Assembly (NCBI GenBank): GCA_004213405.1
Contig: SGYR01000001.1
Coordinates: forward strand, 80,859 to 144,858
Source of the DNA: Candidatus Actinomarinales bacterium
GTDB taxonomy: Bacteria > Actinomycetota > Acidimicrobiia > Actinomarinales > Actinomarinaceae
DNA: 64,000 nt
Reading direction: 5' to 3'
Shown here: one piece after another, positions 1-64,000 of the stretch
How positions within the stretch are numbered: the stretch's first letter is position 1
How the letters are laid out: each line of letters starts with the position of its first letter
The notes under the pieces: generated by a model
Databases searched by the model: none
What the model saw: the letters and a program-made list of their open reading frames with translations, nothing else
What the model was told of the DNA's origin: nothing
Position numbers and translations under genes: made by a program

Positions 1-374
1 TCAATTTGTTCTGAACTAGAGACTGAAAATGGATTCTCATTATGAGGGGTTGTGTAGCTATCTTCAACTACTGGTACATCAGCAAATGGCAATTCTTCTC
101 CTGCAACCATTGAAGATGCTTTGGCTATTTCAAAAGACTTCTTTCCCGCTTGTTTTAAAGATTCAACAGATAAATCATATGTAGAGTAAAAGCCCCAGGA
201 AGAACCTACTAAAGCTCTTATACCAATTCCAATTTTTTCATTTTCATTGAAATTTTCAATTTCGCCATTTTTTGCAGCAATATTTCTAGATTTAGAAATT
301 AGAATACGAGCATCAGCATATTTTGCACCACTGCTTATTGCTGAATCGATACTTAAGTTAATTTCTGAAAACAT
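1..374 (-). CDS. TldD/PmbA-family protein, N-terminal part (gene runs off the window start)
   Basis: Not in the ORF track because it is truncated by the window edge. Reverse complement from ATG 374..372 reads MFSEINLSIDSAISSGAKYADARILISKSRNIAAKNGEIENFNENEKIGIGIRALVGSSWGFYST, a typical TldD/PmbA N-terminus. Confidence 0.6.
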   Translation of the reverse strand, partial: MFSEINLSIDSAISSGAKYADARILISKSRNIAAKNGEIENFNENEKIGIGIRALVGSSWGFYSTYDLSVESLKQAGKKSFEIAKASSMVAGEELPFADVPVVEDSYTTPHNENPFSVSSSEQI

Positions 375-425
375 TTTTAATTCATTTTACACAGGTATAA
401 GGTACATTGTTTGTAATCTTATTGT

Positions 426-977
426 ATGAAACACGTAACAGTTTTTGGCTCATCAAGATGTGTCAAGGGTGACCAGGAGTACATATTTGCAGAAAACATT
501 GGCAACATGCTTGGGAAGCTAGGCCACAATGTTGCTACTGGAGGATACCAAGGGACAATGGAAGCAATTTCAAAAGGCGCTAGTAAGCATGGTGTAAATG
601 TAATTGGAGTGACTGTCCCTTCATTATTTTCTAATATGAGTAAAGATAGTTTTGAAGTTAAGGCAAACGAGTATATTAGCAAAGAAATACAAACAGAAAG
701 TTTGTCTGATAGAATCCACCACTTGCTTGAAAATTCTAAAGCTATTATTGTTCTCCCTGGAAAAATAGGAACTTTAACAGAGCTTATTGTTGCGTGGAAT
801 ACAAATTACTTATATAACATAAGTAATGATAAAGACGTTATACCAATTTTTTTGAAAAAAGACTACTGGAAAGACATTATTGACAATATGCCTGAAGATA
901 TGGAGCTAAGTAACAATTTTTTAGAATATTATGAAAACGTGGGGGATTTAGAAAAATTTATTGAAAAATTACACTAA
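426..977 (+). CDS. LOG-family / TIGR00725-like Rossmann-fold nucleotide-binding protein
   Basis: 183 aa. Has VFGSS...GGYQGTMEA and the [10 protein letters not shown] (PGGxGTxxE-like) motif of the LOG/lysine-decarboxylase-like family. Confidence 0.7.
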
Positions 978-2024
978 GTCTTGTTCTCTAATCCCAAAAG
1001 ATGGATGGCGAAGTCTACAAAGAGCTAACTTTTCTAACTGTCTTATTCTTTCACGTGTTAGATCAAATTCTTCACCTATTTCTTCAAGCGTTCTTGGAAC
1101 ACCATCATAAAATCCATATCTCAAAGCTAATATTCTTCCTTCTCTTTCAGGAAGCCTACTAATACTATCTCTAAGGCTTTCCGCTACATCTAAATCCTGA
1201 ACAATTAATGAAGGATCACTAGCATCTTCATCTTGGATAAAATCACCAAGCTGTGCACCGTCTTCACCGACAGGTTGTTCTAAAGAAACTGTATCAGCAA
1301 CACTTAAAGCTAGTTCAACTTTATCAACCCCTACACCTGCTTCTTTAGCAATCTCTTGTGGTTTTGGATCTCTACCCAATTCAGCTTTGAGTTGAGCTTG
1401 TGCCGCACGCACTGCAGCCATTGTGTCATGTAGGTGTACAGGAATTCTTACAGTTCTTGATTTATCAGCAATAGCTCTTGTTATGGCCTGTCTAATCCAC
1501 CAAGTTGCGTAAGTTGAAAATTTAAAACCTTTACGCCAATCGAACTTTTCAACGGCACGTATTAAACCAAGGTTTCCTTCCTGGATTAAATCTAGAAAAT
1601 CTATACCTGAGGTGTTTGCATATCTTCTTGCATTAGCGACAACCAGTCTTAGGTTTGCGGTAAGAAAAGCGTCTTTGGCCTCGGCGCCTTTTTTTCTGTC
1701 TCTTTTTAAACGTATTTCACCTTTTTTATCTTTAAATTGTTTCTTTTGCAACTTTACAGAAGCTTTTTCACCAGATTCAATTTTCTGAGCTAATTCAACT
1801 TCTTGTTCTGCGGTTAGTAAGTCAAAGTTTCCAATCGCAGTTAAATATTGGCTAACTAGGTCTGTAGTAAGTTTTCCTTTATCATCAGCCAATTTTTTTG
1901 TTAGTGATTTTGCTTTTTCACGAGCAGCTTTCTCCTGTTCAGGAGTTAAGCTAGTGTCTTCATTTGAAAAATCTGCTTCTTTAGCCTGTGGTTTTGGCTT
2001 TGAAGGTATTGTTTTAGTCACCAT
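969..2024 (-). CDS. rpoD: RNA polymerase sigma-70 factor, principal (HrdB/RpoD-like)
   Basis: 351 aa with regions 2-4 intact ([43 protein letters not shown]; [21 protein letters not shown]). Lys/Glu-rich N-terminus as in actinobacterial primary sigma factors. Confidence 0.9.
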
Positions 2025-2087
2025 CAGTATTTTGACCTTTATTCTTGCTATTCAGTTACAGAGATGAATAATATACCGGCAATTAAT

Positions 2088-2978
2088 TTAAAGCGAATTG
2101 ATAAATAAATTATTTTTTGAAAGATCAATGCTTACATATATATAGGAAATCCACAAAAAATCGGCAATTGCTAGGTGCAATATGCTTAAAGGCAGAACTA
2201 TATTGGATAAAACATTTATGACTCCCAGAAATACAGCAATAATTATTAATATTTGTAATGGTTTAACGCCTACATTATATTTTTTTCTAATCCCAGTTGC
2301 ATAAACGTATAAAACTATCGATAGTGTTGAGGAAATAATCGGGTGTAAAATTCTTAATCTGGTCAACACTTCGGATGTTCTGTCAAAATCTGCTAAAAAC
2401 CCTTCAACAAATGAAGTGCTTGGAAATAAGACATCAGCTAAAGCAGTGATTGAGCCAGTTGCTCCACTTAGAAGAAATAAAGAAGAAATTAACAAAAAGT
2501 TTTTGTTGAACATATTTTTTATGTTCTGAAGATCATCTTGGAGTATTTTATATAATATTGCATAACTCCCTAGCAAACCAAAAGTGTTTACTAAATGAAT
2601 TGGAACTGCAATGACTCTTGGGAGTGAACTATTAAGACCTACCCATTCAAAAATGACAATTACTGCTCCGATTAGCGCTTCAAAAATTACGAAAAAAGTA
2701 AGATAATTAGTTACTATTCTTACCAAAGAGTCTTTTTGAAATTTCCTAGTTTTTGCAAAAATTATCAAAGTAACAACTAATAAAACTCCACTTACGGAAC
2801 GATGGGAAAATTCAATTAATTCTGAAGTATCTGATAATGCAGGAATTATCTTTCCTTTACATGTAGGCCAAGTAGCTCCACATCCATCTCCAGACCCGGT
2901 AGCCCTAACAAATGCACCAGCCAAAATTGAAGCTATTGATAATAAAAGACCTGCTTTTGCGTAAGACTCGACTTTCAC
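2088..2978 (-). CDS. ctaA: heme A synthase (COX15/CtaA family)
   Basis: 296 aa polytopic membrane protein with an N-terminal GSGDGCGATWPTC cysteine pair and conserved His residues. Lies near ctaB and ctaCDEFG. Confidence 0.75.
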   Translation of the reverse strand: MKVESYAKAGLLLSIASILAGAFVRATGSGDGCGATWPTCKGKIIPALSDTSELIEFSHRSVSGVLLVVTLIIFAKTRKFQKDSLVRIVTNYLTFFVIFEALIGAVIVIFEWVGLNSSLPRVIAVPIHLVNTFGLLGSYAILYKILQDDLQNIKNMFNKNFLLISSLFLLSGATGSITALADVLFPSTSFVEGFLADFDRTSEVLTRLRILHPIISSTLSIVLYVYATGIRKKYNVGVKPLQILIIIAVFLGVINVLSNIVLPLSILHLAIADFLWISYIYVSIDLSKNNLFINSL

Positions 2979-3577
2979 AGTAAATTATCTAAAAATGTTC
3001 TAAGTGAATCCCAAAATAAGGAGAATGAATTATAAATAACAATACAAAGCACCAGAAGCAAAGCTGTTGTTTTGAGATTTCGAGTGAAATAAAAACCAAT
3101 TTGTTTTTGATCATATATATATGGCTCTTCATCGGAAAACTCAAGGAGGTTAGTAGTTTGTAGGGGTTTTGTAAGATATTCTTCTAAAGTTTCTTCTTTT
3201 ACCTCAGAAACCTCAACTGATTCATAATCAAAATCATTAAGTGTTGATTCTTTTCTTTGGAAGGTATTTCGAAGTTTATCTATTCTAGTTTGTTTAATTT
3301 GCACATCATCATTTTTTATTGAGAAGAGACTTTCTTCAGTTAATAATGAACCTACTTCTTTTAATTGTTCCGTTGAGAACCCATCAAGCGTATGTGTTAT
3401 TTCGGTACCTAACAATCCTTCAAGAGCATTAATAATTTTTTTATCCGTAGGAAAACTCGTTCCAGCTTCCCATTGCTTAACATCTTTTACTTTTACCCCT
3501 GTAAAAGAAGCAATCTGTTTATTACTTAAGCCCCTATCCGCTTTAAGTCTTTTAAATTCTATTTGAAAATTATTCAT
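2975..3577 (-). CDS. XRE-type helix-turn-helix protein with C-terminal membrane anchor
   Basis: I start it at internal ATG 3577..3575 (MNNFQIEFKRLKADRGLSNKQIASFTGVKVKDVKQWEAG...), because the track's longer ORF (to 3715) runs through the tRNA-Sec gene. Acidic linker, then a single TM (TTALLLVLCIVIYNSFSLFW). Its stop overlaps the ctaA start by 4 nt. Confidence 0.6.
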   Translation of the reverse strand: MNNFQIEFKRLKADRGLSNKQIASFTGVKVKDVKQWEAGTSFPTDKKIINALEGLLGTEITHTLDGFSTEQLKEVGSLLTEESLFSIKNDDVQIKQTRIDKLRNTFQRKESTLNDFDYESVEVSEVKEETLEEYLTKPLQTTNLLEFSDEEPYIYDQKQIGFYFTRNLKTTALLLVLCIVIYNSFSLFWDSLRTFLDNLL

Positions 3578-3628
3578 TACTTTAATTCTATTCAATATAA
3601 TTTTTTTTATATAACTAGTCTTAAGTAC

Positions 3629-3720
3629 GGAGGTGAATGAGCGCCTGGTGGGCTCCACAGTCTTCAAAACTGTTGAAAGGTGTAAAAGTCTTTGGCAGGT
3701 TCGATTCCTGTCCACCTCCG
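3629..3720 (+). tRNA. selC: tRNA-Sec (anticodon TCA)
   Basis: GGAGGTG...CACCTCC acceptor. Anticodon arm ACAGT-CTTCAAA-ACTGT, so anticodon TCA. Long variable arm (AAAGGT/GTCTTT stem). T arm GGCAGG-TTCGATT-CCTGTC. Acceptor plus T stems total 13 bp, as in bacterial tRNA-Sec. About 92 nt with no encoded CCA. Confidence 0.85.
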
Positions 3721-3755
3721 CTACTTTATAAGATATACATGTTTAATATAGAAAA

Positions 3756-4085
3756 ATGGCAGAAGAAAAAAGCTTATTAGATGAGGTGCAAGAAGCACCT
3801 GCTGGATTCAAGGTTTCTCCAGGTTGGAGAGTTGGTCACTTAAAAGAAGAGACAATTACTAAGTCAGGGCTTCTTGTACCAGCTGGTAGTGAAAAAACTT
3901 CAGAAGCACTTCCTCTTATTGATGTTGATACAGGACAGCAGTTCTGGGCTGTAGCTAGTGGTGCATGGAAATTTATCTGGCCTCCAACTGGAAAAGTAGT
4001 TTTAGCTGTTAGAGAATCTCAAATTATTGCTGAAGAAGAGCTTTCAAAATCTTCTGAAAATGGCCAATTACCTATAATGAAATAA
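3756..4085 (+). CDS. hypothetical protein, possibly a divergent Cpn10/GroES-like fold
   Basis: 109 aa. The segment KEETITKSGLLVPAGSEKTSEA resembles the GroES mobile-loop region, and the tail VVLAVRESQIIAEE resembles the GroES C-terminus. The similarity is weak and judged by eye only. Confidence 0.35.
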   Translation: MAEEKSLLDEVQEAPAGFKVSPGWRVGHLKEETITKSGLLVPAGSEKTSEALPLIDVDTGQQFWAVASGAWKFIWPPTGKVVLAVRESQIIAEEELSKSSENGQLPIMK

Positions 4086-5405
4086 TTGAATCAAAGAAAT
4101 AATCCAAACCAATCAGACAGAAGGCTTCTAACAGTATCTGATAGAGATATCTTTGTCACTACTCAAAAAGCATTATTAATTGGAATAGTCTTAAAAAATG
4201 AAATAAGAGCTGACAAGGAAGAGTCTCTTAAAGAGCTTGTTAATTTAGTAAAAACTGCTGGATCAAATCCAAAAATAATCCAGACAAAAAGGGTTGAAAA
4301 AATTGATCCTAAAACTTTTATTGGTAAAGGTTCTATAAAAGAATTGGTAGATATCTCAGATGCAAATGATATTGATGTGGTTTTATTTGATTGCGAATTA
4401 ACTCCAAATCAACAAAAAGAATTGAGAGCTTTATTCAAGTGTGATGTGGTAGACAGGACTGGTCTTATCCTTGATATATTTGCACTTCATGCTCAGTCAA
4501 AGGAAGCCAGCTTACAAGTTGAATTAGCTTTATCAATTTACTTAAAACCACGTTTAGCTGGCTTAGGTAAAACTTTGAATCAGCAGGGCGGTGGTATAGG
4601 AACAAGAGGACCTGGTGAAACAAAGCTTGAAACAGACAATAGATTAATTGATAACAGAATTAATAAATTAAAAAGGGAAATTAAAAAAGTTAGTAAACAA
4701 AGAGAAGTGCAATCTAGCTTTAGAAAGAAAAATAATACACCCCTTGTGTCAATTGTTGGTTATACGAATGCAGGAAAATCTACCATGCTAGAAAAAATTA
4801 CGTCTTCGAAAACATATGTAGCTAATGAGTTATTTGCAACTGTTGATTCTTTACAAAGAGAGTTAAAAATTGATGGAATAAATGAACACATAATACTCTC
4901 GGATACAGTTGGGTTTATTCAAAATCTTCCAACAACATTGATCGAATCTTTTAAATCAACACTTACAGTTGTTAAAGAAGCAAATTTATTAATTCATGTT
5001 GTTGACGCAGCATCTGCAATGCCCGAAATGCACATAAATACTGTACATGAAATACTAGACCAGATTGAAGCAGATGTGCCTGAAATATTGGTTTTTAACA
5101 AAATAGATAGAATTGACAAGGCGTCTTTAAATTATTTAACGGAAAAATATCCAGATGCAATATTTGTATCATCAACAAAAGGGACGAATATTGAAAAATT
5201 AATTTCTGAGATTACAACAAATGTCTTTGGTGATCTAAATGAAGTTTCGCTTATAATATCGCCTAAGGACTTGGATCAACTACACAAGTATTCTTCTATC
5301 GTAAGTGTTAAAAATGTTGAAGAGGGGTTAGAAGTAATTGTAGAAATTAGAAATTATTACCTAGAAAATCTGCTTCAAAAAGATGTTGTTAAACTTTTAT
5401 CATGA
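4086..5405 (+). CDS. hflX: GTPase HflX
   Basis: 439 aa. HflX N-domain motif GPGETKLETDNR, followed by G1 GYTNAGKST, DTVGF and NKID. TTG start directly after the previous stop. Confidence 0.9.
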   Translation: MNQRNNPNQSDRRLLTVSDRDIFVTTQKALLIGIVLKNEIRADKEESLKELVNLVKTAGSNPKIIQTKRVEKIDPKTFIGKGSIKELVDISDANDIDVVLFDCELTPNQQKELRALFKCDVVDRTGLILDIFALHAQSKEASLQVELALSIYLKPRLAGLGKTLNQQGGGIGTRGPGETKLETDNRLIDNRINKLKREIKKVSKQREVQSSFRKKNNTPLVSIVGYTNAGKSTMLEKITSSKTYVANELFATVDSLQRELKIDGINEHIILSDTVGFIQNLPTTLIESFKSTLTVVKEANLLIHVVDAASAMPEMHINTVHEILDQIEADVPEILVFNKIDRIDKASLNYLTEKYPDAIFVSSTKGTNIEKLISEITTNVFGDLNEVSLIISPKDLDQLHKYSSIVSVKNVEEGLEVIVEIRNYYLENLLQKDVVKLLS

Positions 5406-6754
5406 CTAAATCTATTGGTTTAATTGGTATTGGGGTAATGGGTAGCAATATTGCTCTTAATTTTTCTGAAAAGGGCACGTCTGTTCACGTATTTAATCAA
5501 TCTGAAGATAAGATTAATACTCTTAAAGAGAAAGACTCTCATGGGAACATTACTGGTTCTACTGACCTTGAGAATTTTATGGAATCTTTACCAAAACCAA
5601 GAAAAATTCTTATGCTAATTCCGTCTGGTAAACCAACATTCGATATGGCAAAAAAAGTAATTAACTATCTCGAACCAAATGACATATTGATTGACGGAGG
5701 TAATGCATACTATCTTGACAGCAACAGACTGGGTTCTCTGTGTGCTGAGAAAGAGATAGATTTTATAGGAATGGGTGTTTCGGGAGGAGAAGAGGGTGCA
5801 AGAAATGGCCCGGCCTTAATGATTGGTTCAGAGAAATCAATTAATAATGAATTAAAAAATTCTTTATCTTCAATAGCTGCGAGATATGAAAACTCACTAA
5901 GTGTTGGATTTTATAAAGGTTATGGAACTGGCCATTTTATTAAAATGCTTCATAACGGTATTGAGTATGCTGAAATGCAAATTATTACTGAGGCTTACCA
6001 TATTTTAAAAAGAGCAAACTATACCAATATTGAGATAAGTGAGTTTTTCAAGGAATTTTCTAAACAAAACAGATCTTCATACTTAATTGAAATAACTTCA
6101 GAAATTTTATTAAAGAAAAACGATTCAGGGTATTTACTTGATCAAATACAATCTACTGCAAATCATAAAGGAACAGGCAAACTAACTGTTGAGACATCAC
6201 TTAACTATGGTTTTCCATTGCCTAGTGTCTTTGAAGCATTCAATGCAAGAGTAGAGAGTAACTATGAAAACTTATGGTCAAAAAATATTGATGGACAGTT
6301 AATAGATATTTCTTCTGAATCTTTAAACAATGCAATATATTTTGCAAGACTAGCAACAATGATTCAAGGTTTGCTCTTTATCCAGCATGTGAGTAACAAA
6401 GAGCAATTAGATATAGATTTGAAAGAGGTCTTGCAGAATTGGTCAGCTGGTTGCATTATTAGATCTGACCTTCTAAATGAATTGGGTAATGCAAAGCTGT
6501 TGAACCCTGTTACTACAACCTCTTCTATTCAAGATCTATTGCAGAATAATCTCAGTGATGCAAAAGAAGTAATCAAATCGTGCATTGATAGCGGTATCTC
6601 AATTCCTGTTATAAATTCTTCATACAACTGGTTCGTAGGAACATCAAGTACATTTAATCCCTCTGCTTTAATTCAAGCTCAAAGAGATTATTTCGGTGCG
6701 CATCAAGTGCAATTTAAAAATTCTGACGAATTTATCCACCTGGACTGGGATTGA
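5402..6754 (+). CDS. gnd: 6-phosphogluconate dehydrogenase (decarboxylating)
   Basis: 450 aa. N-terminal IGLIGIGVMGSNIALN Rossmann motif, GMGVSGGEEGARNGPALMIG, and HNGIEYAEMQ. Confidence 0.85.
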   Translation: MTKSIGLIGIGVMGSNIALNFSEKGTSVHVFNQSEDKINTLKEKDSHGNITGSTDLENFMESLPKPRKILMLIPSGKPTFDMAKKVINYLEPNDILIDGGNAYYLDSNRLGSLCAEKEIDFIGMGVSGGEEGARNGPALMIGSEKSINNELKNSLSSIAARYENSLSVGFYKGYGTGHFIKMLHNGIEYAEMQIITEAYHILKRANYTNIEISEFFKEFSKQNRSSYLIEITSEILLKKNDSGYLLDQIQSTANHKGTGKLTVETSLNYGFPLPSVFEAFNARVESNYENLWSKNIDGQLIDISSESLNNAIYFARLATMIQGLLFIQHVSNKEQLDIDLKEVLQNWSAGCIIRSDLLNELGNAKLLNPVTTTSSIQDLLQNNLSDAKEVIKSCIDSGISIPVINSSYNWFVGTSSTFNPSALIQAQRDYFGAHQVQFKNSDEFIHLDWD

Positions 6755-6779
6755 TTTAAATTCTTACTAATATTTTTAA

Positions 6780-9293
6780 ATGAATGAAAACATTAGACTA
6801 CCAAAAATAGCAATACCTCACAGATACGAAATCAATCTAGATATTAACTTAGATGAATTTAGCTACACGGGCAAAGAAGTTGTTTTCTTGGAAATAGTTG
6901 ATGAAACAAAAGAATTACAACTTCACTCACTAGGAATTGAAATAGAAAATGCTTTTATAGAAAATGACTCAGGTGAACATATTGAGGCTTCAATTAATTA
7001 TTTACCTGAAGAAGAGAGAGTTTCACTTATTTTCGAAGATAAAATTACTCAAGGAGATTGGCAACTTTATCTTGATTTCAAAGCCACAATAGTTGATGAA
7101 TTAAGAGGGTTTTACAGAAGTAGCTTTAAAGATTCAAAAAATAAAGATGTTTGGATTGCGACTACTCAATTCGAACCAACAGCAGCGAGAATGGCATTTC
7201 CTTGTTGGGATGAGCCAGAATTCAAAGCTATATTTTCCATAGCTTTAACCTCAGACAGTGATTTGATAAGAATTAGTAATGAAAAAGTGTTGAATGAATC
7301 AACTGAAAACAATAGAACTACAACTAAGTTTGTTGACTCTATGAGAATGTCAACATACCTAGTAGCTTTTGTTGTTGGTAAATTAGAAGTTTCTAAGATA
7401 GGATCTTCAAAAACAACTGATGTAGGAATAGTGCATAGGCCAGGTTTTTCTGACCAAACTAATTTTGCTGGCACAGCTGCAATAAAAATTCTGGATTTCT
7501 TTGAGGATTACTACGGGATAAATTATCCAGGATCAAAATTAGATCTTATAGCAATACCTGATTTTGCTATGGGTGCAATGGAAAATGTTGGGGCCGTTAC
7601 TTTTCGAGAAACGCTACTACTTATTGAAGTAGAAAAAGCAACAAGAGCAGAGTTATCAAGGTCTGTTGAAGTAATTGCTCACGAATTGGCTCATATGTGG
7701 TTTGGAGACTTAGTAACCATGAACTGGTGGGATGGTATTTGGCTAAATGAAGCATTTGCAAGTTTAATGGAAGTTATAGCTTCTGAAGCAACTTACCCCG
7801 AGTTTAAATTATGGAATCAGATGAACCTAGACAGGTCAAGAGGGTTTGGAGTTGACTCATTGAAGTCTTCAAGACCAGTTGAGTTTGAAGTAAAAACTCC
7901 AGAACAAGCAGAAGAAATGTTTGATGTATTAACCTATCAAAAAGGTTCTACCGTACTCAGGATGTTTGAAACATTTATAGGTGAAGAAACTTTTAAGGAT
8001 GGTGTGAGAAAATATCTTAAAAAATATGAGTATAAAAATACACACTCTTCTGACCTTTGGAACGAACTTACAAGTGCAAGTTCTTATAACCTTAGTGAAA
8101 TTCTTCCTACATGGATACAACAAGAAGGGTATCCAATTGTAAATATCGAAAAAGAAGGTTCCAGTTTTAAAATATCTCAAAAGAAATATTTGATTGATGG
8201 AAGCACCGACGGGTCTCTTTGGAGTGTGCCCTTGAATATTAGATTCTTGGATAACGGTAAAGTTAATAAATTAGTTATGGATTCTGATTCAATCACGATT
8301 GAAAATGATGGTGCAATTCCTTTTATAAATAATGGTGGTTGGTCATTTTTTCACTCATCATATAGTGAAGATATCTTTGAAGAAATATTATTAAATTTTG
8401 AAAAACTTGACTTAAACGAAAAATATAGAATTTTAGAAGATTCTTGGATGGCATTGCGAATAGGTGAGTTGAAGCTATCACTTTTTATCAAACTTTTAAA
8501 CTTATATACAGGCGAAAAAGATATAAATATTTGGTCATTAATTAGTGGCATCTTTTCTACCTTTGCAAAAATTGGAGAAAATGATAGTTTTAAAAATTAT
8601 GTTAAAGATTTTAGCTATCCGTTAATAGAAACTCTAGGAAAAGAGTACCAAGATAAATTTAATCAAGAAGAATCCCAGTTAAGATCCTTGCTGTGTGGAA
8701 CTTATGCAAAGATAACTGAAGATTCAAAATTCATTGAATTTTTTGCAAATCAATTTATTTCAAATGAATATGAAGAATACGCTGATGGTAATTATTTTAA
8801 TTTAGTGTTATCAATTGCTGGAATGAAACAAGAGTGTTCCTCAGAAATATATATTGAAAAGTTTAAAAATTCATCATCACCCCAAATAGAAGCAAGATAT
8901 AGAGGGATCATCGGTACATTAAGTGACCCTGTTACTCCAAAAAATGTAATTGGAGCAATTTTGGATCAAACAATCAGAGGAGCAGATGCCCCTTATATAA
9001 TCGCTACTTTACTTTCAAATAGTAAGAATGCTTCTAATGGGTTTAAAGAAATAAAAAATAATTGGAGTGCCTTGCTCGAATTAATGCCTGGGTGGACAGC
9101 ATCACGAATACTTGATTCACTGCCATCAATATATGACAAATTACTGAGTGAAGAAATTAAATCTTTTGTTAATGAAAATCCACTTCCATCAGCCGAAAAA
9201 ATAACAAGGCAAAATATTGAGCGAATGGATGCGAATATAAAATTTAAAAACACAATAAAGGATGAGTTTATTAATACTAAATTTGAACTGTAA
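6780..9293 (+). CDS. pepN: aminopeptidase N (M1 family)
   Basis: 837 aa. GAMEN exopeptidase motif and HELAHMWFGDLVT...WLNEAFAS zinc site (HExxH-x18-E). Confidence 0.9.
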   Translation: MNENIRLPKIAIPHRYEINLDINLDEFSYTGKEVVFLEIVDETKELQLHSLGIEIENAFIENDSGEHIEASINYLPEEERVSLIFEDKITQGDWQLYLDFKATIVDELRGFYRSSFKDSKNKDVWIATTQFEPTAARMAFPCWDEPEFKAIFSIALTSDSDLIRISNEKVLNESTENNRTTTKFVDSMRMSTYLVAFVVGKLEVSKIGSSKTTDVGIVHRPGFSDQTNFAGTAAIKILDFFEDYYGINYPGSKLDLIAIPDFAMGAMENVGAVTFRETLLLIEVEKATRAELSRSVEVIAHELAHMWFGDLVTMNWWDGIWLNEAFASLMEVIASEATYPEFKLWNQMNLDRSRGFGVDSLKSSRPVEFEVKTPEQAEEMFDVLTYQKGSTVLRMFETFIGEETFKDGVRKYLKKYEYKNTHSSDLWNELTSASSYNLSEILPTWIQQEGYPIVNIEKEGSSFKISQKKYLIDGSTDGSLWSVPLNIRFLDNGKVNKLVMDSDSITIENDGAIPFINNGGWSFFHSSYSEDIFEEILLNFEKLDLNEKYRILEDSWMALRIGELKLSLFIKLLNLYTGEKDINIWSLISGIFSTFAKIGENDSFKNYVKDFSYPLIETLGKEYQDKFNQEESQLRSLLCGTYAKITEDSKFIEFFANQFISNEYEEYADGNYFNLVLSIAGMKQECSSEIYIEKFKNSSSPQIEARYRGIIGTLSDPVTPKNVIGAILDQTIRGADAPYIIATLLSNSKNASNGFKEIKNNWSALLELMPGWTASRILDSLPSIYDKLLSEEIKSFVNENPLPSAEKITRQNIERMDANIKFKNTIKDEFINTKFEL

Positions 9294-9304
9294 GGAGAAT
9301 AATT

Positions 9305-10120
9305 ATGAAACCAAGAATAGCTGTATTTTTACAACCACAACATGCTGAGTATGATCAGATAAGGGCTGCTGCAATCGAGTCCGAAAAAATAGGTGCAGAT
9401 GTAATTTACAATTGGGATCATTTTTACCCCTTATACAAAGAAGATGGAACCCAGTGGGCTGAAGGAGAAAGGCGTGAAGGTAAACATTTTGAATGCTGGA
9501 CAATGCTTTCAAGTTGGGCAGAGGTAACAAGCTCTGTCGAGATAGGTCCTTTAGTAACATGTAACTCGTATAGAAATCCAGAACTACTTGCTGATATGGC
9601 TAGAACTGTTGACCATATATCAGATGGTAGATTAATTTTTGGAATAGGTTCAGGCTGGTTTGAACAAGACTATGAAGAGTATGGTTATGAATTTGGCACT
9701 GCAATATGGAGGTTAAAAGAATTAGAAAAATCACTCGAAAGAATTGTAAACAGAATGGGGAAACTCGATCCTCAACCTAAACGAAAAATTCCTATTCTTA
9801 TCGGTGGTGGTGGAGAAAAAGTTACTTTAAGATTAGTTGCTCAATATGCAGATATATGGCATGGGTTTGCCACAAAAACTGAAGAAAGAAGTGGGATTGA
9901 AACAGTCGCACACAAAAATAATGTACTAAATGACTGGTGTGACAAAGTTGGAAGAGATCCAAATGAAATCAAAAGATCAATTGGAATTGATATAAAAAGA
10001 ATAGATTTGGCAGATGATTTGCTAGAAGCTGGTGCAACTGAAATTACGCTTGCTGTGAATGGGCCAGGATATGACCTCACACAAGTAAAAGAGTGGATTG
10101 CATGGAGAGACTCTAAATAG
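9305..10120 (+). CDS. LLM-class (luciferase-like) F420-dependent oxidoreductase
   Basis: 271 aa. Pattern of the Rv1855c-type LLM family (GADVIYNWDHFYPL..., GRLIFGIGSGWFEQDYEEYGYEF, IPILIGGGGEKVTLRLVAQYADIWH). Confidence 0.7.
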   Translation: MKPRIAVFLQPQHAEYDQIRAAAIESEKIGADVIYNWDHFYPLYKEDGTQWAEGERREGKHFECWTMLSSWAEVTSSVEIGPLVTCNSYRNPELLADMARTVDHISDGRLIFGIGSGWFEQDYEEYGYEFGTAIWRLKELEKSLERIVNRMGKLDPQPKRKIPILIGGGGEKVTLRLVAQYADIWHGFATKTEERSGIETVAHKNNVLNDWCDKVGRDPNEIKRSIGIDIKRIDLADDLLEAGATEITLAVNGPGYDLTQVKEWIAWRDSK

Positions 10121-10132
10121 AAAATTGAAATC

Positions 10133-11056
10133 ATGGACATAGTAATTCTTCTTGTTGGGTTTTCGATTGGATTAGTCTTACTGGTAAAGGGAGCTGATGA
10201 AATGGTTAGCTCTGCAGTCCAAATAGCTTTAAAATTCAAACTTCCGAGTTCTATTATTGGTGCAACATTTATTGGGTTTGGCACTTCTGCTCCTGAACTT
10301 TTTGCAAGTACTGGGGCTGCGCTGAAGGGTGACCTAGATCTTGGTATTGGTAATATAGTAGGTTCTAATATTGCTAATTCTTTACTTGTAGTAGCTGTGT
10401 TATATTTAACATTACCTAAAGATTTTTCGCAAAAAATAAAATTAAATCAAATCAGTCCAGTATGGATGGCAATACTCACAACAGTTTTTGTTTCTACTTA
10501 TGTGCTGACCAATGAGTTTCCTTTTTTACTTGGAGCAGTTTTACTAATTCTTGTGATCTATGTCATTTATAAAATGATTAGCACTGAGAGTGTCGATGAA
10601 GGAGAGCTCCTTGGGGAAGAAAAAAATTACATATGGTTAAGAGGTGGATTATCACTTCTCGCTACTCTCTATGGCAGCCAATTGGTTGTAGACAATGCTG
10701 TTGCAATTGCTGAACTATTTGGAGTGTCTTCATTAATTATTGGATCAACAATTATTGCTATTGGCACTAGCCTGCCAGAGGTTGCTGGAACAATTTCAGC
10801 AGCAAAAATGCGTAAACCTGATATAGTTTTTGGAAATATTTTTGGTTCAAACTTATTTAATATCGGACTTGTCGGAGCAACAGCAATAATGATAAGTCCC
10901 GGTGAAATTAGCTCTGTAATTGATTATCAGCTTTTTATTATGTATTTTGTTTCGTTTATTGTGATTTTTCTTTCAAGAAATGTAATAAAAAGAAATTCCC
11001 TAGTCGGATATTTATTTATTATTGTTTATATTCTATTTCTTATTAGTTTGTTTTAA
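10133..11056 (+). CDS. Ca2+/Na+ antiporter (CaCA / YrbG family)
   Basis: 307 aa with two alpha-repeats, each carrying GTSAPELF / GTSLPEV signatures followed by GNI(V/F)GSN. Confidence 0.8.
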   Translation: MDIVILLVGFSIGLVLLVKGADEMVSSAVQIALKFKLPSSIIGATFIGFGTSAPELFASTGAALKGDLDLGIGNIVGSNIANSLLVVAVLYLTLPKDFSQKIKLNQISPVWMAILTTVFVSTYVLTNEFPFLLGAVLLILVIYVIYKMISTESVDEGELLGEEKNYIWLRGGLSLLATLYGSQLVVDNAVAIAELFGVSSLIIGSTIIAIGTSLPEVAGTISAAKMRKPDIVFGNIFGSNLFNIGLVGATAIMISPGEISSVIDYQLFIMYFVSFIVIFLSRNVIKRNSLVGYLFIIVYILFLISLF

Positions 11057-11876
11057 AATCTTTATTTCTTAAAAATATAAGTAATCCAATTATTGCCAAC
11101 ATCAATCCGCCAATTTGATTCCAAGTAAAACTTCCGATTGTTGAATCACCCATTCCAAATCTTAACGTATCAAGAACAGCTCTTTGTGACCCATACCATA
11201 CGGCCCAAAGCCCAATCCACGAACCTCTACCAAAAGTAAAACGAGACTGAAGATTTCTAAAAATATAAAAGATTAACAATGCGAGAAGTAAATCGTACAT
11301 GGCTACGTGGTGATAAGTTCCACATGTTGTTAAAGGCTCAAAGCACTCAAGAGAATTGTGTTGAGGAGCAACATCATAATCTGGTTTAATTTCATAACCA
11401 AGGAAGAAATCTGTTGCCTTTCCCAAATGCTCTACAATTGCTAAATCGCCGATTCTTCCAATTACTGTTCCCAGTATTAATCCTGTGGCAGCGTAGTCTC
11501 CATACTGTTTGAAATCTTGTTTGTTGAGAATTGAAATTTTCAAATAGGCAGCAATTATTCCACCAGCCATCCCCCCCATAATTGAATAGCTTCCTGCAAG
11601 AGTGAAGATGTCATCAAATCCATAATTTGGGTTAGCATACCATTGAGCTGGAATTGTAAAAAATCTAGCACCTAGGATCGCACCAAAAATAGCCCATGTA
11701 AGTGCTTCGGAAAATAATTCACTATCAGCACCATCCTCTTCTGATAATTTTAAGGCATGATTTGCACCAAAATAAAAACCTACAGCAGCAAAAACTCCGT
11801 GCAAAGAGAGTGAAATTGGACCAACTTGAGTTATTGGTATTGGCGGATAAGTAATCGAAAATAAAAGTTCTTGCAT
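11043..11876 (-). CDS. lgt: prolipoprotein diacylglyceryl transferase
   Basis: 277 aa polytopic protein. Lgt-like N-terminus (GPISLSLHGVFAAVGFYFG) and GRIGDL (GRxGNF-like) motif. Confidence 0.7.
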   Translation of the reverse strand: MQELLFSITYPPIPITQVGPISLSLHGVFAAVGFYFGANHALKLSEEDGADSELFSEALTWAIFGAILGARFFTIPAQWYANPNYGFDDIFTLAGSYSIMGGMAGGIIAAYLKISILNKQDFKQYGDYAATGLILGTVIGRIGDLAIVEHLGKATDFFLGYEIKPDYDVAPQHNSLECFEPLTTCGTYHHVAMYDLLLALLIFYIFRNLQSRFTFGRGSWIGLWAVWYGSQRAVLDTLRFGMGDSTIGSFTWNQIGGLMLAIIGLLIFLRNKDFKTN

Positions 11877-11878
11877 AT

Positions 11879-12760
11879 TTAGATATTACTCAAAGTTATA
11901 AATATATCTGCGACCATAGATAGAAAAATTAAGGCAAGATATGTATTTGAAAATACAAAATATGAAATTGCTTTAATTTGTTTTCTATATAGCTGATATG
12001 ACTTATACATCAAATACAATCCAAAAATAAGTGACAGCGTGAGATATACCATTCCTAATTGAAGAATTGGAGCAAGCAACAATGAAGTCAATACCGTTGC
12101 ACATGAATATATTCCAATAAATATTGACGTTCTTTTGTATGATTCTTGAGTTGGCAACATGGGAAAGTTTGCATCTTTATAATCATTTAACTTATCGATT
12201 GATAAAGCCCAAAAATGAGCTGGAGTCCAAAGAAAAACTAATAAAAACAAAAGCCACGAAGCAGTATCTAAATTTGTACCAGTAGCAGACCACCCTATTA
12301 GAACTGGAGCTGCGCCCGCGGCTCCTCCAATGACTATATTTTGATTTGTTCTTGGCTTTAAAACAAGAGTGTAAATAAATGAGTAAAAAATATTTGCAGA
12401 AAGAGCAATGAATGCAGCAAGTTCTGTTGTTTGGGTATACAAAACTAGAAATCCTACTAACCCTAGGGAAATCGAATAAACATAGGCACTTTTTTTATTA
12501 ATCTCTCCAGTTACGAGAGGTCTGTTTGCAGTTCTCTCCATAAGTCTGTCTGTTTCAATTTCAAATATTTGGTTTAGAACATTTGCACTTACAGCTAATA
12601 AGGTACCGCCTAGTAGGGTGAATACTATTAATTTGAGGGGTGGAAAACCATATATTGATACAATCATTGATGGAACCGTTGTAATTAACAAAAGCTCAAC
12701 AATTCTTAATTTTGAAAGCCTTATATATTTTGATATGTTTTTTTTGGTAACAGTTTCCAT
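11879..12760 (-). CDS. ctaB: protoheme IX farnesyltransferase (heme O synthase)
   Basis: 293 aa UbiA-family protein with NQIFEIETDRLMERTANRPLVTGEI and the second Asp-rich region. Divergent from ctaC. Confidence 0.9.
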   Translation of the reverse strand: METVTKKNISKYIRLSKLRIVELLLITTVPSMIVSIYGFPPLKLIVFTLLGGTLLAVSANVLNQIFEIETDRLMERTANRPLVTGEINKKSAYVYSISLGLVGFLVLYTQTTELAAFIALSANIFYSFIYTLVLKPRTNQNIVIGGAAGAAPVLIGWSATGTNLDTASWLLFLLVFLWTPAHFWALSIDKLNDYKDANFPMLPTQESYKRTSIFIGIYSCATVLTSLLLAPILQLGMVYLTLSLIFGLYLMYKSYQLYRKQIKAISYFVFSNTYLALIFLSMVADIFITLSNI

Positions 12761-12832
12761 AACGACATAGTACTTATGATTACACTATATATAGTTTCAA
12801 CGCTATTCTTAATAATTGTTGATAATATAAAT

Positions 12833-13846
12833 ATGCTTGTGAAAAACATTTTTAAGTTAAAGAATTTAAAATTTTCGGCCTTGATACTCTTATCTGCTTG
12901 TATCGAAAATGCCCCTTTAGACTCGTTAAGTCCTGAGGGCCCCTATGCAAGGTCAATAGATGAATTATTTTGGTTAACTTTTTGGATAGCTGTAGTAATT
13001 TTTGTAATTGTCCAAGGTGCTTTACTTCTATCTGTTTTTGTTTTTAAAGAAAAACCAGATAGCCCTGAACCAAAACAGATACATGGAAACACTAAATTAG
13101 AAATTCTATGGACAGTCATTCCAGTAATTATTTTGGCAGTTATTGCGGTACCCACCGTTAGAACAATTTTTGATCTAGCAAACGAACCTGAAGACGCTTT
13201 AAAAATTGAAGTAATTGGTCACCAATGGTGGTTCGAATATAAATACCCGGACTATGACATAACAACTGCAAACGTATTAGTTATCCCAGCTGACAAACCA
13301 ATAAGGCTTGAAATGTGGTCTAATGATGTACTCCACAATTACTGGGTTCCTAAATTAAATGGAAAAAGATATCTTGTTCCAGGACAAACTACATATTTAA
13401 ATTTACACGCTGATTCACCAAATGAGTTCTGGGCACAGTGTGGTGAATATTGTGGTTTAAGCCACTCTAAAATGCGAGGCCGTGTGCTTTCGCTTTCAGA
13501 ATCTGATTTTGACGCATGGGTAAAAAATCAACAGCAAAATGCTAATAAACTCGAAGGAAATTCATTAGCTGCTGAAGGTCAACAAGTTTACCTAAATGCT
13601 GGATGTACACAGTGTCATGTTATTGATGGAGTATGGGATGTACAGGGTGATAGAATAGCTCCGAATTTAACTCACTTTGCTAATAGAAATGTTTTTGCTG
13701 GAGCAGCACTTTATAATAATGAAGAAAATCTTAGCAAATGGCTTGCAAATCCTGCTGAAATAAAACCGGGTACATTTATGCCTAACCTAGAATTGACTGA
13801 AGTAGAAATAAATGCTTTAATTGCGTATTTAGGAACACTTAAATGA
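12833..13846 (+). CDS. ctaC: cytochrome c oxidase subunit II with fused C-terminal cytochrome c domain (caa3 type)
   Basis: CuA site HNYWVP...CGEYCGLSHSKM, and a C-terminal CTQCH heme-c motif. I prefer ATG 12833 (MLVKNIFKLKNLKFSALILLSAC, a lipobox signal) over the track start at 12776, but the start is uncertain. Confidence 0.88.
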   Translation: MLVKNIFKLKNLKFSALILLSACIENAPLDSLSPEGPYARSIDELFWLTFWIAVVIFVIVQGALLLSVFVFKEKPDSPEPKQIHGNTKLEILWTVIPVIILAVIAVPTVRTIFDLANEPEDALKIEVIGHQWWFEYKYPDYDITTANVLVIPADKPIRLEMWSNDVLHNYWVPKLNGKRYLVPGQTTYLNLHADSPNEFWAQCGEYCGLSHSKMRGRVLSLSESDFDAWVKNQQQNANKLEGNSLAAEGQQVYLNAGCTQCHVIDGVWDVQGDRIAPNLTHFANRNVFAGAALYNNEENLSKWLANPAEIKPGTFMPNLELTEVEINALIAYLGTLK

Positions 13847-15801
13847 CAAAAATAATAGAACCAAGTAAACAAAGTAGTATTTTTAGAAGGCCTTCTTCTG
13901 AAACTGGTATATGGAGTTGGATAACTACTGTAGATCATAAACGAATTGGAATAATGTATGGTTATGCAGCATTTTTCTTTCTTTTGATTGGTGGACTTGA
14001 AGCACTCATTCTTAGAATTCAGCTTTCACAACCAGATAATAATTTCTTAACAGCGGCAGAGTACAATGCTATGTTTACAATGCATGGAACCACAATGATT
14101 TTCTTGGCAATTATGCCAATTAGTGCTGCCTTCTTTAATTACCTTTTACCGCTACAAATTGGAGCGCGTGATGTTGCTTTTCCAAGGCTTAATGCTCTCT
14201 CCTTCTGGATATTTATTTTCGGAGGAGCATTTTTATATTCTACATTTATATTTGGTACTGCAGGAGCTCCAGAAGGCGGATACTTAGCTGAGGAAGTTGG
14301 TTGGCTAGGGTCAGCACCTAATGGTGGTTGGTTTGGCTATCAACCCAATGCAGGTATGAAATACTCCCCAGGGACCGCCATGGATTACTGGGCTATAGGG
14401 CTACAGATACTTGGAATAGCTTCTTTAATTTCTGCGTTTAATTTTATTACAACCATCATCAATATGAGAACTGAAGGCATGCGGTTCATGAGAATGCCAG
14501 TATTTACTTGGATGACTTTTGCTGTGTCCTTTTTGCTTGCATTTTCTTTGCCAATAATTGCAATAGCACTCTTCTATGTAACATTTGATAGAAAATTTGG
14601 AACTACGTTTTTCTTAACAGAAGGTGGAGGTGATCCAATTTTATGGCAGCATCTTTTCTGGCTATTCGGACATCCAGAAGTTTATATTCTAATCCTGCCT
14701 GCATTTGGAATTGTCTCCGAGGTACTTCCAACTTTTTCACGAAAGCCACTTTTTGGTTATGCTGCAATAGTTTTTGCAGGATTTGGAATTGCGTTTATAG
14801 GCTTTGGAGTATGGGCTCACCACATGTTTGCTTCTGCGATTAGCCCAGTTGCTCAAGCTGGTTTTGGTTTATCAACAATGGTTATTGCTGTCCCAACAGG
14901 TGTAAAAATATTTAATTGGCTTGGCACAATATGGGGAGGAAAGCTAAAGCTGAATACCCCAATGCTGTTTTCTTTAGGTTTTATAGGTATGTTTGTAATT
15001 GGTGGTTTGAGTGGTGTAACTCACTCAATAGTTCCAGCTGATACACAGCAAACAGATACCTACTATGTTGTAGCTCACTTTCACTATGTTTTATTTGGTG
15101 GAGCTTTGTTTGGAATTTTTTCTGGACTTTATTATTGGTTTCCAAAAGTTTGGGGCAAAATGTATAACGAGTCGCTTGGAAAGATACACTTTTGGCTAAT
15201 GATGATTGGTTTTAATCTTACTTTTGGACCAATGCATTGGTTAGGGCTTCAAGGTCAAGTAAGGCGTACCTGGGTATATGCAGAAGAAACAAACTTACAA
15301 TTCTGGAATATTGTTGTAACAGTCGGGGCTTTTATCATCGCTTTGTCAATTATTGTTTTCATGATCAATTGGATTTTCTCAAAGAGAAACGGGGAAAAAG
15401 CTCCATTTGATCCTTGGGATGCAAGGACGTTAGAGTGGACCATTCCATCACCTACACCTGTTTGGAATTTTTCAACAGCACCTATTGTTAAATCACTTGA
15501 TGACTTCTGGCACACTAAATATTCTGAAGATGAAGAAGGCAGAGCAGTTAAACGTGAAGAAGCTGATCAGATACTTCTTGAATTAGAAGAAGATGGCCTA
15601 AACCCTAGTGAACATATCGCTTTACCTAATCCTTCATATTTCCCGATTGTCCTGGCATCTGGTTTGCCATTTTTAGGGTATGCAGTTATATATAAATCTA
15701 TTCCATTAGCTTTAATTGGTACCGTGTTGTTACTCATAGGAGGATTTGGTTGGGGAACAGAACCTCTTGAAGAAGAAATCCACATAGACTCAGATGAGTA
15801 G
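13843..15801 (+). CDS. ctaD: cytochrome c oxidase subunit I (heme-copper oxidase), with C-terminal two-TM extension
   Basis: 652 aa. Canonical GHPEVYILILP, HHMF and VAHFHYV motifs. ATGA overlap with ctaC. The extra C-terminal segment is LPNPSYFPIVLASGLPFLGY...LLLIGGFGWGTEP. Confidence 0.95.
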   Translation: MTKIIEPSKQSSIFRRPSSETGIWSWITTVDHKRIGIMYGYAAFFFLLIGGLEALILRIQLSQPDNNFLTAAEYNAMFTMHGTTMIFLAIMPISAAFFNYLLPLQIGARDVAFPRLNALSFWIFIFGGAFLYSTFIFGTAGAPEGGYLAEEVGWLGSAPNGGWFGYQPNAGMKYSPGTAMDYWAIGLQILGIASLISAFNFITTIINMRTEGMRFMRMPVFTWMTFAVSFLLAFSLPIIAIALFYVTFDRKFGTTFFLTEGGGDPILWQHLFWLFGHPEVYILILPAFGIVSEVLPTFSRKPLFGYAAIVFAGFGIAFIGFGVWAHHMFASAISPVAQAGFGLSTMVIAVPTGVKIFNWLGTIWGGKLKLNTPMLFSLGFIGMFVIGGLSGVTHSIVPADTQQTDTYYVVAHFHYVLFGGALFGIFSGLYYWFPKVWGKMYNESLGKIHFWLMMIGFNLTFGPMHWLGLQGQVRRTWVYAEETNLQFWNIVVTVGAFIIALSIIVFMINWIFSKRNGEKAPFDPWDARTLEWTIPSPTPVWNFSTAPIVKSLDDFWHTKYSEDEEGRAVKREEADQILLELEEDGLNPSEHIALPNPSYFPIVLASGLPFLGYAVIYKSIPLALIGTVLLLIGGFGWGTEPLEEEIHIDSDE

Positions 15802-16378
15802 CTCTCACTCCTATCCACATGAACCCACAGGTGTAGAAACCAGAAAACTTGGTATGTGGGTGTTTTTATCCACTGAAATATTGTTTTTTGGCACATTAAT
15901 TACCACCTTTATGATATTTAAAGGAAGCGACTTTCCTGGAATGAAATTAACAGATGTGTATGATATTCCATTTACATCCATTAGCTCTTTTATTTTGTTA
16001 ATGAGTTCATTAACTATGGTGTTGGCTCACAATGCATTGGAAGCAAATGATCAAGAAAAAACAAGAGTATGGCTTCTAGCAACAGCAATGTTAGGCGCAG
16101 TATTTTTAGCAGGACAAATATACGAATTTACAGAGTTTTATCATAAAGGTTTTGAGCTTACAACGAATATCTTTAGTTCATCCTTTTACGTATTAACTGG
16201 CTTTCATGGATTGCATGTTTTTATCGGTGTAGTCTTACTTTTAGCATTGTGGGGAATTGGTCAAAGACAAAAAGGGTTAACACTTGAAGGTGGAATGAAT
16301 CTTGAATTCGTTGCACTTTATTGGCACTTTGTTGACATTGTCTGGATAGTATTGTTTACAGTAGTTTATTTAATTTGA
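15794..16378 (+). CDS. ctaE: cytochrome c oxidase subunit III
   Basis: 194 aa. FYVLTGFHGLHVFIGV and WHFVDIVW motifs. Overlaps the ctaD end by 8 nt. Confidence 0.9.
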   Translation: MSSSHSYPHEPTGVETRKLGMWVFLSTEILFFGTLITTFMIFKGSDFPGMKLTDVYDIPFTSISSFILLMSSLTMVLAHNALEANDQEKTRVWLLATAMLGAVFLAGQIYEFTEFYHKGFELTTNIFSSSFYVLTGFHGLHVFIGVVLLLALWGIGQRQKGLTLEGGMNLEFVALYWHFVDIVWIVLFTVVYLI

Positions 16379-16379
16379 T

Positions 16380-16679
16380 ATGTCCGATAATCACATAGAA
16401 CACCCAACTCCAAAAAAATATGTTCAAATAGCAATCGTACTTGGTATTTTAACTGCAATTGAGATAGCTCTTTATTACACGGAAGACATTGTTGGTGTTT
16501 TCACTGATCCACTTTTGATATTTTTAGCAGTAGGAAAATTCATAATTGTAGTTGGTTGGTTTATGCATCTGCGTTATGAAAATAAGACAATTAATAGGTT
16601 CTTTGTTGGCGGTATGATCTTAGCTTTGATACTTTTTACTATCGTCATGGTCGAAAGAGCTTCAGCGAATTATTTTTAG
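16380..16679 (+). CDS. ctaF: cytochrome c oxidase subunit IV (prokaryotic COX4_pro / Bacillus CtaF type)
   Basis: 99 aa, three TM segments. The N-terminus HPTPKKYVQIAIVLGILTAIEIALYY is typical of this family. It sits in the expected operon position. Confidence 0.7.
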   Translation: MSDNHIEHPTPKKYVQIAIVLGILTAIEIALYYTEDIVGVFTDPLLIFLAVGKFIIVVGWFMHLRYENKTINRFFVGGMILALILFTIVMVERASANYF

Positions 16680-16686
16680 GTTTTAA

Positions 16687-17466
16687 ATGCAGAACTTACC
16701 TTGGCATCCTCACTATGACGTATGGGCTTTGATTGTGACTCTTGTAGTATTTTTTGAATTTACTACCAACAAAGAGCATCTAAAAAAACCTAAAAGAAAA
16801 ACATGGTATTCGGGCCTGATAGCACTCTGGATATTCACTGATTATCCAATACATGATATTGGTGAAAAATACTTATTTTCTGTTCATTCTGTAGAACATC
16901 TTGTTTTGGCTTTAGTTTCTCCTCCTCTTTTATTAATGGGTATGCATAGAGATATGAAAGAACTTATTTCGGTAAAACCATTTATTAAAACTTTAAAAAT
17001 AACGTCTAAACCTGTAGTCGCTTTTTTTATGTTTAATTTTGTAATGGTGGGGATGCATTGGTCCTCTGTTGTGAATCTAATGGTAACAAACACTATTGCA
17101 CATTTTTTTATACACTCGATAATGCTTTTGGTCTCCTTAAACATGTGGGTACCGGTAATAGGATTTAATGATGAAATTAGGCCAATAAATTCTGCTGCAA
17201 AAATAGGGTATTTATTTTTACAATCATTACTGCCAACAATACCGGCAAGTTTTCTAGCTTTTGGTACAGAGCCACTTTATTCAGCGTACGTCATGAGTGA
17301 TAACATATTCAGCATTTCAGTAATTAATGACCAAACATTGGCAGGTTTGATATTAAAACTTGGTGGAGGAATTATTTTGTGGATTTCAATCCTTGTTATT
17401 TGGATGAGATGGTACCAAGATGAAAAAACGTTTGATGATGTAGTTAGAAACAACTCAAATGACTAG
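16687..17466 (+). CDS. ctaG: cytochrome c oxidase assembly factor CtaG (caa3_CtaG family)
   Basis: 259 aa polytopic protein. The conserved-looking block HSVEHLVLALVSPPLLLMGM matches the H..(Q/E)H......PPLL.LG pattern of Bacillus-type CtaG. Operon position fits. Confidence 0.6.
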   Translation: MQNLPWHPHYDVWALIVTLVVFFEFTTNKEHLKKPKRKTWYSGLIALWIFTDYPIHDIGEKYLFSVHSVEHLVLALVSPPLLLMGMHRDMKELISVKPFIKTLKITSKPVVAFFMFNFVMVGMHWSSVVNLMVTNTIAHFFIHSIMLLVSLNMWVPVIGFNDEIRPINSAAKIGYLFLQSLLPTIPASFLAFGTEPLYSAYVMSDNIFSISVINDQTLAGLILKLGGGIILWISILVIWMRWYQDEKTFDDVVRNNSND

Positions 17467-17484
17467 AATTATATAGATTTTATT

Positions 17485-18600
17485 ATGGATGAAAAACTCG
17501 TAGATCAAGTTAGCTCAAGTAGTGGTATTCCTCAAATGTTGGTATCACGGTCTGCACAAGCAAGGGCTGAAGCATCTGGTGTTTCTGTAAATGATGTTCT
17601 CAATAGTTGGACTGGTGGTGAGGCGATCCAAGCAGCGCCTGCTAATGAAACTGTATCAGAATCACAGGTAGTAGTAGAAGACACTCCTACTCCAGTAGAA
17701 GAACAAGTAGATGAACCCGTTGAAGTTGAAGAACCTGAAAATCTTGTTGAACAAATTCAAACAGCAGTTTTGATAAAAGAAGACTTACATCCTCCTGTAA
17801 GTATTAGTCAGAAATTATTAAGATCTTTAAAATTTGGATTAGGCTTTGGAGTTATAGCTGGATTTGTGCAGGGACTTCTTTCAAGCTCTTATCTCTACGA
17901 TGGACTAATACTCGAAGCTGAAACACAGAAGTTAATAGCAGAATACGATGCTGTGTCTTTTGTTATAATCATTTCACTATCTACTAGCTTTCTTGGAATA
18001 CTTAATTCATTGAATGTTAAAAAGTTTTTGGATTCAAATTTTGATGGTTTTGGCATACTTACTACTGATAGAGAATCTGTATTTACTGGTGGTGGGCTAG
18101 GTTTAGTCTTAGGTTCCTCAACAGCATTTTTTATAATTAATAGCGTTGGACAGACAATAGAACCAGTACTTCCTGATGATCCTGTAATAAATTTAATTAC
18201 AGTTGGTAGCGCTTTCTGGAGGGTTGTAATTTTATCAACTTTTGTACAAGCTGCAATATCTGCCTTTACAATGCTGCTTGGTGTTCCTAAAGGGCTTGAA
18301 GATTTTGAGGATTCTGAAGCTCAAAAAATACGCCAGAGGATTGTTGGCTCAATTGTGATTCCATTGGGGTCAATAGTTGTTGGTGGTCTAATTGCGGTTG
18401 CTATTGCGCAAGTATTTTTAAACTTTCATGAATATGCACCACTATTTGCATTAATTATTTCAGCAGCAATTTTACTTTTTGCAAGTGTAATGAGTGCAGC
18501 TCCAAAGATAAAAATTACAAGAAGTGAAGTTCTAATTGCGTCTGCTGGAGTGTTGACTCTTATTGTTATAATTGCTAGTGTGGCTGCAAGCCAACACTAA
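17485..18600 (+). CDS. hypothetical polytopic membrane protein with soluble N-terminal domain and acidic linker
   Basis: 371 aa. N-terminal about 45 aa soluble segment, then a Glu/Val/Pro-rich linker (VVEDTPTPVEEQVDEPVEVEEPE), then about 7 predicted TM helices. I recognise no family. Confidence 0.45.
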   Translation: MDEKLVDQVSSSSGIPQMLVSRSAQARAEASGVSVNDVLNSWTGGEAIQAAPANETVSESQVVVEDTPTPVEEQVDEPVEVEEPENLVEQIQTAVLIKEDLHPPVSISQKLLRSLKFGLGFGVIAGFVQGLLSSSYLYDGLILEAETQKLIAEYDAVSFVIIISLSTSFLGILNSLNVKKFLDSNFDGFGILTTDRESVFTGGGLGLVLGSSTAFFIINSVGQTIEPVLPDDPVINLITVGSAFWRVVILSTFVQAAISAFTMLLGVPKGLEDFEDSEAQKIRQRIVGSIVIPLGSIVVGGLIAVAIAQVFLNFHEYAPLFALIISAAILLFASVMSAAPKIKITRSEVLIASAGVLTLIVIIASVAASQH

Positions 18601-18604
18601 ATTT

Positions 18605-19864
18605 ATGAATCAAACTTTTAACCAAATTGAAACCGTAGAAGAGTACTTATCATCTAAAAGATGGTCTGGCATAAAAAGAGATTACTCCGCTAACGATGTC
18701 TGTTCTTTGAGACCTTCATATAAAGTAGAACACACTTTATCTGAGATTGGGTCCGAATTACTTTTAGATCTTCTTTATAGAAAAGATTCATGGGTATCTG
18801 GATTGGGGGCAGCAACAGCACAACAAGCTCTCCAAATGTACCATCTTGATTACGAAATAATTTATGTAAGTGGTTGGCAAGTAGCAGCAGAGAGCAACAT
18901 TGGAGTAAATACTTACCCAGACTTATCACTTTATCCATCAAACAGTACTCCAAATTTTGTGAAAAAAATTAATAACACTCTTCTGAGAAGAATGGCAGAA
19001 CTTGATAAGAAAAAGTTACCTCCAATTATTGCTGACGGGGAGTCTGGTTTTGGCGGAATTTATAATGTATACGAACTTACAAATCAATTTATAGATTCTG
19101 GAGTATCTGGAATTCATTTTGAAGACCAACTTGCTTCTGAAAAAAAATGTGGGCATGTTGGTGGGAAAGTTGTAATCCCTACACATGAATATATTAAAAA
19201 ACTTAATGCTGCAAGGTTATCATCTGATGTTTCGGGAGTTCCAATAATCATTATTGCTAGAACAGATGCAATGAACGCAAAGTTAATGACATCAGATTTT
19301 GATGATAGAGACAATAAATATCTCAGTAAAAATAGAACATCTGATGGTTACTTCTTAATTGAAAACAACCACGAGATGGCAATAACAAAATCACTTAATT
19401 ACGCTGAGTATGCAGATGTAGTATGGTGCGAAACTAATACTCCAGATTTAGGCTTTGCAAAAGAATTCGCTGATGAAATAAGGAAATCTCATCCAAATAA
19501 AATTCTTGCATATAATTGCTCTCCATCATTTAATTGGTTAGATATATTTACTAATAAAGAAATTGAAAACTTTCAAAGTGAACTTAGTTCATTTGGATAT
19601 AAATTACAATTTGTCTCTCTTGCCGGTTTTCATTCATTAGCAAGTTCCATGTATGACTTAGCATCAAAATACAAAGGTGGAAATATGAGTGCAATCTTAG
19701 AACTTCAACAGTTTGAAAAAGATTTGTCAAAAGATGGTTATACAGGAATCAAGCATCAACAAGAAGTTGGTGGGAATTACTATGAAAGAATTGGTGAAGC
19801 CTTACTTGGAGATGAATCAGAACTACTTTCAAAAAAAGACTCTACAGAGAATACACAATTTTAA
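18605..19864 (+). CDS. aceA: isocitrate lyase
   Basis: KKCGHVGGK catalytic motif and ESGFGG. I start it at ATG 18605 (MNQTFNQIETVEEYL) rather than 18572, which would overlap the upstream gene. Confidence 0.9.
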   Translation: MNQTFNQIETVEEYLSSKRWSGIKRDYSANDVCSLRPSYKVEHTLSEIGSELLLDLLYRKDSWVSGLGAATAQQALQMYHLDYEIIYVSGWQVAAESNIGVNTYPDLSLYPSNSTPNFVKKINNTLLRRMAELDKKKLPPIIADGESGFGGIYNVYELTNQFIDSGVSGIHFEDQLASEKKCGHVGGKVVIPTHEYIKKLNAARLSSDVSGVPIIIIARTDAMNAKLMTSDFDDRDNKYLSKNRTSDGYFLIENNHEMAITKSLNYAEYADVVWCETNTPDLGFAKEFADEIRKSHPNKILAYNCSPSFNWLDIFTNKEIENFQSELSSFGYKLQFVSLAGFHSLASSMYDLASKYKGGNMSAILELQQFEKDLSKDGYTGIKHQQEVGGNYYERIGEALLGDESELLSKKDSTENTQF

Positions 19865-19876
19865 TAGAATATAAAA

Positions 19877-20725
19877 ATGACATATTTTAAAAACAAAACA
19901 GTAATTATGAGCGGAGGCTCTCGTGGAGTAGGTCTCGAAATAGCAAAGGCACTAGGAAAAGATGGGGCAAATATTGCAATTTTAGCAAAAACAACAGAAC
20001 CTCATCCAACTCTTCCAGGAACAATTTTCACCGCAGCAGAAGAGATTCAGCAAGTTGGAGGTAATGCGCTGCCAATAGTTTGTGATATTAGGTTCGAAGA
20101 GCAAGTAGAGGCTGCTGTAGAAGAAACTGCAAGCAAGTTTGGTGGCATTGATATTTGTATCAATAATGCAAGTGCTATACACCTAACTGACACTGTTAAT
20201 ACCCCAATGAAAAGATACGACTTGATGCACAATATTAATGTACGCGGAACTTTTATGTTAAGTCAAAAATGCATACCCCATCTTAAAAATGGAGATAATC
20301 CACATATTTTGACACTCTCTCCTCCTTTAGATATAGAACGTAAGTGGTTTGGTATGACTCTTGCTTACACAACAGCAAAATATGGAATGTCTTTAGTGGC
20401 ACATGGTCTAGCTGAAGAACTTGGAAAACATAATGTTGCATCCAATTGCCTTTGGCCAAGAACCTCACTTGACACAGCAGCTGTAAGAAACGTTATCGGT
20501 GCTGAGTTAATAAAGGGTTCGAGAAAACCTTCTATTTATGCAGATGCTGCTTATGCAGTGCTGAAAAGAGACTCCTCTACTTGTACAGGTAATTTCTTTT
20601 TAGATCAAGATGTTCTTGAAGAAGAAGGTGTTTCTGATTTTGATCAATATGCAATCGATCCAGAGGCAACTTTGGTGTCTGATTTTTTTGTTGATGATAA
20701 TCCTGAAGGTTGGATACAAGCTTAA
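19877..20725 (+). CDS. SDR-family oxidoreductase
   Basis: 282 aa. SGGSRGVGLEIA (TGxxxGxG-like), NNAS, and YTTAKYG (YxxxK) motifs. Confidence 0.85.
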   Translation: MTYFKNKTVIMSGGSRGVGLEIAKALGKDGANIAILAKTTEPHPTLPGTIFTAAEEIQQVGGNALPIVCDIRFEEQVEAAVEETASKFGGIDICINNASAIHLTDTVNTPMKRYDLMHNINVRGTFMLSQKCIPHLKNGDNPHILTLSPPLDIERKWFGMTLAYTTAKYGMSLVAHGLAEELGKHNVASNCLWPRTSLDTAAVRNVIGAELIKGSRKPSIYADAAYAVLKRDSSTCTGNFFLDQDVLEEEGVSDFDQYAIDPEATLVSDFFVDDNPEGWIQA

Positions 20726-20952
20726 TTTCCTAAGAAATCAATAACACTTTCCCAACCCTTAGACACGCCTTTATAAAATTCTGTATATTGACAATTTGTA
20801 CAGGTAATCGCTAGAAATTTTCGATTTTGAATATTCATAAAACGTGACCAAGTTTTTCCAGTCATAGTAACTGTGTCTTCTGTAAAGCTAGTAGATTCAC
20901 ATTTTGGACACGTCCATACTTTTTTTTGTACTGGATATCTTTCTTGTTCCAT
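20722..20952 (-). CDS. zinc-ribbon domain protein (DUF2082 / Zn_ribbon_13-like)
   Basis: 76 aa. CPKC...CTNCQYTEFYK with an intervening MNIQNRKF, matching this small zinc-ribbon family by recollection. Confidence 0.65.
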   Translation of the reverse strand: MEQERYPVQKKVWTCPKCESTSFTEDTVTMTGKTWSRFMNIQNRKFLAITCTNCQYTEFYKGVSKGWESVIDFLGN

Positions 20953-21026
20953 ATTTCTAATAATAATGAATTAATCTTATATTTCATTTAAATGGACTGG
21001 TAAATATTACAGGGGTAAAATTTAGT

Positions 21027-22994
21027 ATGTCTAAATTTTTTAGGATCTTATTCCTCTCTACATTGTTATTCTTGTTTGCTTGTGGCTCAGAAGAAGCTGC
21101 TAATGTTGATCCTAAAATTGTAAAAGTTGTTGATGATGAGTTTTCGCCAAGAGTTTTACGTGTTGAGCCAGGCACAACAGTAATTTGGGAATCTGGAGGG
21201 GCTAACAATCACAATGTAATTGCCAGTGATGGCAGTTGGCAAGCTATATCTTCAGACTATTTTGAGTATGGAATTATAACTAAAGGCGACCAATATGAAC
21301 ACACCTTTAATGAACCTGGTGTTTATGAATATTACTGTCCATATCATGGAACAAATAATAAAGGGATGGTTGGAACAATAGTTGTTGGCGACGTGGATTA
21401 TACAGAAACTGTTGAGGCCGTCTCTATTACTTTGACTGACAATGTTCTTAAAGTTGGAAAAAACGAACAGTACACAACAATTCAAGATGCTGTAGATAGC
21501 GCAAACACTGGTGACTTAGTTTTAATTAGTCCCGGGGTGTATAACGAAAGCGTCACAGTTACCACCTCGTATTTAACCCTAAGAGGCACCGACAGAAATA
21601 AAGTCATAATTGATGGAGAGTTTATGAGGGAGAATGGTATTCAAATCTATGAAACAGATGGGGTAACAGTTGAAAATCTCTCTGTCAGAAATTTTTCATT
21701 AAATGGTGTCTACTGGAATACATCAAAAGGTTTTAAAGGTTCTTACCTCACTGTTTATAACAATGGTGATTATGGAGTCTATGCATTTAATTCAACAGAT
21801 GGTGTGTTTGATAATGTATATGCATCAGGACATCCTGATAGTGGAATTTATATTGGACAGTGTTATCCATGTAACTCGTTAATTTTTGATAATGTCATCG
21901 AAGGAAATGCTTTAGGTTACTCGGGAACTAATGCAGGAGGTCACTTGTATCTTTATAACAATATATGGAGAGACAATATGTCAGGGATAGTGCCAAATAC
22001 TCTTGACTCCGAGCTAAATCCACCAGGGCGAGAAACAACAATTGTAGGAAATTTGGTCATAGACAATAACAACTATGAAGCTCCAACAAATCGATTTGGT
22101 GTTGTTGCAAAAGGAATGGGGATAGTTGTGCCTGGAAGAGTAGGTGACATAATAGAAAAAAATTTGGTTGTTAACCATGACAGGTACGGTATTGTCGCAA
22201 GTCCAATGTTGGATGCTAATTTATATTTTTCACAACATGTGAGTGTAAAGGACAACGTTGTTTTAGATTCTGGATACACTGACTTAGCTCTTGCTGGACC
22301 ATGGGGTCCAGGAAATTGTTTTGAGGACAATGTTTACCAAACAAGTACCCCACCACTTTTAGAGCAACTTCATAACTGTTCATCAATAGAATCTTCAAAC
22401 TTGATTGCAAGGTTTCCTTTACAGGGAGATCCATCGGGTTTAATGATGCTTGCTGGGTTTTTTGCTGATGCCCAAACAACAGAACTTGATAAAAACAGAT
22501 ATAAAGAGTACCCATGGCCAAAGGAACAAGAAAACATGCAATTTGCAGATATCAATAAGCCTTCCCCTGCAATAGATTTGTTTTATGTACCTGATTTAGA
22601 CTCTATTCAGGTACCAACAAACTTACTAAATGAAGACTTAGAAAATTACTACAATTCTGAAAAGGAGATAATTATGAGCGGAGTGCCTATTTCTAGCCCT
22701 ACAATATGGCAGTTATTGTTTCAACTTTACGGTTACTTGATGCCGTTTGTGTTGTATGCTGCTTGGGCTGCTTTAGCAATAAAAGATATTGACTCTAACG
22801 AGAGGGTTAATGGGAGTATGAAGTATGTTTGGTTGGGTGTTGTTTACCTAGTTCCATTCTTTGGAGTTTTGGTTTATCACCTTGCCGGACCTAGTGCAAT
22901 TTCTCGTAGTATGAAACTTGCTGCCATAGTCGGTGGTTTGTTTAGCTACATCGCAATCCTGGTTGCAGGAGCAGTAATTAGCGGACTTGTATAA
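21027..22994 (+). CDS. lipoprotein with N-terminal cupredoxin domain, parallel beta-helix (NosD-like) repeats and C-terminal PLDc_N-type two-TM domain
   Basis: 655 aa. Lipobox LFLFACGS. Type-1 copper ligand pattern H(NNHN)...YYCPYHGTNNKGM. Repeated G/N-rich beta-helix turns (GIYIGQC, NVIEGNALGYSG, NNIWRDNMSGIV). C-terminal WLGVVYLVPFFGVLVYHLAGP. Confidence 0.7.
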   Translation: MSKFFRILFLSTLLFLFACGSEEAANVDPKIVKVVDDEFSPRVLRVEPGTTVIWESGGANNHNVIASDGSWQAISSDYFEYGIITKGDQYEHTFNEPGVYEYYCPYHGTNNKGMVGTIVVGDVDYTETVEAVSITLTDNVLKVGKNEQYTTIQDAVDSANTGDLVLISPGVYNESVTVTTSYLTLRGTDRNKVIIDGEFMRENGIQIYETDGVTVENLSVRNFSLNGVYWNTSKGFKGSYLTVYNNGDYGVYAFNSTDGVFDNVYASGHPDSGIYIGQCYPCNSLIFDNVIEGNALGYSGTNAGGHLYLYNNIWRDNMSGIVPNTLDSELNPPGRETTIVGNLVIDNNNYEAPTNRFGVVAKGMGIVVPGRVGDIIEKNLVVNHDRYGIVASPMLDANLYFSQHVSVKDNVVLDSGYTDLALAGPWGPGNCFEDNVYQTSTPPLLEQLHNCSSIESSNLIARFPLQGDPSGLMMLAGFFADAQTTELDKNRYKEYPWPKEQENMQFADINKPSPAIDLFYVPDLDSIQVPTNLLNEDLENYYNSEKEIIMSGVPISSPTIWQLLFQLYGYLMPFVLYAAWAALAIKDIDSNERVNGSMKYVWLGVVYLVPFFGVLVYHLAGPSAISRSMKLAAIVGGLFSYIAILVAGAVISGLV

Positions 22995-23011
22995 TTAAAG
23001 ATTCTTAATTC

Positions 23012-23863
23012 ATGTTGTTTAAGAATATTCTTTGCTTTGGAACTTTAAATCCTGATTTAATTTACTTTGTTGATGAGTTGCCAGGTAAAGGCGACGACAT
23101 TCGCAGTTTAAACTCTTCTATTAGGCCAGGAGGGACTGCTATAAATTGTTCGGAATTAATTTCTCTTTGGAACAAATCTGTTCATGTTAGAGGAAATAGT
23201 ATTGGTAGTGACCCTATGGGTAAATACTTAGTTGACTATCTAAAAGAAAATAACATAAATTTTGATGGTTTAATAATCAATGAGTCATTAACTCCAACAT
23301 GTTCTATTTTTGTAGATTCTTCTGGTGAAAGAACAATAATCTCATCAGGATATGAAGGTCTTGAGTGGAGTAATTTTGAAAATTTAAACAACTTTGATTC
23401 ATTGATTATAGATAGGTACTCTATTAAGTTCATTAAAGATAAACTAAAAGATCTCAAAAAACAAAATAATTTGTTTGTTTGCCAAGCAGGTTATGAATAT
23501 GAAATTAATTACAAATTAGACTTTCTAATAGTCAGCAAAGATGAAATAAGTGTTGATGAAGCTAATAATCTTATAGATTCAAAAACTGTAAAGTATATAC
23601 TTTTAACATCCTCAAACTTGCCAGCAAGACTACTGAGTGCAGAAGGGGCTATAGAAATAGTTCCTCCAGACTTTAAAACTATAAATTCAAATGGTGCTGG
23701 CGATGCAACTGCAGCATATATTGCAGCTTTTGGTGTAAACGACTTAATTCCAAATATAAAAAAAGCCTGTGCAGCAGGTGCTATCGTAGCTGGAACAAAT
23801 GATAAACCTACAGTTGAAAAAATTGAGGAAATATCACAGCTTGTAGACGTAAACCCTCGCTAG
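23012..23863 (+). CDS. PfkB-family carbohydrate/nucleoside kinase
   Basis: 283 aa. Ribokinase-like N-terminus (GTLNPDLIY...PGGTAINC) and C-terminal NGAGDATAAYIAAF anion-hole motif. Confidence 0.75.
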   Translation: MLFKNILCFGTLNPDLIYFVDELPGKGDDIRSLNSSIRPGGTAINCSELISLWNKSVHVRGNSIGSDPMGKYLVDYLKENNINFDGLIINESLTPTCSIFVDSSGERTIISSGYEGLEWSNFENLNNFDSLIIDRYSIKFIKDKLKDLKKQNNLFVCQAGYEYEINYKLDFLIVSKDEISVDEANNLIDSKTVKYILLTSSNLPARLLSAEGAIEIVPPDFKTINSNGAGDATAAYIAAFGVNDLIPNIKKACAAGAIVAGTNDKPTVEKIEEISQLVDVNPR

Positions 23864-23904
23864 CAATTTATACTTTTTAGAAATATCTACTAAAATGATA
23901 ACTT

Positions 23905-25695
23905 ATGGCAGTTCCCTATAAAGCTCCAGTTAAAGATATCGTTTTTGGTTATGAAGTTATAGATTCTTATAATGTTCTAAATAAAATTTCAGCATTTAGT
24001 GATTTTTCAGAAGATATTGTTATTCCAACAATGGAAGAGTGTGCTAAATTCTCTGAAGAAGTCCTAGCACCAATAAATGCCCTTGGAGATCAACAAGGAG
24101 CAACGATTAAAGATGGGGTTGTAACCATGCCTGAAGAGTTTGTTGAAGCTTATCAAAAATTTGCAGAAGCAGGGTGGGCCTCAATATCTCTTCCATCTGA
24201 TATTGGTGGTGGTGGAATGCCTATAACGTTGTCTGGTGGAACTTTAGAAATTCTTAGTACAGCCAATTTAGCTTTTGGTTTGGCACCGGGTTTAAGTGCT
24301 GGTGCAATTTCTGCTATAAATTTTCACGGCAGCCAAGAACAAAAAGATAAATTTTTACCAAAACTTGTCTCAGGTGAATGGACAGGAACAATGAATTTGA
24401 GTGAGCCTCAATCAGGGTCAGATCTCGGAACGATTACTACAAAGGCTGAGCCTCAAGAGGATGGTTCGTATAAAATAACGGGCACAAAAGTTTGGATTAC
24501 ATTTGGTGAACATAATATGACAGAAAATATAATTCACCTTGTTTTGGCTAAAGTTCCTGGATCTCCTGAAGGAACCAAAGGTATCTCTATGTTTATAGTG
24601 CCAAAATATACAGTTTATGATGATGGATCTGTAGGTGATTCAAATAATGTAAGCTGTATATCTATTGAAGAAAAGCTGGGAATTCATGCAAGTCCGACTT
24701 GTGTTATGGAATATGATGGTTCTGTTGGTTATTTAGTTGGAGAAGAGAACCGAGGTCTTAACTATATGTTTACGATGATGAACGAAGCTCGTGTATGGGT
24801 AGGTGGACAAGGATTAGCATGTGCTTCAGGTTCATTGCAGGGTGCTGCTCAATACGCTAGAGACCGAGTACAAGGAAGACCTGTAGGGATGTCTAAGGAA
24901 GACGCTAAAAATTCAACAATTATTGATCATGCAGATGTCAGAAGAATGCTTATGACAATTAAAGCATATGTCGATGCAATGAGATACCTCATGTATGATA
25001 ACCAGTTAATGCTTGATGTTGAGTACTTTGGAGAAGATGAAGAAATGAAAGCATTTGGTGAAGAAAGGTGTGGAATATTGACACCTATAACTAAAGCTTG
25101 GATATCTGATCTTGGAGTTGAATTGTCTAATATTGCAATCCAAGTCTATGGAGGCATGGGCTATGTTGAAGAAACAGGAGTAGCTCAGTACTTACGTGAT
25201 GCAAGAATAGCTCCAATTTATGAAGGAACAAATGGAATTCAAGCATTAGATTTAATGTTTAGAAAGCTACCTCTTGATAATGGTCAAGCAATGCAAAGGC
25301 TTCTATCAGATGTCAATAAAGTTATCGATGAAATGAAGCAAGATGATGAGGAACTTGTATCAATGGCTGAAAAGCTTGAAAAAGAAGTGAATACATTATC
25401 TGAAATAACTTTATGGCTTGGTTCTAAAATGCTTGAGGGAGAGTTGGTTGATGCAAGTGCTGGTGCCACACCATATTTGAAAATGTTTGGTCAAGTTTTA
25501 GGTGGGTACTATATGGGTAAAGCTGCAATTCTTGCAAACAAAAAGTTTAAAGAAACTGGTGATGAATTTTACAAAGACAAACTAACATTATCGAAATTTT
25601 ATATAGAACAACTACTGCCTTTAGCTTCAGGATACGCATCATCTATAACAGCAGGTAAAGATGATTTGTACGCAATGAAGGCTGAAAACTTCTAA
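23905..25695 (+). CDS. fadE: acyl-CoA dehydrogenase (long form with C-terminal helical domain)
   Basis: 596 aa. LSEPQSGSDLG, and YGGMGYVEETGVAQYLRDARIAPIYEGTNGIQ. Confidence 0.9.
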   Translation: MAVPYKAPVKDIVFGYEVIDSYNVLNKISAFSDFSEDIVIPTMEECAKFSEEVLAPINALGDQQGATIKDGVVTMPEEFVEAYQKFAEAGWASISLPSDIGGGGMPITLSGGTLEILSTANLAFGLAPGLSAGAISAINFHGSQEQKDKFLPKLVSGEWTGTMNLSEPQSGSDLGTITTKAEPQEDGSYKITGTKVWITFGEHNMTENIIHLVLAKVPGSPEGTKGISMFIVPKYTVYDDGSVGDSNNVSCISIEEKLGIHASPTCVMEYDGSVGYLVGEENRGLNYMFTMMNEARVWVGGQGLACASGSLQGAAQYARDRVQGRPVGMSKEDAKNSTIIDHADVRRMLMTIKAYVDAMRYLMYDNQLMLDVEYFGEDEEMKAFGEERCGILTPITKAWISDLGVELSNIAIQVYGGMGYVEETGVAQYLRDARIAPIYEGTNGIQALDLMFRKLPLDNGQAMQRLLSDVNKVIDEMKQDDEELVSMAEKLEKEVNTLSEITLWLGSKMLEGELVDASAGATPYLKMFGQVLGGYYMGKAAILANKKFKETGDEFYKDKLTLSKFYIEQLLPLASGYASSITAGKDDLYAMKAENF

Positions 25696-26088
25696 TTGAT
25701 TGATTCATTAAAAAACAAAAATAACCTAATTGCTCTCATAGGAGCAAGTAATGATAAAAATAAATACGGAAATAAGATTTTATTAGACTTAGTATCAAAA
25801 GGTCATAATGTTGTTCCTGTAAACCCCAAAGAAACAATCATCGCTGGTTTAAAGTCATACAACAATGTTTCTGAACTGAGTGAAAACCCATCAATAATTA
25901 ATTTTGTAGTGCCACCCAGTATTGGCTTTGAATTAACTAAAGACCTAGTTGAATCAGGTCATGATAACTTCTGGTATCAGCCTGGTGCAGAGAGTTTAGA
26001 AATTTCTTCGTATTTAGAATCTAATAATAAAAATTATATAGATGACAAATGCATAATGGTTGTCACAAGACTAGCCGATAATTACTAA
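25696..26088 (+). CDS. CoA-binding domain protein (YccU/YneT-like)
   Basis: 130 aa. IALIGASNDKNKYGN...GHNVVPVNPK pattern. TTG start directly after the fadE stop. Confidence 0.7.
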   Translation: MIDSLKNKNNLIALIGASNDKNKYGNKILLDLVSKGHNVVPVNPKETIIAGLKSYNNVSELSENPSIINFVVPPSIGFELTKDLVESGHDNFWYQPGAESLEISSYLESNNKNYIDDKCIMVVTRLADNY

Positions 26089-27110
26089 TCTTCTAGCTCT
26101 TTATTTACGCTATCTAATTCTTCGAATGATTTCTCAAGTTTATTTACTCTAGTAGTTTTTAACGCCTCAAAAGATTTTACAGTTTGATCTAGTCTCTTAG
26201 TTACATCGTCAAAAGATTCAATAAACTTTCTAATTTCCACTTTAATTTTTTCATGAGTGGCCAAAATGTTTTTTGTATCAGTTTGTAAACTGAATAGTTT
26301 CATTGAGTGCCTTATGGTCTCAAGATAAGCCATTAATGTCTGGGGACTTACTAATATAACTTTTTTAGAGAAAGCATACTGAATAACAGGTGTTCTGTTC
26401 GCACCGATTTCTGAAGTTAATAAAAAGTGATATAAGTTTTCAAGTGGTATGTACATTAAAACAAAATCAACAGTACCTTCTTCAGCTGATATGTACCCTT
26501 CTCTTGAAGATGTATCATCAATTTTGGTTTTGATTGATTTATCTAAAAACTCCTTATTTTTATTTCTAATAGATTCAGTTATTTCTTTTCTTGCTAACTC
26601 GTCAAGAGTTTCATCTTCAAGGTCTCTGTTTAATTTGGCTATCTCCATATAGTTGGTTAATGGAAATTTTGAATCCATATTTATTGTTTTATTTTCAGGA
26701 AGATAAAATGTGAAATCAGGAATTGTACCACTCGACATTCTTTTTTGGGTTTGGTAATGGAGTCCCTCTTTATACTCCATAATTTCTAGCAAATCTTCGA
26801 CCTGAAACTCTGCCCATTGCCCTCTGCTTTGGTTATTATTTAATACAGATATTAAATTTCTAGTTTGCTGATCAACTCCAGTTATAGAGGACTTAATTTC
26901 ACCAGTCTTCTCTAAAAAATCTTTTACTGTCTGATCAGACCTGTTGAGTAATTTGTATATTTGGGATTCTTCATTTTCAATTATTTCACTTACAATCCCT
27001 TTAATTAAATACTCATCATCTTTATTGTCTTCTTCAGTTTCTTTTCTTGTTACAAAATAAAGATTGGCAAGTAAGAGGATAACTATTAAACCATAAAATA
27101 TATTTTCCAT
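26085..27110 (-). CDS. rmuC: DNA recombination protein RmuC
   Basis: 341 aa. N-terminal TM helix, coiled coil, then the RmuC core (RGQWAEFQVEDLLE...IPDFTFYLPE...DSKFPL...VLMYIP). Confidence 0.8.
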   Translation of the reverse strand: MENIFYGLIVILLLANLYFVTRKETEEDNKDDEYLIKGIVSEIIENEESQIYKLLNRSDQTVKDFLEKTGEIKSSITGVDQQTRNLISVLNNNQSRGQWAEFQVEDLLEIMEYKEGLHYQTQKRMSSGTIPDFTFYLPENKTINMDSKFPLTNYMEIAKLNRDLEDETLDELARKEITESIRNKNKEFLDKSIKTKIDDTSSREGYISAEEGTVDFVLMYIPLENLYHFLLTSEIGANRTPVIQYAFSKKVILVSPQTLMAYLETIRHSMKLFSLQTDTKNILATHEKIKVEIRKFIESFDDVTKRLDQTVKSFEALKTTRVNKLEKSFEELDSVNKELED

Positions 27111-27162
27111 AATTTAAGAATAGCAATATAGCAAGACAGTTTATGTTGTAAGTATTATTTAG

Positions 27163-28296
27163 TTAAACAGTGTCGAATATTTTTTGAAAACTAAATTTAA
27201 AATTATCTGAAGAATAATTAGATAAAATGAATTCTTTTGCATTTATCCCAACAGAAGTTGCTTCATTATAATTTTGAATCACATGGTTTATTTTTTTTAT
27301 CATGGAATCTAAATTATTACTCTCAAATACATAACCTGTTTGTCCGTCTATGACTATGTCTTGCATTCCAGGGGCGTCTGTAACAAGCACAGGACATGCT
27401 GTTACTTGGGACTCAAATATTACCCTTGCTAGGCCCTCTGATACCGAAGGAAGAATCATTAAGTTATTTTCAGAGTAAAACTTTTTCACTTCATCTCTAT
27501 TTTTATTTCCATGAATAAAAACTCTATCTTCAACATTTTGAGATTTTATTTTTTCTTTTAGACTTTCTAGATAGTTTTGATTGGGTGTTGGGCCTACTAT
27601 ATTCAGTTCAACCTGATCACTAATTAACTCAGGCAAGGCATCGATAATCATATGAGGTTTTTTTCTATCAGTCACACTTCCTATAAAGAGTATTTTAAAT
27701 TTTTCACTACCATCTCTCAAGGGTTCGATGTTGCTAAATATTTCAAAATCTATCCATGCTGGAAATCTTACAACACGCTTCGATGGATTAAAAGACAGTG
27801 CTTGCTCCTCTGTAGAAGAAGAAACTGCTCTCAACATATCAGCACAATTTATAGTATAAGATGCCATCTTGGAAAATAAATTTTTATATAAATTTGGAAA
27901 TGTTAGATTTTTTTCTAACTCCAAAGTATTTATAAAATCTCCATGTGATTCGACGACTATTTTTACATCTTTATACTTCTTTTTGATTTTATAAACACCC
28001 AGAAAACTTGTTACCGGATCTTGAAATGTAACTATTTCAATTTCATATTGGGATATTAATTTTGGTATTTGAAAATAAGATACAAAAAATATTTTCAAAT
28101 AGTTAAAAATTCTTGATTTGTTTTTTTTATTTAAATAAAAAGTTGTATCTGATTCAGTATGTATTTTTTTTTGGCTTGAGAATGCAAGAACTGTAACATT
28201 TGCGACTTCACTTAAATTATCGTACTTTTTTTTTATATTTTCATTTAAAGGTAAGTCATAAAAAGTTGGAGAGAAAAATAGTACATTTTTTTTCAT
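27163..28296 (-). CDS. glycosyltransferase, GT4 family (GT-B fold)
   Basis: 377 aa. C-terminal EGLARVIFE (E-x7-E) motif and LFIGSV...KKPH pattern. Its ATG overlaps the stop of the upstream hydrolase (ATGA). Confidence 0.8.
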   Translation of the reverse strand: MKKNVLFFSPTFYDLPLNENIKKKYDNLSEVANVTVLAFSSQKKIHTESDTTFYLNKKNKSRIFNYLKIFFVSYFQIPKLISQYEIEIVTFQDPVTSFLGVYKIKKKYKDVKIVVESHGDFINTLELEKNLTFPNLYKNLFSKMASYTINCADMLRAVSSSTEEQALSFNPSKRVVRFPAWIDFEIFSNIEPLRDGSEKFKILFIGSVTDRKKPHMIIDALPELISDQVELNIVGPTPNQNYLESLKEKIKSQNVEDRVFIHGNKNRDEVKKFYSENNLMILPSVSEGLARVIFESQVTACPVLVTDAPGMQDIVIDGQTGYVFESNNLDSMIKKINHVIQNYNEATSVGINAKEFILSNYSSDNFKFSFQKIFDTV

Positions 28297-29216
28297 AAAC
28301 TAAAAAATTCTCTAAGTTCTGTTAATAGATCTTCTTCGTGTGTCCATGGAACTGAGTGGCCAGCATCAGGAAAAGTTTTCACTTTTACTTCGTTTAATCT
28401 CTTAACTACATCATTTGAAGTTTCTTCTGGTACAAGTTTATCTCTACCCCCAGTAATTACTAGGGTCTCAGCTTCAATTTCTTGTATCCAAGACCTTGCA
28501 TCATAAGGAACAACAAATCTTCCCCCATCTGAGTAAATGAAGTCATCTTTTGATTTATGCAGATTATTCCATGCCCACTCTGTATATTCATCGTTAATAG
28601 AGTTTGATTTTTTTAAAAATGAAAACTTAGATTTTGGATTGAAATTAGGGAATAATCTTTCTCTTATTCTTACAAAACTAACAAATATTTTAAATGCTAC
28701 TTTATCGCTATACACAGCACCACCAAGCCAGCTAAAAGGTGTAATTAAAACTAATTTATTTACTAATGGCTTATTTTTTTTAGCAATTGACATTGCAACT
28801 GCACTTCCCATTGACCAACCAACAATATTGCAACTTGAAATGCCAAGCTCTTTTAGAATGCTAATAACAACATCGGCATTTTCATCTACGTCCCACCTGT
28901 CCCAACTAGCATCAGACTTTCCATGATTACGCATGTCTATAGCAACAAAAGAGGTTTCATTTTTAATTTTAGGCAATATTTTAAACCAGCTTCCTAGGGA
29001 GTCTGACCCCCAGCTGTGGAGAAATATTATAGGAGTTGTGCCGTCTATGATATTTTCTCTAATAAAGTATTCTTTTTCTCTTATGAATACAGTCCTGCCT
29101 GGAATTTTACTTGGGTGAATTTGTGTAGTTCCTGCAGATTGGCTCTTTTTGGTCTCAAGTAGGCTTTTTGTTACTGCAGTAAAAGCAAAAATTTTAGTTA
29201 GTGTTTTAATCATCAA
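28293..29216 (-). CDS. alpha/beta-fold hydrolase
   Basis: 307 aa. IIFLHSWGSD oxyanion region, GWSMGS nucleophile elbow, and C-terminal DAGHSVPWTH. The start (TTG 29216 or ATG 29213) overlaps the selD stop. Confidence 0.8.
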   Translation of the reverse strand: MMIKTLTKIFAFTAVTKSLLETKKSQSAGTTQIHPSKIPGRTVFIREKEYFIRENIIDGTTPIIFLHSWGSDSLGSWFKILPKIKNETSFVAIDMRNHGKSDASWDRWDVDENADVVISILKELGISSCNIVGWSMGSAVAMSIAKKNKPLVNKLVLITPFSWLGGAVYSDKVAFKIFVSFVRIRERLFPNFNPKSKFSFLKKSNSINDEYTEWAWNNLHKSKDDFIYSDGGRFVVPYDARSWIQEIEAETLVITGGRDKLVPEETSNDVVKRLNEVKVKTFPDAGHSVPWTHEEDLLTELREFFSL

Positions 29217-30241
29217 CTACTAATAATATTTATTTTTTGATTATATCTATCAGTTATATTTCCAATTTCTTCTACAAAAACCCCATATATTTTCTCAATT
29301 TCTATCAAATCTATATCTGTATCAGCAGGTACAGAAATTAATAATCCTCCACTGGTTTGAGCATCTGCTAATAAAAGTGCCTCGTCTTGATTCTCGAATG
29401 AGATAAAGTCTTTTACTGAGTCAAAATTTCTCTGACTTCCTGATGGATATATGCCACTATGAAAATAATTTTTTGCATACTCAATGAGTGGAACTTTATC
29501 GAATATCAAATTTGCTGATAATTTTTCATCAATTAACATCTCACTAAGGTGGCCAAGAAGTCCAAAACCAGTAACGTCTGTAATTGCGTTTGCATTGAGG
29601 TGCTTTGCAACTTCAAGTCCTGCATCATTTAAGGTTGTCATTACATTTGTTACCTGATTTATTGCTTCTTCATCGGCGACCCCTTTTTTTATTGCGGTTG
29701 AAATAATTCCAGAACCGAGAGGCTTGGTTAGAAAAAGTTTATCTCCATTTTTAATATTCGTTTTTGTATAGATTTTTTCATTAACGATACCTGTTACAGC
29801 AAAACCATATTTTGGTTCTTTGTCATCAATACTGTGCCCTCCAACAATATTGCAATTTGCAGATTTCATTACATCTGCACCTCCCTTAATAACATCTGAT
29901 AAAACGTCAAAACCTATGTCTTCTCTTGGCCAACTAACTAACTGTAGAGATGAAATAGGTGCACCTCCCATTGCATAAATATCAGATAATGCATTTGTTG
30001 CGGCAACCCTACCCCAGTCATAAGGGTTATCTAATATAGGAGTAAAAAAATCAACAGTTTGCACAATTTTCATGCTGTTTCCTAGATCAATAACTGCGCC
30101 GTCATCTGGATTTTCTAAACCAACTAAGACTTCAGAATTGTTTGAATTATTTTGTTTTGATTGCTTCAGAACCTGAGCAAGCTCTCCTTGGGAGAGTTTA
30201 CATGCTCAACCTGAGCCATGAGAATACTCTGTGAGTCTCAC
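29213..30241 (-). CDS. selD: selenide, water dikinase (selenophosphate synthetase), Sec-containing form; UGA at 30208..30206 read as selenocysteine
   Basis: The track lists only 29213..30073. The same frame extends upstream through one TGA: (GTG)RLTEYSHGSGUACKLSQGELAQVL...GLENPDDGAVIDLGNS-MKIVQTVDFFTP... The U falls where E. coli SelD has Cys17 (SHGAGCGCK), and Lys20 is conserved. A strong SD (AAAGGGGGG) precedes GTG 30241. Total 342 codons. Confidence 0.9.
30174..30208 (-). promoter_or_regulatory. candidate SECIS hairpin starting at the selD UGA
   Basis: mRNA UGAGCA-UGUAAA-CUCUCC-CAA-GGAGAG-CU-UGCUCA. The outer 6-bp stem includes the UGA, and there is an inner 6-bp stem. I read both complementary arms directly from the sequence. 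Confidence 0.55.
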
Positions 30242-30252
30242 TTTACCCCCCT

Positions 30253-31077
30253 TTAACTTTCTTGCTTTTCCTTAAGTACTTCTTTCGCAAATAAATCTTG
30301 TATAGTGCTCAACAAAGGTGCCTGCTCAAACAACTGATTATCAATCTTTGAGACAAATACACCGTGTTTAGCTGTAGACATTACAAAAACTGTATCAACT
30401 TTATAGAGTTCATCTATTGTCACTCTAGAAACAGATGCTTGAATCTTGCCTTCCTCACCAAGCTTAAGTAAATACTGTCTAGTTATCGAGTCTAAAATAC
30501 CCAACTCTAGATCAGGAACATAAACAACTTCATCCTTAATCCAGCCAACACAAAAAGTTGGGCCTTCTAATACTATGCCCTTATTATTGATGAGCAAGGC
30601 ATCTGTAAAACCATCTCTAACTGCTTCTCTAGTTTGCTTTATGTTATAAGCATAGGAAGTAGATTTTGAACCAACTATATTTTTACTATCAACTTCATAA
30701 TCTCCACCGGCATGCCATGGAGCGGGTTGAGATTGCAATGTAAATTCTTCGGGTAAGTTTAATAATGGTTGATAAAAAGAATAAATTGTAAAATCGTCAT
30801 CTGATTCATTTCTCAAGATTAAAACTCTCACATAGCCACTTTTATGGTTTGATGATATTTTTAAAATATTGTTTTTGACCAAATTAAAATCTACATTGTC
30901 AAATAGTTGTTTTTTGCAAGACTGTTTTAACCTGTCTATATGTTTCTCTAACCCAAAGGGATAGTGGTCATGAATCTTCAAAGCTTCAAAGACCCCGTCT
31001 CCTCTCCATACCGCTAAATTTTCAACAGGCAAAGTAAATTCATCTTTTGTAACTTCCAAATCATTGATCAAATACAA
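30253..31077 (-). CDS. class IV (fold type IV) aminotransferase (branched-chain/D-amino-acid aminotransferase or ADC-lyase like)
   Basis: 274 aa. RGDGVFEALK near the N-terminus and GILDSITRQ are typical of the fold-type IV PLP family. It ends 11 nt before the selD start. Confidence 0.75.
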   Translation of the reverse strand: MYLINDLEVTKDEFTLPVENLAVWRGDGVFEALKIHDHYPFGLEKHIDRLKQSCKKQLFDNVDFNLVKNNILKISSNHKSGYVRVLILRNESDDDFTIYSFYQPLLNLPEEFTLQSQPAPWHAGGDYEVDSKNIVGSKSTSYAYNIKQTREAVRDGFTDALLINNKGIVLEGPTFCVGWIKDEVVYVPDLELGILDSITRQYLLKLGEEGKIQASVSRVTIDELYKVDTVFVMSTAKHGVFVSKIDNQLFEQAPLLSTIQDLFAKEVLKEKQES

Positions 31078-31082
31078 AACGA

Positions 31083-32789
31083 TTATCCTCTTTCTCGAAT
31101 ATAGGTATTTGTAATTGGCATTCTCCTGTCTTTGCCAAATGCCTTTTCTGTTAATTTTACTCCTGGTGCAACTTGTTTTCTCTTATATTCGTTTCTATCG
31201 ACTTTGGACAAAACATCATATACAATATTCTCATCAATTCCCTTAGAAATAATCTTCTCTGAAGAACTATCTTCTTCAATATACATACGTAAAATTTCAT
31301 CAAGAAGTTCGTATTCGGGTAAAGAATCCTTATCAAATTGATTTGGTCTTAATTCTGCACTTGGTTCTTTATCGATTGTATTTTGAGGAATTACGCTTGA
31401 AATTGAATTTCTGAAATTTGCCAAGTTATAAACTTCAGTTTTATATAAATCTTTCAATAATGCAAAACCTCCTGCTAAATCACCATAAAGAGTTGAATAA
31501 CCTACAGCCATTTCAGACTTATTACCCGTAGAAACAACCATAGCTCCAGTTTGGTTGGATAAAGCCATCAAAATATTACCTCTTACGCGTGATTGGATGT
31601 TTTCATCTGTTGTTTGTCCAAGTTCATCATTAACACTTTCTTTTAATGTATTTCTAAAAATATTTACTATTTCTTCAATTTCTATAACTTTAAATTCTAT
31701 ATCAAGATTTTTTGCGAGTAACCTTGCATCGACAAGAGACTCCACTGTGTTGTATTTAGATGGCAACGCTACACCTACAACATTATCGGATCCAAGAGAA
31801 TCAACGGCGATAGTTGCAGTCAAAGCGGAGTCTATTCCTCCAGAGAGTCCTACTAGAACTTTTTCAAAGTTATTTTTACTAACGTAATCGAACAACCCTA
31901 ATTTTAATGCTGAATACAAAGATTCATTTTTGGATAAAAGTTGAGCAGACTGTGGAAGATCTAGCTCAGATACTTTTTGCCTAATCTCCAGTATTGACCC
32001 TTTTGGCTGTTCTTTCACTTCCAAATCTAGATCGAGATAGAATAACTCCTCTTCAAACTGTTGGGCTTGATAGGTTATTTCCCCTTTACCGTCTACAACA
32101 AATGAACCTCCATCAAAAACTAATTCGTCTTGACCACCAACCATGTTTAAGTAAATAATTGGCACGCCTAATTTTTTAGCCTGTTTGACAACGAGCTCTT
32201 TTCTCAAGTCAGTTTTATTTTGATCATAAGGAGAAGCGTTTATGTTAATTATTAAAGATGCACCATTCTCTACTTGTTGTGATGAAGGTCCATCTTCAAT
32301 CCATATATCTTCGCAAATACTGATTCCAATCCCAATATCTTCATACCAAAATACATTTCCTGGATTATTGCCTTTGGCAAAATACCTAGCTTCATCAAAT
32401 ACTGAGTAGTTTGGAAGGAAACACTTATGGTAGATTCCTTTTACATCCCCGTTTTGAATTATTGCTGCCGCATTAGCAATGTCTCTTTTTTGTTTGTCTG
32501 TATGGTTATCGTCTAGGTTTCTGTCAACAAAACCAACAACACCACTTGTTGAGCTAGAGAATTCAGCTAATTCTTCCAAAACAGCAAAGTTTTTTCCAAC
32601 AAAACTCTCTCTTAAAAGTAAATCTTCAGGTGGATATCCTGTAAGTGCTAATTCAGGGAAAATCAGGATATCTGCTTCTTTTTCTTCAGCTGCCTCAAAA
32701 CAATCTAAAATAGTTTGCTTGTTTTTCTGTATAGCCCCTACTGGAAATGACTTTTGGGCACCAGCTATTCTAATTGTTTTTTTATTCAC
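31083..32789 (-). CDS. nadE: glutamine-dependent NAD+ synthetase
   Basis: 568 aa. N-terminal CN-hydrolase (glutaminase) domain (FPELALTGYPPEDL...ICEDIW), followed by a synthetase domain with the LSGGIDSAL P-loop. Confidence 0.9.
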   Translation of the reverse strand: MNKKTIRIAGAQKSFPVGAIQKNKQTILDCFEAAEEKEADILIFPELALTGYPPEDLLLRESFVGKNFAVLEELAEFSSSTSGVVGFVDRNLDDNHTDKQKRDIANAAAIIQNGDVKGIYHKCFLPNYSVFDEARYFAKGNNPGNVFWYEDIGIGISICEDIWIEDGPSSQQVENGASLIININASPYDQNKTDLRKELVVKQAKKLGVPIIYLNMVGGQDELVFDGGSFVVDGKGEITYQAQQFEEELFYLDLDLEVKEQPKGSILEIRQKVSELDLPQSAQLLSKNESLYSALKLGLFDYVSKNNFEKVLVGLSGGIDSALTATIAVDSLGSDNVVGVALPSKYNTVESLVDARLLAKNLDIEFKVIEIEEIVNIFRNTLKESVNDELGQTTDENIQSRVRGNILMALSNQTGAMVVSTGNKSEMAVGYSTLYGDLAGGFALLKDLYKTEVYNLANFRNSISSVIPQNTIDKEPSAELRPNQFDKDSLPEYELLDEILRMYIEEDSSSEKIISKGIDENIVYDVLSKVDRNEYKRKQVAPGVKLTEKAFGKDRRMPITNTYIRERG

Positions 32790-32815
32790 AATTTAATGAT
32801 AGATGGGAAACTTGG

Positions 32816-33220
32816 TTATGAAGAAACCTTAATTTCTATATCTTTAGAGTCTTCAATCCAATTAGTAACTCTCTTTAGAGAGGGCATTCTGTCTACTATA
32901 TTTCTCTTTAAATTAATTTTTGCCAATACTTCATGAAGTGATTCTGGATTTCTTCTCTTTAATTCAGAAACACTTTCTACTCCAACGGCTTCAAGCAAGT
33001 CTGCATAGTCTCTTCCTAGGTTTTTAATTTTCATTAGTTCAGCACGTCTAGCCCAGTGCAGTAATTTAGGTGAACTTATTCCTGTTTCTTTTGTTAAGAG
33101 AGCCCTGCCTGATCTGGAAGAAGCGATTTGTAAAAAAGTTGTTGTTGTTCTGACTCTAGCTCTTCTTAGTTTTGTAGCTTCGGTATGTGTCATACCATTT
33201 ATAGAGTCAATTGAATTCAT
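32816..33220 (-). CDS. DUF4332 domain protein
   Basis: 134 aa. TGISSPKLLHWARRAELMKIKNLGRDYADLLEAVGVESVSELKRRNPESL matches the DUF4332 helix-hairpin-helix-like pattern. Confidence 0.6.
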   Translation of the reverse strand: MNSIDSINGMTHTEATKLRRARVRTTTTFLQIASSRSGRALLTKETGISSPKLLHWARRAELMKIKNLGRDYADLLEAVGVESVSELKRRNPESLHEVLAKINLKRNIVDRMPSLKRVTNWIEDSKDIEIKVSS

Positions 33221-33283
33221 GTTTTAAATTTTACAAAATAAATTACATAAAGAAACGATTTTTTTTAAGAGTTTTTCCCACTC

Positions 33284-33880
33284 TCAAAAATCTTTTTCCT
33301 CGTCATAATCAATAGGTTCTAAAAAATTGAAATTTAGTTTTTTGATTTCAATTTCTGACGAGATAAGAAAATCAACTAAATCAAAATCTTGAAATACTGA
33401 TTTTTCTTCATCAATTTCATCGTCTTCTGTTATTAATTCTAATTTCGTCCAAAATATTCTCGGAATTAAAATTGGAAATCCTAGTTTGTATCTATATTGA
33501 GGAACCAAAACCTTACTACCATCATGGTCATCGTTATTGAGACCGTCTATAACTTCCACTTCGACTTCTGGTTGGTCCCCAAGGAAAAAAATTATATTAT
33601 TAATCTCTTTTTGATTTTGATAGAAAAATAAAGCTGTCCTAATTGATGATGTAATACCCTCTGACCAATTTTCATTAATAAGGATATTTGAATTTTTAAA
33701 ATCTATTTTTTCTGAAATTATTTCATTTTCAGACCCCAGTACCACAGAAGAGTTATCAAAATTAATGTTAACTTTATCAATTATTGCTTGGAGTAATGGT
33801 TTATCCCTAACTTCAGCTAACTGTTTAGGAAATCCCATTCTACTCGAGCTACCTGCGGCTAAAATTACTGCAGCATTCAA
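33284..33880 (-). CDS. MobA/MocA-like nucleotidyltransferase with acidic C-terminal tail
   Basis: 198 aa. N-terminal AVILAAGSSSRMGFPKQL (NTP_transf_3 signature) and LGDQP. Confidence 0.65.
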   Translation of the reverse strand: MNAAVILAAGSSSRMGFPKQLAEVRDKPLLQAIIDKVNINFDNSSVVLGSENEIISEKIDFKNSNILINENWSEGITSSIRTALFFYQNQKEINNIIFFLGDQPEVEVEVIDGLNNDDHDGSKVLVPQYRYKLGFPILIPRIFWTKLELITEDDEIDEEKSVFQDFDLVDFLISSEIEIKKLNFNFLEPIDYDEEKDF

Positions 33881-33882
33881 AA

Positions 33883-34500
33883 CTATACTGATCCTAAAAT
33901 TGAACCACCGAATGTTAGTCCAATGACAACAAGGACAACTTCAATATTTCTTAATAAGTAAACCTGCTTTATACCAGAGCCAAATGCAATTAGTGCGTAA
34001 ATCGAAGTTATAAAAACTAGTAATGCTTGTACAAGTGGGTCTTGTATAAACAACACGGGAAATACAAGTAATCCTGGAATACTTGAAAAGAATGAAATGA
34101 TAAGTAGATCAATTGGTTTTAGATCTTTTCTAAGCAGAAATTTAAGAATCAAAAAACATATTACAAGTCCAACTACTGTTGTAACACTGGTTGATACAAT
34201 TGATGAAATCAATACTGATGTAGTCGAATCTTGCTGAGCAAAAATAACAGATAATTCATCGATCAGAGATCTGAACATCTGGAACTCTTCTTCTGACATT
34301 TCACCTTGAAAAAGAACAAGATTGCTCTCAAGAAATTCAATCATTCCATTAAAAAATCTAAAGGCGCTTAAAGTAGTTAAGGTTGCGACAGCTAAATAAA
34401 TTGCAATTCCCTTTTGCAGTGCACCGTTTAGATTAAGGAGGTCATTATATATATATTTATCAAGACGTAAAATTTTTAAGAATATTTGTCTTTCACTCAT
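33883..34500 (-). CDS. hypothetical membrane protein (Yip1-like topology)
   Basis: 205 aa with about 5 TM helices. The family assignment is tentative and based on topology only. Confidence 0.4.
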   Translation of the reverse strand: MSERQIFLKILRLDKYIYNDLLNLNGALQKGIAIYLAVATLTTLSAFRFFNGMIEFLESNLVLFQGEMSEEEFQMFRSLIDELSVIFAQQDSTTSVLISSIVSTSVTTVVGLVICFLILKFLLRKDLKPIDLLIISFFSSIPGLLVFPVLFIQDPLVQALLVFITSIYALIAFGSGIKQVYLLRNIEVVLVVIGLTFGGSILGSV

Positions 34501-34531
34501 TTTTAATTTTTCCTTATTTAAAATCTATCTT

Positions 34532-34849
34532 ATGACTATAACAAAATTTATTTCCTACTTTATAACTCTTTCTATGGCAGGCGTGATATTTTGGGCACAA
34601 GGAGAGGTCCCAATTTTTGACTCGCCTATTCCTGATTTGCCTTGGGGTGTTGTTTCATTAGTTGATCTTTATTCTGGATTTGTTTTATTTAGTCTTTGGA
34701 TTTTCTACAAAGAAAATATTTTTCCTGCTGTAGTTTGGACATTTTTTGTCATGACTTTAGGAAGCTTCACAATTGCATTATATGTTATTTACAGTATTAA
34801 TAAGTCTGGCGGAAATGTTCAGAAATTTTTTATGGGAGATAACTCCTAA
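34532..34849 (+). CDS. small membrane protein (DUF1475-like)
   Basis: 105 aa, 3-4 TM segments. PWGVVSLVDLYSGFVLFSLWIFYKE resembles DUF1475 by recollection. Confidence 0.45.
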   Translation: MTITKFISYFITLSMAGVIFWAQGEVPIFDSPIPDLPWGVVSLVDLYSGFVLFSLWIFYKENIFPAVVWTFFVMTLGSFTIALYVIYSINKSGGNVQKFFMGDNS

Positions 34850-37005
34850 TCCTTTTTTAGATTATCTAACAATATAAGCGACACATCTCGGACTTTAACA
34901 TTGTCTCCATAGCCCAACTCTTTTACACCATCATCCATCATTATGTAGCAAAAAGGACACGCAACAGCAACTTCATCAGCCCCAGTATCAATAGCTTCCT
35001 GTGAACGCTCAATATTTACTTTTTTGCCTGTAGATTCCTCCATCCACATTCTTCCACCACCAGCACCGCAACAAAAGCTCTGCGTTCCCTGTCTTTTCAT
35101 TTCTCTAATCTCAATACCGCCTATAGACCCTACAATCTCACGTGGTGCAGTATAAATATCATTATGTCTACCAAGATAACATGAATCATGATAGGTGATT
35201 TTGTAAGGCTTATCACTAGTGCCTACTTCAATTCTTCCTGACTGAACTAACTCCGTCAAAAGTTGACTGTGATGAATTACTTGATAGTTTCCTCCAAGTT
35301 GTGGATACTCATTTGCTATTGTATTAAAGCAGTGTGGGCACTGAGTAATAATTTTTTCTACTTTTAGATTATTCATATTCTCAATATTTTGAATAGCTAG
35401 TTGTTGAAAAACAAATTCATTACCCGTTCTTCTCGCAGAGTCTCCTGTACAAACTTCTTTTGGTCCTAGAACAGCAAAAGAAACTCCTGCTCTTTTTAAT
35501 AACGTTGCCACAGCTTTTGTAACGGGTACATTTCTATCATCAAAAGCCCCTGCACAACCGACCCAATACAAATAGTCATACTCTTCATGGTTACTTTCAT
35601 CTATTACAGGAACATCAAAATCTAAATCTCCAGCCCATTTAAGTCTGTCGTTTTGAGAAGCTCCCCATGGATTGGAGGAGTTCTCCATCGCAACATATGC
35701 CTTACCTAACTCTGCAGGAAAATCTGATTCCATTAATGCAAGATGCCTTCTCATATCAAGTATCTTGTCTAAAATTTCAATATTCACAGGGCAAATCTCA
35801 TCACAGGCTTTACAGGAGGTGCAAGCCCAGAGTTCTTCGGAAGTAATTCTTTCAAAAACATTGTCAGAATTTACACGTAAAGGACCTGGTGTTGAAACAG
35901 TAGCAGGTACTGCAGGTTGACCAGATTCAGACATCACTTGCCCTACTTTTAATATAATTTCCCTAGGGTCTAAAGATTTTCCAGTTTGATTCGCTGGACA
36001 TACAGATGTACACCTACCACAAACAGTACATGCATCAAGATCCATTAACTGCTTCCAGGTAAAGTGATCAATAATTTCTGTACCTACATTATCGATATCA
36101 TCTGCTTCTAAAAGATTACCAATAAATTTCATTGCACCTTTAGGTCTTTCCTTTGGTGACATAAACATATTTATTGGTGATGTAAATATGTGCCTAAGCT
36201 TGGACAATGGTATTGCTATTAGAAATACAAAAAAAGAAACAACATGGAGTACCCACGATATCCTATGAAAAAGTTCAGGATTCGAAAGGTTTAAAAATTG
36301 ACCAACAGCATAACCAATAAACGACCATTTTTCATAATCTGGAAAATTTTCTAATGCGATTCTTCCTGCTTCAGTAGTTATTCCTGATAATCCAATAAAA
36401 ATTAATAGAGAAAGAGTTAAATAATCATCGATTGTAGTTTTAGTCTTTATCCTGTACTCGGTGCCAATTAAGCGCCTAGCTAAAGCCCAAAAAAGACCTG
36501 TTAGATAAGCTATAGTTGCCAGTTCTAGTGTGAAAGAATAAACGATATATGTTGTACCTTGTAAAAATTTTAGCGAAGGAGGCATGAGATGATGAATCTC
36601 TAAGGTTACAGTGCCAGCAAACAAACCAAGAAATCCAATGTAAATCAGAGAATGCATAAGACCAGCAGCTTTAAACCTAAGAACGGTTCGCATAGTCAAA
36701 CCATCAAAAAGTTTAAATATCCTTTGAGACAGTTTCACATTTCTTTTTTCTTCCTTACCTCTAGTCCAGTTCTTTACTCGAAGAGAAAATAAGTATCCAG
36801 AAATATAGATCGTTGTTGCACTTAAAACATAAAATATATATTGGAGGACCTTAGGAATATTCTCAAATACTCTTCTTCCTCCAACTATTTCTCCTTCGGG
36901 AAATATATAGCTTGCTGCCCATAAAAATAGTGTGCCTACTGCTGCACCGGCAGAGAATAGTAATACATAATCATTAGCTTTATATTTATTTAAAAACTTA
37001 TTCAT
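34846..37005 (-). CDS. membrane-anchored (Fe-S)-binding oxidoreductase (NarI/DsrM-like TM domain + 2x[4Fe-4S] + two CCG domains; HdrD/GlpC-like)
   Basis: 719 aa. About 6 N-terminal TM helices. CTVCGRCTSVCP and CTSCKACDEICP ferredoxin motifs. Two Cys-rich CCG-type repeats (WVGCAG..., CCGAGGG). Confidence 0.8.
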   Translation of the reverse strand: MNKFLNKYKANDYVLLFSAGAAVGTLFLWAASYIFPEGEIVGGRRVFENIPKVLQYIFYVLSATTIYISGYLFSLRVKNWTRGKEEKRNVKLSQRIFKLFDGLTMRTVLRFKAAGLMHSLIYIGFLGLFAGTVTLEIHHLMPPSLKFLQGTTYIVYSFTLELATIAYLTGLFWALARRLIGTEYRIKTKTTIDDYLTLSLLIFIGLSGITTEAGRIALENFPDYEKWSFIGYAVGQFLNLSNPELFHRISWVLHVVSFFVFLIAIPLSKLRHIFTSPINMFMSPKERPKGAMKFIGNLLEADDIDNVGTEIIDHFTWKQLMDLDACTVCGRCTSVCPANQTGKSLDPREIILKVGQVMSESGQPAVPATVSTPGPLRVNSDNVFERITSEELWACTSCKACDEICPVNIEILDKILDMRRHLALMESDFPAELGKAYVAMENSSNPWGASQNDRLKWAGDLDFDVPVIDESNHEEYDYLYWVGCAGAFDDRNVPVTKAVATLLKRAGVSFAVLGPKEVCTGDSARRTGNEFVFQQLAIQNIENMNNLKVEKIITQCPHCFNTIANEYPQLGGNYQVIHHSQLLTELVQSGRIEVGTSDKPYKITYHDSCYLGRHNDIYTAPREIVGSIGGIEIREMKRQGTQSFCCGAGGGRMWMEESTGKKVNIERSQEAIDTGADEVAVACPFCYIMMDDGVKELGYGDNVKVRDVSLILLDNLKKD

Positions 37006-37789
37006 TTGTTAATTCTTTTGATATCTCAGTAGACTTTTGAGTTGCTTTGCGAATTGCATCGAGAATAATTGTATCAAATGAATCATTATTAAGCGAATTG
37101 AGACCTGCTTCGGTAGTTCCACCAGGTGACTTAACTTTATTTACCAAATCTTTAAATGTTTCATCTTCGTCTACAAGTGCGGGGAGTGCTTTTACTAGTT
37201 CTTTAATAATTAACTCAGAATCATCTAAGCTTAATCCCAGCTCAGTTCCAGAGTTTACAAGCTGATTTGAAAGCTCATAATACCAAGCAGGGCCGCTGCC
37301 TGACAATGCAGTAATAATAGGGAACATAGATTCTTCAACTTCTTTTACAGTTCCTAAATTTTCTAAAATATTTTTGATGAAGTTGAGATAATCTCCTTCA
37401 TAATTTGAAGCATATGGAATAAAACCAGTTTTATCTCGAATAAGTAAATTGGGCATAATTCTTAAAATGTTATTATCAAGATTCGTTTCAATTGTTCTAA
37501 TTTCTAGACCTGCGACTGGAGTACAAATTAAAACATCTTTTTCAATTTTATCTTTATGAGTATGAAAAAATTCATTTATATTCTGTGGCTTGATACATAA
37601 AAGTAATACACCATCCCTAATAGCAGTTAAAGATTTTTCAGGGGTTATTGAATAATTCTTTTGAATTGACTGTCTTACTTCGTTTGAATCATCATATAAG
37701 TAAATGTTTACATCTAAATCTTTTAAACCATTGAGAAAAGCAGATCCTAGATTCCCTAATCCAACTATGTGAACATCCATTTTTTTCAT
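36998..37789 (-). CDS. proC: pyrroline-5-carboxylate reductase
   Basis: 263 aa. VGLGNLGSAF Rossmann motif, GSGPAWYY, and C-terminal SPGGTTEAGL. Confidence 0.85.
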   Translation of the reverse strand: MKKMDVHIVGLGNLGSAFLNGLKDLDVNIYLYDDSNEVRQSIQKNYSITPEKSLTAIRDGVLLLCIKPQNINEFFHTHKDKIEKDVLICTPVAGLEIRTIETNLDNNILRIMPNLLIRDKTGFIPYASNYEGDYLNFIKNILENLGTVKEVEESMFPIITALSGSGPAWYYELSNQLVNSGTELGLSLDDSELIIKELVKALPALVDEDETFKDLVNKVKSPGGTTEAGLNSLNNDSFDTIILDAIRKATQKSTEISKELTNE

Positions 37790-37892
37790 TCTTCAATAAT
37801 ATCAGCTATGTCAAAAGAATTTAAATAATGGCGTTTATTAAATAATTTAAAAATATTTTTGTTTAAAATCATAAATATGTTATATTTAATAC

Positions 37893-37918
37893 AAATCTAA
37901 GTAATAATACTTAGATTT
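37893..37918. promoter_or_regulatory. perfect 11-4-11 inverted repeat, candidate HspR operator (HAIR-like)
   Basis: AAATCTAAGTA-ATAA-TACTTAGATTT, about 48 nt upstream of the first ATG of the dnaK operon. The inner half-sites ..AAGT / ACTT.. resemble the HAIR consensus CTTGAGT-N7-ACTCAAG, but the spacing and two positions differ. Confidence 0.45.
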
Positions 37919-37953
37919 TATGTACAAATAAACATAGATAAGGATGGTAAACA

Positions 37954-38157
37954 ATGAGCGGAACTTTAACTGCATCACAAGTTAAGCCTGGTGTTAGAAG
38001 ATCAAAGAAATACACTACAGGTCGAGTATGCGCATTTGATACTTGTGAAACAGTGATAAGCGTATACAACAAAAAGAAATTTTGTTTTCTTCACGCACCT
38101 GTCTCCTATCCAAGGGTAAGAGGGCATTTGCCAAGAGAACAAGAGCCAATTACATAA
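37954..38157 (+). CDS. small basic zinc-ribbon-like protein (C-x4-C-x12-C-x2-H), first gene of the dnaK operon; paralog of 62839..63033
   Basis: 67 aa with an SD (AAGGATGG) upstream. Shares ASQ(V/I)K.G(V/I)R.SK....GRVC....C.T..S(V/I)YNK...CF.HAPV.YPRVRG with the second copy. Only 30 nt separate it from dnaK. Confidence 0.65.
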   Translation: MSGTLTASQVKPGVRRSKKYTTGRVCAFDTCETVISVYNKKKFCFLHAPVSYPRVRGHLPREQEPIT

Positions 38158-38187
38158 CTACAAAATTTTAAGAAAGGATAATTCAAA

Positions 38188-39996
38188 ATGGGAAAAGCCG
38201 TAGGAATTGACTTGGGAACAACAAATAGTGTTGTAGCAGTGCTTGAAGGTGGTGAGCCAACTGTTATTGCTAACGCAGAAGGAAATAGAACAACACCTTC
38301 TATTGTTGCTTTTAAATCAGAAGAAGTTCTAGTTGGTGAGCTTGCAAAAAGGCAAGCAATAACAAATCCGGATAACACAGTTAGATCTATTAAGAGACAT
38401 ATCGGAACTAATTGGAAAGAAAACTTTGAAGGCAAAGACTATACGCCACAAGAAATATCAGCAAGAATATTACAAAAACTTAAAAGAGATGCTGAGTCAT
38501 ATTTAGGAGATGATGTTACAGATGCTGTAATTACAGTTCCAGCATATTTTAATGATGCTGAAAGGCAAGCAACAAAAGAAGCTGGACAAATTGCAGGATT
38601 GAACGTATTAAGAATAATAAATGAACCTACTGCTGCATCTCTTTCATACGGACTAGAAAACAATGAAGATCAAAAAATACTCGTATTTGATTTAGGTGGT
38701 GGTACTTTTGATGTTTCTATATTAGAAATTTCTGAGGGTGTGTTTGAAGTAAAGTCAACATCAGGAGATTCTAAGCTTGGTGGAGATGACTGGGATCAGA
38801 GGGTAATGGATTGGTTAATCGAAAAGTTTAAATCCTCAACTGGTATTGATTTATCAAATGATAAGATGGCAATTCAGAGAGTTCAAGAAGGTTCAGAAAA
38901 AGCTAAAATTGAACTTTCATCTACTAGTGAAACAGAAATTAACTTGCCATTTATTACCGCTAATGATGCTGGACCTCAACATTTGCTTGAAAAATTAAGT
39001 AGGTCTGAGTTTGAAAAGATTACTGCAGATTTAGTTGAAAGAACAAAAGAACCAGTCGAAAATGCATTGTCTGATGCTGGAATGAAATTTTCTGATATCG
39101 ATCATGTTATATTAGTTGGTGGTTCGACTCGAATGCCATCAGTTCAACAACTTGTAAAATCCCTTACAGGCAAAGACCCTCATAAAGGTGTTAATCCTGA
39201 TGAAGTTGTTGCATCTGGAGCTGCTATTCAAGCTGGAGTACTTAAAGGTGATGTAAAAGATGTCCTTTTATTAGATGTTACACCACTTACTTTGGGTGTT
39301 GAAACTAAAGGTGGAATCATGACCAAAATGATTGAAAGAAATACAACAATCCCTACTAAAAGATCCGAAGTATTTAGTACAGCTGAAAACAACCAAACCC
39401 AGGTTGAAATACATATCTTGCAAGGTGAAAGAGAAATGGCTTCTGGAAACAAGTCTCTAGGAAGATTCAATTTAACTGATATACCCGCAGCTATGGCTGG
39501 TACGCCTCAAATAGAGGTAACTTTTGATATCGATGCTAATGGTATTGTAAATGTCAATGCTAAAGATCTAGGAACAGGTAAAGAGCAGGCCATTACCATT
39601 ACTGGTGGTACAGCACTTGAAGAAGATGAAATCGAAAGAATGGTAAAAGATGCTGAACAACACGCTAATGAAGATGCAAAAAAGAAAGAGCTTGTTGAAA
39701 CCAGAAACATGGCTGAAGGCATGGTTACCTCAACTGAAAAAATGTTGGAAGAAAATAAAGATAAGGCAACAGAAGAAGAGGTGACAGCAATCAATGATGC
39801 AAATGATAAATTGAAAAAACTTTTAGAAAATGAAGATTTGTCGATTGATGATTTGAAAAATGGTATTGATGAACTTGCAAAAGCCAGTCAATCATTTGCT
39901 GAGAAATTGTACGCGGAAGCTCAAAATGACACTGCTAACCCATCTTCAGATGAGTCAGATGACGTAGTTGAAGGTGAAGTTATAGAGGATGAATAA
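38188..39996 (+). CDS. dnaK: molecular chaperone DnaK (Hsp70)
   Basis: 602 aa. [23 protein letters not shown], and [11 protein letters not shown]. Confidence 0.97.
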
Positions 39997-40489
39997 AGAG
40001 GAAGAGTCTTTGATTGAGGAAGTAGATAATACTTCTGACGAACCTTCAGAAGATGAAGAAGTAATCGAGGAAACTTCTGTACCTCTTTCGCAATATGAAA
40101 AAATAAAAGATGACTATCTGAGGCTTGCCGCTGAGTTCGACAATTATAAAAAGAGAACTGACAAAGAAAAAGAAAGCATAGGTGCAGCATCTGTTGCTTA
40201 TTTTGTTAACTCTCTGTTTCCACTAATTGATAACTTTGAAATGGCTATGAATCAAGAGGAAGTTTCAAAAGAACTTGAAACTTTCAACAACCTCCTAACT
40301 TCAGTTTTAGAAGGGCTACAGGTTGAAGAAATTGGAACTATTGGAGAAAATTTTGATCCTTCTATACATGAAGCTGTTGAGCATTCGGGAGAGGGTGACA
40401 CTCAAATAGTTGAAACAATCTTAAGAAAAGGTTATCTATTTCAAGGTAATTTAATACGTCCTGCAATGGTAAAAGTTAAAAGTGAGTAG
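39989..40489 (+). CDS. grpE: nucleotide exchange factor GrpE
   Basis: 166 aa. [13 protein letters not shown] motif and C-terminal beta-domain ([16 protein letters not shown]). Overlaps the dnaK end. Confidence 0.9.
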
Positions 40490-41567
40490 GGACTGGTTAG
40501 ACAAGGATTTCTACGCCACACTAGGTGTCTCAAAAGATGCTAGCACTGAAGATATAAAAAAAGCGTATAAGAAATTAGCCAGAGAAAATCACCCAGATTT
40601 AAACCCAGGTGATCCAGAGGCAGAAAAAAAATTCAAAGAGATTTCAGAAGCAAGCTCAATTTTAGGAGATGAAAGAAAAAGACAAGAATATGACCAAGTA
40701 CGTGCAATGGGAGCTTCAGGTTTTGGAGGCTTTGGTGGTCAAGGGTTTAATGTAGATGATTTTGGAGACCTGTTTGGAAATTTAGGTGATATTTTTGGTT
40801 TTGGCGGATCTGGAGGAAGACGAAAAGGCCAAACTTATCAAACAAATATAAACATATCTTTTCATGATGCAGCTAAAGGCGTTGAAACTGTGATTCCTCT
40901 TCGTAAAGAAGTAGCTTGTTCTGCTTGTAAAGGTACAGGTGCCGATAAAGGGGAAGCATTTCACAGATGTAACATATGCAATGGAAGCGGGCAAACTGCC
41001 TCCAATCAAGGTTTCTTTTCTTTTGCTCAAACTTGTTCTGCTTGTAAGGGTCAAGGAAATGTTATTGATAAAGCATGTAAAACCTGTAGGAGTTCTGGTG
41101 CTGTAATTGAAAATGAATCTATAAAAGTAAAAGTTCCAGCTGGAGTAGATAACGGAACAGTTATTAGACTACGCGGCAGAGGCGGTCCAGGAGACGCAGG
41201 CGCACCAGATGGAGACCTCTTGGTTCAGGTTGGTGTTGAACCACACAAATTCTTTAAAAGAAATAACAGTGACCTTATTCTTGAAGTTCCTTTACTTTTT
41301 ACGGAAGCAGCCCTAGGTTCAAGCATCAAAATTCCTACTCTTGAAAAATCAGTAACTTTAAAAATACCTGCTGGTACTCCTAGTGGAAAAACTTTTAAAA
41401 TTAAAAGTGAAGGCATAGCTCCTCAAGGCAGAAGGCCTGGAGATTTATATGTAAAAGTATTTATTTCTCCACCATCAAATTTATCAAGATCTGCAAAAAA
41501 ACATCTTGAGAGTTATCGTGATCAATTTGAATCTGGAGACAGTCCAAGGGATTATTTATATGAGTAG
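40482..41567 (+). CDS. dnaJ: co-chaperone DnaJ
   Basis: 361 aa. J domain (DFYATLGV...KKAYKKLARENHPDLNP), a G/F region, and four CxxCxGxG zinc repeats. GTG start. Confidence 0.95.
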   Translation: MSRDWLDKDFYATLGVSKDASTEDIKKAYKKLARENHPDLNPGDPEAEKKFKEISEASSILGDERKRQEYDQVRAMGASGFGGFGGQGFNVDDFGDLFGNLGDIFGFGGSGGRRKGQTYQTNINISFHDAAKGVETVIPLRKEVACSACKGTGADKGEAFHRCNICNGSGQTASNQGFFSFAQTCSACKGQGNVIDKACKTCRSSGAVIENESIKVKVPAGVDNGTVIRLRGRGGPGDAGAPDGDLLVQVGVEPHKFFKRNNSDLILEVPLLFTEAALGSSIKIPTLEKSVTLKIPAGTPSGKTFKIKSEGIAPQGRRPGDLYVKVFISPPSNLSRSAKKHLESYRDQFESGDSPRDYLYE

Positions 41568-41949
41568 CGATGACTCCAACGCTATTTATTTTATTTCAGT
41601 AGCCTCTACCCTTTCAGGTATCCATCAACAAACAATAAGAACCTATGAGCAAAAAGGTTTAATTAAGCCATTCAGAACTGGTGGAGGAACAAGAAGATAC
41701 TCTCAGGAAGACATAGATAAATTAATCCAGATTCAAAATTTATCCCAGAGAGGAATCAACTTAGATGGAATAAAAATTATTTATGAAATGAAAGATAAAA
41801 TTGAAGAATTACAGAACAAACTAATTTACTTAGAAAATGAAATTTCAAATCAAAAAATAGATTCCAAAAACAAAGAAAAAGAAATCCACCAAAGCTATAA
41901 GAATGAAATTGTTAAAAAAACAAATAACTCCTTAAAGAAAAACATATAG
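41560..41949 (+). CDS. hspR: heat-shock transcriptional repressor HspR (MerR family)
   Basis: I start it at ATG 41560 (MSSDDSNAIYFISVASTLSGIHQQTIRTYEQKGLIKPFRTGGGTRRYSQEDI), which overlaps the dnaJ stop. The dnaK-grpE-dnaJ-hspR order is typical of Actinobacteria. Confidence 0.85.
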   Translation: MSSDDSNAIYFISVASTLSGIHQQTIRTYEQKGLIKPFRTGGGTRRYSQEDIDKLIQIQNLSQRGINLDGIKIIYEMKDKIEELQNKLIYLENEISNQKIDSKNKEKEIHQSYKNEIVKKTNNSLKKNI

Positions 41950-41959
41950 ACTAAAGAAA

Positions 41960-42175
41960 ATGGATACTGGAAATATAATAGCTTTTTTAAAAAAATTTAG
42001 CTTTGGAAGACTAATTGGTTCTGGAATTGTTCTCAGAGTTTTAATTGCTATTGTTGATGGTATCTTTGATCTTGAAATTAATGAACTTCCTAATTTTAAC
42101 TTATATATATTTGGCATTGCATTAGCTTACACCATTCTTTGGATGTTTAATAAAAGCTACTCTGAGGAAGAATAG
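41960..42175 (+). CDS. hypothetical small membrane protein
   Basis: 71 aa with two hydrophobic helices. I recognise no family; coding status rests only on ORF length and tight spacing. Confidence 0.3.
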   Translation: MDTGNIIAFLKKFSFGRLIGSGIVLRVLIAIVDGIFDLEINELPNFNLYIFGIALAYTILWMFNKSYSEEE

Positions 42176-42293
42176 CATTAAATCTATACAGCCATCATCT
42201 ACAAGAATTACAAATCTTGATTTCATAAGAGGCTTTGCTGTTCTTGGAATACTTGTAATAAATGTAATATCATTTGGTTTACCTATTACAGCT

Positions 42294-43334
42294 ATGATCA
42301 ATCACTCCGCTTATGGGGCAGAAAACTTACTAGATTGGGTAGTTATCGTTATTTCTTCGGTATTTTTCGAATATAAAATGATGGGGTTATTTTCAATGCT
42401 TTTTGGTGTTGGGCTCATGATTTTTCTTGATAATGCTAAGCAAAAAGTTAAAAGACCTAAATTACTATCTTTTTGGAGAAACTTTTTATTACTTTTATTT
42501 GGCATTGCTCATATGTCAATTTGGGAAGGAGATACTCTCATAATTTATGCTTTGTGCGCTTTTTGCATAGTTTTATTTCCTCAAATTCAAAATAATAAAA
42601 TAACAATATTTTTTATCACTTTTTTAGTTTCTATAGAACTTTTGCTCATAAATTATGTTGGTTCTTTATATGATAATTCTGGAAATTTAATTTTAGATTC
42701 AGCCTGGGTAGTTGCTGCAAGTGAGGGTGGTTCTTTAAATTTAGGAAAGTTTTGGTTTCCTGGGGAATCTGAGTTTGGAAATATGTTTTTACTTTTGTTT
42801 GCTCTAGACGGCTTCTTAAGAGCAATAACTTTAATGGTTGTTGGAATTTTACTGTACAAACTAAATATAATTCAAGGAACTAAGGGGCTCAATTTTTATA
42901 AAAATCTGATGTTTTACGGATTTGCCATAGGTTTGCCTTTTTCAATTTATAGTATTTACTTACCTATTTCGTCTGAATATAGCGCTGCAATTGCAATTAC
43001 TAGTCGGTTCTGGCAATCTCTCTCAGTAATTCCAATGGTGCTTGGCTATGTTGGATTGTTAACAATCATGAATATAAAACTTAGAGAAAGTATTGTAACT
43101 AGATTACGTGCATGTGGGAGAATGACATTTACAAACTATATAACTCAAACATTATTTGGAGTGTTTGTGCTTGGTGGTTTGTTTGGAATCGGAACATTTA
43201 CAAGGTCTCAATTATTTCTTTATGTAGTCATTATTTGGGTGTTGCAAATATTATGGTCAAAACCTATTTTAGATAAGTGGAGATATGGTCCACTTGAATG
43301 GTTATGGAGAAAACTTACTTATCTTTTTGTTTAG
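42294..43334 (+). CDS. YeiB-like DUF418 membrane protein (minimal coordinates; true start lies upstream of 42294)
   Basis: 346 aa from the first ATG. The same frame upstream encodes ...TRITNLDFIRGFAVLGILVINVISFGLPITA, which corresponds to the conserved YeiB N-terminus (LDFVRG.AILGIL..N). That frame is open from 42126 but contains no ATG/GTG/TTG. Confidence 0.75.
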   Translation: MINHSAYGAENLLDWVVIVISSVFFEYKMMGLFSMLFGVGLMIFLDNAKQKVKRPKLLSFWRNFLLLLFGIAHMSIWEGDTLIIYALCAFCIVLFPQIQNNKITIFFITFLVSIELLLINYVGSLYDNSGNLILDSAWVVAASEGGSLNLGKFWFPGESEFGNMFLLLFALDGFLRAITLMVVGILLYKLNIIQGTKGLNFYKNLMFYGFAIGLPFSIYSIYLPISSEYSAAIAITSRFWQSLSVIPMVLGYVGLLTIMNIKLRESIVTRLRACGRMTFTNYITQTLFGVFVLGGLFGIGTFTRSQLFLYVVIIWVLQILWSKPILDKWRYGPLEWLWRKLTYLFV

Positions 43335-45022
43335 CTTTTATGCTGAGCAATAAATGTATCAATCTTATTTTCTAAAATAGGAAGCGTAATTCCTCCGTCA
43401 CATAAGACTTCATCATGAAAATATCTAATATCAAACTTATCGCCAAGTTCAATTTCAGCTTTTCTGCGTAGTTCTTCAATCTTTAACTGACCCATTTTAT
43501 ACGAACATGCTTGTCCTGGCCAAGCAATATATCTATCAGTCTCAATTTCTGAATTTATTTCTTCAATTGGAGAGTTTGCTCTAAAAAATTCAATTGCTTT
43601 ATCTCTTGACCAACCCATTCCATGCATACCTGTGTCAAGCACAAGGCGACAAGCTCTCCATGCATCGTTTCCAAGCCTACCTAGTTGTTGAACATCATTA
43701 GAGTAAAGTCCCATTTCATTTGCTAGTTGCTCAGAGTAAAGACCCCAGCCCTCTACAAAGGCAGTAGAGGCAACGTATTTTTGGAAGTCTGGTACATCTT
43801 GAAGCTCAACTGCAATAGTTCTATCTAAGTGATGGCCTGGTATTGCCTCATGGAAAGCAACAGATTCTGCTTCAAAAATGCTTTTTGTTTCAGCTTTGTA
43901 AGTATTTAAGAAGTATGTCCCATCTCTAGACCCATCAGGTAATGGCGGGTAGTAGTAGGCAGGAGGAGCGTGTTGTTCAGATTCTGCTGGAACTGGTAAT
44001 ACTTTACATGGAGATTTTGGAAAAACAGTAAACCATTGATCTAGTGGTTTATAAGCTCTTTCAATAGTATCAACAGCTAATTGAAGCATCTGCTCTTTGC
44101 TTTCATATCTCATGGAGGGCTCAGTTTGCATTTTTTGTAAGACTTCTTCCGGAGTGCTGACTCCAGGAAATACGTTTTCCCCAATTTCAAAGAATTCTTT
44201 TTTAAGCCTTTCTATTTCAGAAAGTCCAACTTCATGAACTTCTTTTACTGTTATGTTCTTATGCCCTGTGTATTTCCTGAGCGCTCTAAGGTAAGTTTCT
44301 TCACCCCCATCAATCCACATTATTCCAGAATGTTCATCTGGACGTCCTTTGGGGATGTGGTCTGATTTTAATTGCTCCAAATAAGCCAGTACAGTTGGCC
44401 TAATATTTAAATCAATAATTTTTTTAGCTTTTTCTTTCCAGTCAGATATAAAAGACTCTGAAATCTCTGGTGAGAAATTTACTAGCAATAAAGGATCCTC
44501 TTCTAAAGATGAACCCAAATAATTCTCCAACTGATCAATTGTTCTTAGTAGATTTCGTTCTGTAGCTACTCTATTATTTTTGAGACCAATCTTCTGTACT
44601 TCAGCTATCTGTGTATATAGTCTTTTGTAAAGTTCTAGCCTTTTTAAAAGCATATCTGCAGATTCTGAATCTGGAACAAACATTTGTTGGTTATAGTCGA
44701 TAAGGAATCCTGTAAAGCCTGAAACACCTGCTCCAAACTCCCAGCTCCTATCCATCAGAGAGTCTTTATTTGAACTTAATGCAAATTCCAACATTCCGTG
44801 AGTTACTTTTTCTCTATTTGATAATGACTCTGTGTCTATGCTCTCAAGTCTCGAAATAAAATCATTTACTGCTTTAGTTTCTTTTTCAAAGGTTTCCTCA
44901 TTCAACTCTTCTATTTGATCAAAATACTGTTTATGGCCTCTCATAATTGCTGATGTTGGCGAAGAATCTAGAGAGTTTTGAAAAAAGTCGCTAGAGAGCT
45001 GTTGTAAGTCACTATTTGTCAT
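43331..45022 (-). CDS. DUF885-family (putative metallopeptidase-like) protein
   Basis: 563 aa with the HEAIPGHH motif and overall DUF885 pattern (YYYPP..DGSRDGTYFLN). Confidence 0.75.
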   Translation of the reverse strand: MTNSDLQQLSSDFFQNSLDSSPTSAIMRGHKQYFDQIEELNEETFEKETKAVNDFISRLESIDTESLSNREKVTHGMLEFALSSNKDSLMDRSWEFGAGVSGFTGFLIDYNQQMFVPDSESADMLLKRLELYKRLYTQIAEVQKIGLKNNRVATERNLLRTIDQLENYLGSSLEEDPLLLVNFSPEISESFISDWKEKAKKIIDLNIRPTVLAYLEQLKSDHIPKGRPDEHSGIMWIDGGEETYLRALRKYTGHKNITVKEVHEVGLSEIERLKKEFFEIGENVFPGVSTPEEVLQKMQTEPSMRYESKEQMLQLAVDTIERAYKPLDQWFTVFPKSPCKVLPVPAESEQHAPPAYYYPPLPDGSRDGTYFLNTYKAETKSIFEAESVAFHEAIPGHHLDRTIAVELQDVPDFQKYVASTAFVEGWGLYSEQLANEMGLYSNDVQQLGRLGNDAWRACRLVLDTGMHGMGWSRDKAIEFFRANSPIEEINSEIETDRYIAWPGQACSYKMGQLKIEELRRKAEIELGDKFDIRYFHDEVLCDGGITLPILENKIDTFIAQHKS

Positions 45023-45761
45023 TGATTTCCTTTTGTAGATTTTTAATTTCTTCTTCTAGTTTATCTAACTTCTCACCTAGTTCATTTATCGTAACCTCTT
45101 TGTCACTAAAGCTAGAAATAAAATAAGAAGAAACAGCAGCTGTAATCGTTGCAATAAAACCAATACCCATAATCATCAAAGAGCTGGCGATTATGCGACC
45201 AAGATTTGTAAGAGGGGTGATATCGCCATAACCTACTGTGGTAATTGTCACAAGTGCCCACCATAGACCATCGCTGTATGATGTGACGCCAGGTTCAGAA
45301 ATGTAAAAAAGGAAGCCAAAGAACAACACTATGCCAATAGTTGCATACACAATAAATCTGAGTCCCTTTGAATTAAAAATAGACTTTACGGTTGTCCCAA
45401 ATCTTCCAAGCAAAGCAGCAAGCCTGAAAAATCTTAATGCGTTCAATAATCTTGGGAGCCTCGCAAACCTCAAAAATCCAGAAGATTGTAAACCCTCTGG
45501 AACAATTGGAAATGAGAATATAACAATTACTAATTCAATCTTATGACTTTTAACAAACTTTAATTTGTCATCTGCAAAGTAAAATAAAATCACATATTCG
45601 AGTAAAAAAACTATCCAAATTCCCCAATTTAAATATAAAGCTACAGAGCTAAGTGTTTGTTGTGTGTATTCGATAATTAATACCGGTATGAGCATAAGGA
45701 CAGAAATCATTACTGGTATTTCAAAAAACTTTTCAGCTCTCAAATAATTCTGATTGTTCAT
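45012..45761 (-). CDS. voltage-gated-type potassium channel
   Basis: 249 aa. S4-like RFARLPRLLNALRFFRLAALLGRF with Arg at every third position. TTVGYGD selectivity filter. C-terminal coiled coil. Confidence 0.85.
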   Translation of the reverse strand: MNNQNYLRAEKFFEIPVMISVLMLIPVLIIEYTQQTLSSVALYLNWGIWIVFLLEYVILFYFADDKLKFVKSHKIELVIVIFSFPIVPEGLQSSGFLRFARLPRLLNALRFFRLAALLGRFGTTVKSIFNSKGLRFIVYATIGIVLFFGFLFYISEPGVTSYSDGLWWALVTITTVGYGDITPLTNLGRIIASSLMIMGIGFIATITAAVSSYFISSFSDKEVTINELGEKLDKLEEEIKNLQKEINDK

Positions 45762-45811
45762 ATAGGTATTATAAAACTAGCTATGAAAGATTAGTACAAG
45801 TAATCTAAAAT

Positions 45812-47086
45812 ATGAATATGAACAGGGTCTTTTTCATAATTTTAATTTTTGCATTTTTACTTATTCCTTTAAGCATCAATAACGTAAACGATGAAGGAAT
45901 AAGTTATTTTGATTTAGTAGTTGAAATTAGTGAAAACTTACTTGAAGACAAAAAAATTGAAGAGAAAGAAATCATTTCTCTCACAAAAGAACAAAAGCAA
46001 TTAATAAGCGAAAAATTACAGGTTTTAACAAACAGCAACAATAACTTATTTAATAATTTTGAAGAAATTCAAAATGAAAATTTGAAAGAAATTAATGAAT
46101 ATATCGCTATAAACAGGTGGCAGGAATTCAGCGCTACTAATAGCGGTGTTAAAGGAATATATCTAAGTGGTTATCATTTTTTAAAAGAAGAAAAAATAGA
46201 CCCAATTAAAGATATTTTGTCAAACACTGTTGTAAACACAATAGTTCTTGATGTTAAAACAGATAATGGTCATTTACTCTATGACAGTGAAATCTTAGAG
46301 GTTGAAGAATTAAAGAATGAAAGAATTAAATACGATAACCAAACTTTAAAGTCCTTTAAAGAAGAATTTAATATTTACTTAATTGGTCGAGTTGTTGCTT
46401 TTCAAGATCCTATCTTTTCAAGAACATATCCTGAATCAGCGATCACTGACATTTCAACAAGTAAGCCTTACTCCCAAGATGGTCAGTACTTTCTTGATCC
46501 AAGTGATAGTACAAGCAGAGAGTATATTCTAAATGTTGCTCTTGAAGCATGTTTGTTAGGTTTTGATGAGATTCAATTTGATTATATAAGATACCCTGAT
46601 ACAAGTTATCATGGCTTAGTTTTTGATGAGGAAAGTAATTTTGAAAACAGGACAAAAAATATTAATTCATTTCTTCAAAATGCTACGAACCTGTTGCATG
46701 ATAATGGATGTCTAGCTTCTGCAGACATATTTGGATATGTCCTAAATGCAAAAAATGATAACGGTATAGGACAGTACTTAGAAACAATTGTTAATACTGT
46801 AGATTTTATTTCTCCTATGGTCTATCCATCTCATTACTCTAAAGGATCATTTGGATACAGTTATCCCAATAATTTCCCTTACGAAGTTGTGACAGCAGCA
46901 TTAAATGATGGACTCTCTAGGGGGATTCAGGAAAAAAGCTTGCGACCTTTTCTTCAAGGGTTTTGGCATTCTTCAGAAGATGTAAGGTTGAATATTAAAG
47001 CAGCAGAAGATAAGGGCCTAGATTGGATAATTTGGAACAATTCCAGTGTGTATGATGAAGATTACTTTAGTAGAATCAATTCATGA
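45812..47086 (+). CDS. putative glycoside hydrolase (DUF4015-like TIM barrel), secreted or anchored
   Basis: 424 aa. N-terminal signal/anchor. GVKGIYLSGY...NTIVLDVKTDNGHLLY and EIQFDYIRYPD resemble the DUF4015 family by recollection. Confidence 0.5.
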   Translation: MNMNRVFFIILIFAFLLIPLSINNVNDEGISYFDLVVEISENLLEDKKIEEKEIISLTKEQKQLISEKLQVLTNSNNNLFNNFEEIQNENLKEINEYIAINRWQEFSATNSGVKGIYLSGYHFLKEEKIDPIKDILSNTVVNTIVLDVKTDNGHLLYDSEILEVEELKNERIKYDNQTLKSFKEEFNIYLIGRVVAFQDPIFSRTYPESAITDISTSKPYSQDGQYFLDPSDSTSREYILNVALEACLLGFDEIQFDYIRYPDTSYHGLVFDEESNFENRTKNINSFLQNATNLLHDNGCLASADIFGYVLNAKNDNGIGQYLETIVNTVDFISPMVYPSHYSKGSFGYSYPNNFPYEVVTAALNDGLSRGIQEKSLRPFLQGFWHSSEDVRLNIKAAEDKGLDWIIWNNSSVYDEDYFSRINS

Positions 47087-48225
47087 GCTATAAAAATGAA
47101 TTTAAAAATTGCTTGGATGGTTTATTTGAAAGCTTATGTGACGTCAGTGATTGGATGTATGAAAACCCAGAATTAGGATTTCAAGAATTCAAAACATCAA
47201 AATATTTAGTTGACTATATTCAAAAAAATTCAAAATCTGTAAATTATCCCTCTCATGGTCTTGAAACAGCTTTTGATATTACATTTGGTGAAGAGGGCCC
47301 TCTTACAGTTATATGTGTTGAATATGATGCCTTGCCTGAAATTGGCCATGCATGTGGACATAACATTATTGCAACAGCGTCTATAGGTGCAGGATTGGCT
47401 TTAAAGGACATAGCTTCAAAATTAGCGATTAGAGTAAAGCTCCTAGGAACTCCTGCTGAAGAAGGTGGGGGTGGAAAAATTATTCTTATTAACGAAGGAG
47501 CATTTGAGGACGCTTCATGCTCAATGATGATTCATCCTGGGTATGAAGATGTGGTGAATCCTACATTTACGACTATTGAGCAATACACAGTTGAGTATTT
47601 TGGTAAAGACGCACATGCTGCTGGTGCGCCTGATCAAGGAATCAATGCCCTAGATGCACAAATACAACTGTTCGTTAATGCATCAACCTATCGACAGCAA
47701 ATGGTGCAAAGCAACAGAATGCACGGCGTAATAAGAGATGGGGGTTTTAAACCAAATATAATTCCATCATATACAAAATCAGAATGGTATTTAAGATCGC
47801 TAAATGAAGAAGGATTAGACCAGTTGGAGCAAGACTTTTATAACTTTGCTAATGCTGCTGCATTATCAACAAAGTGTGAAGTAAAAATTACATCACCTGA
47901 TTACAGATATGAAGAAATTAATAACAATGAAACAATGTATAAGCTCTTCATGGAAAATGCACAAGATGTAGGTAGAGAAATGATATTGCAAAAAGATGCC
48001 ACTAGACCAGGTTTGGGTTCTACTGATATGGGAAATGTATCCCAAATCTTTCCATCAATACACCCAATGCTTGGAATTGGAGAAAAAGAAGCTGTTAATC
48101 ACCAACCCGAATATGCTGCAGCTACATTAACTGAAGGTGGTCATAAAGCCATATATGATGGTGCATATGCAATGGGTGCTTCCATCATTGATTTAGCTGA
48201 AAAAAATCTTTGGGATCAGCTTTAA
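47083..48225 (+). CDS. M20-family amidohydrolase/peptidase (AbgB-like)
   Basis: 380 aa. [10 protein letters not shown] metal-binding block, [11 protein letters not shown], and a dimerisation-domain pattern. Confidence 0.8.
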
Positions 48226-48950
48226 AGTATTTGGCTTAGGAATAATTTAGTTCTATCACTCTTTGGATTATTAAAGAATTCTTCTGGAGTGTTTTCTTCA
48301 ACTAACATGCCTTCGTCAAATAACATAACTCTATCTGCAACTTCTTTAGCAAAGCCCATTTCATGAGTTACAACAATCATGGTCATTCCAGACTTGGCTA
48401 ACTCTTTCATTACATCTAACACTTCTTTAATCATTTCAGGGTCTAACGCTGATGTAGGCTCATCAAAAAGCATAATTTTTGGTTCCATTGCTAGAGCTCT
48501 TGCAATTGCAACTCTTTGTTGCTGACCACCAGATAGTTGTCCTGGAAATTTTTGTGCTTGCTCAGGAATTCCAACTCGCTCTAATAATTCCATTGCTTTT
48601 TCTTCAGATTCAGCTCTATTCTTTTTTCTAACCCATATCTGCGCAAGGGTAATGTTTTGCATAACAGTTAAGTGTGGGAAAAGATTAAAGCTTTGGAAAA
48701 CCATTCCAACTTCAGATCTAATTGCTTCGATATTCTTTAAATCATTTGTAAGTTCAATGCCATCAACAATTATCTGTCCTTCTTGATGTTGCTCAAGTCT
48801 GTTAATACATCTAATAAATGTAGATTTACCTGAACCTGAAGGTCCACAGACAACAAGAACTTCTCCTTCTGCTACATCCATACTGATGCCTTTTAGTGCT
48901 TGGAAATCTCCAAACCATTTTTTAACATCTTTAGTTTGAATTATGCTCAT
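48222..48950 (-). CDS. amino-acid ABC transporter ATP-binding protein
   Basis: 242 aa. Walker [10 protein letters not shown], signature [15 protein letters not shown], Walker [12 protein letters not shown]. GlnQ/AapP-like. Confidence 0.9.
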
Positions 48951-48956
48951 AAACGA

Positions 48957-50759
48957 TTACCTCTCTCCTAATCCTAACTTCTTTTCAACTTTCATGCTTC
49001 TTCTTGAAAGCGTAAATGTAAATATCCAATAAACAATAGCTACAAAAATTAAATTCTCTCTATCATGACCAACAAAGTTTACAGGTATTGATTGATTTCC
49101 GATAACAGTTTTTCCAATTGTAAGAAAATCAAATAATCCAATAATTGTAACCAAGCTTGAGTCTTTGAAAGCTGTTATAGCGCTACTGACAAGAGTAGGT
49201 ATAACTGCTCTTAAGGCTTGTGGCATAATTATTAAAGAAATCTTTTGAAATGGACTCATTCCTATTGCATCAGCAGCTTCATATTGACCTTTAGGAATAG
49301 ACTGGAGACCTCCTCTAATATTTTCTGCAAAATATGCTCCACTGAAGAAAGCTGTAACCATTAAGACTCTTACTATTAAGTTAAACTCAACCCCTGCAGG
49401 TAAAAACACTGCCAATGTAACACTTGCAAAAAAGAGCCAAGTAATATAAGGCACAGACCTTGTTAATTCAATGATTCCGGTACAAACAATTCTTATTATT
49501 GGTAATTTTGAATTTCTTCCAAGTGCTAATAAAACACCTAAAGGAAATGAAACGTATGTGCCAAATATGGCTAGCAGCCAAGTTAGGGAAAAACCTCCAA
49601 AGATACTCGAACCAGGAACTACGATACCAGTATCCGAGGCTCCTCCTCTGAGTAAAAAGGTAAGAGTAACCAATGCAACAGCCCAAACAATTAGTAAACT
49701 TCTTTTTCCTTGTGAAGAGGTGGATACTGCAGGCACTACAACAGAAAACAAAGCAATTAAAAGTAGGCATGTTTTTGCCAACATTGGCAGACCAGAAAAC
49801 ACCCCAACGATAGTCAAAAGAAAAGTTACTCCTAAGTAGGTTGAATAATATTTTTTAAATAAAGAGTTGTTTACAAAAGTTATTACAAGAAATCCCCAGA
49901 GTAAGAAAAATCCAAATATAGGAAGGTCGCTACCAAGCACTACAGACATTTCAATTTGAGGTTTTTTGAAAATCCAAGAAAAAATTAAAAGAGGTAATAA
50001 AAACCAAGATAAAGAAATTGCTGATTTAATACTTTTAATATTTTTAATATACATACCGATGAAATAGCTCGCTAAAAAAGCAACAAAAATTACTGTCCAT
50101 GGAATTTTTGTAGTATTTGCTATAGGCATTAATGGCTCTGGGATGATTCTTTCATTATTTTGATCTAATTGAATAGTTGGAAGCTTTACAAACCAGATAA
50201 GTGCAACTGGAAGAAAAAGATAAAAGAAAACCATGTCAGAACTGTTTACAGTAAAGTTCAAATTTGTAAATCTGATACTGAAAAATATTGCACAGAAAAT
50301 AATAACTGGAATTAATAATCCTAATCTTGTATCCATAGAAAGAACTTCCTCAGTTATAACTGAGCCGTCATTTCCCATAAAGCTGGCATTTGTAGGAGCA
50401 ATAATTGTAAAAAATAAAACCCCAAGGCCGCCTTTGAAAAATGAATTAAATATTTGTGAGCTTTTTACTCTTTCTTCATTTCTCCAGATTCCAATTGATA
50501 ACCCGGCAAGGACAAAAGTAAGTCCCACTGAAAGCCATACTCTAATAAAGTCTTCTTCTGGATATGCTTGAACCATATAAAGCTGCATATTATTTAATAC
50601 AGCAAGCCAATCTTTGTCCGAAGTCATTGCAAAACCAAGCATTCCTCGGAAAAAATTAATTACAAGATAGGTTGTAGCAATAGTTAAAACCGAAGATCCT
50701 ACTGACGAGAACAAACTCTCTTGTAATGACTTTGCGTTCTTTTTAATTAAATCAATCAT
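48957..50759 (-). CDS. amino-acid ABC transporter permease (AapM-like) with long N-terminal multi-TM extension
   Basis: 600 aa. The C-terminal third carries the polar-amino-acid permease core (FSGAYFAENIRGGLQSIPKGQYEAADAIGMS...PTLVS). Confidence 0.8.
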   Translation of the reverse strand: MIDLIKKNAKSLQESLFSSVGSSVLTIATTYLVINFFRGMLGFAMTSDKDWLAVLNNMQLYMVQAYPEEDFIRVWLSVGLTFVLAGLSIGIWRNEERVKSSQIFNSFFKGGLGVLFFTIIAPTNASFMGNDGSVITEEVLSMDTRLGLLIPVIIFCAIFFSIRFTNLNFTVNSSDMVFFYLFLPVALIWFVKLPTIQLDQNNERIIPEPLMPIANTTKIPWTVIFVAFLASYFIGMYIKNIKSIKSAISLSWFLLPLLIFSWIFKKPQIEMSVVLGSDLPIFGFFLLWGFLVITFVNNSLFKKYYSTYLGVTFLLTIVGVFSGLPMLAKTCLLLIALFSVVVPAVSTSSQGKRSLLIVWAVALVTLTFLLRGGASDTGIVVPGSSIFGGFSLTWLLAIFGTYVSFPLGVLLALGRNSKLPIIRIVCTGIIELTRSVPYITWLFFASVTLAVFLPAGVEFNLIVRVLMVTAFFSGAYFAENIRGGLQSIPKGQYEAADAIGMSPFQKISLIIMPQALRAVIPTLVSSAITAFKDSSLVTIIGLFDFLTIGKTVIGNQSIPVNFVGHDRENLIFVAIVYWIFTFTLSRRSMKVEKKLGLGER

Positions 50760-52558
50760 TACCTCTCCACTATCTTCATTTTTCTATTGTAATAATTGAT
50801 TATTGTTGAAATAGTCAAGCTTACCGTACTGTAAAACGCCATCCAGATTAAAAATACTGGCAAGGTCTGTCCTTCTTGGTTATATAGGGTTTGTCCAACT
50901 GCAACAATTTCTGGATATGCAACAGCTATGCCCAAGGAAGTATTTTTTGCAAGGTTTAGATACTGGTTGCCCATCGGTGGAAGCATTACCCTGATTGCCT
51001 GTGGTAAAACTACTAACCTTAGTAGGGCACCTCGTCCTAGCCCAAGAGAAAGACCAGCTTCAGACTGTCCTTTTGAAACTGCCATTATTCCAGCTCTCAC
51101 AACTTCAGAAATAAATATTGCTGTATAAAGCACAACCCCAAGCCAAATGGCAAAGTAGCCTACAGAAAGGCTTTTACCGAATCCATCAGCATACCTTTTA
51201 AACTTAGTTGTCCCGATTTGTTCAACCCTTGGTCTTGATAGTTCTAATGGTTTACTATCTGTAACTCGAATATCGTAAGTTTTTTCATCTATTTTTACAG
51301 TATCTCCCTTAGTTACAAAAACCTCTTCAATGACACCTGTATATTTTGCGTAAATGGAAATTTCTTGATTTAAATCACCCTTCAAATCTTTTGCAGTAGC
51401 TCTTCCTACCACGTCACCTTTTGTAACTTCTGTACCGGGAACGGCAATCCAGTCTATGATTTCTGCTCTCTTCATACCTTCCAGCTGTGCATCTAGTACA
51501 ATATTTGCCTCTGGGTTCCAATATAGTTTATTGTTAACTCCATCAAAAAATTGAGGAACCCCCCAATCTGCTTTGAAAACAATTTCATCACCAACTAAAA
51601 AGTTAGAAAGCCCCAACCCTACAGATGAAAACATTAAGACAACAACTAACAGTACAACTATGACGTTTAGTATTATCTTAAAGTAATCGTCATCACTATA
51701 AATTCCCTGGGCTTCTTCTGATTTTTTGCTATCAATAAACTTTTTTGTAGATCTAAAACCAATAAACACTGCAATTAAAGAGAAGAGTGTCTGATAAAAA
51801 ATTGCAGGCAAGAGATCAGCACCAGTTGAAATATATGTAGCTAAGAATCCAATAACGCCCATAACTCGATATCCTCCGTACCAGCCAACAACTAGTAATC
51901 CAAAAAAGATTACAACTGACCAAAGAAAAGGCCTGGTTTCTCTTCCTTCTCTTTCAAGAATTTGCACTCTCCACTTATAAATTTTGTTGGCCAAAATGAA
52001 AATAGCTAGTAAATAAACCCAGAATAAATATGCTGTAGGCTGCCTATTCAACCAAGGGAAGGCAATACCTTTTGCACTTACATGAAGATTGTATGTTCCT
52101 ACATCAAATGCTTCTAATCTAGGGAAAGTCAATACAAAAGCTTGGAAAAAGAAAATTTGTACCAATAGAGGAACATTTCGAACAACTTCTAACAGACCTG
52201 TTGAAGTTTTTTCTACTATATAGTTTTTTGATAAACGAGCAATACCAAGAAATGTACCTAAAAATGTTGCAGCAAATATACCCGTTACTGTGACCCTTAA
52301 CATGTTTAGCATGCCAACTTGGATCATCTGTCGACCTGAGTTAGGAAGGGTATACATTCCTTCTGCAATTGAAACGCCTGGCGTTTCTCCTAACCATCCC
52401 CATGAAAAAGCAATATTAGTTTGTTCAAGATTAACAATCGCATTCTGAATATAGCTCCAAACAATATAAAGTAAACCTGCTAAAAATACTATTTGTGAAG
52501 CCCATTTAAGAAAGACTACATTCCTAAAAAACGAAAGTTTTTCAAGTGCATTTTTCAT
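50759..52558 (-). CDS. amino-acid ABC transporter permease (AapQ-like) with inserted barrel-sandwich-like domain
   Basis: 599 aa. Permease core (SEVVRAGIMAVSKGQSEAGLSLGL...PPMGNQYLNLAKNTSLG). About 140 aa non-membrane insert (see findings). TAATG overlap with the next permease. Confidence 0.8.
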   Translation of the reverse strand: MKNALEKLSFFRNVVFLKWASQIVFLAGLLYIVWSYIQNAIVNLEQTNIAFSWGWLGETPGVSIAEGMYTLPNSGRQMIQVGMLNMLRVTVTGIFAATFLGTFLGIARLSKNYIVEKTSTGLLEVVRNVPLLVQIFFFQAFVLTFPRLEAFDVGTYNLHVSAKGIAFPWLNRQPTAYLFWVYLLAIFILANKIYKWRVQILEREGRETRPFLWSVVIFFGLLVVGWYGGYRVMGVIGFLATYISTGADLLPAIFYQTLFSLIAVFIGFRSTKKFIDSKKSEEAQGIYSDDDYFKIILNVIVVLLVVVLMFSSVGLGLSNFLVGDEIVFKADWGVPQFFDGVNNKLYWNPEANIVLDAQLEGMKRAEIIDWIAVPGTEVTKGDVVGRATAKDLKGDLNQEISIYAKYTGVIEEVFVTKGDTVKIDEKTYDIRVTDSKPLELSRPRVEQIGTTKFKRYADGFGKSLSVGYFAIWLGVVLYTAIFISEVVRAGIMAVSKGQSEAGLSLGLGRGALLRLVVLPQAIRVMLPPMGNQYLNLAKNTSLGIAVAYPEIVAVGQTLYNQEGQTLPVFLIWMAFYSTVSLTISTIINYYNRKMKIVER

Positions 52559-52596
52559 AAATAAATCCTATCAGATTAAGTTTTCATATTCAAAGT

Positions 52597-52619
52597 AAAA
52601 GGGGCTAAAAGCCCCTTTT
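52597..52619 (-). terminator. GC-rich hairpin with flanking A/T tracts between the binding-protein gene and the permease genes (intercistronic attenuator/terminator)
   Basis: AAAAGGGGCT-AAA-AGCCCCTTTT. The stem GGGGCU/AGCCCC is followed by a U-run on the transcribed (minus) strand. Confidence 0.5.
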
Positions 52620-52641
52620 ACAAATTATAAATAGGTAAAAA

Positions 52642-53712
52642 TTACCTTGCTGGTGGTGCGTAAACTAATCCGCCTTCTGTCCAGCGAGCGTTAGCTCCAC
52701 CTTCTCTGTAGAGACCTAATGGATTTAGGTTTCGTGAGAAGATTTCGTCGTAGTTACCGATTTGCTTTACAACGTTGTAATACGCATCAGCACTAAGACC
52801 CATCTTTGTTTGAAGCTCTCCGTCATTCTTACCAAATAATCTACCCAATTCTGGGTTAGCATCATAATCAACTGAGTCGATGTTAGCTCTTGTAACTCCG
52901 TACTCGTCAGCAATAACTGTTGCATAAACAGTCCAGTTAATGATGTCAGCCCATTGGCTATCATTTGATCTATATGTTGGACCTAATGGTTCTTTTGAAA
53001 TTGGTGATTGTGGGAAAATTGCCCAGTCATTAAGAGCATCATTAACTGCTCTTCTACCAACTAATCCTGAACCGTCTGTTGTTACAATATCACACTCTCC
53101 AGCAATGAACTTATCAATTGCTTCTGCGAATGCTTCAACTGTAACGAGCTCAATAGTAGCTCCTACAAGTCCAGCACCCTCTGTAATATTCTTTTCAGTG
53201 GTTGTACCAGCATTTGTACATACTCTTAGACCATCAATGTCAGCGAGAGTTGAAGATGAAGAAAGTCCATCAGAAACTCTACCCATTAATTGTTGACCGT
53301 CAAAGTAAGTTGTTGGTCCAAAATCATTACCAAGCTCAGTGTCTCGGCTTTGAGTCCATGTTGTGTTTCTTATTAACACGTCGATTTCACCAGCGCTAAG
53401 TGCTGTAAATCTTTCAGCAGCAGTAAGTTGCTTGAATTCAACTTTACTGTAATCGCCAAAGACTGCAGCAGCTACTGCATAACAGTAGTCAACGTCAAAT
53501 CCTGAGTAAGAACCGTCGTCCCCTACTTCAGTGAATCCAGTTGCACCGGTGCTAACACCACACTTGAGGAATCCTCTAGCTTGAACTTCTTCAAGCGTTG
53601 TTAGTGCTGCTTCTTCAACTACTTCTTCAACAGCAGCTTCGTCAGTTGTGTCTCCACAAGCAACTAATACCATTGATAGAACTAGAAGAGAAACTATAGC
53701 TTTTTTATTCAA
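52642..53712 (-). CDS. general L-amino-acid ABC transporter substrate-binding lipoprotein (AapJ/BztA-like)
   Basis: 356 aa. Lipobox LVACGD. Family-3 SBP pattern (GFLKCGVS...GFDVDYC...IDVLIRNTTWT). TTG start with an AAGGAG SD. Confidence 0.85.
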   Translation of the reverse strand: MNKKAIVSLLVLSMVLVACGDTTDEAAVEEVVEEAALTTLEEVQARGFLKCGVSTGATGFTEVGDDGSYSGFDVDYCYAVAAAVFGDYSKVEFKQLTAAERFTALSAGEIDVLIRNTTWTQSRDTELGNDFGPTTYFDGQQLMGRVSDGLSSSSTLADIDGLRVCTNAGTTTEKNITEGAGLVGATIELVTVEAFAEAIDKFIAGECDIVTTDGSGLVGRRAVNDALNDWAIFPQSPISKEPLGPTYRSNDSQWADIINWTVYATVIADEYGVTRANIDSVDYDANPELGRLFGKNDGELQTKMGLSADAYYNVVKQIGNYDEIFSRNLNPLGLYREGGANARWTEGGLVYAPPAR

Positions 53713-53911
53713 TGTTTATCTCCTTTTAATTAAAAGTACACAGCTTTTTAAAAGCTGCATGTAATTAATTTAATATGCATAATTTTTTGTAGCAATAAAA
53801 TTCTTTGTAAAAAAACAAAAAATTTGCAAATAAATATAAATTGGCTAAGAAACTTCTACTGTTTTGAAGAAAACTGCATTATTATTTTATGTTGTATGTA
53901 AGGAGAAAAAA

Positions 53912-55183
53912 TTGTCCACTACCGTAGTTCTCGGCGCCCAGTGGGGAGATGAAGGTAAGGGTAAAGTCACAGATTTTTTTGCTTCTACAGCTGATTTTGT
54001 TGTTAGATTTCAAGGCGGAAACAATGCTGGTCATACAATTGTAGTTGGAGAAGATAAAATTGCTCTGTCTTTAACACCTTCTGGAGTTCTATATCCTGAC
54101 TGTGTTCCAGTAATCGGTTCAGGGTGTGTAATTGACTTGGGCTTTTTAAAACAAGAACTCAAAATGTTAGAAGATAAGAACATAGATACTGAGAAGTTAG
54201 CTATTTCACCAAATGCTCATCTTATAATGCCCTATCACAAATTACTTGACGAATTGATTGAAGAAAGTTTAGGAGAAAACAAAATAGGAACGACAAAAAA
54301 AGGAATTGGACCTTGTTATGCAGACAAAATACAGAGACGTGGCATAAGGGTACAGGACTTGTTAGACCAAGAAGTATTTGAAAAAAAAGTAAAATCAAAT
54401 ATTGAAGAAACTAACCTCACTCTTACAAAAATCTACCAACGACCTCCTTTGGCATCTGAGGAAATAATTGAAGAATTTAATGGTTATAGAGATATTGTCG
54501 TTAACCATATAAAAGACACCTCACTTTTAATTGAAAATGCTATTAAAGAGAACAAAACAATTTTATTTGAAGGAGCCCAAGGTACGCTGCTCGATATAGA
54601 TCATGGAACTTATCCATTTGTGACTAGCTCAAATACATCTGCAGGAAATGCTGCTATTGGATCCGGAGTTGGTCCAAAAAATATAGACCGTATTGTTGGA
54701 GTAACAAAAGCCTATATATCTCGAGTCGGAAGTGGACCATTTATTACAGAACAAAAAAATGAGATTGGTGACTACCTAATCGAAAAGGGTGCAGAGTTTG
54801 GTGTAGTTACAGGTCGTAGAAGAAGATGTGGTTGGCTTGATTTAATTTCTTTGAAGTATTCAGTAAGAGTTAATTCATTAACTGAGCTATTTATAACTAA
54901 ACTTGATGTCCTTTCAGGATTAGAAGAAATAAATTTATGTACTGGGTACAAGTATGAAAATGAGGTTTTCACTGATTATCCATACAAAGAAAGCATTCAT
55001 TATAAAGCTGAGCCTGTTTATCAAACTTTTGATGGTTGGACAGAAGATATTTCCTCTGTAAAGAATTTTGAAGACTTGCCAAAAAATGCACAAACTTACA
55101 TAAAAGCAATTGAAGACTTTATTGAAGTACCCATTACGTTCATCTCTGTTGGGCCTGAGAGAACAGAAAATATAATAATTTAA
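53912..55183 (+). CDS. purA: adenylosuccinate synthetase
   Basis: GAQWGDEGKGK P-loop and GGNNAGHT. I start it at TTG 53912, which is preceded by AAGGAG. The track's ATG 53864 adds a non-homologous 16-aa leader. Confidence 0.93.
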   Translation: MSTTVVLGAQWGDEGKGKVTDFFASTADFVVRFQGGNNAGHTIVVGEDKIALSLTPSGVLYPDCVPVIGSGCVIDLGFLKQELKMLEDKNIDTEKLAISPNAHLIMPYHKLLDELIEESLGENKIGTTKKGIGPCYADKIQRRGIRVQDLLDQEVFEKKVKSNIEETNLTLTKIYQRPPLASEEIIEEFNGYRDIVVNHIKDTSLLIENAIKENKTILFEGAQGTLLDIDHGTYPFVTSSNTSAGNAAIGSGVGPKNIDRIVGVTKAYISRVGSGPFITEQKNEIGDYLIEKGAEFGVVTGRRRRCGWLDLISLKYSVRVNSLTELFITKLDVLSGLEEINLCTGYKYENEVFTDYPYKESIHYKAEPVYQTFDGWTEDISSVKNFEDLPKNAQTYIKAIEDFIEVPITFISVGPERTENIII

Positions 55184-55184
55184 A

Positions 55185-56447
55185 ATGATTGATAGATATT
55201 TAAATCCAGAAATTAATTCTATTTGGGATGATCAAAACAAATTCGATACATGGAAATTGGTTCAAGAAAAATATGTTGAGACACTAGAAGAGTTAAATGT
55301 AGCTGAAAATGGAATTGCTAAAAAAATAAATCAATCAGTTGTCCAAAAGGATGAAGTGTATAAACAAGAGGAGATTACAAACCATGACTTAGCTTCATTT
55401 GTTGATATATTGCAAAAAAAAGTTGGTGAAGGTTCTAATTGGATACATTATGGATTAACAAGCTCAGACATAGTAGATACTGCAAATAGCATTTTAATTA
55501 TGCAGTCACTTGATTATGTTAAGGACTTAATAAACGATTTGCTTTCAACTTTACAGGAAAAAGCTGTTCAAGAAAAAGATACTTCGATTATTGGGAGAAC
55601 TCATGGTGTTTACGCAGAAGAAACTTTTTTAGGGAATATCTTTGGCAACTGGCATCTAGAAGTTGCTCGAGGATTGAATCGACTTGAGAATTCTAAAAAT
55701 AATATTTCTTTTGGTAAATTAAGTGGCCCAGTTGGAAACCATTCCGTAGTTACTTCGGAAATTGAGAAGCTTACACTTGAGAAATTAAATTTAAAGCCTG
55801 AACAGTTTGCAAATCAGATTGTAAGTAGAGACCGGTACGCAGAGGTTGTTAGCTCACTTGGTATACTCGCATCTACTTATGAGAGGATTGCTACAAACAT
55901 ACGTAGCTATCAGCGTTCTGAGATATCTGAAATGTTCGAGTCATTTAAAGATGGGCAAAAAGGTTCTTCGGCAATGCCGCATAAAAAGAATCCTATTGGT
56001 AGTGAAAGAATAGCCGGATTAGCAAGAATAATGAGATCTTATGTAAGTACTAGCTTAGAGAATATGGTTTTATGGAACGAAAGAGACATTTCTAATTCCT
56101 CAGTAGAAAGGATTATGCTCCCAGATACTTTTCACCTTATTAGTTTTATGAGTATCGAGTTGAATTTAATACTAAAACACCTAGTTATAAATTATGAACA
56201 AATAAATGTAAACCTTGAAGATGCAAAAAATAAATCTGTAAGTCAAAAATATCTTTCTTATCTTGTGAACAACGGGGTTGATAGAGATACGGCGTATAGA
56301 AAAATTCAAGAAGAAATTTTTAACAATTTATCTGCTGAAGAATTAAAAAAAGAGCTTGAAAAAGAATTTAAATTAGAATTTCCAGATTTTGAAAATCAAA
56401 TTAATAAAAACGTCGACGAAAAAACGTTTAAAGATAGATTTCAATAA
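55185..56447 (+). CDS. purB: adenylosuccinate lyase
   Basis: 420 aa. Fumarate-lyase signature GSSAMPHKKNP, and HYGLTSSDIVDT. Confidence 0.9.
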   Translation: MIDRYLNPEINSIWDDQNKFDTWKLVQEKYVETLEELNVAENGIAKKINQSVVQKDEVYKQEEITNHDLASFVDILQKKVGEGSNWIHYGLTSSDIVDTANSILIMQSLDYVKDLINDLLSTLQEKAVQEKDTSIIGRTHGVYAEETFLGNIFGNWHLEVARGLNRLENSKNNISFGKLSGPVGNHSVVTSEIEKLTLEKLNLKPEQFANQIVSRDRYAEVVSSLGILASTYERIATNIRSYQRSEISEMFESFKDGQKGSSAMPHKKNPIGSERIAGLARIMRSYVSTSLENMVLWNERDISNSSVERIMLPDTFHLISFMSIELNLILKHLVINYEQINVNLEDAKNKSVSQKYLSYLVNNGVDRDTAYRKIQEEIFNNLSAEELKKELEKEFKLEFPDFENQINKNVDEKTFKDRFQ

Positions 56448-56448
56448 A

Positions 56449-57129
56449 TTGGATAAATTTAAATCAAAATTTCTTGAAATAAGAGAAGAAATTAAAGATT
56501 TACTTCCAAATAATGAAGGTGTAATTGATGCCGTAATTGCTCCAGTGTTTTTTGTTGTGTTGGCTAACTTTGTTGAATTAAATACAGCGATCTTGAGTAC
56601 AGGTGGATTACTTATTGTTTTTCTAATTTACAGAAAACTAAGAAAACAAGATTTAAAGTTTGTTTTTTACGGATTTGTTGGATCTGCTATTGCACTACTT
56701 CTTGCAAGACTTCAGGGAAGTGCGTCTGGATTTTTCATTCCTGGAATTATAAGAGACGCAACAATTGCAATCTTTGGATTAATTTCGATACTAATAAGAA
56801 AGCCATTTACCATATATAGTTCGAAAGCATTTAGGAATTGGCCTAAAGAATGGTACTTTCACCACAGAGTACGCCCTGCTTATACAAAAGTTGCTATTAT
56901 CTGGACCATTTATTTGTCTTTAAAGGCTGGGTTACAAATTTACTTCTTTAACAATCCTGAAATACTAGTTGTAATAAAACTTGCAACATCTAATCAAAGT
57001 ACCTTGATTCTTTTAGTAATCTCATATATTGTCGGTCAAAGAAGTTTACAAGATTTAAATGGTCCAAGTGTTGACGAATTCGTAAATAATTCACCTGAAC
57101 CTTGGATAAGCCAACAAAAAGGATTTTAA
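56449..57129 (+). CDS. membrane protein, DUF3159-like
   Basis: I prefer TTG 56449, directly after the purB stop, over ATG 56389, which would overlap purB by 59 nt. EGVIDAVIAPVFFVVLANFV and the 5-6 TM topology resemble actinobacterial DUF3159. Confidence 0.5.
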   Translation: MDKFKSKFLEIREEIKDLLPNNEGVIDAVIAPVFFVVLANFVELNTAILSTGGLLIVFLIYRKLRKQDLKFVFYGFVGSAIALLLARLQGSASGFFIPGIIRDATIAIFGLISILIRKPFTIYSSKAFRNWPKEWYFHHRVRPAYTKVAIIWTIYLSLKAGLQIYFFNNPEILVVIKLATSNQSTLILLVISYIVGQRSLQDLNGPSVDEFVNNSPEPWISQQKGF

Positions 57130-57143
57130 GGTAAAATTTAATT

Positions 57144-58364
57144 ATGAATAATTTATCAACCTCTGAACTCTCGTCCCTTGCAATAATTTTTGGGATTTTA
57201 ATCATTACTTATTTTGTATTAAGAAGCATCCTCTTTCCTACTTTAAAAAAAATAGCAAAAAGAACATCAACATTTATTGATGATTTATTTCTAGAAAAAA
57301 AATTTCTGAATCGACTTTCATATGTTCTAGTAATTATAGTTTTTACCTTTTTGACTTCATCTCCTAGTTTTAATCTTGAAATATTTTCAAATCCAATAAT
57401 TTCTAGACTTCTTGATTCATTACTGACTTTATTTGTCGGTCTTACCATTCTTGAAATGCTCACTGTATTCAATAAAGTCTCTGAAAATATAGATGTATTA
57501 AAAAATAAACCTATCAAAGGATATATTCAGATAATAAAAATAATTATCGCATCATTCATCGCAATAATTATTTTTGCAATAATTACTGGTCAATCAGTGG
57601 CTTATTACATAAGTGGTCTTGGAGCTTTGACCGCAGTATTGTTGTTAGTCTTTCAAGATACAATTCTTTCTTTTGTGGCATCAGTCCAAATTGGTCAAAA
57701 TGACATAATTAAAATTGGTGACTGGATAGAGGTTCCCGAGTTTGGTGCAGATGGAGATGTTGTAGATATAGCCCTTCACACTGTAAAAGTACAAAATTGG
57801 GACAAAACAATTACAACAATACCTACATCAAAAATTGTTAATACTTCTGTAAAAAACTGGAGGGCAATGTCTGAGTATGGAGGGAGGAGGATAAAAAGGT
57901 CAATATTAATTGATATTTCTAGTATCAAGTTTTTAACTGCAGAAGAAACGGTCGAACTTCAAAAGCTTTCACCAATTAAGAGCTATATTTCAGAAAAAAA
58001 CGAGGAGTTAGAAGAGTTTAATAAATTAAACAGTGAGTCTTCTAATCAATTAGAAACTAGGAGATTAACAAATATCGGAACCTATAGAGCGTATGTTGAG
58101 AACTATTTGAAACAAAGTCAAAATTTAAACACTGACACCATGACTTTTTTAGTTCGTCAATTACCCTCTTCTCCTGAAGGAGTGCCTATAGAAATATATA
58201 CATTTACGAATACAACAGAGTGGGTTGCTTATGAAAAAATACAATCAGACATTTTTGATCACTTATTTGCAATTCTTCCAAAGTTTGGATTACGGGTTTT
58301 CCAAAGTGGTGTGATAGAGGCTGTGGCTATGAAAAACTTACCATTTAATCAACTGGACGAATAA
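57144..58364 (+). CDS. mechanosensitive ion channel (MscS family)
   Basis: 406 aa. TM3-beta domain junction (LLLVFQDTILSFVASVQIGQNDIIKIGDWIEV...GDVVDIALHTVKVQNWDKTITTIPTS). Confidence 0.85.
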   Translation: MNNLSTSELSSLAIIFGILIITYFVLRSILFPTLKKIAKRTSTFIDDLFLEKKFLNRLSYVLVIIVFTFLTSSPSFNLEIFSNPIISRLLDSLLTLFVGLTILEMLTVFNKVSENIDVLKNKPIKGYIQIIKIIIASFIAIIIFAIITGQSVAYYISGLGALTAVLLLVFQDTILSFVASVQIGQNDIIKIGDWIEVPEFGADGDVVDIALHTVKVQNWDKTITTIPTSKIVNTSVKNWRAMSEYGGRRIKRSILIDISSIKFLTAEETVELQKLSPIKSYISEKNEELEEFNKLNSESSNQLETRRLTNIGTYRAYVENYLKQSQNLNTDTMTFLVRQLPSSPEGVPIEIYTFTNTTEWVAYEKIQSDIFDHLFAILPKFGLRVFQSGVIEAVAMKNLPFNQLDE

Positions 58365-59832
58365 ATCTTCTAGCAAACGTAAGAGTTCCAAATATTATAA
58401 AAATATAATTTAAATAATTTCCATATTTGCTGTACGGAGTTTCTGTTTTTCTTACCTCAAGTTTTTCATTTAATGTTGTTGTTTCAAATAATTCAGTTTT
58501 AGAAATAACTTTTCCATTGTGATCTATGAACGCTGATTTACCAGTAATTGCTGCATGTACAATTGGTCTGTCGTTTGAAATTGCATTTGCCCTGGACATT
58601 AATATAAATTGGTCCGACATCCCGCTTTCTCCATAGCTTGCTTGGTTAGTAAGGATTACAACTAACTCTGCACCATCCAAGACACTGTTTCTGATGTATC
58701 TTTGGAAAGACCCTTCAAATGAAATAACAGTTGATATTTTTGTATTATTAACCATAAATATTTTTTGACCATCTCCCCTAATCATGTCACGAGGAACTAG
58801 TGCTAGTGGTGGAATCCAATCTAAATATTTTCTAAAAGGGATATATTCTCCAAATGGCACTGGATGCTGTTTTAAATATTGATCTACAACCTCTCCTTTT
58901 CTATTAATAAAGATTCCATAATTTTCGAAATATTCTTTTTGTACAGGTCTGTCTCCCCCAATTAAAAAATATGAATCTAATCTCAAAGCTTGGGTAGAAA
59001 CATCATTTTGAACTCTACTATGTACTCCTGGATCATTGTTAAATCCAGTTGAGCTCTCAGGCCAAACTACTAAATCAAAATTCCCTTCGAGAGATTGTGT
59101 TTGAGCTAAATGGCTATCATAAATTTTTTGCCTTTCATTGCTGCATCTGTTTTTTGCACCAGGACAAGGACTGTTTCCTTGAACGATTGTAATATTGAGT
59201 TCTGATGTTTCTAACTGAGTGTACTGATAGTCATTAACAACATAATTTGAAATGAATATTGTGAAAATTATTAATAAAAATATGCTGTAATCCTTTAAGT
59301 AATTTTTTGGTTTGCTTTTTGAAAAAACACCAAGTGCAATTACTAAAGGAAGAGATTGTAATAAAAGCGAAGATCCCGTTGGTCCAAAGTTTCTGAATAT
59401 CAAAGGTACTGCAAAAAATAATGGGCTATCTATGGGGCCTGTCAGTAAAACTGTTGATGGAAAACCCCAAGGAAATCCTCCAAAAGGAAAATATGCTCTG
59501 ATCAAATCGAAGACTGCTAACGCTGCCAACAATACATAGAAATTATTTCCAGATTTTGTATTTAGATAAGAAAATAATTTTGAGAATACTCCATACATTA
59601 ACCCCATTAAAAATGTCAACGGTATCCAAGCTTCCAGTCCTATTGATTGAATTCCTAATAGAATCACGCCGTAAGCAACACACCCAAAGATAAACCCTGG
59701 CAGAAAAGATTTTTTACTTGAAAGCAATGAATAATAAAAAAGATAAAGTGCAGGAAATATTAAATACCAAAAATCATAAGGAGGGAAACTTAAGAAGTAG
59801 AGCAAGCCGGCAATAATGGCGTTCATAAACAT
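58345..59832 (-). CDS. lnt: apolipoprotein N-acyltransferase
   Basis: 495 aa. N-terminal multi-TM domain (LSFPPYDFW), followed by a CN-hydrolase domain (VVWPES..., SFEG). Confidence 0.85.
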   Translation of the reverse strand: MFMNAIIAGLLYFLSFPPYDFWYLIFPALYLFYYSLLSSKKSFLPGFIFGCVAYGVILLGIQSIGLEAWIPLTFLMGLMYGVFSKLFSYLNTKSGNNFYVLLAALAVFDLIRAYFPFGGFPWGFPSTVLLTGPIDSPLFFAVPLIFRNFGPTGSSLLLQSLPLVIALGVFSKSKPKNYLKDYSIFLLIIFTIFISNYVVNDYQYTQLETSELNITIVQGNSPCPGAKNRCSNERQKIYDSHLAQTQSLEGNFDLVVWPESSTGFNNDPGVHSRVQNDVSTQALRLDSYFLIGGDRPVQKEYFENYGIFINRKGEVVDQYLKQHPVPFGEYIPFRKYLDWIPPLALVPRDMIRGDGQKIFMVNNTKISTVISFEGSFQRYIRNSVLDGAELVVILTNQASYGESGMSDQFILMSRANAISNDRPIVHAAITGKSAFIDHNGKVISKTELFETTTLNEKLEVRKTETPYSKYGNYLNYIFIIFGTLTFARRFIRPVD

Positions 59833-59869
59833 ATGCTTACATGTTAATAATCCCCCTAGTTGAAATAAA

Positions 59870-60604
59870 CTAATTTATGTTTCTCAAAATAACATACAGC
59901 CCAGAAATAATGGAAAAATAAGTTACTGACTGGGCAATGAAACTGTCTGAGACTTTTGAGAAAAGCGAGCTAGAAACTCTAATGCCTACCAAAACAACTG
60001 GAAGAAATAACATAAATAAAAGTAGGTGGTCAATATAAAGATTGCCACTTAGAATTAAAAGAGACAATGTAATCAAAATGCCTATGCTAAATACACTATT
60101 GAGAGAAGGTCTAAATTCCTGAGATTTAGTGTTCCTATAAAGCAAAGCTACAGGAGGACCACCAATGGCTGCAATCATCCCAAAAATACCTGAAAAAGTA
60201 CCTGCAAAAAAGGAATTCAAAGTATTTCTGTTAATTTCCCACCCAAAAAAAGAGCCTGCACCTGCTATAAAAACAATAAGTCCAACAGAGATTGATAAAT
60301 ATTTTTCGGATAAGTTTAATAATAATAAGAGTCCAATTGGTCCTCCTATTAATCGGCCTAAAATAAGTGGCTTGACTTTAGATAAATCAACTTCGTCTTT
60401 TTCTCGGTAAAAAACTCTTAAAGCAAGTGGCAAACCAAGTAACGCGAGCAGTTGAGGCACAAGACTAGGCTCAATTTGAACAATTATTGGTGAAGCAACA
60501 ACAGCAAATCCAAAACCCAAAACGCCTTGAACGGCAGAGCCAATAAAAAGTAATATTGCAATAAAAATTACTTCAAATAGCGTTAAGTCAAACGGTAGAT
60601 TCAA
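59870..60604 (-). CDS. TauE/SafE-family (DUF81) anion permease
   Basis: 244 aa. Typical LLFIGSAVQGVLGFGFAVVASPI N-terminus and an internal duplication. Its TTG start overlaps the stop of the selenoprotein gene (TTGA). Confidence 0.8.
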   Translation of the reverse strand: MNLPFDLTLFEVIFIAILLFIGSAVQGVLGFGFAVVASPIIVQIEPSLVPQLLALLGLPLALRVFYREKDEVDLSKVKPLILGRLIGGPIGLLLLLNLSEKYLSISVGLIVFIAGAGSFFGWEINRNTLNSFFAGTFSGIFGMIAAIGGPPVALLYRNTKSQEFRPSLNSVFSIGILITLSLLILSGNLYIDHLLLFMLFLPVVLVGIRVSSSLFSKVSDSFIAQSVTYFSIISGLYVILRNIN

Positions 60605-60837
60605 CCAAGATCTTCTTCAATTAATTTAAGAATTTCTCCATCTTCTGAGTGTCTTCCAAGTTCTTTTTTTGAAAATAATAATTTTTCATTTAAATGAAAT
60701 TCAAATACTCCACCACCGCTTGGAATTAGTTGAATGTTCGTAACTTTGTTACCGTAAACTTCTAAGATATCTTCAATCGTGCCAACTGCACGAGGTGTGT
60801 AGTTTCAAACTACACAAAATTCAAGTTTGATTTCCAT
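60601..60837 (-). CDS. SelW-like / Rdx-family selenoprotein (CxxU redox motif); UGA at 60807..60805 read as selenocysteine
   Basis: Absent from the ORF track because of the in-frame TGA. My translation is MEIKLEFCVVUNYTPRAVGTIEDILEVYGNKVTNIQLIPSGGGVFEFHLNEKLLFSKKELGRHSEDGEILKLIEEDLG*. It fits the Rdx pattern (IEYC..U....RA...L......V.LIP..GG.FEV...G.L..SK...GR.PE) with U in the CxxU position. The 237-nt span is exactly in frame. Confidence 0.85.
60778..60816 (-). promoter_or_regulatory. candidate SECIS structures at the SelW-like UGA
   Basis: Two structures. (1) A perfect 9-bp palindrome UGUGUAGUU-UGA-AACUACACA with the UGA as its loop (60796..60816). (2) A hairpin U-CGUGC-AGUUG-GCACG-A that begins after an 11-nt spacer downstream of the UGA (60778..60792). 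Confidence 0.5.
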
Positions 60838-60874
60838 AACTAAATACTATCATATAAAAAGTTAAAGGAGTTGA

Positions 60875-62773
60875 GTGTACAACTATTCAGATATATCTTT
60901 AGGAAAATTAGAAGAAGACTTAAAAAATACAATCGAAGAATGTAAAGCTTTGGTTAGTAATATTAAATCTTCTGAAAATATCGATTTATCGAATTTTAAT
61001 GAACTGGAGAGTACAATTTATGACCTTTCTGGACGCATTGCGTTTATGGGAGATGTACATCCAGATGAAAAAATAAGAAATTTTGGAAATGAAGCAGATT
61101 CAAAAATACAAAATCTTGCACTTGAAATATTTAAAGATCAAGGTCTATACGAAAAGTTTAAAGAAATAGAAACTAAAAATTTAGATGAAGAATCGAAAAC
61201 ATTTTATAGAGATTTAGAAATTGACTTCAAAGATGCAGGACATGGTCTATCAGGTGAAAAAAAGGATAGACTCACAGAAATCGAAAAAAAGCTTATAGAT
61301 CTCAGCATTTCTTTTTCAGAAAATATTGCAAAGGACAAAACTGAAGTTATGTTTTTGGAAGATGAACTAAAGGGTCTGAGTCAAAACGAACTTAAAAACT
61401 TGAAGAAAAATAATGATAGTTTTGTTATAACGATGGCATATCCAGACATCAATGCTGTTATGGAAAACTGCAGTGTGAGAACGACTAGAGAAATTGTTTG
61501 GAAAGCTTTTAACAATCGAGCTGTAAAAGAAAATAGTCCGATTCTTGAAGAAGCTGTTCAACTAAGAAATGAAAAAGCTTTGTTGTTTGGATTTAAAACT
61601 TGGGCTGAATATAGATTACAGAATAGGATGGCAAAGTCACCGAAAAATGTAACGTCAATGTATGAAAGCTTGATTCCAAAATTACAAAAAGCAGCTGAAG
61701 TAGAAAAAAGTGAACTTGCTATAGATAACATCGAAATTTCTGATATAACACCTTGGGATATACGTTATTTTATTTCAAAAGAAAGAAGTAAAGTAAGCAA
61801 TATTGAGAATAGTGAATTAAAAAAATTCTTTTACATACATGATGTGAAAACTGAAATGTTTAAAGTTTGTGAAGAAGTATTTGATTTGCATATAAAACCT
61901 GAATCGAATGAAACTGCATGGCATGAAGATGTTGAGCTTTGGTCTTTATGGGAAAAAAATGGTCAACAATTAGCATATTTTTATTTAGACCTTTATCCAA
62001 GAGAAGGAAAATTTACACACGCTGCAGTATTCGATATATCTTCTGGTGGATCTAGCAGACAAGAGTTGCCAATATGCTCAATGGTTGCAAATTTCCCAAA
62101 CCCGAACGCAGGAGATGGGTTAATGACTTTCGATGAAGTTGAAACTCTTTTTCACGAATTTGGCCATGTTCTACACAACGGAATTGGAAAATCAAAATAT
62201 ACGAGATTTGTTGGTGCAAACTGTGAATGGGACTTCGTCGAAGCACCAAGTCAAATTATGGAGCATTGGGTATGGAAAGTAGAATGTATGAAAAGAATTT
62301 CAACGCATATTGAATCTGGTGAATCACTGTCTGAAGAAATATGTGAAAAATTAAATAAATCAAAAAATATTGGAGTTAGTTTACTTACACTCAGGCAGGT
62401 TTCATTTAGTCTTGCAGATCAGCATTTACATGGTGAAAACTTTAAAGACAGCCTTTTAGAAATAGAACATGCAGCTCAAAAAGTTACAACAATAACATAT
62501 CCGAAAGATATCAATCATCTAGCAGCTTTTGGACATTTACTAGGTGGGTATGATGCAGCTTATTATGGTTATTTGTGGGCTGAAATAATCGGTGATGACT
62601 TGTTTAGTAGATTTGAAAATGAAGGGGTATTGTCTAGTTCTGTTGGTGTTGACTATAAAAATAAAATTCTAAAGCCTGGAGGAACTGTACCTGCTGAAAA
62701 CATGGTTCAGGACTTTTTAGGTAGAAAATGGAATGATGAGGCCTTTTTTTCCCAAAAAAACTTGTCAAAATAA
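60875..62773 (+). CDS. M3-family metallopeptidase (oligopeptidase A / thimet / Dcp-like)
   Basis: 632 aa. HEFGHVLH zinc motif with a downstream E (EAPSQIMEHW). GTG start preceded by an AAAGGAG SD. Confidence 0.9.
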   Translation: MYNYSDISLGKLEEDLKNTIEECKALVSNIKSSENIDLSNFNELESTIYDLSGRIAFMGDVHPDEKIRNFGNEADSKIQNLALEIFKDQGLYEKFKEIETKNLDEESKTFYRDLEIDFKDAGHGLSGEKKDRLTEIEKKLIDLSISFSENIAKDKTEVMFLEDELKGLSQNELKNLKKNNDSFVITMAYPDINAVMENCSVRTTREIVWKAFNNRAVKENSPILEEAVQLRNEKALLFGFKTWAEYRLQNRMAKSPKNVTSMYESLIPKLQKAAEVEKSELAIDNIEISDITPWDIRYFISKERSKVSNIENSELKKFFYIHDVKTEMFKVCEEVFDLHIKPESNETAWHEDVELWSLWEKNGQQLAYFYLDLYPREGKFTHAAVFDISSGGSSRQELPICSMVANFPNPNAGDGLMTFDEVETLFHEFGHVLHNGIGKSKYTRFVGANCEWDFVEAPSQIMEHWVWKVECMKRISTHIESGESLSEEICEKLNKSKNIGVSLLTLRQVSFSLADQHLHGENFKDSLLEIEHAAQKVTTITYPKDINHLAAFGHLLGGYDAAYYGYLWAEIIGDDLFSRFENEGVLSSSVGVDYKNKILKPGGTVPAENMVQDFLGRKWNDEAFFSQKNLSK

Positions 62774-62802
62774 AGTTGTCATCTAAAATAAAAGTGTTAA
62801 GC

Positions 62803-62820
62803 TTGTGAATATATTCACAA
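62803..62820. promoter_or_regulatory. perfect 18-bp palindrome containing a consensus CRP/FNR-family site TGTGA-N6-TCACA
   Basis: TTGTGAATATATTCACAA, centred about 27 nt upstream of ATG 62839 and directly followed by a TATATAAA -10-like element. Confidence 0.5.
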
Positions 62821-62838
62821 AGTATATAAAGGAATAAA

Positions 62839-63033
62839 ATGACAGACGGATTAAAAGCTAGTCAAATTAAGGGCGGAATAAGGCCATCAAAAAGTTTTGA
62901 CCAGGGCAGAGTATGTAAAGATGAATCTTGCAGTACTCAACTAAGTATATATAACAAAAGAGATCATTGCTTCAACCACGCTCCAGTGAAATATCCTAGA
63001 GTTAGAGGCAGAATTCTCCAAGAAACTGCTTAA
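62839..63033 (+). CDS. small basic zinc-ribbon-like protein (C-x4-C-x12-C-x2-H), paralog of 37954..38157
   Basis: 64 aa: MTDGLKASQIKGGIRPSKSFDQGRVCKDESCSTQLSIYNKRDHCFNHAPVKYPRVRGRILQETA. SD AAAGGA upstream. Conserved blocks are shared with the dnaK-linked copy. Confidence 0.65.
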   Translation: MTDGLKASQIKGGIRPSKSFDQGRVCKDESCSTQLSIYNKRDHCFNHAPVKYPRVRGRILQETA

Positions 63034-63076
63034 GTTTTAAACCCCCCCTAATGAAATCTCCCCCATGAGATTTCCT

Positions 63077-63108
63077 ATAAGCCCCTATGAAAATAGGGGC
63101 TTATTTTA
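63077..63108 (+). terminator. rho-independent terminator-like hairpin (possibly also an operator) between the small Zn-ribbon gene and copZ
   Basis: ATAAGCCCCTAT-GAAA-ATAGGGGCTTAT followed by TTTTAT. A second hairpin, AAATCTC-CCCCAT-GAGATTT, precedes it at 63054..63073. Confidence 0.6.
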
Positions 63109-63135
63109 TAAACACAACATTATTATTATTCAACT

Positions 63136-63345
63136 ATGGAAACAAAATTTACTGTACCTGAAATTAGTTGTGGACACTGTAAGGAAACAATTGAGTCAAC
63201 TATAAATAGTCTCGAAAATGTTGAAACTGTCAATGTTGATATTGATCAAAAATCAGTAGAAGTTAAGTCTTCTTCAGATCTAGATTTGTCTCTGGTGTCT
63301 AACATGCTAGATGAACAAGGCTATACAGTTGTCGAATCAAGTTAA
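63136..63345 (+). CDS. copZ: copper chaperone CopZ (heavy-metal-associated domain)
   Basis: 69 aa. ISCGHCKETIE (CxxC) in a beta-alpha-beta-beta-alpha-beta sized domain. Confidence 0.8.
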   Translation: METKFTVPEISCGHCKETIESTINSLENVETVNVDIDQKSVEVKSSSDLDLSLVSNMLDEQGYTVVESS

Positions 63346-64000
63346 ATCTGTCAATTTAGATATTGATGGTATGACTTGTGCGGCTTGTGCTGCAAGAGTT
63401 GAGCGTGTATTAACAAAAAACGAACATGTATTAGACGCATCAGTGAGCTTTCCATTAAAATCTGCAATTGTTGATATCGCAGATGATGAAAGTTTTGATT
63501 TTGATGAAATTATTAAATCAGTAAATAAGATTGGCTATAAAGCAAAAGAAGCTTCTGAAGATAACACTGAAAAAAATATCAAATTTAAAATCTTTACCCC
63601 AATAGCTTCATTATTAATGACTGTTTCTCTTAGGTATTTTTTTGAAGCAAGTCTAGATTTAATCTCCTACCTTATAGGTTTTTTTGTTATTTTAGTTCTT
63701 GGAAGAAATTTCCATATATCTGCGTTTAAAAAAATTAAAAATCTTGATTTCAATATGGACACTTTAATCTCGCTTGGAAGTTTGAGCTCTTTGTTAATTT
63801 CTTTATTACCAGCTGAGCTGGTTTCTTCAGTGAGTTCTGCATCGAGTGAAAATAAAATGTTTCTTGATACTGGAGCTTTTATTGTGTCTTTTTTACTTAT
63901 TGGTAAGGCAGTAGAAGATAGGGTAATAGAAGAGTCTGTGAAAACTTCAGAGTCAATAAAAAGTCGCATGCCAAAAACTCTGATAGTAAATAGAGATAAA
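63311..64000 (+). CDS. copA: copper-translocating P1B-type ATPase, N-terminal part (runs off the window end)
   Basis: Frame reads ...VNLDIDGMTCAACAARVERVLTKNEHVLDASVSF... (HMA domain), then the TM region with FNMDTLISLGS and LLIGKAVEDR. The start is uncertain: ATG 63311 or TTG 63329, both overlapping the copZ end. Confidence 0.85.
   Translation, partial: MNKAIQLSNQVKSVNLDIDGMTCAACAARVERVLTKNEHVLDASVSFPLKSAIVDIADDESFDFDEIIKSVNKIGYKAKEASEDNTEKNIKFKIFTPIASLLMTVSLRYFFEASLDLISYLIGFFVILVLGRNFHISAFKKIKNLDFNMDTLISLGSLSSLLISLLPAELVSSVSSASSENKMFLDTGAFIVSFLLIGKAVEDRVIEESVKTSESIKSRMPKTLIVNRDK

Follow-up and report, generated by a model that had tools for sequence, protein, structure and literature searches.

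Positions 3629-3720 (+) of the window, by which we mean the whole 64-kb stretch of DNA analysed here, are almost certainly selC, the single tRNA-Sec gene of the Candidatus Actinomarina genome under study (G000). ARAGORN called tRNA-SeC(tca) at 3629-3721 (+) as the sole tRNA of the 64-kb window. The Rfam cmscan search independently matched RF01852 (tRNA-Sec) at 3629-3719 (+), scoring 75.4 bits where the gathering score is 47 (E 1.2e-13). The RF01852 match spans the full model (positions 1-91), no other Rfam family rose above threshold in the window, and within the tRNA clan the best Rfam model for 3629-3720 was tRNA-Sec. The agreement of two independent programs, together with the covariation described below, identifies the gene as a tRNA-Sec. 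The original prediction of a tRNA-Sec on this strand and interval is thereby borne out, both programs agreeing on it with anticodon UCA and neither ARAGORN nor the covariance models returning a Ser or Leu isoacceptor. The sequence is the commonest tRNA-Sec type of the genus (36 of the loci collected, some genomes being counted more than once), and its exact 45-nt 5' half is present in 36 species-representative genomes assigned to Candidatus Actinomarina, the OCS155 cluster or Acidimicrobiia.

Folded without constraints, the plus strand adopts this long-arm cloverleaf at an MFE of -33.3 kcal/mol (z -2.5). The long-arm fold, the anticodon loop CTTCAAA with anticodon TCA and the 6-bp variable stem, all of which had been predicted, were recovered at the positions listed in Table 1, and the cloverleaf obtained by MFE folding is also supported by covariation. 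The variable stem is made of A-U, A-U, A-U, G-C, G.U and U.G pairs. The UCA anticodon loop is invariant in 36/36 distinct tRNA-Sec sequences, and the discriminator, G3720 (G73), is invariant among those aligned. CCA is not encoded and GCTA stands in its place. GCTA follows the acceptor stem in this copy and in most of the genus; GCCA is encoded by one genus group (L076 type) and by most class-level copies.

Table 1. Features of the selC locus and of the selenoprotein genes in the window.
Feature	Position	Strand	Basis or remark
selC (tRNA-Sec gene), G1 to discriminator G73	3629..3720	+	ARAGORN, RF01852, covariation, MFE fold
Acceptor stem	3629-3635/3713-3719	+	
D arm, 6 bp with bulged G, loop UGGU	3639-3655	+	
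Anticodon arm	3656-3674	+	
Anticodon TCA (reads UGA)	3664..3666	+	in loop CTTCAAA, 3662-3668
Variable arm	3676-3693	+	6-bp stem 3676-3681/3688-3693
T arm	3694-3712	+	
Divergent neighbour gene, true extent, 200 aa	2975..3577	-	homologue starts
Spurious 5' extension from GTG 3715, non-coding	3578..3715	-	homologue starts
AT-rich spacer, 51 nt, between divergent 200-aa gene and selC	3578..3628		
selD (selenophosphate synthetase), GTG start 30241, 342 aa	29213..30241	-	TIGR00476 381.5 bits, cut-off 125
Hairpin starting at selD UGA, candidate bacterial SECIS	30174..30208	-	-16.6 kcal/mol, z -2.2
SelW-like (Rdx family) gene, 78 aa	60601..60837	-	PF10262 58.7 bits

tRNA-Sec genes gathered from the genus and the wider class gave 36 distinct sequences. 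Twenty-six of these, each of 92 nt, form a gapless alignment (A2); the other ten (L112, L114, L115, L116, L120 and L122-L126) differ in length and were left out because the alignment columns had to stay fixed. Changes on both sides were found in 13 of the 31 cloverleaf pairs of A2, and all five helices contain at least one compensatory pair, examples being columns 6:86 (U-A/C-G), 29:45 (A-U/C-G), 31:43 (A-U/G-C) and 69:81 (A-U/G-C). Compensatory changes affect five of the six pairs in the variable stem and three of the six in the D stem, and double changes in the anticodon stem and the T stem are seen even within the genus alone. Standard pairs occupy 93-96% of the cells of A2, a share that falls to 42-57% once the 3' partners are shifted by 1-3 columns, and the observed covariation score was reached by 0/500 shuffles. 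The outermost (sixth) layer of the anticodon stem, at A2 columns 28/46 (window 3656/3674), is a C.U mismatch in 26/26 Acidimicrobiia sequences, so that this stem is effectively 5 bp.

The acceptor plus T-stem domain comprises 12 bp in ordinary tRNAs versus 13 bp in bacterial tRNA-Sec. In every Actinomarina copy the distance from the T loop to the discriminator G73 is 13 nt, indicating that the 13-layer acceptor/T stack is real. The original prediction of a 13-bp acceptor-plus-T stack therefore stands with regard to the number of layers; all of them are standard pairs only if the stack is drawn as 7+6 (13/13, versus 12/13 as 8+5). In the 8+5 drawing the eighth acceptor layer is A8.C84, which is never a standard pair in 26/26 sequences although both A and U occur at position 8. 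In the 7+6 drawing G66-C84 can pair in 26/26 sequences, and the MFE fold also picks 7+6 for the acceptor/T domain. The Rfam 9+4 and the classical 8+5 drawings were rejected, as each leaves an A.C mismatch. Covariation does not separate 9+4, 8+5 and 7+6, columns 66, 83 and 84 being invariant in A2. Since columns 66 and 84 never vary, the support for 7+6 comes from pairing potential and not from covariation, and judged by pairing potential the stack appears to fit 7+6 better than 8+5.

E. coli selC has a UCA anticodon, G73, a long variable arm, a 6-bp D stem with a 4-nt loop and a 13-bp domain arranged as 8+5. The Actinomarina gene shares the anticodon, the discriminator, the long variable arm, the D stem and loop sizes and the 13-bp domain, and its T arm (GCAGG UUCGAuU CCUGU) is near-identical to the E. 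coli one. The two differ in the eighth acceptor layer, which is a Watson-Crick pair in E. coli selC, giving 8+5, and A.C here. Deviations from 8+5 in bacterial tRNA-Sec have been catalogued earlier (PMC5330540), and a mycobacterial (Actinomycetota) tRNA-Sec with a 7-bp acceptor stem, a 6-bp T stem and the 5' sequence GGAGGCG was described in July 2026 (RNA Biol, PMC13449736). The gene studied here has in common with that mycobacterial variant the 5' end GGAGG(C/U)G and a 13-layer domain best drawn as 7+6. In contrast to it, the present gene belongs to the class Acidimicrobiia and does not encode CCA in this copy; set against the same variant, it also has a bulged G in the D stem and the C.U sixth anticodon-stem layer (26/26). 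The 7+6 partition was seen across the Acidimicrobiia sequences sampled here. It could conceivably be an ancestral trait of all Actinomycetota, perhaps one that co-evolved with the divergent SelB of these lineages, an idea that we regard as rather unlikely. Were it correct, SelB, SelA or RNase P would recognise the tRNA in a way that departs in its details from the E. coli 8+5 paradigm.

Three Acidimicrobiia relatives (G166, G097 and G110) carry tRNA-Sec copies (L116, L123 and L126) in which the T loop and the presumed discriminator are just 12 nt apart. Either these copies have a 7+5-type stack or their acceptor stem is off by one base; they resemble the 12-bp stack variants listed in the Secmarker paper.

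The original prediction held that the tRNA and two UGA-containing genes in the window together mean that UGA is read as Sec. In selD, a single in-frame TGA (30208-30206) encodes U12 within the motif GSGUACK, at the catalytic Cys/Sec position, and the candidate SECIS hairpin starts at this codon. In the SelW-like gene, U11 of the CVVU motif lies at TGA 60807-60805; a small hairpin at 60777-60793 is not significant alone (z 0.2). Both frames are intact round one UGA at the catalytic position. A naive genome scan for TGA-interrupted frames gave mostly off-frame noise, the only true sites being selD 30208 and SelW-like 60807. These sequence features support selD and the SelW-like gene as real selenoprotein genes and uphold the predicted reading of UGA as Sec.

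Elsewhere in the genome TGA serves as an ordinary stop, ending 100/437 long frames (23%), and prfB (RF2) is present with 449.7 bits. UGA is thus recoded locally and not reassigned. Alternatively, the gene might encode a tRNA without specificity for Sec, either one of class II (Ser or Leu) or a general opal suppressor or code-reassignment tRNA. In favour of this, tRNA-Ser and tRNA-Leu also possess a long variable arm, and the genome is small and AT-rich, of a kind known for UGA reassignment. Such an identity is nonetheless extremely improbable given the stop use and the presence of RF2, the verified in-frame UGAs at Cys-equivalent catalytic positions, tRNA-Sec as the best clan model in Rfam at 75.4 bits, and the tRNA itself, which has 13 layers instead of 12, a 6-bp D stem with a 4-nt loop and G73. 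By analogy with the established bacterial pathway, the tRNA-Sec would be charged with serine by SerRS, for which the identity elements of tRNA-Sec are the discriminator G73 and the long variable arm. SelA would then convert the charged tRNA, and SelB, in place of EF-Tu, would bring it to the few UGA codons that have a SECIS hairpin behind them; at all other UGA codons RF2 would read stop. The prfB gene (L129, at C5:7656-8696 of G000) is a single uninterrupted frame of 361 aa and apparently lacks the programmed +1 frameshift site that is common among bacterial prfB genes.

The genes selA and selB had been noted to lie outside the window, and profile searches with Pfam SelA, SelB-wing_3, TIGR00474 and TIGR00475 found neither of them in the whole 602-kb assembly of 23 contigs. 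The best 'selB' match in G000, a 399-aa EF-Tu-like frame beside an EF-G-like frame, is not a true selB. The assembly has 602,127 bp and ~34% G+C and is ~70% complete by marker genes; it contains just 14 tRNA genes, which indicates that it is truly fragmentary. A relative of the same genus (G027), 95-98% identical to G000 in DNA sequence, has overlapping selA and selB genes at ~16.6-19.6 kb of its contig C2 (L030 9612-12598). Its SelA scores 387 bits with TIGR00474 (cut-off 268). Its SelB matches TIGR00475 over the full length with 189 bits, below the 242-bit NCBIfam equivalog cut-off, and contains a SelB-wing_3 domain with 38.6 bits, above the Pfam cut-off. More generally, SelB of these lineages scores below the NCBIfam and KofamScan thresholds.

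The alignment of G000 contig C15 to the G027 locus runs to the very end of C15, 1.4 kb short of selB. On the selAB side, 21 kb or more of the G027 contig are without a counterpart anywhere in G000; on the opposite side of the locus, contigs C15 and C7 of G000 continue collinearly. Because C15 ends at the locus and the neighbouring genes there are missing too, the absence of selA and selB is most probably an assembly gap, and we infer that both genes exist in this organism, unassembled, next to the contig end. According to the original prediction, a genome without selA and selB would speak against a tRNA-Sec. The assembly does lack both genes, whereas with respect to the biology of the organism the objection very probably fails, since the assembly break would explain the absence. 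In the genus as a whole, tRNA-Sec with at least 70 bits was found in 56/61 genomes (G000 and 60 others), and among the 60 others selA scored over the cut-off in 50 and the SelB wing domain was detected in 46. In genomes at least 90% complete, the counts were 11/11 for tRNA-Sec, 11/11 for selA and 10/11 for the SelB wing.

Loss of selA and selB by the lineage would make selC a decaying relic or imply a non-canonical reading of UGA, for example by Ser-tRNA-Sec without SelA and SelB. The failure to find the two genes in the 602-kb assembly agrees with such a loss, as do the fairly complete assemblies of two relatives, G009 (one contig) and G010, in which selC and a Sec-selD are present and selAB was not found. 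In G010, however, a 911,943-bp contig ends within the gene upstream of selA, and in G009 both selAB flanking genes are missing as well; a true loss deduced from these two genomes was rejected, both assemblies being broken or missing at the locus. A loss is also hard to reconcile with a C15 that stops 1.4 kb from the selB position of G027, a relative of 95.4% nucleotide identity, with the flanking genes missing too, with a tRNA that is identical to the commonest type of the genus and covaries properly, with selD and SelW-like frames that are intact round a single catalytic UGA, and with the occurrence of selA in all 84 complete genomes of a recent preprint (bioRxiv 10.64898/2026.04.03.716425). 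We consider loss very unlikely and retain the assembly gap as the explanation. The same preprint places selA at the edge of a hypervariable region, which would explain recurrent assembly breaks there.

In the list of open reading frames, a minus-strand ORF with a GTG start (2975..3715, 246 aa) runs over selC. Homologues of the neighbour protein start 51-54 nt upstream of the first base of the tRNA in 73 related loci, which places the real start of the gene at ATG 3577. This makes the extension to 3715 spurious, as had been suspected. The resulting 200-aa protein has a hydrophobic C-terminus and a weak N-terminal HTH (XRE-like) signal (HTH_31/HTH_3, E ~0.01-0.02), below the cut-off. The promoters of both the 200-aa gene and selC presumably lie in the 51-nt spacer between them. 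No consensus sigma-70 site was found in 3578-3628, and a promoter and terminator scan round the tRNA gave none at the expected place. The spacer contains a TTTTTATAyAAyTAsTCTTA block that is kept in two relatives with the upstream flank shown.

Housekeeping genes surround selC, with sigma-70, ctaA and the 200-aa HTH-like gene on one side and a 109-aa orphan, hflX, gnd and pepN on the other. Among 77 Actinomarina-type loci (some genomes being represented twice), hflX lies 3' of selC in 76 and the 200-aa gene lies 5' of it in 73, the remainder being cut by locus ends. Wherever flank is available in these 77 loci, the neighbours of selC are constant, namely the 200-aa gene and ctaA on one side and hflX on the other. 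The distance between selC and selD is ~26 kb in this genome and likewise in G009 and G010. The orphan ORF between selC and hflX (3756-4085, +, 109 aa) has no Pfam match and occurs in 43 of the 77 related loci; in those without it, hflX starts ~50 nt past the tRNA. Its absence elsewhere marks the orphan as a lineage-specific insertion or a fast-evolving small gene.

tRNA-Sec was found in 102 of 151 sampled Acidimicrobiia genomes, representing 49 of 81 genera. As tRNA-Sec is so frequent among Acidimicrobiia, inheritance is the simplest origin of the trait, with Actinomarina having kept it through genome reduction. The Sec system of the genus was described in April 2026 in 'Actinomarina, resolved' (bioRxiv 10.64898/2026.04.03.716425), which reported selC (UCA), selA, selD and a divergent selB in 84/84 complete genomes, together with ~five selenoproteins per genome, Sec-SelD among them, and explicitly discussed the cost argument for a 1.1-Mb genome. 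The original prediction had called the trait worth documenting, a view made out of date by that report for all 84 complete genomes. The preprint treats the same genus and gene, and our selC and Sec-selD and the selA and selB of the genus agree with it. The preprint analysed complete genomes, whereas ours is a fragmentary assembly without selAB. The preprint also suggests that selC changes position, maybe moved by tRNA-targeted integration. In contrast to such mobility, selC has fixed neighbours wherever flank is available in the 77 loci collected here, and in this set the constant neighbourhood does not fit well with tRNA-targeted integration moving selC.

The selC gene described here is ordinary: its tRNA class is well known, and the gene has already been reported. 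In a genus whose complete genomes measure ~1.1 Mb, a very small free-living bacterium of the sea retains a whole Sec system for a handful of proteins, and ORF-based annotation can mask a tRNA beneath a spurious ORF. Neither point is new for this genus, as both have been published. The practical value of the analysis lies in the corrected annotation of selC, of the true start of its neighbour and of the two selenoprotein genes. It also carries a caution for users of this assembly, in which the absence of selA and selB is very probably an assembly artefact and not biology. Two tRNA-Sec genes with full scores (71-75 bits) occur in some Acidimicrobiia, ~11 kb apart in G167 (C1:2182998-2183089 and 2193852-2193943) and on C12 and C47 in G158.

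Follow-up and report, generated by a model that had tools for sequence, protein, structure and literature searches.

A predicted selenocysteine-containing selenophosphate synthetase, with a candidate SECIS hairpin, in Candidatus Actinomarina

The gene at 29213..30241 on the minus strand of the window (the whole 64,000-nucleotide stretch of DNA analysed here) is very probably selD, coding for selenophosphate synthetase, and its product is predicted to be a selenoprotein. This assignment was made from the nucleotide sequence. An in-frame TGA lies at the position that is occupied in E. coli SelD by the catalytic Cys17; it would be read as selenocysteine (Sec). Two conserved hairpins, termed A and B below, follow this codon, and the more distal one, hairpin B, is the more likely of the two to be the element to which SelB binds. 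Sec-containing SelD is already known, both as a kind of protein and for Actinomarina itself; the value of the present work lies in an annotation confirmed, not in a discovery. The features considered are collected in Table 1.

Table 1. Features of the window discussed in the text (positions counted from the first nucleotide of the window)
Feature	Position	Strand	Remarks
selC, tRNA-Sec gene	3629..3721	+	anticodon TCA; ARAGORN; Rfam RF01852
rmuC	26085..27110	-	same-strand run
GT4 glycosyltransferase	27163..28296	-	same-strand run
alpha/beta hydrolase	28293..29216	-	start overlaps selD stop
selD coding sequence	29213..30241	-	342 codons plus stop, one predicted Sec codon
Hairpin B (candidate SECIS)	30162..30179	-	UGCUCAG-GUU-CUG(A)AGCA; 7-bp stem, one bulged A
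Two-tier hairpin	30174..30208	-	lower tier UGAGCA (30208..30203, including the UGA) pairs with UGCUCA (30179..30174)
Hairpin A (upper tier)	30182..30196	-	CUCUCC-CAA-GGAGAG; stem from 9 nt and loop from 15 nt after the UGA
In-frame TGA, predicted Sec codon	30206..30208	-	residue 12; equivalent of E. coli SelD Cys17
Shine-Dalgarno-like site	30246..30254	-	AAAGGGGGG; 4 nt 5' of the GTG start
pabC-like class IV aminotransferase	30253..31077	-	directly upstream of selD
nadE	31083..32789	-	same-strand run with selD
SelW-like Rdx-family gene	60601..60837	-	78 aa, CVVU motif; found by TGA read-through scan

The selD reading frame and its product

When the stretch from 30241 to 29213 was translated, a single internal stop was encountered (30208..30206), in the context VRLTEYSHGSG*ACKLSQGELAQVL; the peptide around this TGA thus reads VRLTEYSHGSG*ACK. 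Mechanical ORF calling reports a protein of 286 aa (29213..30073), whose ATG start is Met57 of the long form. An earlier note on this DNA had held that 56 further codons, interrupted only by the TGA, extend the gene upstream to a GTG start at 30241 with a strong Shine-Dalgarno sequence. The translation agrees with this description in every respect: the start codon is found at 30241..30239, and the Shine-Dalgarno-like site AAAGGGGGG that precedes it overlaps the TAA stop of the pabC-like gene. At the other end of the gene, the TGA stop of selD overlaps the start of its neighbor.

The identity of the protein was examined with U read as Cys for profile matching. The 342-aa product scored 381.5 bits against the SelD equivalog profile TIGR00476 (cut-off 125) and 359.4 bits against NF002098 (cut-off 299). 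Because the TIGR00476 alignment is nearly end to end, covering profile positions 1-309 of 311, the 56 upstream codons, which the earlier note had taken for part of the gene, can be regarded as a genuine SelD N-terminus. The PurM-like AIR synthase N- and C-terminal domains (PF00586 and PF02769) are listed in the precomputed annotation of P0001, a database protein that is 96% identical over its full length, and in that of all the other listed matches; these domain assignments were taken from the relatives' annotation.

The best match among solved structures was E. coli SelD (PDB 3u0o, E = 7e-80). Residues 1-330 of the query align with residues 6-335 of the E. coli enzyme, such that U12 falls on Cys17, C14 on Cys19, and K15 on Lys20. 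The segment SHGSG-U-ACK is thereby placed opposite SHGAG-C-GCK; the claim that the UGA stands at the catalytic Cys17 position, with Lys20 kept, is shown to be correct by this alignment. The motifs DDGAV, TVDFF, SDIYAMGG, and TDVTGFGLLGH are conserved as well. The likeness between the two proteins extends over 330 aligned residues and all of these motifs. They differ in that the E. coli protein has Cys at position 17; hence, its gene has no UGA, and its own synthesis is independent of the Sec machinery.

Decoding of the in-frame UGA

The window contains a gene for tRNA-Sec, selC, which scored 75.4 bits against the Rfam model RF01852 (gathering score 47). We infer that the UGA of selD would be decoded as Sec by Sec-tRNA(Sec) derived from this gene. 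According to the established bacterial Sec pathway, SelB would bring the charged tRNA while bound to a stem-loop located within the coding sequence just 3' of the UGA. Neither selA nor selB was found among the window ORFs that were screened against Pfam or NCBIfam; the 439-aa ORF adjoining selC codes for an HflX-type GTPase, and genes for 6-phosphogluconate dehydrogenase and an M1 peptidase come next.

Related loci were sought in a scan of species-representative genomes, which returned 80 of them. The closest (97% identity) belong to single-cell genomes and metagenome-assembled genomes of Candidatus Actinomarina, and the window is therefore from that genus. The N-terminal region is kept as protein in all 80 loci, which represent several phyla, and 79 of these have TGA at the Sec codon. 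This count comprises every one of the 56 Actinomarinales loci and 23 of the 24 more distant ones; the exception (L062, from Binatia) has TGC and is, along with E. coli SelD, a homologue with Cys at this position. Start codons at the conserved position in the 56 Actinomarinales loci are ATG in 24, GTG in 16, and TTG in 16, each preceded by an AGGAGG-type site, and across the homologous loci such sites stand at an equal distance from the ATG, GTG, or TTG at the equivalent codon. The start and ribosome-binding site proposed in the earlier note are thus retained among relatives.

Two readings of the TGA that do not invoke Sec were weighed against these data. The codon could be a true stop, in which case the gene would be a pseudogene, or SelD would begin at Met57, the start given by gene callers. 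The mechanical ORF is consistent with this reading, as are the truncated versions of 290-303 aa that public protein sets contain. However, a protein starting at Met57 would be devoid of the DDGAV motif as well as the Sec/Cys-Lys loop, and the 56 upstream codons are kept, together with their start and Shine-Dalgarno sequence, in 80 loci across phyla. The presence of tRNA-Sec and of conserved RNA structure after the TGA also argues against termination, and we consider this reading very improbable. We give practically no credence to the other reading, namely that TGA is reassigned genome-wide (e.g. to Trp, as in code 4), which would yield GSGWACK as in many metagenome gene calls. It is true that in P0001, P0002, P0004, P0024, and other database entries the residue here is W and the whole query is covered, but these same entries also run through real TGA stops (...IISSWWLKH), which identifies them as artefacts of gene calling. 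Moreover, the stop codons of the 52 tabulated window genes are TAA in 31, TAG in 12, and TGA in nine; Trp is specified in these genes by 263 TGG codons; and only two of the genes have an in-frame TGA. Collectively, these figures rule out a genome-wide reassignment. In addition, an enzyme with Trp in place of the catalytic Cys/Sec would be expected to be non-functional.

Two hairpins downstream of the UGA

The earlier note had described a two-tier hairpin in which the UGA itself is the first element (UGAGCA...CUCUCC-CAA-GGAGAG..UGCUCA). This structure is indeed the minimum-energy fold of the region, at -20 kcal/mol (z = -2.87 relative to dinucleotide shuffles). A stricter null model was also employed, in which the peptide was kept and synonymous codons were resampled with the codon usage of the window. 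The 5000 recodings so obtained had a mean of -9.95 +/- 2.76 kcal/mol; a mere 0.14% of them reached -20 kcal/mol (p = 0.0014). The codons that make up the stem are rare in the window: CTC accounts for 6% of Leu codons, TCC for 5% of Ser codons, and CTG for 4% of Leu codons.

The two tiers of this hairpin fared differently when relatives were considered. The upper tier, hairpin A, has an energy of -8.0 kcal/mol on its own (p = 0.013 vs. synonymous recoding), and of 54 distinct loci, 63% have a hairpin here that surpasses synonymous recoding (p <= 0.05). Its register shifts by 2-4 nt between loci, its loop sequences are unrelated, and its covariation in a fixed register (0.088) is no better than that of shuffled alignments (0.077). 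In the lower tier, pairing reaches 91% within Actinomarinales; no compensatory changes occur there, each departure breaking a pair, and the tier is disrupted in GC-richer relatives. Because the fixed-register covariation of the two-tier fold did not exceed that of shuffles, the synonymous-recoding tests were performed sequence by sequence. The earlier description of the fold stands, and its upper tier recurs among relatives; the lower tier, which includes the UGA, has no covariation to its credit, and the loop departs from the bacterial SECIS consensus. RNAalifold found no consensus structure in a mixed-phylum alignment of 45 sequences, because the hairpin registers shift between clades, and a scan of the window at Rfam gathering thresholds returned tRNA-Sec only and no SECIS family.

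The bacterial SECIS consensus calls for a loop of 3-9 nt in which one of the first two bases is G, most often with G or U next to it on the 3' side, a distance of 16-37 nt from the UGA to the loop, and a minimum free energy of -7.5 kcal/mol or lower (PMC13188914). The loop of hairpin A (CAA, 15 nt after the UGA) departs from the rules for the loop G and for spacing, while its energy of -8.0 kcal/mol falls within the stated limit.

Hairpin B lies farther downstream. Its 5' strand includes the UGCUCA segment that also forms the 3' strand of the lower tier, and the two structures are therefore mutually exclusive. The GUU triloop (30172..30170) begins 33 nt after the UGA. Alone, hairpin B has an energy of -5.5 kcal/mol, a stability equaled by none of 300 synonymous recodings of the window sequence, and it surpasses synonymous recoding in 89% of the 54 loci. 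Its covariation over all clades was 0.310, compared to 0.137 +/- 0.017 for shuffled alignments (none of 500 reached the observed value) and no more than 0.181 for slid controls. Pair 42-52 occurs as UA, GC, CG, AU, and UG, and pair 45-49 as GC, AU, and GU. Within Actinomarinales, hairpin B is 98.3% paired; 12 sequences have GC at pair 45-49 and 12 have AU, reflecting paired synonymous changes (CAG...CUG vs. CAA...UUG), and at pair 42-52 there are 23 with UA and two with AU. The latter change is informative with respect to the competing folds: when U in column 42 is replaced by A, hairpin B keeps the pair through a matching change of A to U, but in the lower tier of the two-tier hairpin the pair is merely lost. 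The loop opens with a nearly invariant G-U; as a conserved Val codon begins with these same bases, the constancy of the loop could by itself stem from selection on the protein as well as on the RNA.

With respect to the bSECISearch model, hairpin B fits in that its 3-nt loop opens with G-U, its stem has 4 bp or more, and its spacing (33 nt) is toward the far end of the 16-37 nt range. It differs from the model in being weaker (-5.5 vs. the limit of -7.5 kcal/mol) in this AT-rich copy and in that an extra conserved hairpin, A, sits between it and the UGA; the two hairpins together amount to -15 kcal/mol. A counterpart can be read from the sequences of Binatia and Margulisiibacteriota, namely GGAUCUC-GGU-GAGAUCC, which has a G-first triloop 27 nt after the UGA. 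Because hairpin B covaries and agrees with the SECIS consensus in everything but energy, we regard it as the better candidate, and more likely than hairpin A, for the SelB-binding element.

The same selenoprotein could be made with the roles of the hairpins exchanged. In this arrangement, the SECIS would be the apex of hairpin A (CUCUCC-CAA-GGAGAG), with the UGA in the lower stem as in E. coli fdhF, and hairpin B would be incidental or auxiliary. The spacing in E. coli fdhF is roughly 11 nt after the UGA, and the upper stem of the present hairpin begins near that distance. The two-tier hairpin is, moreover, the fold of minimum energy, the recoding test points to a hairpin at this position in close to two-thirds of loci, and pair 25-33 alternates between UA and GC. 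Several observations weigh on the other side. The loops vary widely (CAA, ACAAAAA, ACCAA, CUA, GCCCUGA, and others) and have no G in their first two positions; the loop falls just outside the accepted spacing; and the drifting register is accompanied by covariation at the level of shuffles. Further, the lower tier shows no compensatory change, and its 12-42 pair is lost exactly where hairpin B compensates. We therefore view hairpin A as a possible but doubtful SECIS, and hairpin B remains the preferred candidate.

A possible ribosome-driven switch and the self-dependence of SelD

The sharing of UGCUCA between hairpin B and the lower tier can be accommodated in a scheme of Sec insertion. In free mRNA, the most stable fold would be the two-tier hairpin, with the UGA itself paired. 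A ribosome with the UGA in its A site must, presumably, have melted the lower tier; UGCUCA would thereby be released and could pair with the downstream UGAAGCA, forming hairpin B. The upper tier, hairpin A, would then be located at the mRNA entrance, where it might shorten the path to hairpin B. UGCUCA would in this way act as a ribosome-driven switch, such that the UGA is hidden in a hairpin of -20 kcal/mol and the GUU-looped SECIS is built only at decoding. We offer this switch only tentatively, coupled with the proposal that all sampled Actinomarinales lineages have a Sec-only SelD with no Cys back-up; as a whole, the combination is unlikely to hold. If it were true, one of the most abundant bacteria of the surface ocean would be strictly selenium-dependent by way of a loop that could not restart once broken.

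Under the main reading of the gene, SelD would make the selenium donor that is needed for its own synthesis, and the resulting self-sustaining cycle would be passed on via inherited protein. The logic of the statement in the earlier note, that a Sec-dependent SelD needs its own product, is sound, and the point has been discussed before (PMC1794560), including the suggestion that the Sec trait is perhaps kept for a SelD that "supports itself" (PMC1794560).

Relation to known selenophosphate synthetases

How does this SelD compare to others that contain Sec? Haemophilus influenzae SelD and Aquifex aeolicus SelD are examples of that group. Its members belong to the same family; where E. coli SelD has Cys17, their N-terminal Gly-rich loop has Sec, and Lys comes three residues after it, as predicted for the window protein. 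Both the in-frame stem-loop following the UGA and the dependence on the enzyme's own product are likewise found here, and nothing essential sets the window copy apart. Its own traits are its origin in an AT-rich (about 34% GC) marine actinobacterium with a genome of roughly 1.1 Mb, its GTG start, and the two competing hairpins after the UGA. SelD is the second most widespread selenoprotein family of prokaryotes (PMC13188914; PMC1794560), and its Sec-containing forms were surveyed by Zhang et al. in 2006 (PMC1794560) and in a 2026 review (PMC13188914).

The comparison that bears most directly on the present gene is with a preprint of April 2026, "Actinomarina, resolved" (bioRxiv 10.64898/2026.04.03.716425), which concerns the same genus and gene. 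According to its authors, each of the 84 complete genomes studied carries selC, selA, selD, and a divergent selB whose score is under the profile threshold; YbbB was detected in none of the 84. They described selD itself as a selenoprotein in Actinomarina, with a predicted protein of 342-346 aa that begins MRLT. Roughly one genome in two yielded the Sec form (the "MRLT*" family), and a Cys variant was presumed for the others. Rfam models gave them no SECIS. The present results contrast with that report on two points. Two conserved hairpins are defined here, and all 56 Actinomarinales loci have the TGA, whereas only 24 of them (43%) start with ATG. Given this combination, the "half" that was assigned a Cys variant in the preprint is probably an artefact of ATG-only detection, in which GTG and TTG starts were missed. 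Were this the case, the Sec form would be universal in the order.

The large public protein collection has the gene in two wrong forms: the truncated proteins of 290-303 aa and the full-length code-4 translation with GSGWACK. Automated surveys that draw on such entries will consequently undercount or misread the gene. A strict need for selenium, imposed by a self-dependent SelD, would provide a hint for the cultivation of this uncultured and very abundant bacterium, and the two-hairpin arrangement furnishes a defined bacterial SECIS candidate in a lineage where Rfam models find nothing.

Gene neighborhood and a second selenoprotein gene

The block from nadE to rmuC, in which selD is embedded, is tightly packed and recurs in every Actinomarinales locus whose length allows it to be seen. 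There are no recognized selenium-pathway genes among the neighbors of selD. The GT4 glycosyltransferase gene was considered as a candidate for SenB of the selenoneine pathway (SenA/SenB/SenC) and was rejected: its match to TIGR04348 amounted to 47.9 bits against a cut-off of 300 and spanned only the generic C-terminal half of GT4 proteins. Neither SenA nor SenC was seen near this gene.

Elsewhere in the window, a scan for larger TGA-interrupted ORFs gave spurious overlaps only, and a finer scan revealed the SelW-like gene of the Rdx family. Its Sec codon is the TGA at 60807..60805. The protein matches Pfam PF10262 (Rdx) with 58.7 bits (cut-off 22.6) over profile positions 2-73 of 74, and the codon is followed by a hairpin, UCGUGC-AGUUG-GCACGA (60793..60777), whose G-U-containing loop lies 17 nt after the UGA.

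Sec and Cys forms of selD

The catalytic codon of selD was TGA in all 56 Actinomarinales loci (L001–L055 and L074) recovered by our scan of species-representative genomes; their start codons were ATG in 24, GTG in 16 and TTG in 16. A preprint on Actinomarina states that about half of the genomes "presumably" carry a Cys variant of the gene (10.64898/2026.04.03.716425). This Cys-variant half is probably an artefact, in that only the forms with an ATG start (MRLT) were detected.

Seven public metagenome predictions of this selD (entries P0001, P0002, P0004, P0011, P0024, P0038 and P0064) were made under genetic code 4; they carry W at the Sec position and read through both TGA stops (...IISSWWLKH). 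Other public entries are shortened to 290–303 aa, and none of the nine sequences retrieved was correctly translated.

Only one of the 80 selD loci, L062 (3001–4026, from a Binatia MAG), encodes the Cys form (TGC). It retains the hairpin GGGAUCUC-GGC-GAGAUUCU, and the Sec-containing relatives compared with it (L069 and L078) carry the same hairpin 27 nt downstream. L062 looks like a recent Sec-to-Cys conversion in which the SECIS, the stem-loop bound by SelB, was left as a remnant; such conversions have been described (PMC1794560).

Gene neighbourhood of selD

The order nadE, pabC-like, selD, alpha/beta hydrolase, GT4 glycosyltransferase, rmuC (window 26085..32789, minus strand) was kept in every Actinomarinales locus (L001–L055 and L074) long enough to show the block. 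Contigs with an Actinomarina-type selD and its neighbours (59–96% identity) also occur in MAGs assigned to Melainabacteria, Methanobacteriota and Methanosarcinales (L024, L042 and L045), a placement that probably reflects binning contamination.

Other features of the window

Features of the window discussed in this section
Feature	Position	Strand	Remark
Second selenoprotein gene, Rdx/SelW-like, 78 aa	60601..60837	-	in-frame TGA; Pfam match
TauE/SafE-family membrane protein gene	59870..60604		TTG start
selC, tRNA-Sec gene	3629..3721	+	
719-aa protein, two CCG cysteine-rich domains (HdrD/GlpC-like)	34846..37005	-	

A second selenoprotein gene was missed by the ORF callers. Its product begins MEIKLEFCVV-U-NYTPRAVG...; the TGA of its CxxU motif lies at 60807..60805, and the protein matches Pfam PF10262 (Rdx; SelW/SelT/SelH-like) at 58.7 bits. 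The TGA is followed by the hairpin UCGUGC-AGUUG-GCACGA, whose loop lies 17 nt downstream of the UGA. The gene's TGA stop overlaps the start of the TauE/SafE-family gene, a family placed under K07090 in the Actinomarina preprint. The same preprint lists one selenoprotein family as "78 aa, uncharacterized, most abundant" (10.64898/2026.04.03.716425); given its equal length to the Rdx protein, this family would simply be SelW-like.

No in-frame TGA was present in the HdrD/GlpC-like gene; selenoprotein members of this CCG-domain family exist in other bacteria.

The selC gene stands alone, with neither selA nor selB adjacent; it is followed downstream by a 109-aa ORF that has no annotation and by an HflX-type GTPase. 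On the opposite strand, a mechanically called 246-aa ORF (2975..3715) overlaps the tRNA, and its true start is therefore probably internal.

Follow-up and report, generated by a model that had tools for sequence, protein, structure and literature searches.

A family of small basic Cys3His proteins, which is undescribed and has no name, is represented by two genes in the window (the whole stretch of 64,000 nucleotides analysed here). The DNA is from a marine actinobacterium, which database names place in Candidatus Actinomarina. One of them, designated ZF1, lies directly in front of dnaK in a dnaK-grpE-dnaJ-hspR operon; the operon type is known, and its leading cistron is new. As the best explanation of the family we propose, at about even chances, a basic module that is structured by zinc, induced by stress and directed at nucleic acid or the transcription machinery as its binding partner.

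The ORF of ZF1 was found as the original prediction had described it, with a 67-aa basic product, its own Shine-Dalgarno sequence and a distance of 30 nt to dnaK. The translation is MSGTLTASQVKPGVRRSKKYTTGRVCAFDTCETVISVYNKKKFCFLHAPVSYPRVRGHLPREQEPIT (67 aa, pI 9.95), from which a ligand spacing of C26-x4-C31-x12-C44-x2-H47 is read. The elements of the locus are as follows.

37859..37886, plus strand: putative sigma-70-type promoter (TTGTTT, 16 nt, TATATT), read by eye, just 5' of the inverted repeat
37894..37917, no strand: operator-like inverted repeat AATCTAAGTA-ATAA-TACTTAGATT, also written AATCTAAGT-AATAAT-ACTTAGATT, presumed HspR site
37940..37947, plus strand: Shine-Dalgarno sequence AAGGATGG of ZF1, 6 nt 5' of the ATG
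37954..38157, plus strand: ZF1, 67-aa basic Cys3His protein, first cistron of the dnaK operon
38158..38187, plus strand: ZF1-dnaK spacer of 30 nt, containing the dnaK Shine-Dalgarno sequence AAAGGA
38188..39996, plus strand: dnaK, an ORF with an HSP70 Pfam match in the orthologous loci
39989..40489, plus strand: grpE, its start overlapping the end of dnaK, Pfam match in the orthologous loci
40482..41567, plus strand: dnaJ, its start overlapping the end of grpE, Pfam match in the orthologous loci
41560..41949, plus strand: hspR, heat-shock repressor of the MerR family (start codon ATG at 41560, product 129 aa)

The gene order dnaK-grpE-dnaJ-hspR with an HspR-type MerR repressor is that of an HspR-regulated operon. 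The hspR product scored 108.7 bits with NCBIfam NF047375 (HeatShock_HspR), over the equivalog cutoff of 105, and Pfam MerR_1 also matched, which supports the first-cistron position that had been proposed for the small gene. Sequence scans of the ZF1-dnaK spacer found neither a terminator nor a second inverted repeat. Across the orthologous loci the spacer between the small gene and dnaK measures 17-33 nt, likewise with neither of these elements, and a GGA-rich site equivalent to the ZF1 Shine-Dalgarno sequence is present in all of them. From this arrangement, ZF1 is predicted to be the promoter-proximal cistron of dnaK-grpE-dnaJ-hspR and would be co-transcribed with dnaK. The promoter at 37859..37886 is given as putative because a strict consensus scan made no call there; hexamers resembling TTGCAT and TATATT stand at the equivalent place in the orthologous loci. 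Rfam returned no RNA element near the ZF1 locus. The locus shares its gene order, the terminal position of the MerR-type repressor gene and the presence of an inverted repeat at the promoter with the HspR/HAIR operons of Streptomyces and Mycobacterium, but differs from them by the extra leading cistron. To our knowledge, a leading small cistron has not been described for the model HspR/HAIR operons.

The inverted repeat upstream of ZF1 had been called HAIR-like. A conserved operator-like repeat does stand at this place; its likeness to HAIR, however, is confined to the AGT...ACT core. In seven divergent Actinomarinales loci (proteins 76-98% identical), the arms ATCTAAGT and ACTTAGAT are kept while the 6-7-nt spacer varies, and among the 120 metagenome matches listed by a motif scan of contigs, more than 50 are this repeat with the small gene 33-38 nt beyond it. 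Apart from the ZF-dnaK locus itself, the matches listed in the window, the collected loci and the metagenome contigs were chance or coding ones, e.g., inside a phage ORF. The HAIR consensus of Streptomyces is CTTGAGT-N7-ACTCAAG (PMC6102357), whereas the Actinomarinales repeat, ATCTAAGT-N6/7-ACTTAGAT, shares only the AGT-N6/7-ACT core, i.e., about 4/7 bases per arm, and its spacer is usually one base shorter. No second copy of the repeat was found at another heat-shock gene in the window, in the collected loci or in the metagenome contigs among the matches listed. By analogy it is presumably the HspR operator, and if it is the operator of the operon, dnaK must be transcribed through the small gene. 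Because the likeness to HAIR is limited to the core and the repeat was not found at other heat-shock genes among the matches listed, it could also serve another regulator or the small protein itself.

The second gene, ZF2, is located about 25 kb downstream, with the following elements.

62803..62820, no strand: perfect palindrome TTGTGAATATATTCACAA of the CRP/GlxR type (TGTGA-N6-TCACA), 5' of ZF2
62839..63033, plus strand: ZF2, 64-aa paralog, between an M3 peptidase gene and copZ
63077..63110, plus strand: hairpin ATAAGCCCCTAT-GAAA-ATAGGGGCTTAT and, after it, T-rich sequence, resembling a terminator at the end of the ZF2 transcript

By BLASTP, ZF1 and ZF2 are identical at 33 of 62 positions (53%, E = 1e-25), and they have in common all four ligands and the YPRVRG sequence, which bears out the prediction of a paralog sharing about half of its positions. 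The nucleotide identity over the first 62 codons is 54%. The palindrome TTGTGAATATATTCACAA is identical in seven Actinomarinales loci with variable flanks; as a general feature of the paralog it was rejected, since it is not general in the high-GC relatives. Outside its own group, the dnaK-linked copy finds its best match in the Actinomarinales paralog of the M3-peptidase/copZA position, at 57% identity, although 65 residues give too low a resolution for a firm tree of its origin.

ZF1 is a genuine protein-coding gene. Purifying selection on both copies is strong: comparison of the Actinomarinales orthologues gave dN/dS ratios of 0.04-0.10 (dnaK-linked copy) and 0.02-0.05 (paralog), values to be read with dS at about 1-3, where synonymous sites are near saturation. 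Together with the nucleotide identity between the two copies, these ratios agree with the earlier view that the duplication is old and that both copies are under selection. When 1.84 billion representative proteins were searched exhaustively with a profile, 898 clusters were obtained at E ≤ 1e-3, of which 90 reached E ≤ 1e-10 (the clusters, about 900, are counted at 50% identity), and the relatives are mostly 60-80 aa long. Homologues and conserved Cys and His positions, on which the original prediction depended, were both found, with the ligands invariant in an alignment of 53 sequences. An ORF arising by chance, or a leader peptide that regulates dnaK, might come to mind for a short reading frame directly 5' of a regulated operon, the more so as it is uncalled in many genome annotations. 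The conservation data refute this reading, whose probability we regard as next to nil: the low dN/dS of both copies and the homologous clusters with invariant Cys and His contradict it, and so do the paralogs and the orthologues in unrelated contexts, including phages.

In the same 53-sequence alignment of diverse members, R24, C26, C31, Y38, N39, C44 and H47 are invariant, and R15, S36, R54, R56 and G57 nearly so. The family is strongly basic (median pI 10.2 and median net charge +8.6 in 81 members) and very hydrophilic (GRAVY -0.5 to -0.8). The AlphaFold2 model of ZF1, calculated with an 81-sequence alignment, has a mean pLDDT of 80.5, rising to about 89 at residues 21-50, and shows hardly any regular secondary structure, which fits a knuckle organised by a metal. 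Most likely the core is a single Cys3His zinc knuckle, C-x4-C-x12-C-x2-H, between conserved Arg/Lys-rich tails, and the family is predicted to bind zinc. Longer relatives of 105-135 aa carry an added second CxxC...H...C module.

The statement that the protein belongs to no named family was confirmed by the database searches. Neither ZF1 nor ZF2 matched Pfam or NCBIfam even at E ≤ 10, six relatives gave no NCBIfam match, PHROGs contained no matching family, and the PDB returned nothing by sequence with the single protein or with the profile. Foldseek found no fold match in the PDB with either model, and in BFVD it found only uncharacterised phage proteins at E ≥ 0.09; no solved DNA- or RNA-binding fold was detected by sequence profile or Foldseek. 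The relatives are named 'hypothetical protein' in every source, many genome copies have neither accession nor name, and many genome annotations miss the gene. A literature search on Actinomarina, dnaK and zinc fingers found no description of the small protein, and the Red Sea study of transcription start sites contains no Actinomarina data.

Several named families were considered and rejected. The eukaryotic and viral EsV-1-7, CxC6 and Zf_WRKY19 families have the same ligand order, C-x4-C ... C-x2-H, but the taxa are unrelated and the middle spacing of the small family is 12, compared with about 16 in EsV-1-7. Their Pfam matches were weak and sub-threshold (CxC6 in 15, EsV_1_7_cys in 7 and Zf_WRKY19 in 4 of 53 members); the best CxC6/EsV-type matches had E values of 0.006-0.09 and about 12-13 bits against a cutoff of 27.5, ZF1 itself gave none, and the matches are possibly due to chance between Cys-rich patterns. 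The Ogr/Delta activator family (Ogr_Delta, C-x2-C-x22-C-x4-C) gave one weak match, E = 0.03, with one two-domain relative only. RbpA is a small Actinomycetota-specific RNA-polymerase-binding protein; that of Streptomyces is SigR-dependent and binds zinc at a site of the Cys3His type. The RbpA N terminus, MSERALRGTR, is similar to the N-terminal consensus of the small family, but the latter has another ligand order and no sigma-interaction domain; homology was rejected with an hhalign probability of 0.7% over 10 N-terminal residues, obtained with an approximate RbpA query, and no Pfam match.

The WhiB-like (Wbl) proteins, which hold a [4Fe-4S] cluster through C-x(n)-C-x2-C-x5-C and have a G[VI]WGG turn, are the closest phyletic and genomic analogy, because both groups are small, Cys-rich, basic-tailed, stress-linked and distributed over Actinomycetota and phages. 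They were rejected as relatives: there was no Whib Pfam match, the Wbl motif is absent from the ZF1 sequence, and the small family has C-x4-C-x12-C-x2-H instead of the four-Cys pattern. The location in an Hsp70 operon invites a comparison with Hsp33 and Hep1/Zim17, which are small zinc-dependent partners or members of chaperone systems. Their ligands are C-x-C...C-x2-C in Hsp33 and a tetra-Cys C-x2-C...C-x2-C in Hep1, and most members of the small family are without dnaK linkage. Hsp33 was rejected since no Pfam or NCBIfam match was obtained at E ≤ 10 and ZF1 is a 67-aa Cys3His protein without a four-Cys centre, and Hep1/Zim17 since zf-DNL was not among the six Pfam families matched by the 53 members at E ≤ 1, with none for ZF1 or ZF2.

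The genomic positions of the family were collected with a degenerate DNA pattern made from the invariant residues and applied to one genome per species, which gave at least 120 loci. All 120 listed matches are true family members, mostly from Acidimicrobiia metagenome-assembled genomes and otherwise from other Actinomycetota. Clustering of the neighbour genes, with Pfam and NCBIfam checks, defined the following groups among the matches listed.

Group A, 41 loci listed: SigH-like ECF sigma gene, RsrA-type ZAS anti-sigma gene, small gene, Zincin_2, tilS, ftsH
Group A2, about 12 loci listed: small gene leading Zincin_2-tilS-ftsH, no sigma gene nearby
Group B, about 35 loci listed: M3 peptidase gene, small gene, in some a MerR-family gene, copZ/copA, PAC2
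Group C, 9 of the 120 listed loci plus 4 separate look-up loci and the window: small gene, dnaK-grpE-dnaJ-hspR

The sigma factor of group A matched TIGR02947 (244 bits) and its anti-sigma factor TIGR03988 (77 bits against a cutoff of 62.5), and ZF2 of the window falls in group B. Linkage to dnaK is confined to Actinomarinales among the matches listed; the position upstream of dnaK, for which conservation had been asked about, is thus conserved within this order but not outside it. Similarly, the proposed co-regulation with Hsp70 holds as a shared operon in Actinomarinales, while the main positions of the family lie elsewhere, behind sigH-rsrA and at M3 peptidase/copZA. These main positions indicate a link to stress regulons generally and not to Hsp70 specifically. 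Most neighbours are proteostasis genes (DnaK, FtsH, Zincin_2, M3 peptidase, PAC2), with which a protein-directed role would fit equally well.

The same degenerate pattern detected homologues on 58 IMG/VR viral contigs, mostly of 33-38% GC. The tightly packed 5' neighbour was an SLT-like ORF in 30 viral loci (assigned by eye from its ES...GLFQ motif, with no database match), an exonuclease gene in 17 and a DnaB-type helicase gene in 13. A primase gene follows the small gene in 12 viral loci, and a portal gene lies further downstream. For the one relative of 105-135 aa whose encoding contigs were looked up, the context was also phage-like. A WhiB-like ORF was also present in just one of 60 phage-like loci (the 58 IMG/VR contigs and the loci L125 and L126), and tblastn found no homologue in the INPHARED records of cultured phages.

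These contexts bear on the idea that the protein is a zinc/thiol buffer or a metallochaperone for the M3 peptidase, Zincin_2, FtsH, DnaJ, RsrA or CopZ/CopA. Nearly all recurrent neighbours are indeed zinc or copper proteins and the ligand set is invariant, but with a single site in 65 aa the protein would buffer poorly, the other conserved residues are arginines together with Tyr and Asn, suggesting a binding surface, and the phage context does not fit. We consider such a metal-handling role very unlikely.

The regions 5' of the small genes were scanned for a SigH/SigR-type promoter. A relaxed motif, GGAAY-N16-19-GTT, which has a background of 3% per 270-nt window, was present upstream of the small gene in 34 of 41 loci of group A, 11 of 27 of group B and 5 of 11 of group A2, against 3, 2 and 0 in the respective reverse-strand controls; since the loci share ancestry, binomial P values for these counts overstate independence. 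Of the 33 matches within ±1.5 kb in group A, 26 sit 100-200 nt 5' of the first Cys codon, although one subgroup has the motif within the last part of the rsrA coding sequence, so that part of the conservation may reflect coding constraint. The M. tuberculosis SigH consensus is GGAAYR-N17-18-GTT (PMC4803200), and this strict form was found in 14 of 41 loci of group A and 7 of 27 of group B, against a background of 1.2%. By eye, no SigH-type motif was seen upstream of ZF1 or ZF2 in the window. The motif data suggest that family members in Acidimicrobiia are under SigH control. With its own SigH/SigR-type promoter in most other lineages, the family as a whole would be driven by the network that answers heat and thiol-oxidative stress.

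Expression of dnaK in M. tuberculosis is SigH-dependent (PMC4803200), and the sigH-linked and dnaK-linked positions may therefore be alternative ways of connecting the gene to one stress network. Genomes of Actinomarinales encode just two sigma factors and 29-48 paralogs each (PMC7771536), and the sole sigma gene in the window is of the RpoD/SigB type. It is plausible that Actinomarinales are without SigH and that one copy came under HspR control. Two or three copies of the small gene are retained in Actinomarinales despite the two sigma factors and the few paralogs, which argues for an important role.

A redox-switched, zinc-centred holdase or Hsp70 partner, like Hsp33 or the mitochondrial Hep1/Zim17 escort, which would shield clients or accompany DnaK under stress, would be in keeping with several of these results. 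The gene shares an operon with dnaK-grpE-dnaJ, its neighbours in other lineages (Zincin_2, FtsH, M3 peptidase, PAC2) belong to proteostasis, the predicted SigH/SigR control fits thiol-oxidative stress, and the Cys3His site could release zinc on oxidation, like RsrA. However, a very hydrophilic protein of about 65 aa with a net charge of about +8 offers no obvious client-binding surface, the dnaK linkage is limited to Actinomarinales among the matches listed, neither Hsp33 nor zf-DNL is matched in Pfam, and the phage copies adjoin helicase, primase and exonuclease genes, not chaperone genes. We regard this role as decidedly unlikely.

A stress-induced protein associated with the ribosome or RNA (cf. 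L31, L36 and L33), which supplements or replaces components damaged by oxidation or modulates translation, is also unlikely in our estimation. Its size, its charge and a lone zinc knuckle with extended basic tails recall small ribosomal proteins, and tilS often lies nearby. The N-terminal VRRSKKY recurs unchanged in the S17 of this organism, a likeness close enough to have produced a chimeric assembly. In addition, rpmE, which encodes the zinc-binding L31, belongs to the SigH/SigR regulon in both M. tuberculosis and S. coelicolor (PMC4803200), in line with such a role. On the other hand, no sequence or fold likeness to any ribosomal protein was found, and several paralogs per genome in differing regulatory contexts and phage copies in replication modules are difficult to reconcile with it.

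Three features favour a partner among nucleic acids or in the transcription machinery: the family is uniformly and strongly positive, it has invariant arginines, and phages carry it in replication modules. Against such a partner speak the failure of sequence profile and Foldseek to detect a solved DNA- or RNA-binding fold and the scarcity of regular secondary structure in the AlphaFold2 model. The original prediction had offered two options, a redox-switched holdase with Hsp33 as an analogy and a nucleic-acid binder; nothing supports an Hsp33-like holdase, and the charge and the phage replication-module copies favour the latter. According to the preferred explanation, ZF1 in Actinomarinales would be transcribed as the first cistron from a promoter overlapped by the presumed HspR operator, and its level would increase along with that of the Hsp70 system upon heat or proteotoxic stress. 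In other lineages the family would be under its own SigH/SigR-type promoter, beside sigH-rsrA or elsewhere. The zinc-structured basic module would bind a polyanionic partner, i.e., DNA, RNA or a transcription complex, and may, in stressed cells and also in phage replication, work as a small regulator or a chaperone of nucleic acids. The Cys3His site may additionally act as a thiol-redox switch.

A more specific proposal, which we put forward as a rather unlikely one, is that Actinomycetota and their phages share, in this family, a novel kind of transcription cofactor that is built on zinc and possibly senses the thiol-redox state, is induced through SigH/RsrA or HspR and is functionally parallel to the WhiB-like proteins or RbpA. 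If this were true, transcription in oxidative or heat stress would be reprogrammed by binding of the protein to RNA polymerase, to a sigma factor or to promoter DNA, and the phage copies would serve to seize control of host transcription or replication.

Acidimicrobiia and Actinomarinales are numerous members of ocean, soil and wastewater communities (e.g., Microthrix), and their stress biology is little explored. The present analysis defines a conserved, unannotated family, which is a predicted direct target of SigH-RsrA and, in the extremely streamlined Actinomarinales, part of the HspR/dnaK operon. The homologues in phage replication modules suggest a regulator shared by host and phage, as in the case of WhiB. 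If its function is confirmed, the known means of actinobacterial stress response would be extended by a further small zinc protein, and the interplay of phage and host in uncultured marine Actinobacteria would become accessible from a new side.

Further copies of the small gene, which encodes the 67-aa Cys3His zinc-finger protein ahead of dnaK-grpE-dnaJ-hspR, were found in other genomes. The OCS155 single-cell genome AG-333-G23 carries a third, divergent Actinomarinales copy (L042, positions 1761-1964, minus strand), which is 64% identical to the dnaK-linked type. This copy does not adjoin dnaK, and the ORFs that follow it are small and have no known function. Therefore, some streamlined Actinomarinales genomes hold three paralogs. 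A fourth syntenic arrangement of the small gene was observed in three genome loci (L087, L112 and L033), in which the order, as read directly from the sequences, appears to be an acetyl-CoA-synthetase-like gene, the small gene, and an HTH regulator that also carries a B12-binding-like domain. In several groups of the family, MerR-superfamily regulators repeatedly adjoin the family members. The genes sigH-rsrA, Zincin_2, tilS and ftsH, between which the small gene is located elsewhere in the family, were all absent from the 64-kb window. Other genes in the window are as follows.

969-2024, minus strand: group 1/2 sigma factor, RpoD/SigB-like
3629-3721, plus strand: tRNA gene for selenocysteine (75.4 bits to Rfam RF01852; anticodon TCA by ARAGORN)
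6780-9293, plus strand: PepN-type M1 aminopeptidase

The genome that carries this tRNA gene is very streamlined. On the minus strand, an ORF was called at 2975-3715, and its 5' end overlaps the tRNA gene; no Pfam match was obtained for this ORF.

The family is also present in viruses, and a member was detected in 58 IMG/VR viral contigs (L127-L184), with a GC content of mostly 33-38%. The ORF ahead of the family gene was SLT-like in 30 of the viral loci, a label that was read from an ES...GLFQ motif and had no PHROG match. An exonuclease gene and a DnaB-helicase gene preceded the family gene in 17 and 13 loci, respectively, and a primase gene was located downstream in 12. A WhiB-like ORF alongside the family member was found only in L147 among the viral loci. 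Larger relatives of 105-135 aa (P0139, P0141, P0093, P0155 and similar proteins) consist of two domains, the zinc-finger core and a C-terminal CxxC...H...LCE module, which matched no family in the Pfam search. Only P0139 (L125 and L126) was looked up for its surroundings, and it lies on a phage-like contig, adjoining a Gp80-family gene.

L125, 5001-5345: two-domain relative

One public contig (P0015) fuses the N-terminus of ribosomal protein S17 with the small protein, and the junction lies at the common peptide RRSKKY. The VRRSKKY of the small protein, in the region of window positions 37990-38013, resembles the IRRSKKY stretch of S17, and this likeness is sufficient to fool an assembler. The resemblance may be a coincidence, or may reflect a common basic motif of the RNA-binding type.

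Immediately 5' of the Shine-Dalgarno site of the paralog, the 64-aa second family member of the window, a perfect palindrome was found.

62803-62820: 18-bp palindrome TTGTGAATATATTCACAA, CRP/GlxR-type TGTGA-N6-TCACA

It occurs in perfect form only once within the 64-kb window, and is invariant across seven Actinomarinales loci with differing flanking sequences. Among the high-GC relatives, a palindrome-like site was seen in only one or two. The protein that binds this palindrome could be either a regulator of the Crp family or the small protein.

Follow-up and report, generated by a model that had tools for sequence, protein, structure and literature searches.

A SelW-like (Rdx family) selenoprotein gene in an Actinomarinales bacterium, with an in-frame UGA very probably read as selenocysteine

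Introduction

A short region of the minus strand of an Actinomarinales contig raises the question of whether a gene missing from an ordinary ORF list is translated there through an in-frame UGA, which residue this UGA would specify and which elements of the mRNA would direct its decoding. A first-pass annotation of the window, i.e., the whole 64-kb stretch of DNA analyzed here, had described the locus as a SelW-like (Rdx family) selenoprotein gene with selenocysteine (Sec) in the CxxU redox position, and had placed two RNA structures beside the UGA: a palindrome with the UGA as its loop and a SECIS hairpin further 3'. Among marine selenoproteins, SelW-like CxxU proteins have since 2005 been the family known to be most abundant (Zhang, Fomenko and Gladyshev 2005, PMC1088965; Zhang and Gladyshev 2008, PMC2398784). 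The gene, its UGA, both RNA structures and the flanking genes were followed up computationally, and the results are discussed below.

Results and Discussion

The Gene and Its Product

The features concerned, in window coordinates, are as follows.

60601..60837, minus strand: SelW-like (Rdx family) selenoprotein gene, 78 codons including Sec codon 11, TGA stop at 60603..60601 (from translation, Pfam Rdx, TIGR02174 and the AlphaFold2 model)
60805..60807, minus strand: in-frame TGA, the very probable Sec codon of C8-V-V-U11 (TGA in 29/29 genome loci and 108/108 overall; aligned to the second Cys of the CxxC in solved homologues)
60875..62773, plus strand: divergent M3-family peptidase gene, 37 nt from the selenoprotein ATG (NCBIfam), given as context only

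Translation of the minus strand from 60837 to 60601 confirmed a 78-codon frame with a single internal TGA, located at codon 11 in the CVVU motif. The frame begins ATG GAA ATC AAA CTT GAA TTT TGT GTA GTT TGA AAC TAC ACA CCT CGT GCA GTT GGC ACG and ends GGT TGA, and its conceptual translation is MEIKLEFCVV*NYTPRAVGTIEDILEVYGNKVTNIQLIPSGGGVFEFHLNEKLLFSKKELGRHSEDGEILKLIEEDLG* (start MEIKLEFCVV*NYTPRAVGT, end EEDLG*). As had been noted, the gene is absent from the ORF list, which holds no minus-strand ORF of at least 30 aa in 60605-60839, so that ordinary ORF calling misses it. The distance of 37 nt reported to the divergent peptidase start was also reproduced, with a GTG at 60875; the peptidase ORF matched the NCBIfam models for oligopeptidase A (E = 2e-88) and Dcp (E = 2.4e-69), in both cases below the equivalog cut-offs.

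The proposed membership in the SelW/Rdx family, with Sec in the CxxU position, was supported both by the Rdx profile and by alignment with CxxC proteins. With U replaced by C, the protein matched Pfam Rdx (PF10262) with 58.7 bits, well over the curated cut-off of 22.6 (E = 6.5e-16), with residues 3-74 aligned to profile positions 2-73/74. NCBIfam TIGR02174 CXXU_selWTH was likewise exceeded (44.3 bits vs a cut-off of 34.2), and the narrower equivalog NF041051 SelTWH_Campy was just under its threshold (80 vs 88). A profile of ten family members matched the structures 2fa8, 3dex, 2ljk, 2ojl, 2p0g, 2oka, 2obk and mouse SelW 2npb, with 2p0g bearing the title 'Selenoprotein W-related protein' in the PDB match. 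When these Cys homologues were compared with the protein, the CxxC of the solved structures fell on the CxxU, C8-V-V-U11 being aligned with the CTQC of 2fa8 and 3dex.

The AlphaFold2 model, for which the database sequence P0001 with W in place of Sec served as input, had a mean pLDDT of 88.7 and a pTM of 0.79, with the order beta-alpha-beta-beta-beta-alpha (E2-8, H14-31, E34-40, E45-49, E52-56 and H68-81). The redox motif lies after strand 2-8 and before helix 14-31, so that Sec at codon 11 would complete a CxxU redox motif located where strand beta1 ends, just before helix alpha1, in a thioredoxin-like fold. Foldseek comparison of the model with 2fa8, 2obk and 3dex gave a TM score of 0.80 and an rmsd of 1.4, and the best 21 PDB matches were all bacterial SelW-related proteins (TM 0.78-0.82, rmsd 1.4-1.6), followed by MIEN1, mouse SelW and thioredoxins. 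The bacterial Rdx structures (2fa8 Atu0228, 3dex SAV_2001, 2p0g, 2obk, 2ojl and 2oka) share the fold (TM of about 0.80, rmsd 1.4-1.6) and the location of the redox motif, but they carry CxxC in about 100 residues, whereas the present protein carries CxxU in 78. Mouse SelW (2npb), which depends on a eukaryotic 3'-UTR SECIS, is structurally more distant (TM 0.65).

Conservation of the UGA as a Sense Codon

TGA was found at the Sec site in 29/29 loci from the species-representative genome set, among them loci of MAGs labelled Ardenticatenaceae, Anaerolineae, Chloroflexia and Desulfotomaculum, with 42-51% identity. After the addition of 80 metagenome loci, TGA was present in 108/108 loci with a locatable motif, and a Cys codon in none; one of the search patterns for relatives made no use of the Sec-site codon. 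The TGA is kept down to 42% protein identity in loci from SAGs, MAGs and metagenomes, and the closest relatives (97% identity) are on contigs of single-cell genomes named Candidatus Actinomarina / OCS155.

The first-pass annotation had named a synonymous-biased substitution pattern across the UGA as the mark of coding conservation, and this pattern was observed on both sides. Many codons vary with the residue unchanged, both 5' and 3' of the UGA, among 63 unique full-length Actinomarina-type genes. In parsimony counts on a tree built from codons 22-78, codons 2-10 had 4/0/21 changes at positions 1/2/3, and codons 12-78 had 100/38/337. The 5' third of the gene is slow at synonymous sites, with 2-3 third-position changes per codon vs 5.5 further on.

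The SECIS Hairpin

60777..60793, minus strand: bacterial SECIS hairpin, 6-bp stem UCGUGC/GCACGA, loop AGUUG (60787..60783), 17 nt from the UGA to the loop, -8.5 kcal/mol

Folding of the 43 nt 3' of the UGA returned UCGUGC-AGUUG-GCACGA as the sole structure. The bacterial SECIS consensus comprises a loop of 3-9 nt, a stem of 4-16 bp, a UGA-to-loop distance of 16-37 nt and an MFE of -7.5 kcal/mol or lower, with G at loop position 1 or 2, usually followed by G or U (2026 review, PMC13188914). The hairpin agrees with all four of these published criteria (5-nt loop with G at position 2 and then U, 6 bp, 17 nt and -8.5 kcal/mol) and its pairs covary, which upholds the earlier claim of a SECIS 3' of the UGA. 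The 11-nt spacer given with that claim is correct if the U-A closing pair is counted; for the CGUGC stem as it had been named, the spacer is 12 nt.

Among 31 distinct sequences, 100% of the cells of the SECIS helix held standard pairs. The closing pair, which joins Pro15, through its synonymous third position, to the first position of codon 21, was U-A in 24 sequences, C-G in five, G-C in one and U-G in one, and a second variable pair alternated between G-C and G-U. Arg16 CGT, Ala17 GCA and Val18 GTT were invariant in 63/63 unique genes; Thr20 was ACG in 62/63, with a single ATG that is still G-U paired, and showed no third-position change. Four- and six-fold codons elsewhere in the gene displayed a synonymous diversity of 0.3-0.67. 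Every distant lineage has a hairpin of 4-7 bp with a 3-5-nt loop in the same place, and the terminal TGA is followed by no comparable hairpin (-4.0 kcal/mol, z -0.12).

The hairpin is short, and its energy z-score against shuffles was a modest -1.34 in a 43-nt context and -2.76 in a 22-nt context; a folding energy of only -6.6 kcal/mol was obtained for the region in lineages with the G-U pair, short of the limit of -7.5. The comparative evidence for the SECIS is stronger than that from folding energy. The Rfam scan, whose coverage of bacterial SECIS elements is poor, returned only tRNA-Sec and no SECIS at this position, and a search of the window for further SECIS copies or CxxU/UxxC genes gave none that was convincing.

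The SECIS of E. coli fdhF is likewise a hairpin within the coding sequence that begins about 11 nt after the UGA, and its minimal element, reportedly described by Liu et al. in 1998, is the upper stem-loop about 11 nt after the UGA. The two differ in the loop, which is GGUC(U) in fdhF and AGUUG or AGUUA here, with no bulged U evident. A GGUCU loop as in fdhF is present in three distant SelW-like loci (L027, L090 and L107).

The Palindrome around the UGA

60796..60816, minus strand: 9-bp palindrome with the Sec UGA as its loop; lineage-specific, mostly a by-product of the C-V-V-U-N-Y-T codons, not required for recoding

The perfect 9-bp palindrome with the UGA as its loop exists as described, UGUGUAGUU-UGA-AACUACACA (60816..60796), with a loop of 3 nt. 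Its stem folds at -8.7 kcal/mol, an energy equalled by 0/200 shuffles. The suggestion that it could compete with the SECIS was not borne out: a gap of 2 nt separates the end of the palindrome from the start of the SECIS, the helices share no nucleotides and both are present in the MFE and centroid folds, so that the two do not compete.

The possibility that the palindrome is a selected cis-element with a lineage-specific role alongside the SECIS, either as part of an extended recoding signal or by regulating early elongation when a leaderless mRNA is translated, was assessed by synonymous randomization in 21 lineages and by pair counts. In most Actinomarina clades the palindrome was more stable than the synonymous randomizations (p 0.010-0.053). 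Val9 was GTA in 58/58 CVV sequences, with no synonymous change, and Tyr13 was TAC in 57/58, whereas Tyr28 varies freely. One G-C to A-U double change was found, in the L020 clade, and the Val at position -2 is also GUA in three Chloroflexi-type loci. Against such selection, the amino-acid sequence alone, with synonymous codons randomized, averages about -4 kcal/mol, and the palindrome exists because the codons for Cys8/Thr14, Val9/Tyr13 and Val10/Asn12 are mutually reverse-complementary. The palindrome has decayed to -1.6 kcal/mol (p 0.84) in the L016/L017/L086 subclade and to -2.9 kcal/mol (p 0.44) in the L020 subclade, both of which have kept the UGA and the SECIS, and 12 of the 13 distant lineages either lack it or give no significant result for it. 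Pairing was found in 92.5% of the cells of the helix; it is broken at the inner and outer pairs, and for the innermost and outermost pair, which are free to change, parsimony gave 5 and 6 events, respectively. The slow synonymous change described above spans the whole 5' third of the gene and is not specific to the palindrome.

The geometry of the ribosome also bears on this point. The codon in the A site can be read only if a helix that spans it is open, and the palindrome straddles the decoding site in just this manner; it would have to be melted for the UGA to be decoded and would not belong to the recoding signal. As a conserved recoding element of the family, the palindrome was rejected on the basis of the synonymous randomization in the 21 lineages and the pair counts. 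A selected, lineage-specific role was considered unlikely, and the palindrome is regarded as mostly a by-product of the protein sequence.

Sec Decoding and the Genetic Code

3629..3721, plus strand: tRNA-Sec gene (selC), anticodon UCA (ARAGORN; Rfam RF01852, 75.4 bits vs a gathering score of 47)

The tRNA that decodes the UGA of codon 11 would come from this selC gene. By the known bacterial mechanism, SelB-GTP-Sec-tRNA(Sec) would bind the apical loop of the SECIS and deliver the tRNA as the UGA enters the A site, and the terminal UGA, which is followed by no such hairpin, would act as a stop. The 64 kb of the window contain no selA, selB or selD, with no SelB-type GHVDHGK motif and none of the three among the scanned ORFs. 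The presence of these genes in the lineage is a reported one, from a preprint in which selA, selD and selC together with a divergent selB were found in 84/84 complete Actinomarina genomes (bioRxiv 10.64898/2026.04.03.716425).

The G+C content of the window is 32-36%. Under table 11, 51 long ORFs were found and 91% of the window is coding, with TAA, TAG and TGA as stops of 31, 12 and 8 ORFs, respectively. Because TGA ends 8 of the 51 long ORFs in a window that is 91% coding under this table, UGA is a normal stop here and has not been reassigned.

Two other accounts of the internal UGA were given almost no weight. If it were a real stop, a sequencing error or the lesion of a pseudogene, a 10-residue peptide or no product at all would be made, in keeping with the fact that standard ORF calling yields no gene at the locus; nevertheless, the TGA recurs in all 108 independent loci, purifying selection with third-position bias extends over the 67 codons past it, the part 3' of it has no start codon of its own, and a tRNA-Sec gene is present in the window, which together leave this account a negligible probability. 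A genome-wide reassignment of UGA to Trp or Gly (code 4 or 25), with a residue other than Sec, finds an echo in public protein catalogues that list a product of 84 aa in which each TGA is rendered as W, but these entries are a gene-calling artefact in which both TGAs are read through to the next TAA, the site is the catalytic Cys of the family, a dedicated tRNA-Sec lies in the window and table 11 accounts for the eight TGA-terminated ORFs as given above, so that this account is just as improbable.

Selenocysteine is very probably the residue specified by the in-frame UGA, with the help of the conserved downstream hairpin. With high confidence, the locus is regarded as a functional gene of Candidatus Actinomarina whose product is a SelW-like (Rdx family) thiol/selenol oxidoreductase of 78 residues and whose UGA is decoded as Sec via the downstream SECIS.

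Upstream Region and the TauE/SafE Permease Gene

60844..60852, minus strand: extended -10-like motif TGATAGTAT, 6 nt 5' of the ATG, without a Shine-Dalgarno sequence; probable leaderless promoter
59870..60604, minus strand: TauE/SafE-family permease gene, 244 aa, whose TTG start (60604..60602) overlaps the TGA stop of the selenoprotein gene as TTGA (Pfam TauE PF01925, 77.3 bits)

No Shine-Dalgarno sequence was found upstream of the selenoprotein ATG, and a scan for the two-hexamer sigma-70 consensus returned no promoter upstream of the gene. The motif TGATAGTAT or TGATACTAT occurs 6-7 nt 5' of the ATG in most Actinomarina-type lineages, even where another gene lies upstream; deviating motifs were found in the L020 clade (TATAGT/TAGTAA, 9-11 nt before the ATG) and in L087 (TGATAAGAT). 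An extended -10 element close to the start, without a Shine-Dalgarno sequence, is typical of actinobacterial leaderless transcripts, and the selenoprotein mRNA is probably leaderless. The first-pass annotation had argued that the divergent promoters must overlap coding sequence or each other. This is plausible, as the -10-like motif places the -35 region in the start of the peptidase gene, only 37 nt lying between the divergent starts.

At the 3' end of the gene, the residue of codon 78 varies (G/D/V/S) while its third base is always T, and codons 74, 75, 77 and 78 showed 0 third-position changes. The TTGA overlap was seen in four divergent Actinomarina clades (L001, L016, L020 and L075), and a terminator scan found none between the selenoprotein gene and tauE. 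The mRNA would run on into the TauE/SafE permease gene, and the stop/start overlap suggests coupling; the two genes are probably co-transcribed and translationally coupled via TTGA. Pairing of Rdx with TauE was absent from the Chloroflexi, Desulfotomaculum and deep-ocean lineages beyond Actinomarina.

A wider reading of the locus would combine a leaderless mRNA, whose first 61 nt form a two-hairpin recoding module (a UGA-presenting hairpin and the SECIS), with TTGA coupling to a TauE/SafE anion permease. This combination is regarded as unlikely. If it were true, the transporter could work together with the selenoprotein as a functional unit, e.g., for sulfite, selenite or another oxyanion, and this would provide a first physiological handle on a bacterial Rdx protein.

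Separately, it was considered whether the 'K07090 selenoprotein' of the preprint could be the TauE gene read through the upstream TGA. In the present window no such ORF exists, as only two codons lie between this TGA and a TAA.

Relation to Known Selenoproteins

The SelW-like selenoproteins of marine metagenomes (PMC1088965, PMC2398784) belong to the same Pfam family and share the CxxU motif, the small size and a SECIS that immediately follows the UGA, with no essential difference from the protein studied here; the genes described there were not assigned to Actinomarina, and neither a leaderless-type upstream region nor a TTGA overlap with tauE was described. Three of the related loci found in the present analysis are AACY contigs, from the same sequencing project as the work of PMC1088965, and near-identical fragments are named 'selenoprotein W-related protein' by JGI.

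About five predicted selenoproteins per Actinomarina genome were reported in the deep-Sep preprint (bioRxiv 10.64898/2026.04.03.716425). The most widespread of them was a 78-aa 'uncharacterized' family with a single Sec, present in 59 + 35 of 113 genomes, for which no UniRef90 or KofamScan assignment was obtained and no SECIS was found. That family shares the organism group, the length and the single Sec with the gene described here and, as judged from length and prevalence only, is very probably the same gene. It differs in having been left unassigned and without a SECIS, whereas the present protein is placed in the Rdx/SelW-like family and its SECIS is defined.

Significance

The finding is correct but known in kind, as this is the commonest known type of marine bacterial selenoprotein, and knowledge of selenocysteine decoding itself is unchanged by it. 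The increments are the family assignment for the 78-aa protein of the preprint, an explicit SECIS with covariation and the probable coupling to tauE. The practical value lies in annotation, given that ordinary gene callers skip the selenoprotein gene and that public catalogues carry a mistranslated protein with Trp for Sec and a 6-residue tail. Placement in SelW/Rdx and definition of the SECIS close an annotation gap for what is very probably the most widespread 'uncharacterized' selenoprotein of a bacterium that ranks among the most abundant in the ocean, and the invariant overlap with the TauE/SafE gene offers a modest new hint as to what bacterial SelW-like proteins do.

Genomic context of the SelW-like gene

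The stop codon of the SelW-like selenoprotein gene overlaps the start of a permease gene on the same strand:

59870..60604, minus strand: TauE/SafE permease gene, whose TTG start overlaps the selenoprotein TGA stop (TTGA, 60601..60604)

This TTGA overlap was found to be invariant in 63 unique genes, despite a variable last selenoprotein residue. No ORF reading through an upstream TGA into the TauE/SafE permease gene was found within the window. The orthology group K07090 is presumably a TauE-type family. In a preprint on predicted selenoproteins in Actinomarina genomes, K07090 was matched by the third-largest predicted selenoprotein group (bioRxiv 10.64898/2026.04.03.716425).

On the opposite side (60853..60874, plus-strand view), the GTG of the divergent M3 peptidase is preceded at 4 nt by an evident Shine-Dalgarno sequence, AAAGGAG, whereas the selenoprotein gene lacks one. 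The -10-like sequences of the two genes appear to coincide in a single AT-rich stretch of 20 nt, one on each strand. The selW-like/tauE/lnt cluster was also seen to adjoin copper-homeostasis genes, both in the window (62839..63345, plus strand) and in the related loci L016 (395..2461) and L020 (415..2493), the latter two on the minus strand. In the window these include:

63136..63345, plus strand: CopZ-like chaperone gene, beside the cluster

A Cys/His-rich 64-aa ORF preceding the CopZ-like gene in the window matched no family. The place of the M3 peptidase as divergent upstream gene is taken, in clades L016 and L020, by a gene for a protein of ~690 aa that bears a GMTCAACAARIE metal-binding motif at its N-terminus and is probably a P-type ATPase.

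The window also carries the gene for the selenocysteine tRNA:

3629..3721, plus strand: tRNA-Sec gene (selC), CCA not encoded

It is overlapped by a mechanically called ORF (2975..3715, minus strand), the N-terminal extension of which is probably spurious.

Public records of the SelW-like protein

The gene of L025 (NYXO01000052.1), binned as 'Methanobacteriota archaeon ARS96', is almost identical to that of the L020–L024 Actinomarina clade, and protein entry P0062, a truncated copy, was deposited as 'Flavobacteriaceae bacterium TMED206'; both source contigs are likely mis-binned Actinomarina. In L064 (956..1027), a Sargasso/GOS contig, a displacement by 1 nt immediately before the start puts TGG where ATG is expected; the copy is probably damaged or contains a read error.

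The length given for the selenoprotein in public protein catalogues (entries P0001–P0079) is 84 aa: Trp occupies the Sec site and a tail of 6 residues is appended (window 60583..60837), both TGAs being read through as far as the next TAA, in the manner of translation table 4. Hundreds of member sequences are represented by these mistranslated entries.

Follow-up and report, generated by a model that had tools for sequence, protein, structure and literature searches.

Does the overlap between a selenoprotein gene and a permease gene mark a dedicated two-protein system, or does it reflect the compaction of the genome in which it lies? The question is raised by a locus in a window of 64,000 nucleotides, the whole stretch of DNA analysed here, from a Candidatus Actinomarinales bacterium (assembly GCA_004213405.1, contig SGYR01000001.1, positions 80,859 to 144,858). 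We compared the two genes with known families, read the signals around their junction, and surveyed the neighbourhoods of both genes within and beyond the genus Ca. Actinomarina.

Identity and decoding of the upstream gene

The upstream gene of the pair is located at 60601..60837 on the minus strand and comprises 78 codons, running from an ATG at 60837..60835 to a TGA stop at 60603..60601. An in-frame TGA at codon 11 (60805..60807, minus strand) was read as selenocysteine (Sec), giving a product with the N-terminus MEIKLEFCVVUNYTPRAVG and the redox motif C8-V-V-U11. When Cys was substituted for Sec, the product matched the Pfam family Rdx (PF10262) with an E-value of 6.5e-16 (58.7 bits against a cut-off of 22.6), and it also matched the NCBIfam model TIGR02174 (CXXU_selWTH) at 44.3 bits, where the cut-off is 34.2. 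By sequence, the product resembles the solved SelW-related proteins 3dex, 2fa8, and 2p0g (E-values of 2e-7 to 2e-4), and the PDB relatives carry Cys at the position of U11. The same correspondence between the codon-11 TGA and Cys was seen in one Acidimicrobiia homologue (L073, with the motif CVPC) and in 62 homologues from Pseudomonadota, while codon 11 is TGA in 57 Actinomarina genomes and in nearly all other Acidimicrobiia Rdx matches. A protein homologue search with Rdx returned Actinomarina sequences only, many of them 84 aa long. This length results when the 78 codons are followed by read-through of the stop TGA and by five more codons up to a TAA, and these calls were probably made under a genetic code in which TGA is a sense codon.

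Downstream of the UGA we detected a bacterial SECIS-type hairpin with a 6-bp stem and a 5-nt loop (60777..60793, minus strand), identified by pairing and covariation and predicted as the same helix by RNAalifold. The helix begins 12 nt past the UGA and spans positions +13 to +29. In 30 distinct sequences, taken from the genus and from other Acidimicrobiia, 180 of 180 base-pair cells were paired, compensatory changes occurred at two pairs of the helix (the closing pair being U-A, C-G, or G-C), and the G-U of the loop was invariant. A second hairpin, with a perfect 9-bp stem that places the UGA in a 3-nt loop (60796..60816, minus strand), is largely genus-specific, with 64.7% of its cells paired across the class compared with 100% for the SECIS helix.

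The window also contains a tRNA-Sec gene with the anticodon TCA (3629..3721, plus strand), detected both by Rfam RF01852 (75.4 bits) and by ARAGORN, and selD, which encodes a selenophosphate synthetase of 342 aa (29213..30241, minus strand; TIGR00476, 375 bits). This selD has one in-frame TGA, its own Sec codon at 30208..30206, and its translation starts MRLTEYSHGSGUACK. Neither selA nor selB was found in this 602-kb, 70%-complete assembly; 13 of 15 genus genomes have the two genes as direct neighbours, and the Sec machinery is described as universal in Actinomarina (10.64898/2026.04.03.716425).

These observations bear on the alternative that no selenoprotein is made from the Rdx frame, the UGA ending a 10-codon ORF or the frame being a relic, in which case there would be no protein pair. 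Such a reading would fit the facts that standard gene callers missed the full Rdx gene, that the incomplete assembly yielded no selA or selB, and that an Rfam scan of the locus returned neither a SECIS family nor any other credible match, although the silence of Rfam on SECIS says little because it holds few bacterial SECIS models. It is contradicted by the full 78-codon frame, which is conserved at the protein level in the genus and in other Acidimicrobiia and has TGA where homologues have Cys, and by the covariation of the SECIS helix. The tRNA-Sec and the Sec-containing selD within the window, together with selA and selB in the relatives, likewise argue against it. We regard non-translation as effectively refuted, its probability being close to nil.

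The preliminary description had assigned the gene to a CxxU selenoprotein of the Rdx family, and the profile matches, the SECIS helix, the tRNA-Sec, and the Sec-containing selD all agree with that assignment. On this sequence evidence, the upstream gene does encode a CxxU selenoprotein, and its product is most simply read as a cytoplasmic thioredoxin-fold CxxU oxidoreductase. It shares with the bacterial SelW-like selenoproteins (Rdx family) the N-terminal CxxU, a length of about 78 aa, and a short hairpin after the UGA; nothing essential differs, and Rdx here comes first in a pair of overlapping cistrons. The SelW-like family, with 427 selenoprotein sequences, was more abundant than any other marine selenoprotein family in the GOS survey (PMC2398784). 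The commonest predicted selenoprotein of Actinomarina has been reported as a 78-aa protein and left 'uncharacterized', with no Rdx assignment (10.64898/2026.04.03.716425). This top selenoprotein is Rdx/SelW-like and has a clear SECIS hairpin.

The permease gene and the TTGA junction

The downstream gene (59870..60604, minus strand) runs from a TTG at 60604..60602 to a TAG at 59872..59870. Its earlier annotation as a 244-aa TauE/SafE (DUF81) protein was borne out by a full-length match to Pfam TauE (PF01925; E-value 1.8e-21) that scored 77.3 bits, where the cut-off is 32.6, and covered positions 2-236 of the 237 in the profile, and a crude hydropathy scan gave hydrophobic stretches over the whole length, with segments merging into one another. 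TTG is the sole usable start: five codons before it stands an in-frame TGA, the next ATG, GTG, or TTG is codon 29, within the first conserved membrane segment, and the same start is used by public calls of 244-aa homologues. The product would most simply be read as an anion permease of the TSUP family. It resembles the known TauE/SafE permeases (TSUP, TC 2.A.102, DUF81, YfcA-like) in its full-length PF01925 match, its size within about 240-250 aa, and its several hydrophobic segments. It differs from them in that an NCBIfam search found no equivalog, no solved structure is related to it by sequence, and its closest relatives beyond the genus, from Shewanella, Myxococcota, Rubrobacteraceae, and one JGI contig, are only 33-40% identical.

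We also searched 16 genus genomes for Xsc (sulfoacetaldehyde acetyltransferase), which would give a source of sulfite; no match reached the cut-off of 676 bits, with hits near 315 bits falling far short of it. Cysteine is absent from the permease in the window and from 79 of 83 Actinomarina-type TauE sequences. TauE itself would therefore be no thiol or selenol partner, and a thiol-selenol relay with the permease is excluded. We take K07090 to be the YfcA/TauE family. Its KEGG name is 'uncharacterized protein', and the group that the Actinomarina preprint calls "K07090 selenoprotein" may be the Rdx ORF mapped onto the overlapping TauE gene.

The Rdx and TauE genes have four bases in common, TTGA (60601..60604, minus strand), in which the TTG start of TauE lies over the TGA stop of Rdx. 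This overlap had been described before, and every coordinate proved correct to the base when the window was read. A comparison of loci showed TTGA to be invariant in the window and in 43 related loci, with 25 distinct junction variants. The genome, of about 1 Mb, is tightly packed. The window has 39 pairs of neighbouring ORFs on the same strand; overlaps occur in 13 of these pairs, six of them by exactly 4 nt, and about 93% of the window bases lie within ORFs. Given this tight packing and the frequency of overlaps, a 4-nt overlap is weak evidence of partnership.

Coupling through overlapping stop and start codons is known from ATGA and TGATG junctions, for example that of trpB-trpA in E. coli, and selenoprotein genes are known as first cistrons, as is fdnG of fdnGHI. 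The present locus resembles these arrangements in its four-base stop/start overlap, in a downstream gene without its own ribosome-binding site, and in the first place taken by the gene with the UGA-Sec codon. Unlike trpB-trpA-type coupling, it has a UUG start and a probably leaderless mRNA, and the coupling itself is one that we infer.

Expression signals were examined on both sides of the junction. An extended -10-like box, TG-a-TAGTAT (60844..60852, minus strand), ends 6 nt before the Rdx ATG and is the likely promoter of a leaderless mRNA; the genus shows two contexts upstream of Rdx, and both retain a TANNNT hexamer at this distance. Of 54 window genes, 15 have a TANNNT that ends exactly 6 nt ahead of the start codon, compared with about two at other spacings. 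Leaderless transcription is therefore apparently common in this genome, and leaderless promoters whose -10 box is set at this distance from the start codon are a strong trait of it. TauE has neither a TANNNT box at this signature spacing before its TTG nor a Shine-Dalgarno (SD)-like 4-mer, although the missing SD means little alone because SD matches of a 4-mer or longer precede only 13 of 55 window genes. No terminator-like sites were detected in 58200..61300. Since the junction has no gap that could accommodate a promoter or ribosome-binding site for TauE alone, the two genes are likely co-transcribed, and TauE would most likely be translated mainly by reinitiation at the overlap. The earlier suggestion of co-transcription with coupled translation is thus supported as the most likely arrangement.

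The two genes might instead be adjacent but independently expressed, with a TauE promoter inside Rdx, separate initiation in an AT-rich and unstructured stretch of mRNA, and an overlap that is a by-product of compaction. With SD matches as sparse as they are in the window, SD-independent initiation is normal here, and a sigma-70-like sequence, TTGAAT-18-TATTAT, occurs within Rdx (60704..60675, minus strand), some 70 nt ahead of the TTG. We rejected this sequence as a TauE promoter, however: such matches numbered 12 against 12.5 expected in shuffled sequence, and the 70-nt leader that it implies would be unlike the dominant leaderless pattern. TauE also has no TANNNT box at the signature spacing. 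Independent expression is in our view unlikely.

Gene order within and beyond the genus

Within the genus, Rdx with its TGA is followed by TauE in 13 of 13 Actinomarina loci found via TauE and in 30 of 30 found via Rdx, where TauE identity falls to 57%. The pair was kept in all 43 Ca. Actinomarina loci that could be read, and the Rdx gene was present in 57 of 63 genus genomes. Four genus genomes (G017, G049, G023, and G009) have tRNA-Sec and lack Rdx, TauE, the apolipoprotein N-acyltransferase gene lnt, and the M3 peptidase gene. Because lnt and the M3 peptidase gene are missing along with the pair, a larger stretch is missing or unassembled in these genomes, and the joint absence of Rdx and TauE says nothing specific.

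Outside the genus, TauE was sought with a home-made HMM, based on both near and remote TauE sequences, which finds a distant paralogue at an E-value of 1.9e-6. The Rdx gene occurs in 66 other Acidimicrobiia genomes, almost always with TGA, and none of the 67 Rdx loci from other Acidimicrobiia had a TauE neighbour within 1.5-2.5 kb by this HMM. The same result was obtained for 63 Rdx loci of Pseudomonadota, nearly all of them Cys forms, and for 80 contigs with Acidimicrobiia-type Rdx from one metagenome sample, which makes 0 of 210 Rdx loci outside the genus (two phyla and one metagenome sample). Pfam counts on the Rdx neighbours, which list the top 25 families, contained no TauE in other Acidimicrobiia, where they gave amidohydrolase, IlvD, M3 peptidase, and others, or in Pseudomonadota. 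Seen from the permease, the four nearest TauE relatives outside the genus lie in unrelated contexts with no called Rdx neighbour, three of them having also been checked on the DNA by tblastn, and the Shewanella genome that carries one of these relatives has no Rdx gene at all. In the literature, we found nothing on a SelW-like protein with TauE, on TauE with selenite, or on a pair of TSUP and thioredoxin.

The preliminary description had cited a lack of conservation outside this genome as evidence against its pairing; such a lack was found at every level above the genus, and within the genus the pairing holds in all 43 loci. The further proposal of a fixed pairing that acts as a two-component unit for a sulfur or selenium oxyanion is not sustained, with 0 of 210 Rdx loci beyond the genus showing the pair and cysteine wanting in 79 of 83 TauE sequences.

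We then considered the genes on either side of the pair. Downstream lies lnt (58345..59832, minus strand; TIGR00546, 178 bits against a cut-off of 133), which follows TauE in 42 of 43 genus loci, that is, wherever the sequence extends. In the genus, the spacer between TauE and lnt measures 37-60 nt and contains a conserved TAACAT/TAAGAT -10-like box 8-10 nt before the lnt ATG, and lnt may therefore have its own transcription start. An ATG-TAA mini-ORF with a GGGGGA box before lnt (59842..59837) was dropped as not conserved, other genomes having ATATAA. Upstream, a gene for an M3 oligopeptidase (60875..62773, plus strand; Pfam Peptidase_M3, E-value 4e-114) is divergent from Rdx across a 37-nt gap. 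The upstream neighbour of Rdx varies in the genus, and the M3 peptidase is found there in about half of the loci.

Parts of this arrangement recur in the class. Rdx and lnt share a strand in at least 13 other Acidimicrobiia genomes, with lnt placed 2.6-3.5 kb downstream. Four such Rdx-lnt intervals were fully read: an amidohydrolase gene on the opposite strand adjoins Rdx in all four, an inositol monophosphatase gene follows the amidohydrolase in two, and upstream of Rdx stands either IlvD or, as in the window, a divergent M3 peptidase (two genomes). The Rdx and lnt coordinates, together with the synteny of the M3 peptidase in other Acidimicrobiia, indicate that a divergent M3 peptidase, Rdx, and a more distant lnt form an older frame. 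Judged from these gene orders, TauE in Actinomarina occupies the slot between Rdx and lnt that is filled elsewhere by other genes. One contig from the sister genus (G064) ends inside lnt.

Compaction or functional partnership

In a genuine functional module, TauE would move an oxyanion of sulfur or selenium, for example selenite or sulfite, which the CxxU protein would reduce or capture at the inner face of the membrane, and the overlap would enforce co-production of the two proteins. Its architecture resembles the predicted YedE-YedF pair, which Lin et al. in 2015 reportedly described as a selenium-related membrane protein with a small redox protein; in both cases, the gene for a permease-like membrane protein lies beside that for a small cytoplasmic redox-motif protein in selenium-using bacteria. 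The families differ, being Sulf_transp and TusA-like in YedE-YedF and TauE and Rdx here. The YedE/YedF link is said to rest on recurrence and on co-occurrence with the selenium trait across many lineages, and recurrence of this kind was looked for with Rdx-TauE and not found.

The invariance of the pair and of TTGA in all 43 Actinomarina loci, over a range of TauE identity down to 57%, speaks for such a module. The organism uses selenium, no other selenium importer was identified in this analysis, and Actinomarina is reported to lack assimilatory sulfate reduction (10.64898/2026.04.03.716425). Set against this are the lack of recurrence at the 210 outside loci, the absence of Rdx beside the four TauE relatives, and the position of TauE, which replaces unrelated genes within the older frame from Rdx to lnt. 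The permease mostly lacks cysteine, lnt is equally conserved beside TauE with no obvious link to it, and overlaps are routine in this genome. Moreover, a coupled importer would be made least under selenium scarcity, which is the wrong direction for uptake. We judge a module of this kind improbable.

A related possibility is a selenium-gated switch. As the permease start overlaps the selenoprotein stop on a leaderless mRNA, ribosomes would reach TauE only after Sec decoding of UGA-11; TauE would then be made in proportion to the supply of Sec-tRNA and, together with the CxxU protein, would handle an anion of selenium or sulfur, the whole being an invention specific to Actinomarina. To this we would give only slender odds.

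The reading that we prefer, at a probability of about 0.6, is an ordinary lineage-specific compact operon with no dedicated two-protein system. Transcription would begin on the A of the Rdx ATG or beside it, directed by the extended -10 box 6 nt upstream, and would yield a leaderless mRNA. The 78-codon Rdx would be read by the ribosome, with Sec inserted at UGA-11 with the aid of the hairpin 12 nt downstream, and translation would stop at the second UGA. The TauE UUG overlaps this stop, and since TauE has no -10 box or SD of its own, it would most likely be translated off the same mRNA, largely through termination and reinitiation. As a side effect, we infer that TauE output would be capped by the rate of Sec insertion at UGA-11 and would be lower when selenium is scarce, while the Rdx and TauE proteins would act independently, with no biochemical partnership between them. 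As to origin, TauE would have come into the slot between Rdx and lnt, and genome streamlining would then have squeezed Rdx and TauE together.

Some observations sit less easily with an ordinary compact operon. The TTGA junction and the pair itself have stayed invariant although TauE has diverged to 57% identity. Gene order is reported to be heavily shuffled between Actinomarina species (10.64898/2026.04.03.716425), and the invariance of the pair despite this shuffling is some evidence for selection on the adjacency, an argument that is weakened because lnt has been kept just as faithfully next to TauE. The absence of the pair elsewhere is also compatible with a partnership that evolved only in this lineage; such a lineage-specific partnership between Rdx and TauE seems to us doubtful, at a level similar to that of the oxyanion module, and what speaks for it most is how strictly the genus conserves the junction.

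A real system would provide the first functional handle on the most abundant marine selenoprotein family and on a poorly characterised permease family, in a bacterium that ranks among the commonest in the ocean. Our results point instead to the adjacency being a genus-level accident of genome compaction, and for this reason it should not be used for inferring the function of either Rdx or TauE.

Selenocysteine contexts and gene calls

In the window sequence, the Sec UGA of the SelW-like selenoprotein gene (Rdx) lies inside the 3-nt loop of a perfect 9-bp hairpin (60796-60816, minus strand). Within the genus, this stem carries a compensatory G-C to A-U change (TGTGTAG/CTACACA versus TGTATAG/CTATACA). 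Pairing falls to 64.7% of cells when other Acidimicrobiia are compared. A second selenoprotein gene of the window is selD itself (29213-30241, minus strand), which starts with GTG, encodes MRLTEYSHGSGUACK... and has its TGA at 30208..30206. The mechanical ORF list of the window displayed only its downstream 286 codons.

Many database entries for Rdx (public protein clusters P0122-P0200) are 84 aa long, a length that corresponds to the 78 codons, the stop TGA read through and 5 further codons before a TAA. This length suggests that these entries were called under a TGA-sense code. K07090 corresponds to the YfcA/TauE family. A 2026 study of Actinomarina described a third selenoprotein group that "matches K07090" in 49 genomes (10.64898/2026.04.03.716425, section 19). 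Because that study assigned selenoprotein predictions to gene calls through same-strand overlap, this group may be the Rdx ORF credited to the overlapping TauE/SafE permease gene (TauE).

Gene order and incomplete selenium gene sets

Four loci of other Acidimicrobiia (L112, L113, L124 and L127), considered together with Rdx and lnt coordinates from further genomes, gave the order M3 peptidase or IlvD, Rdx with its Sec codon, an amidohydrolase on the opposite strand, and lnt, with an inositol monophosphatase following the amidohydrolase in two of the four. In Actinomarina, the opposite-strand genes between Rdx and lnt are replaced by TauE.

Two genus genomes had incomplete sets. G018, a single 1.0-Mb contig, carries Rdx with its TGA, and the genome search returned no selA or selB match; G017 retains tRNA-Sec, and selA, selB, Rdx, TauE, lnt and the M3 peptidase were all not found when searched for. 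A likely cause of these absences is incomplete assembly close to the hypervariable region that has been reported for Actinomarina (10.64898/2026.04.03.716425).

Putative start signals and transcript ends

In the genus clade lacking an M3 peptidase upstream of Rdx (loci of the L024-L033 type), a hairpin (GAAAAAC-CTGCAA-GTTTTTC) lies ahead of the promoter box of Rdx, some 35 nt before the ATG, and probably marks the transcript end of the upstream gene.

Among 54 window ORFs, 15 had a TANNNT hexamer ending exactly 6 nt 5' of the start codon (for example, 60844-60849, minus strand), compared with about 2 at other spacings, and an SD-like 4-mer was present in only 13 of 55. Together, the fixed spacing and the scarcity of SD-like 4-mers suggest a transcriptome dominated by leaderless transcripts.
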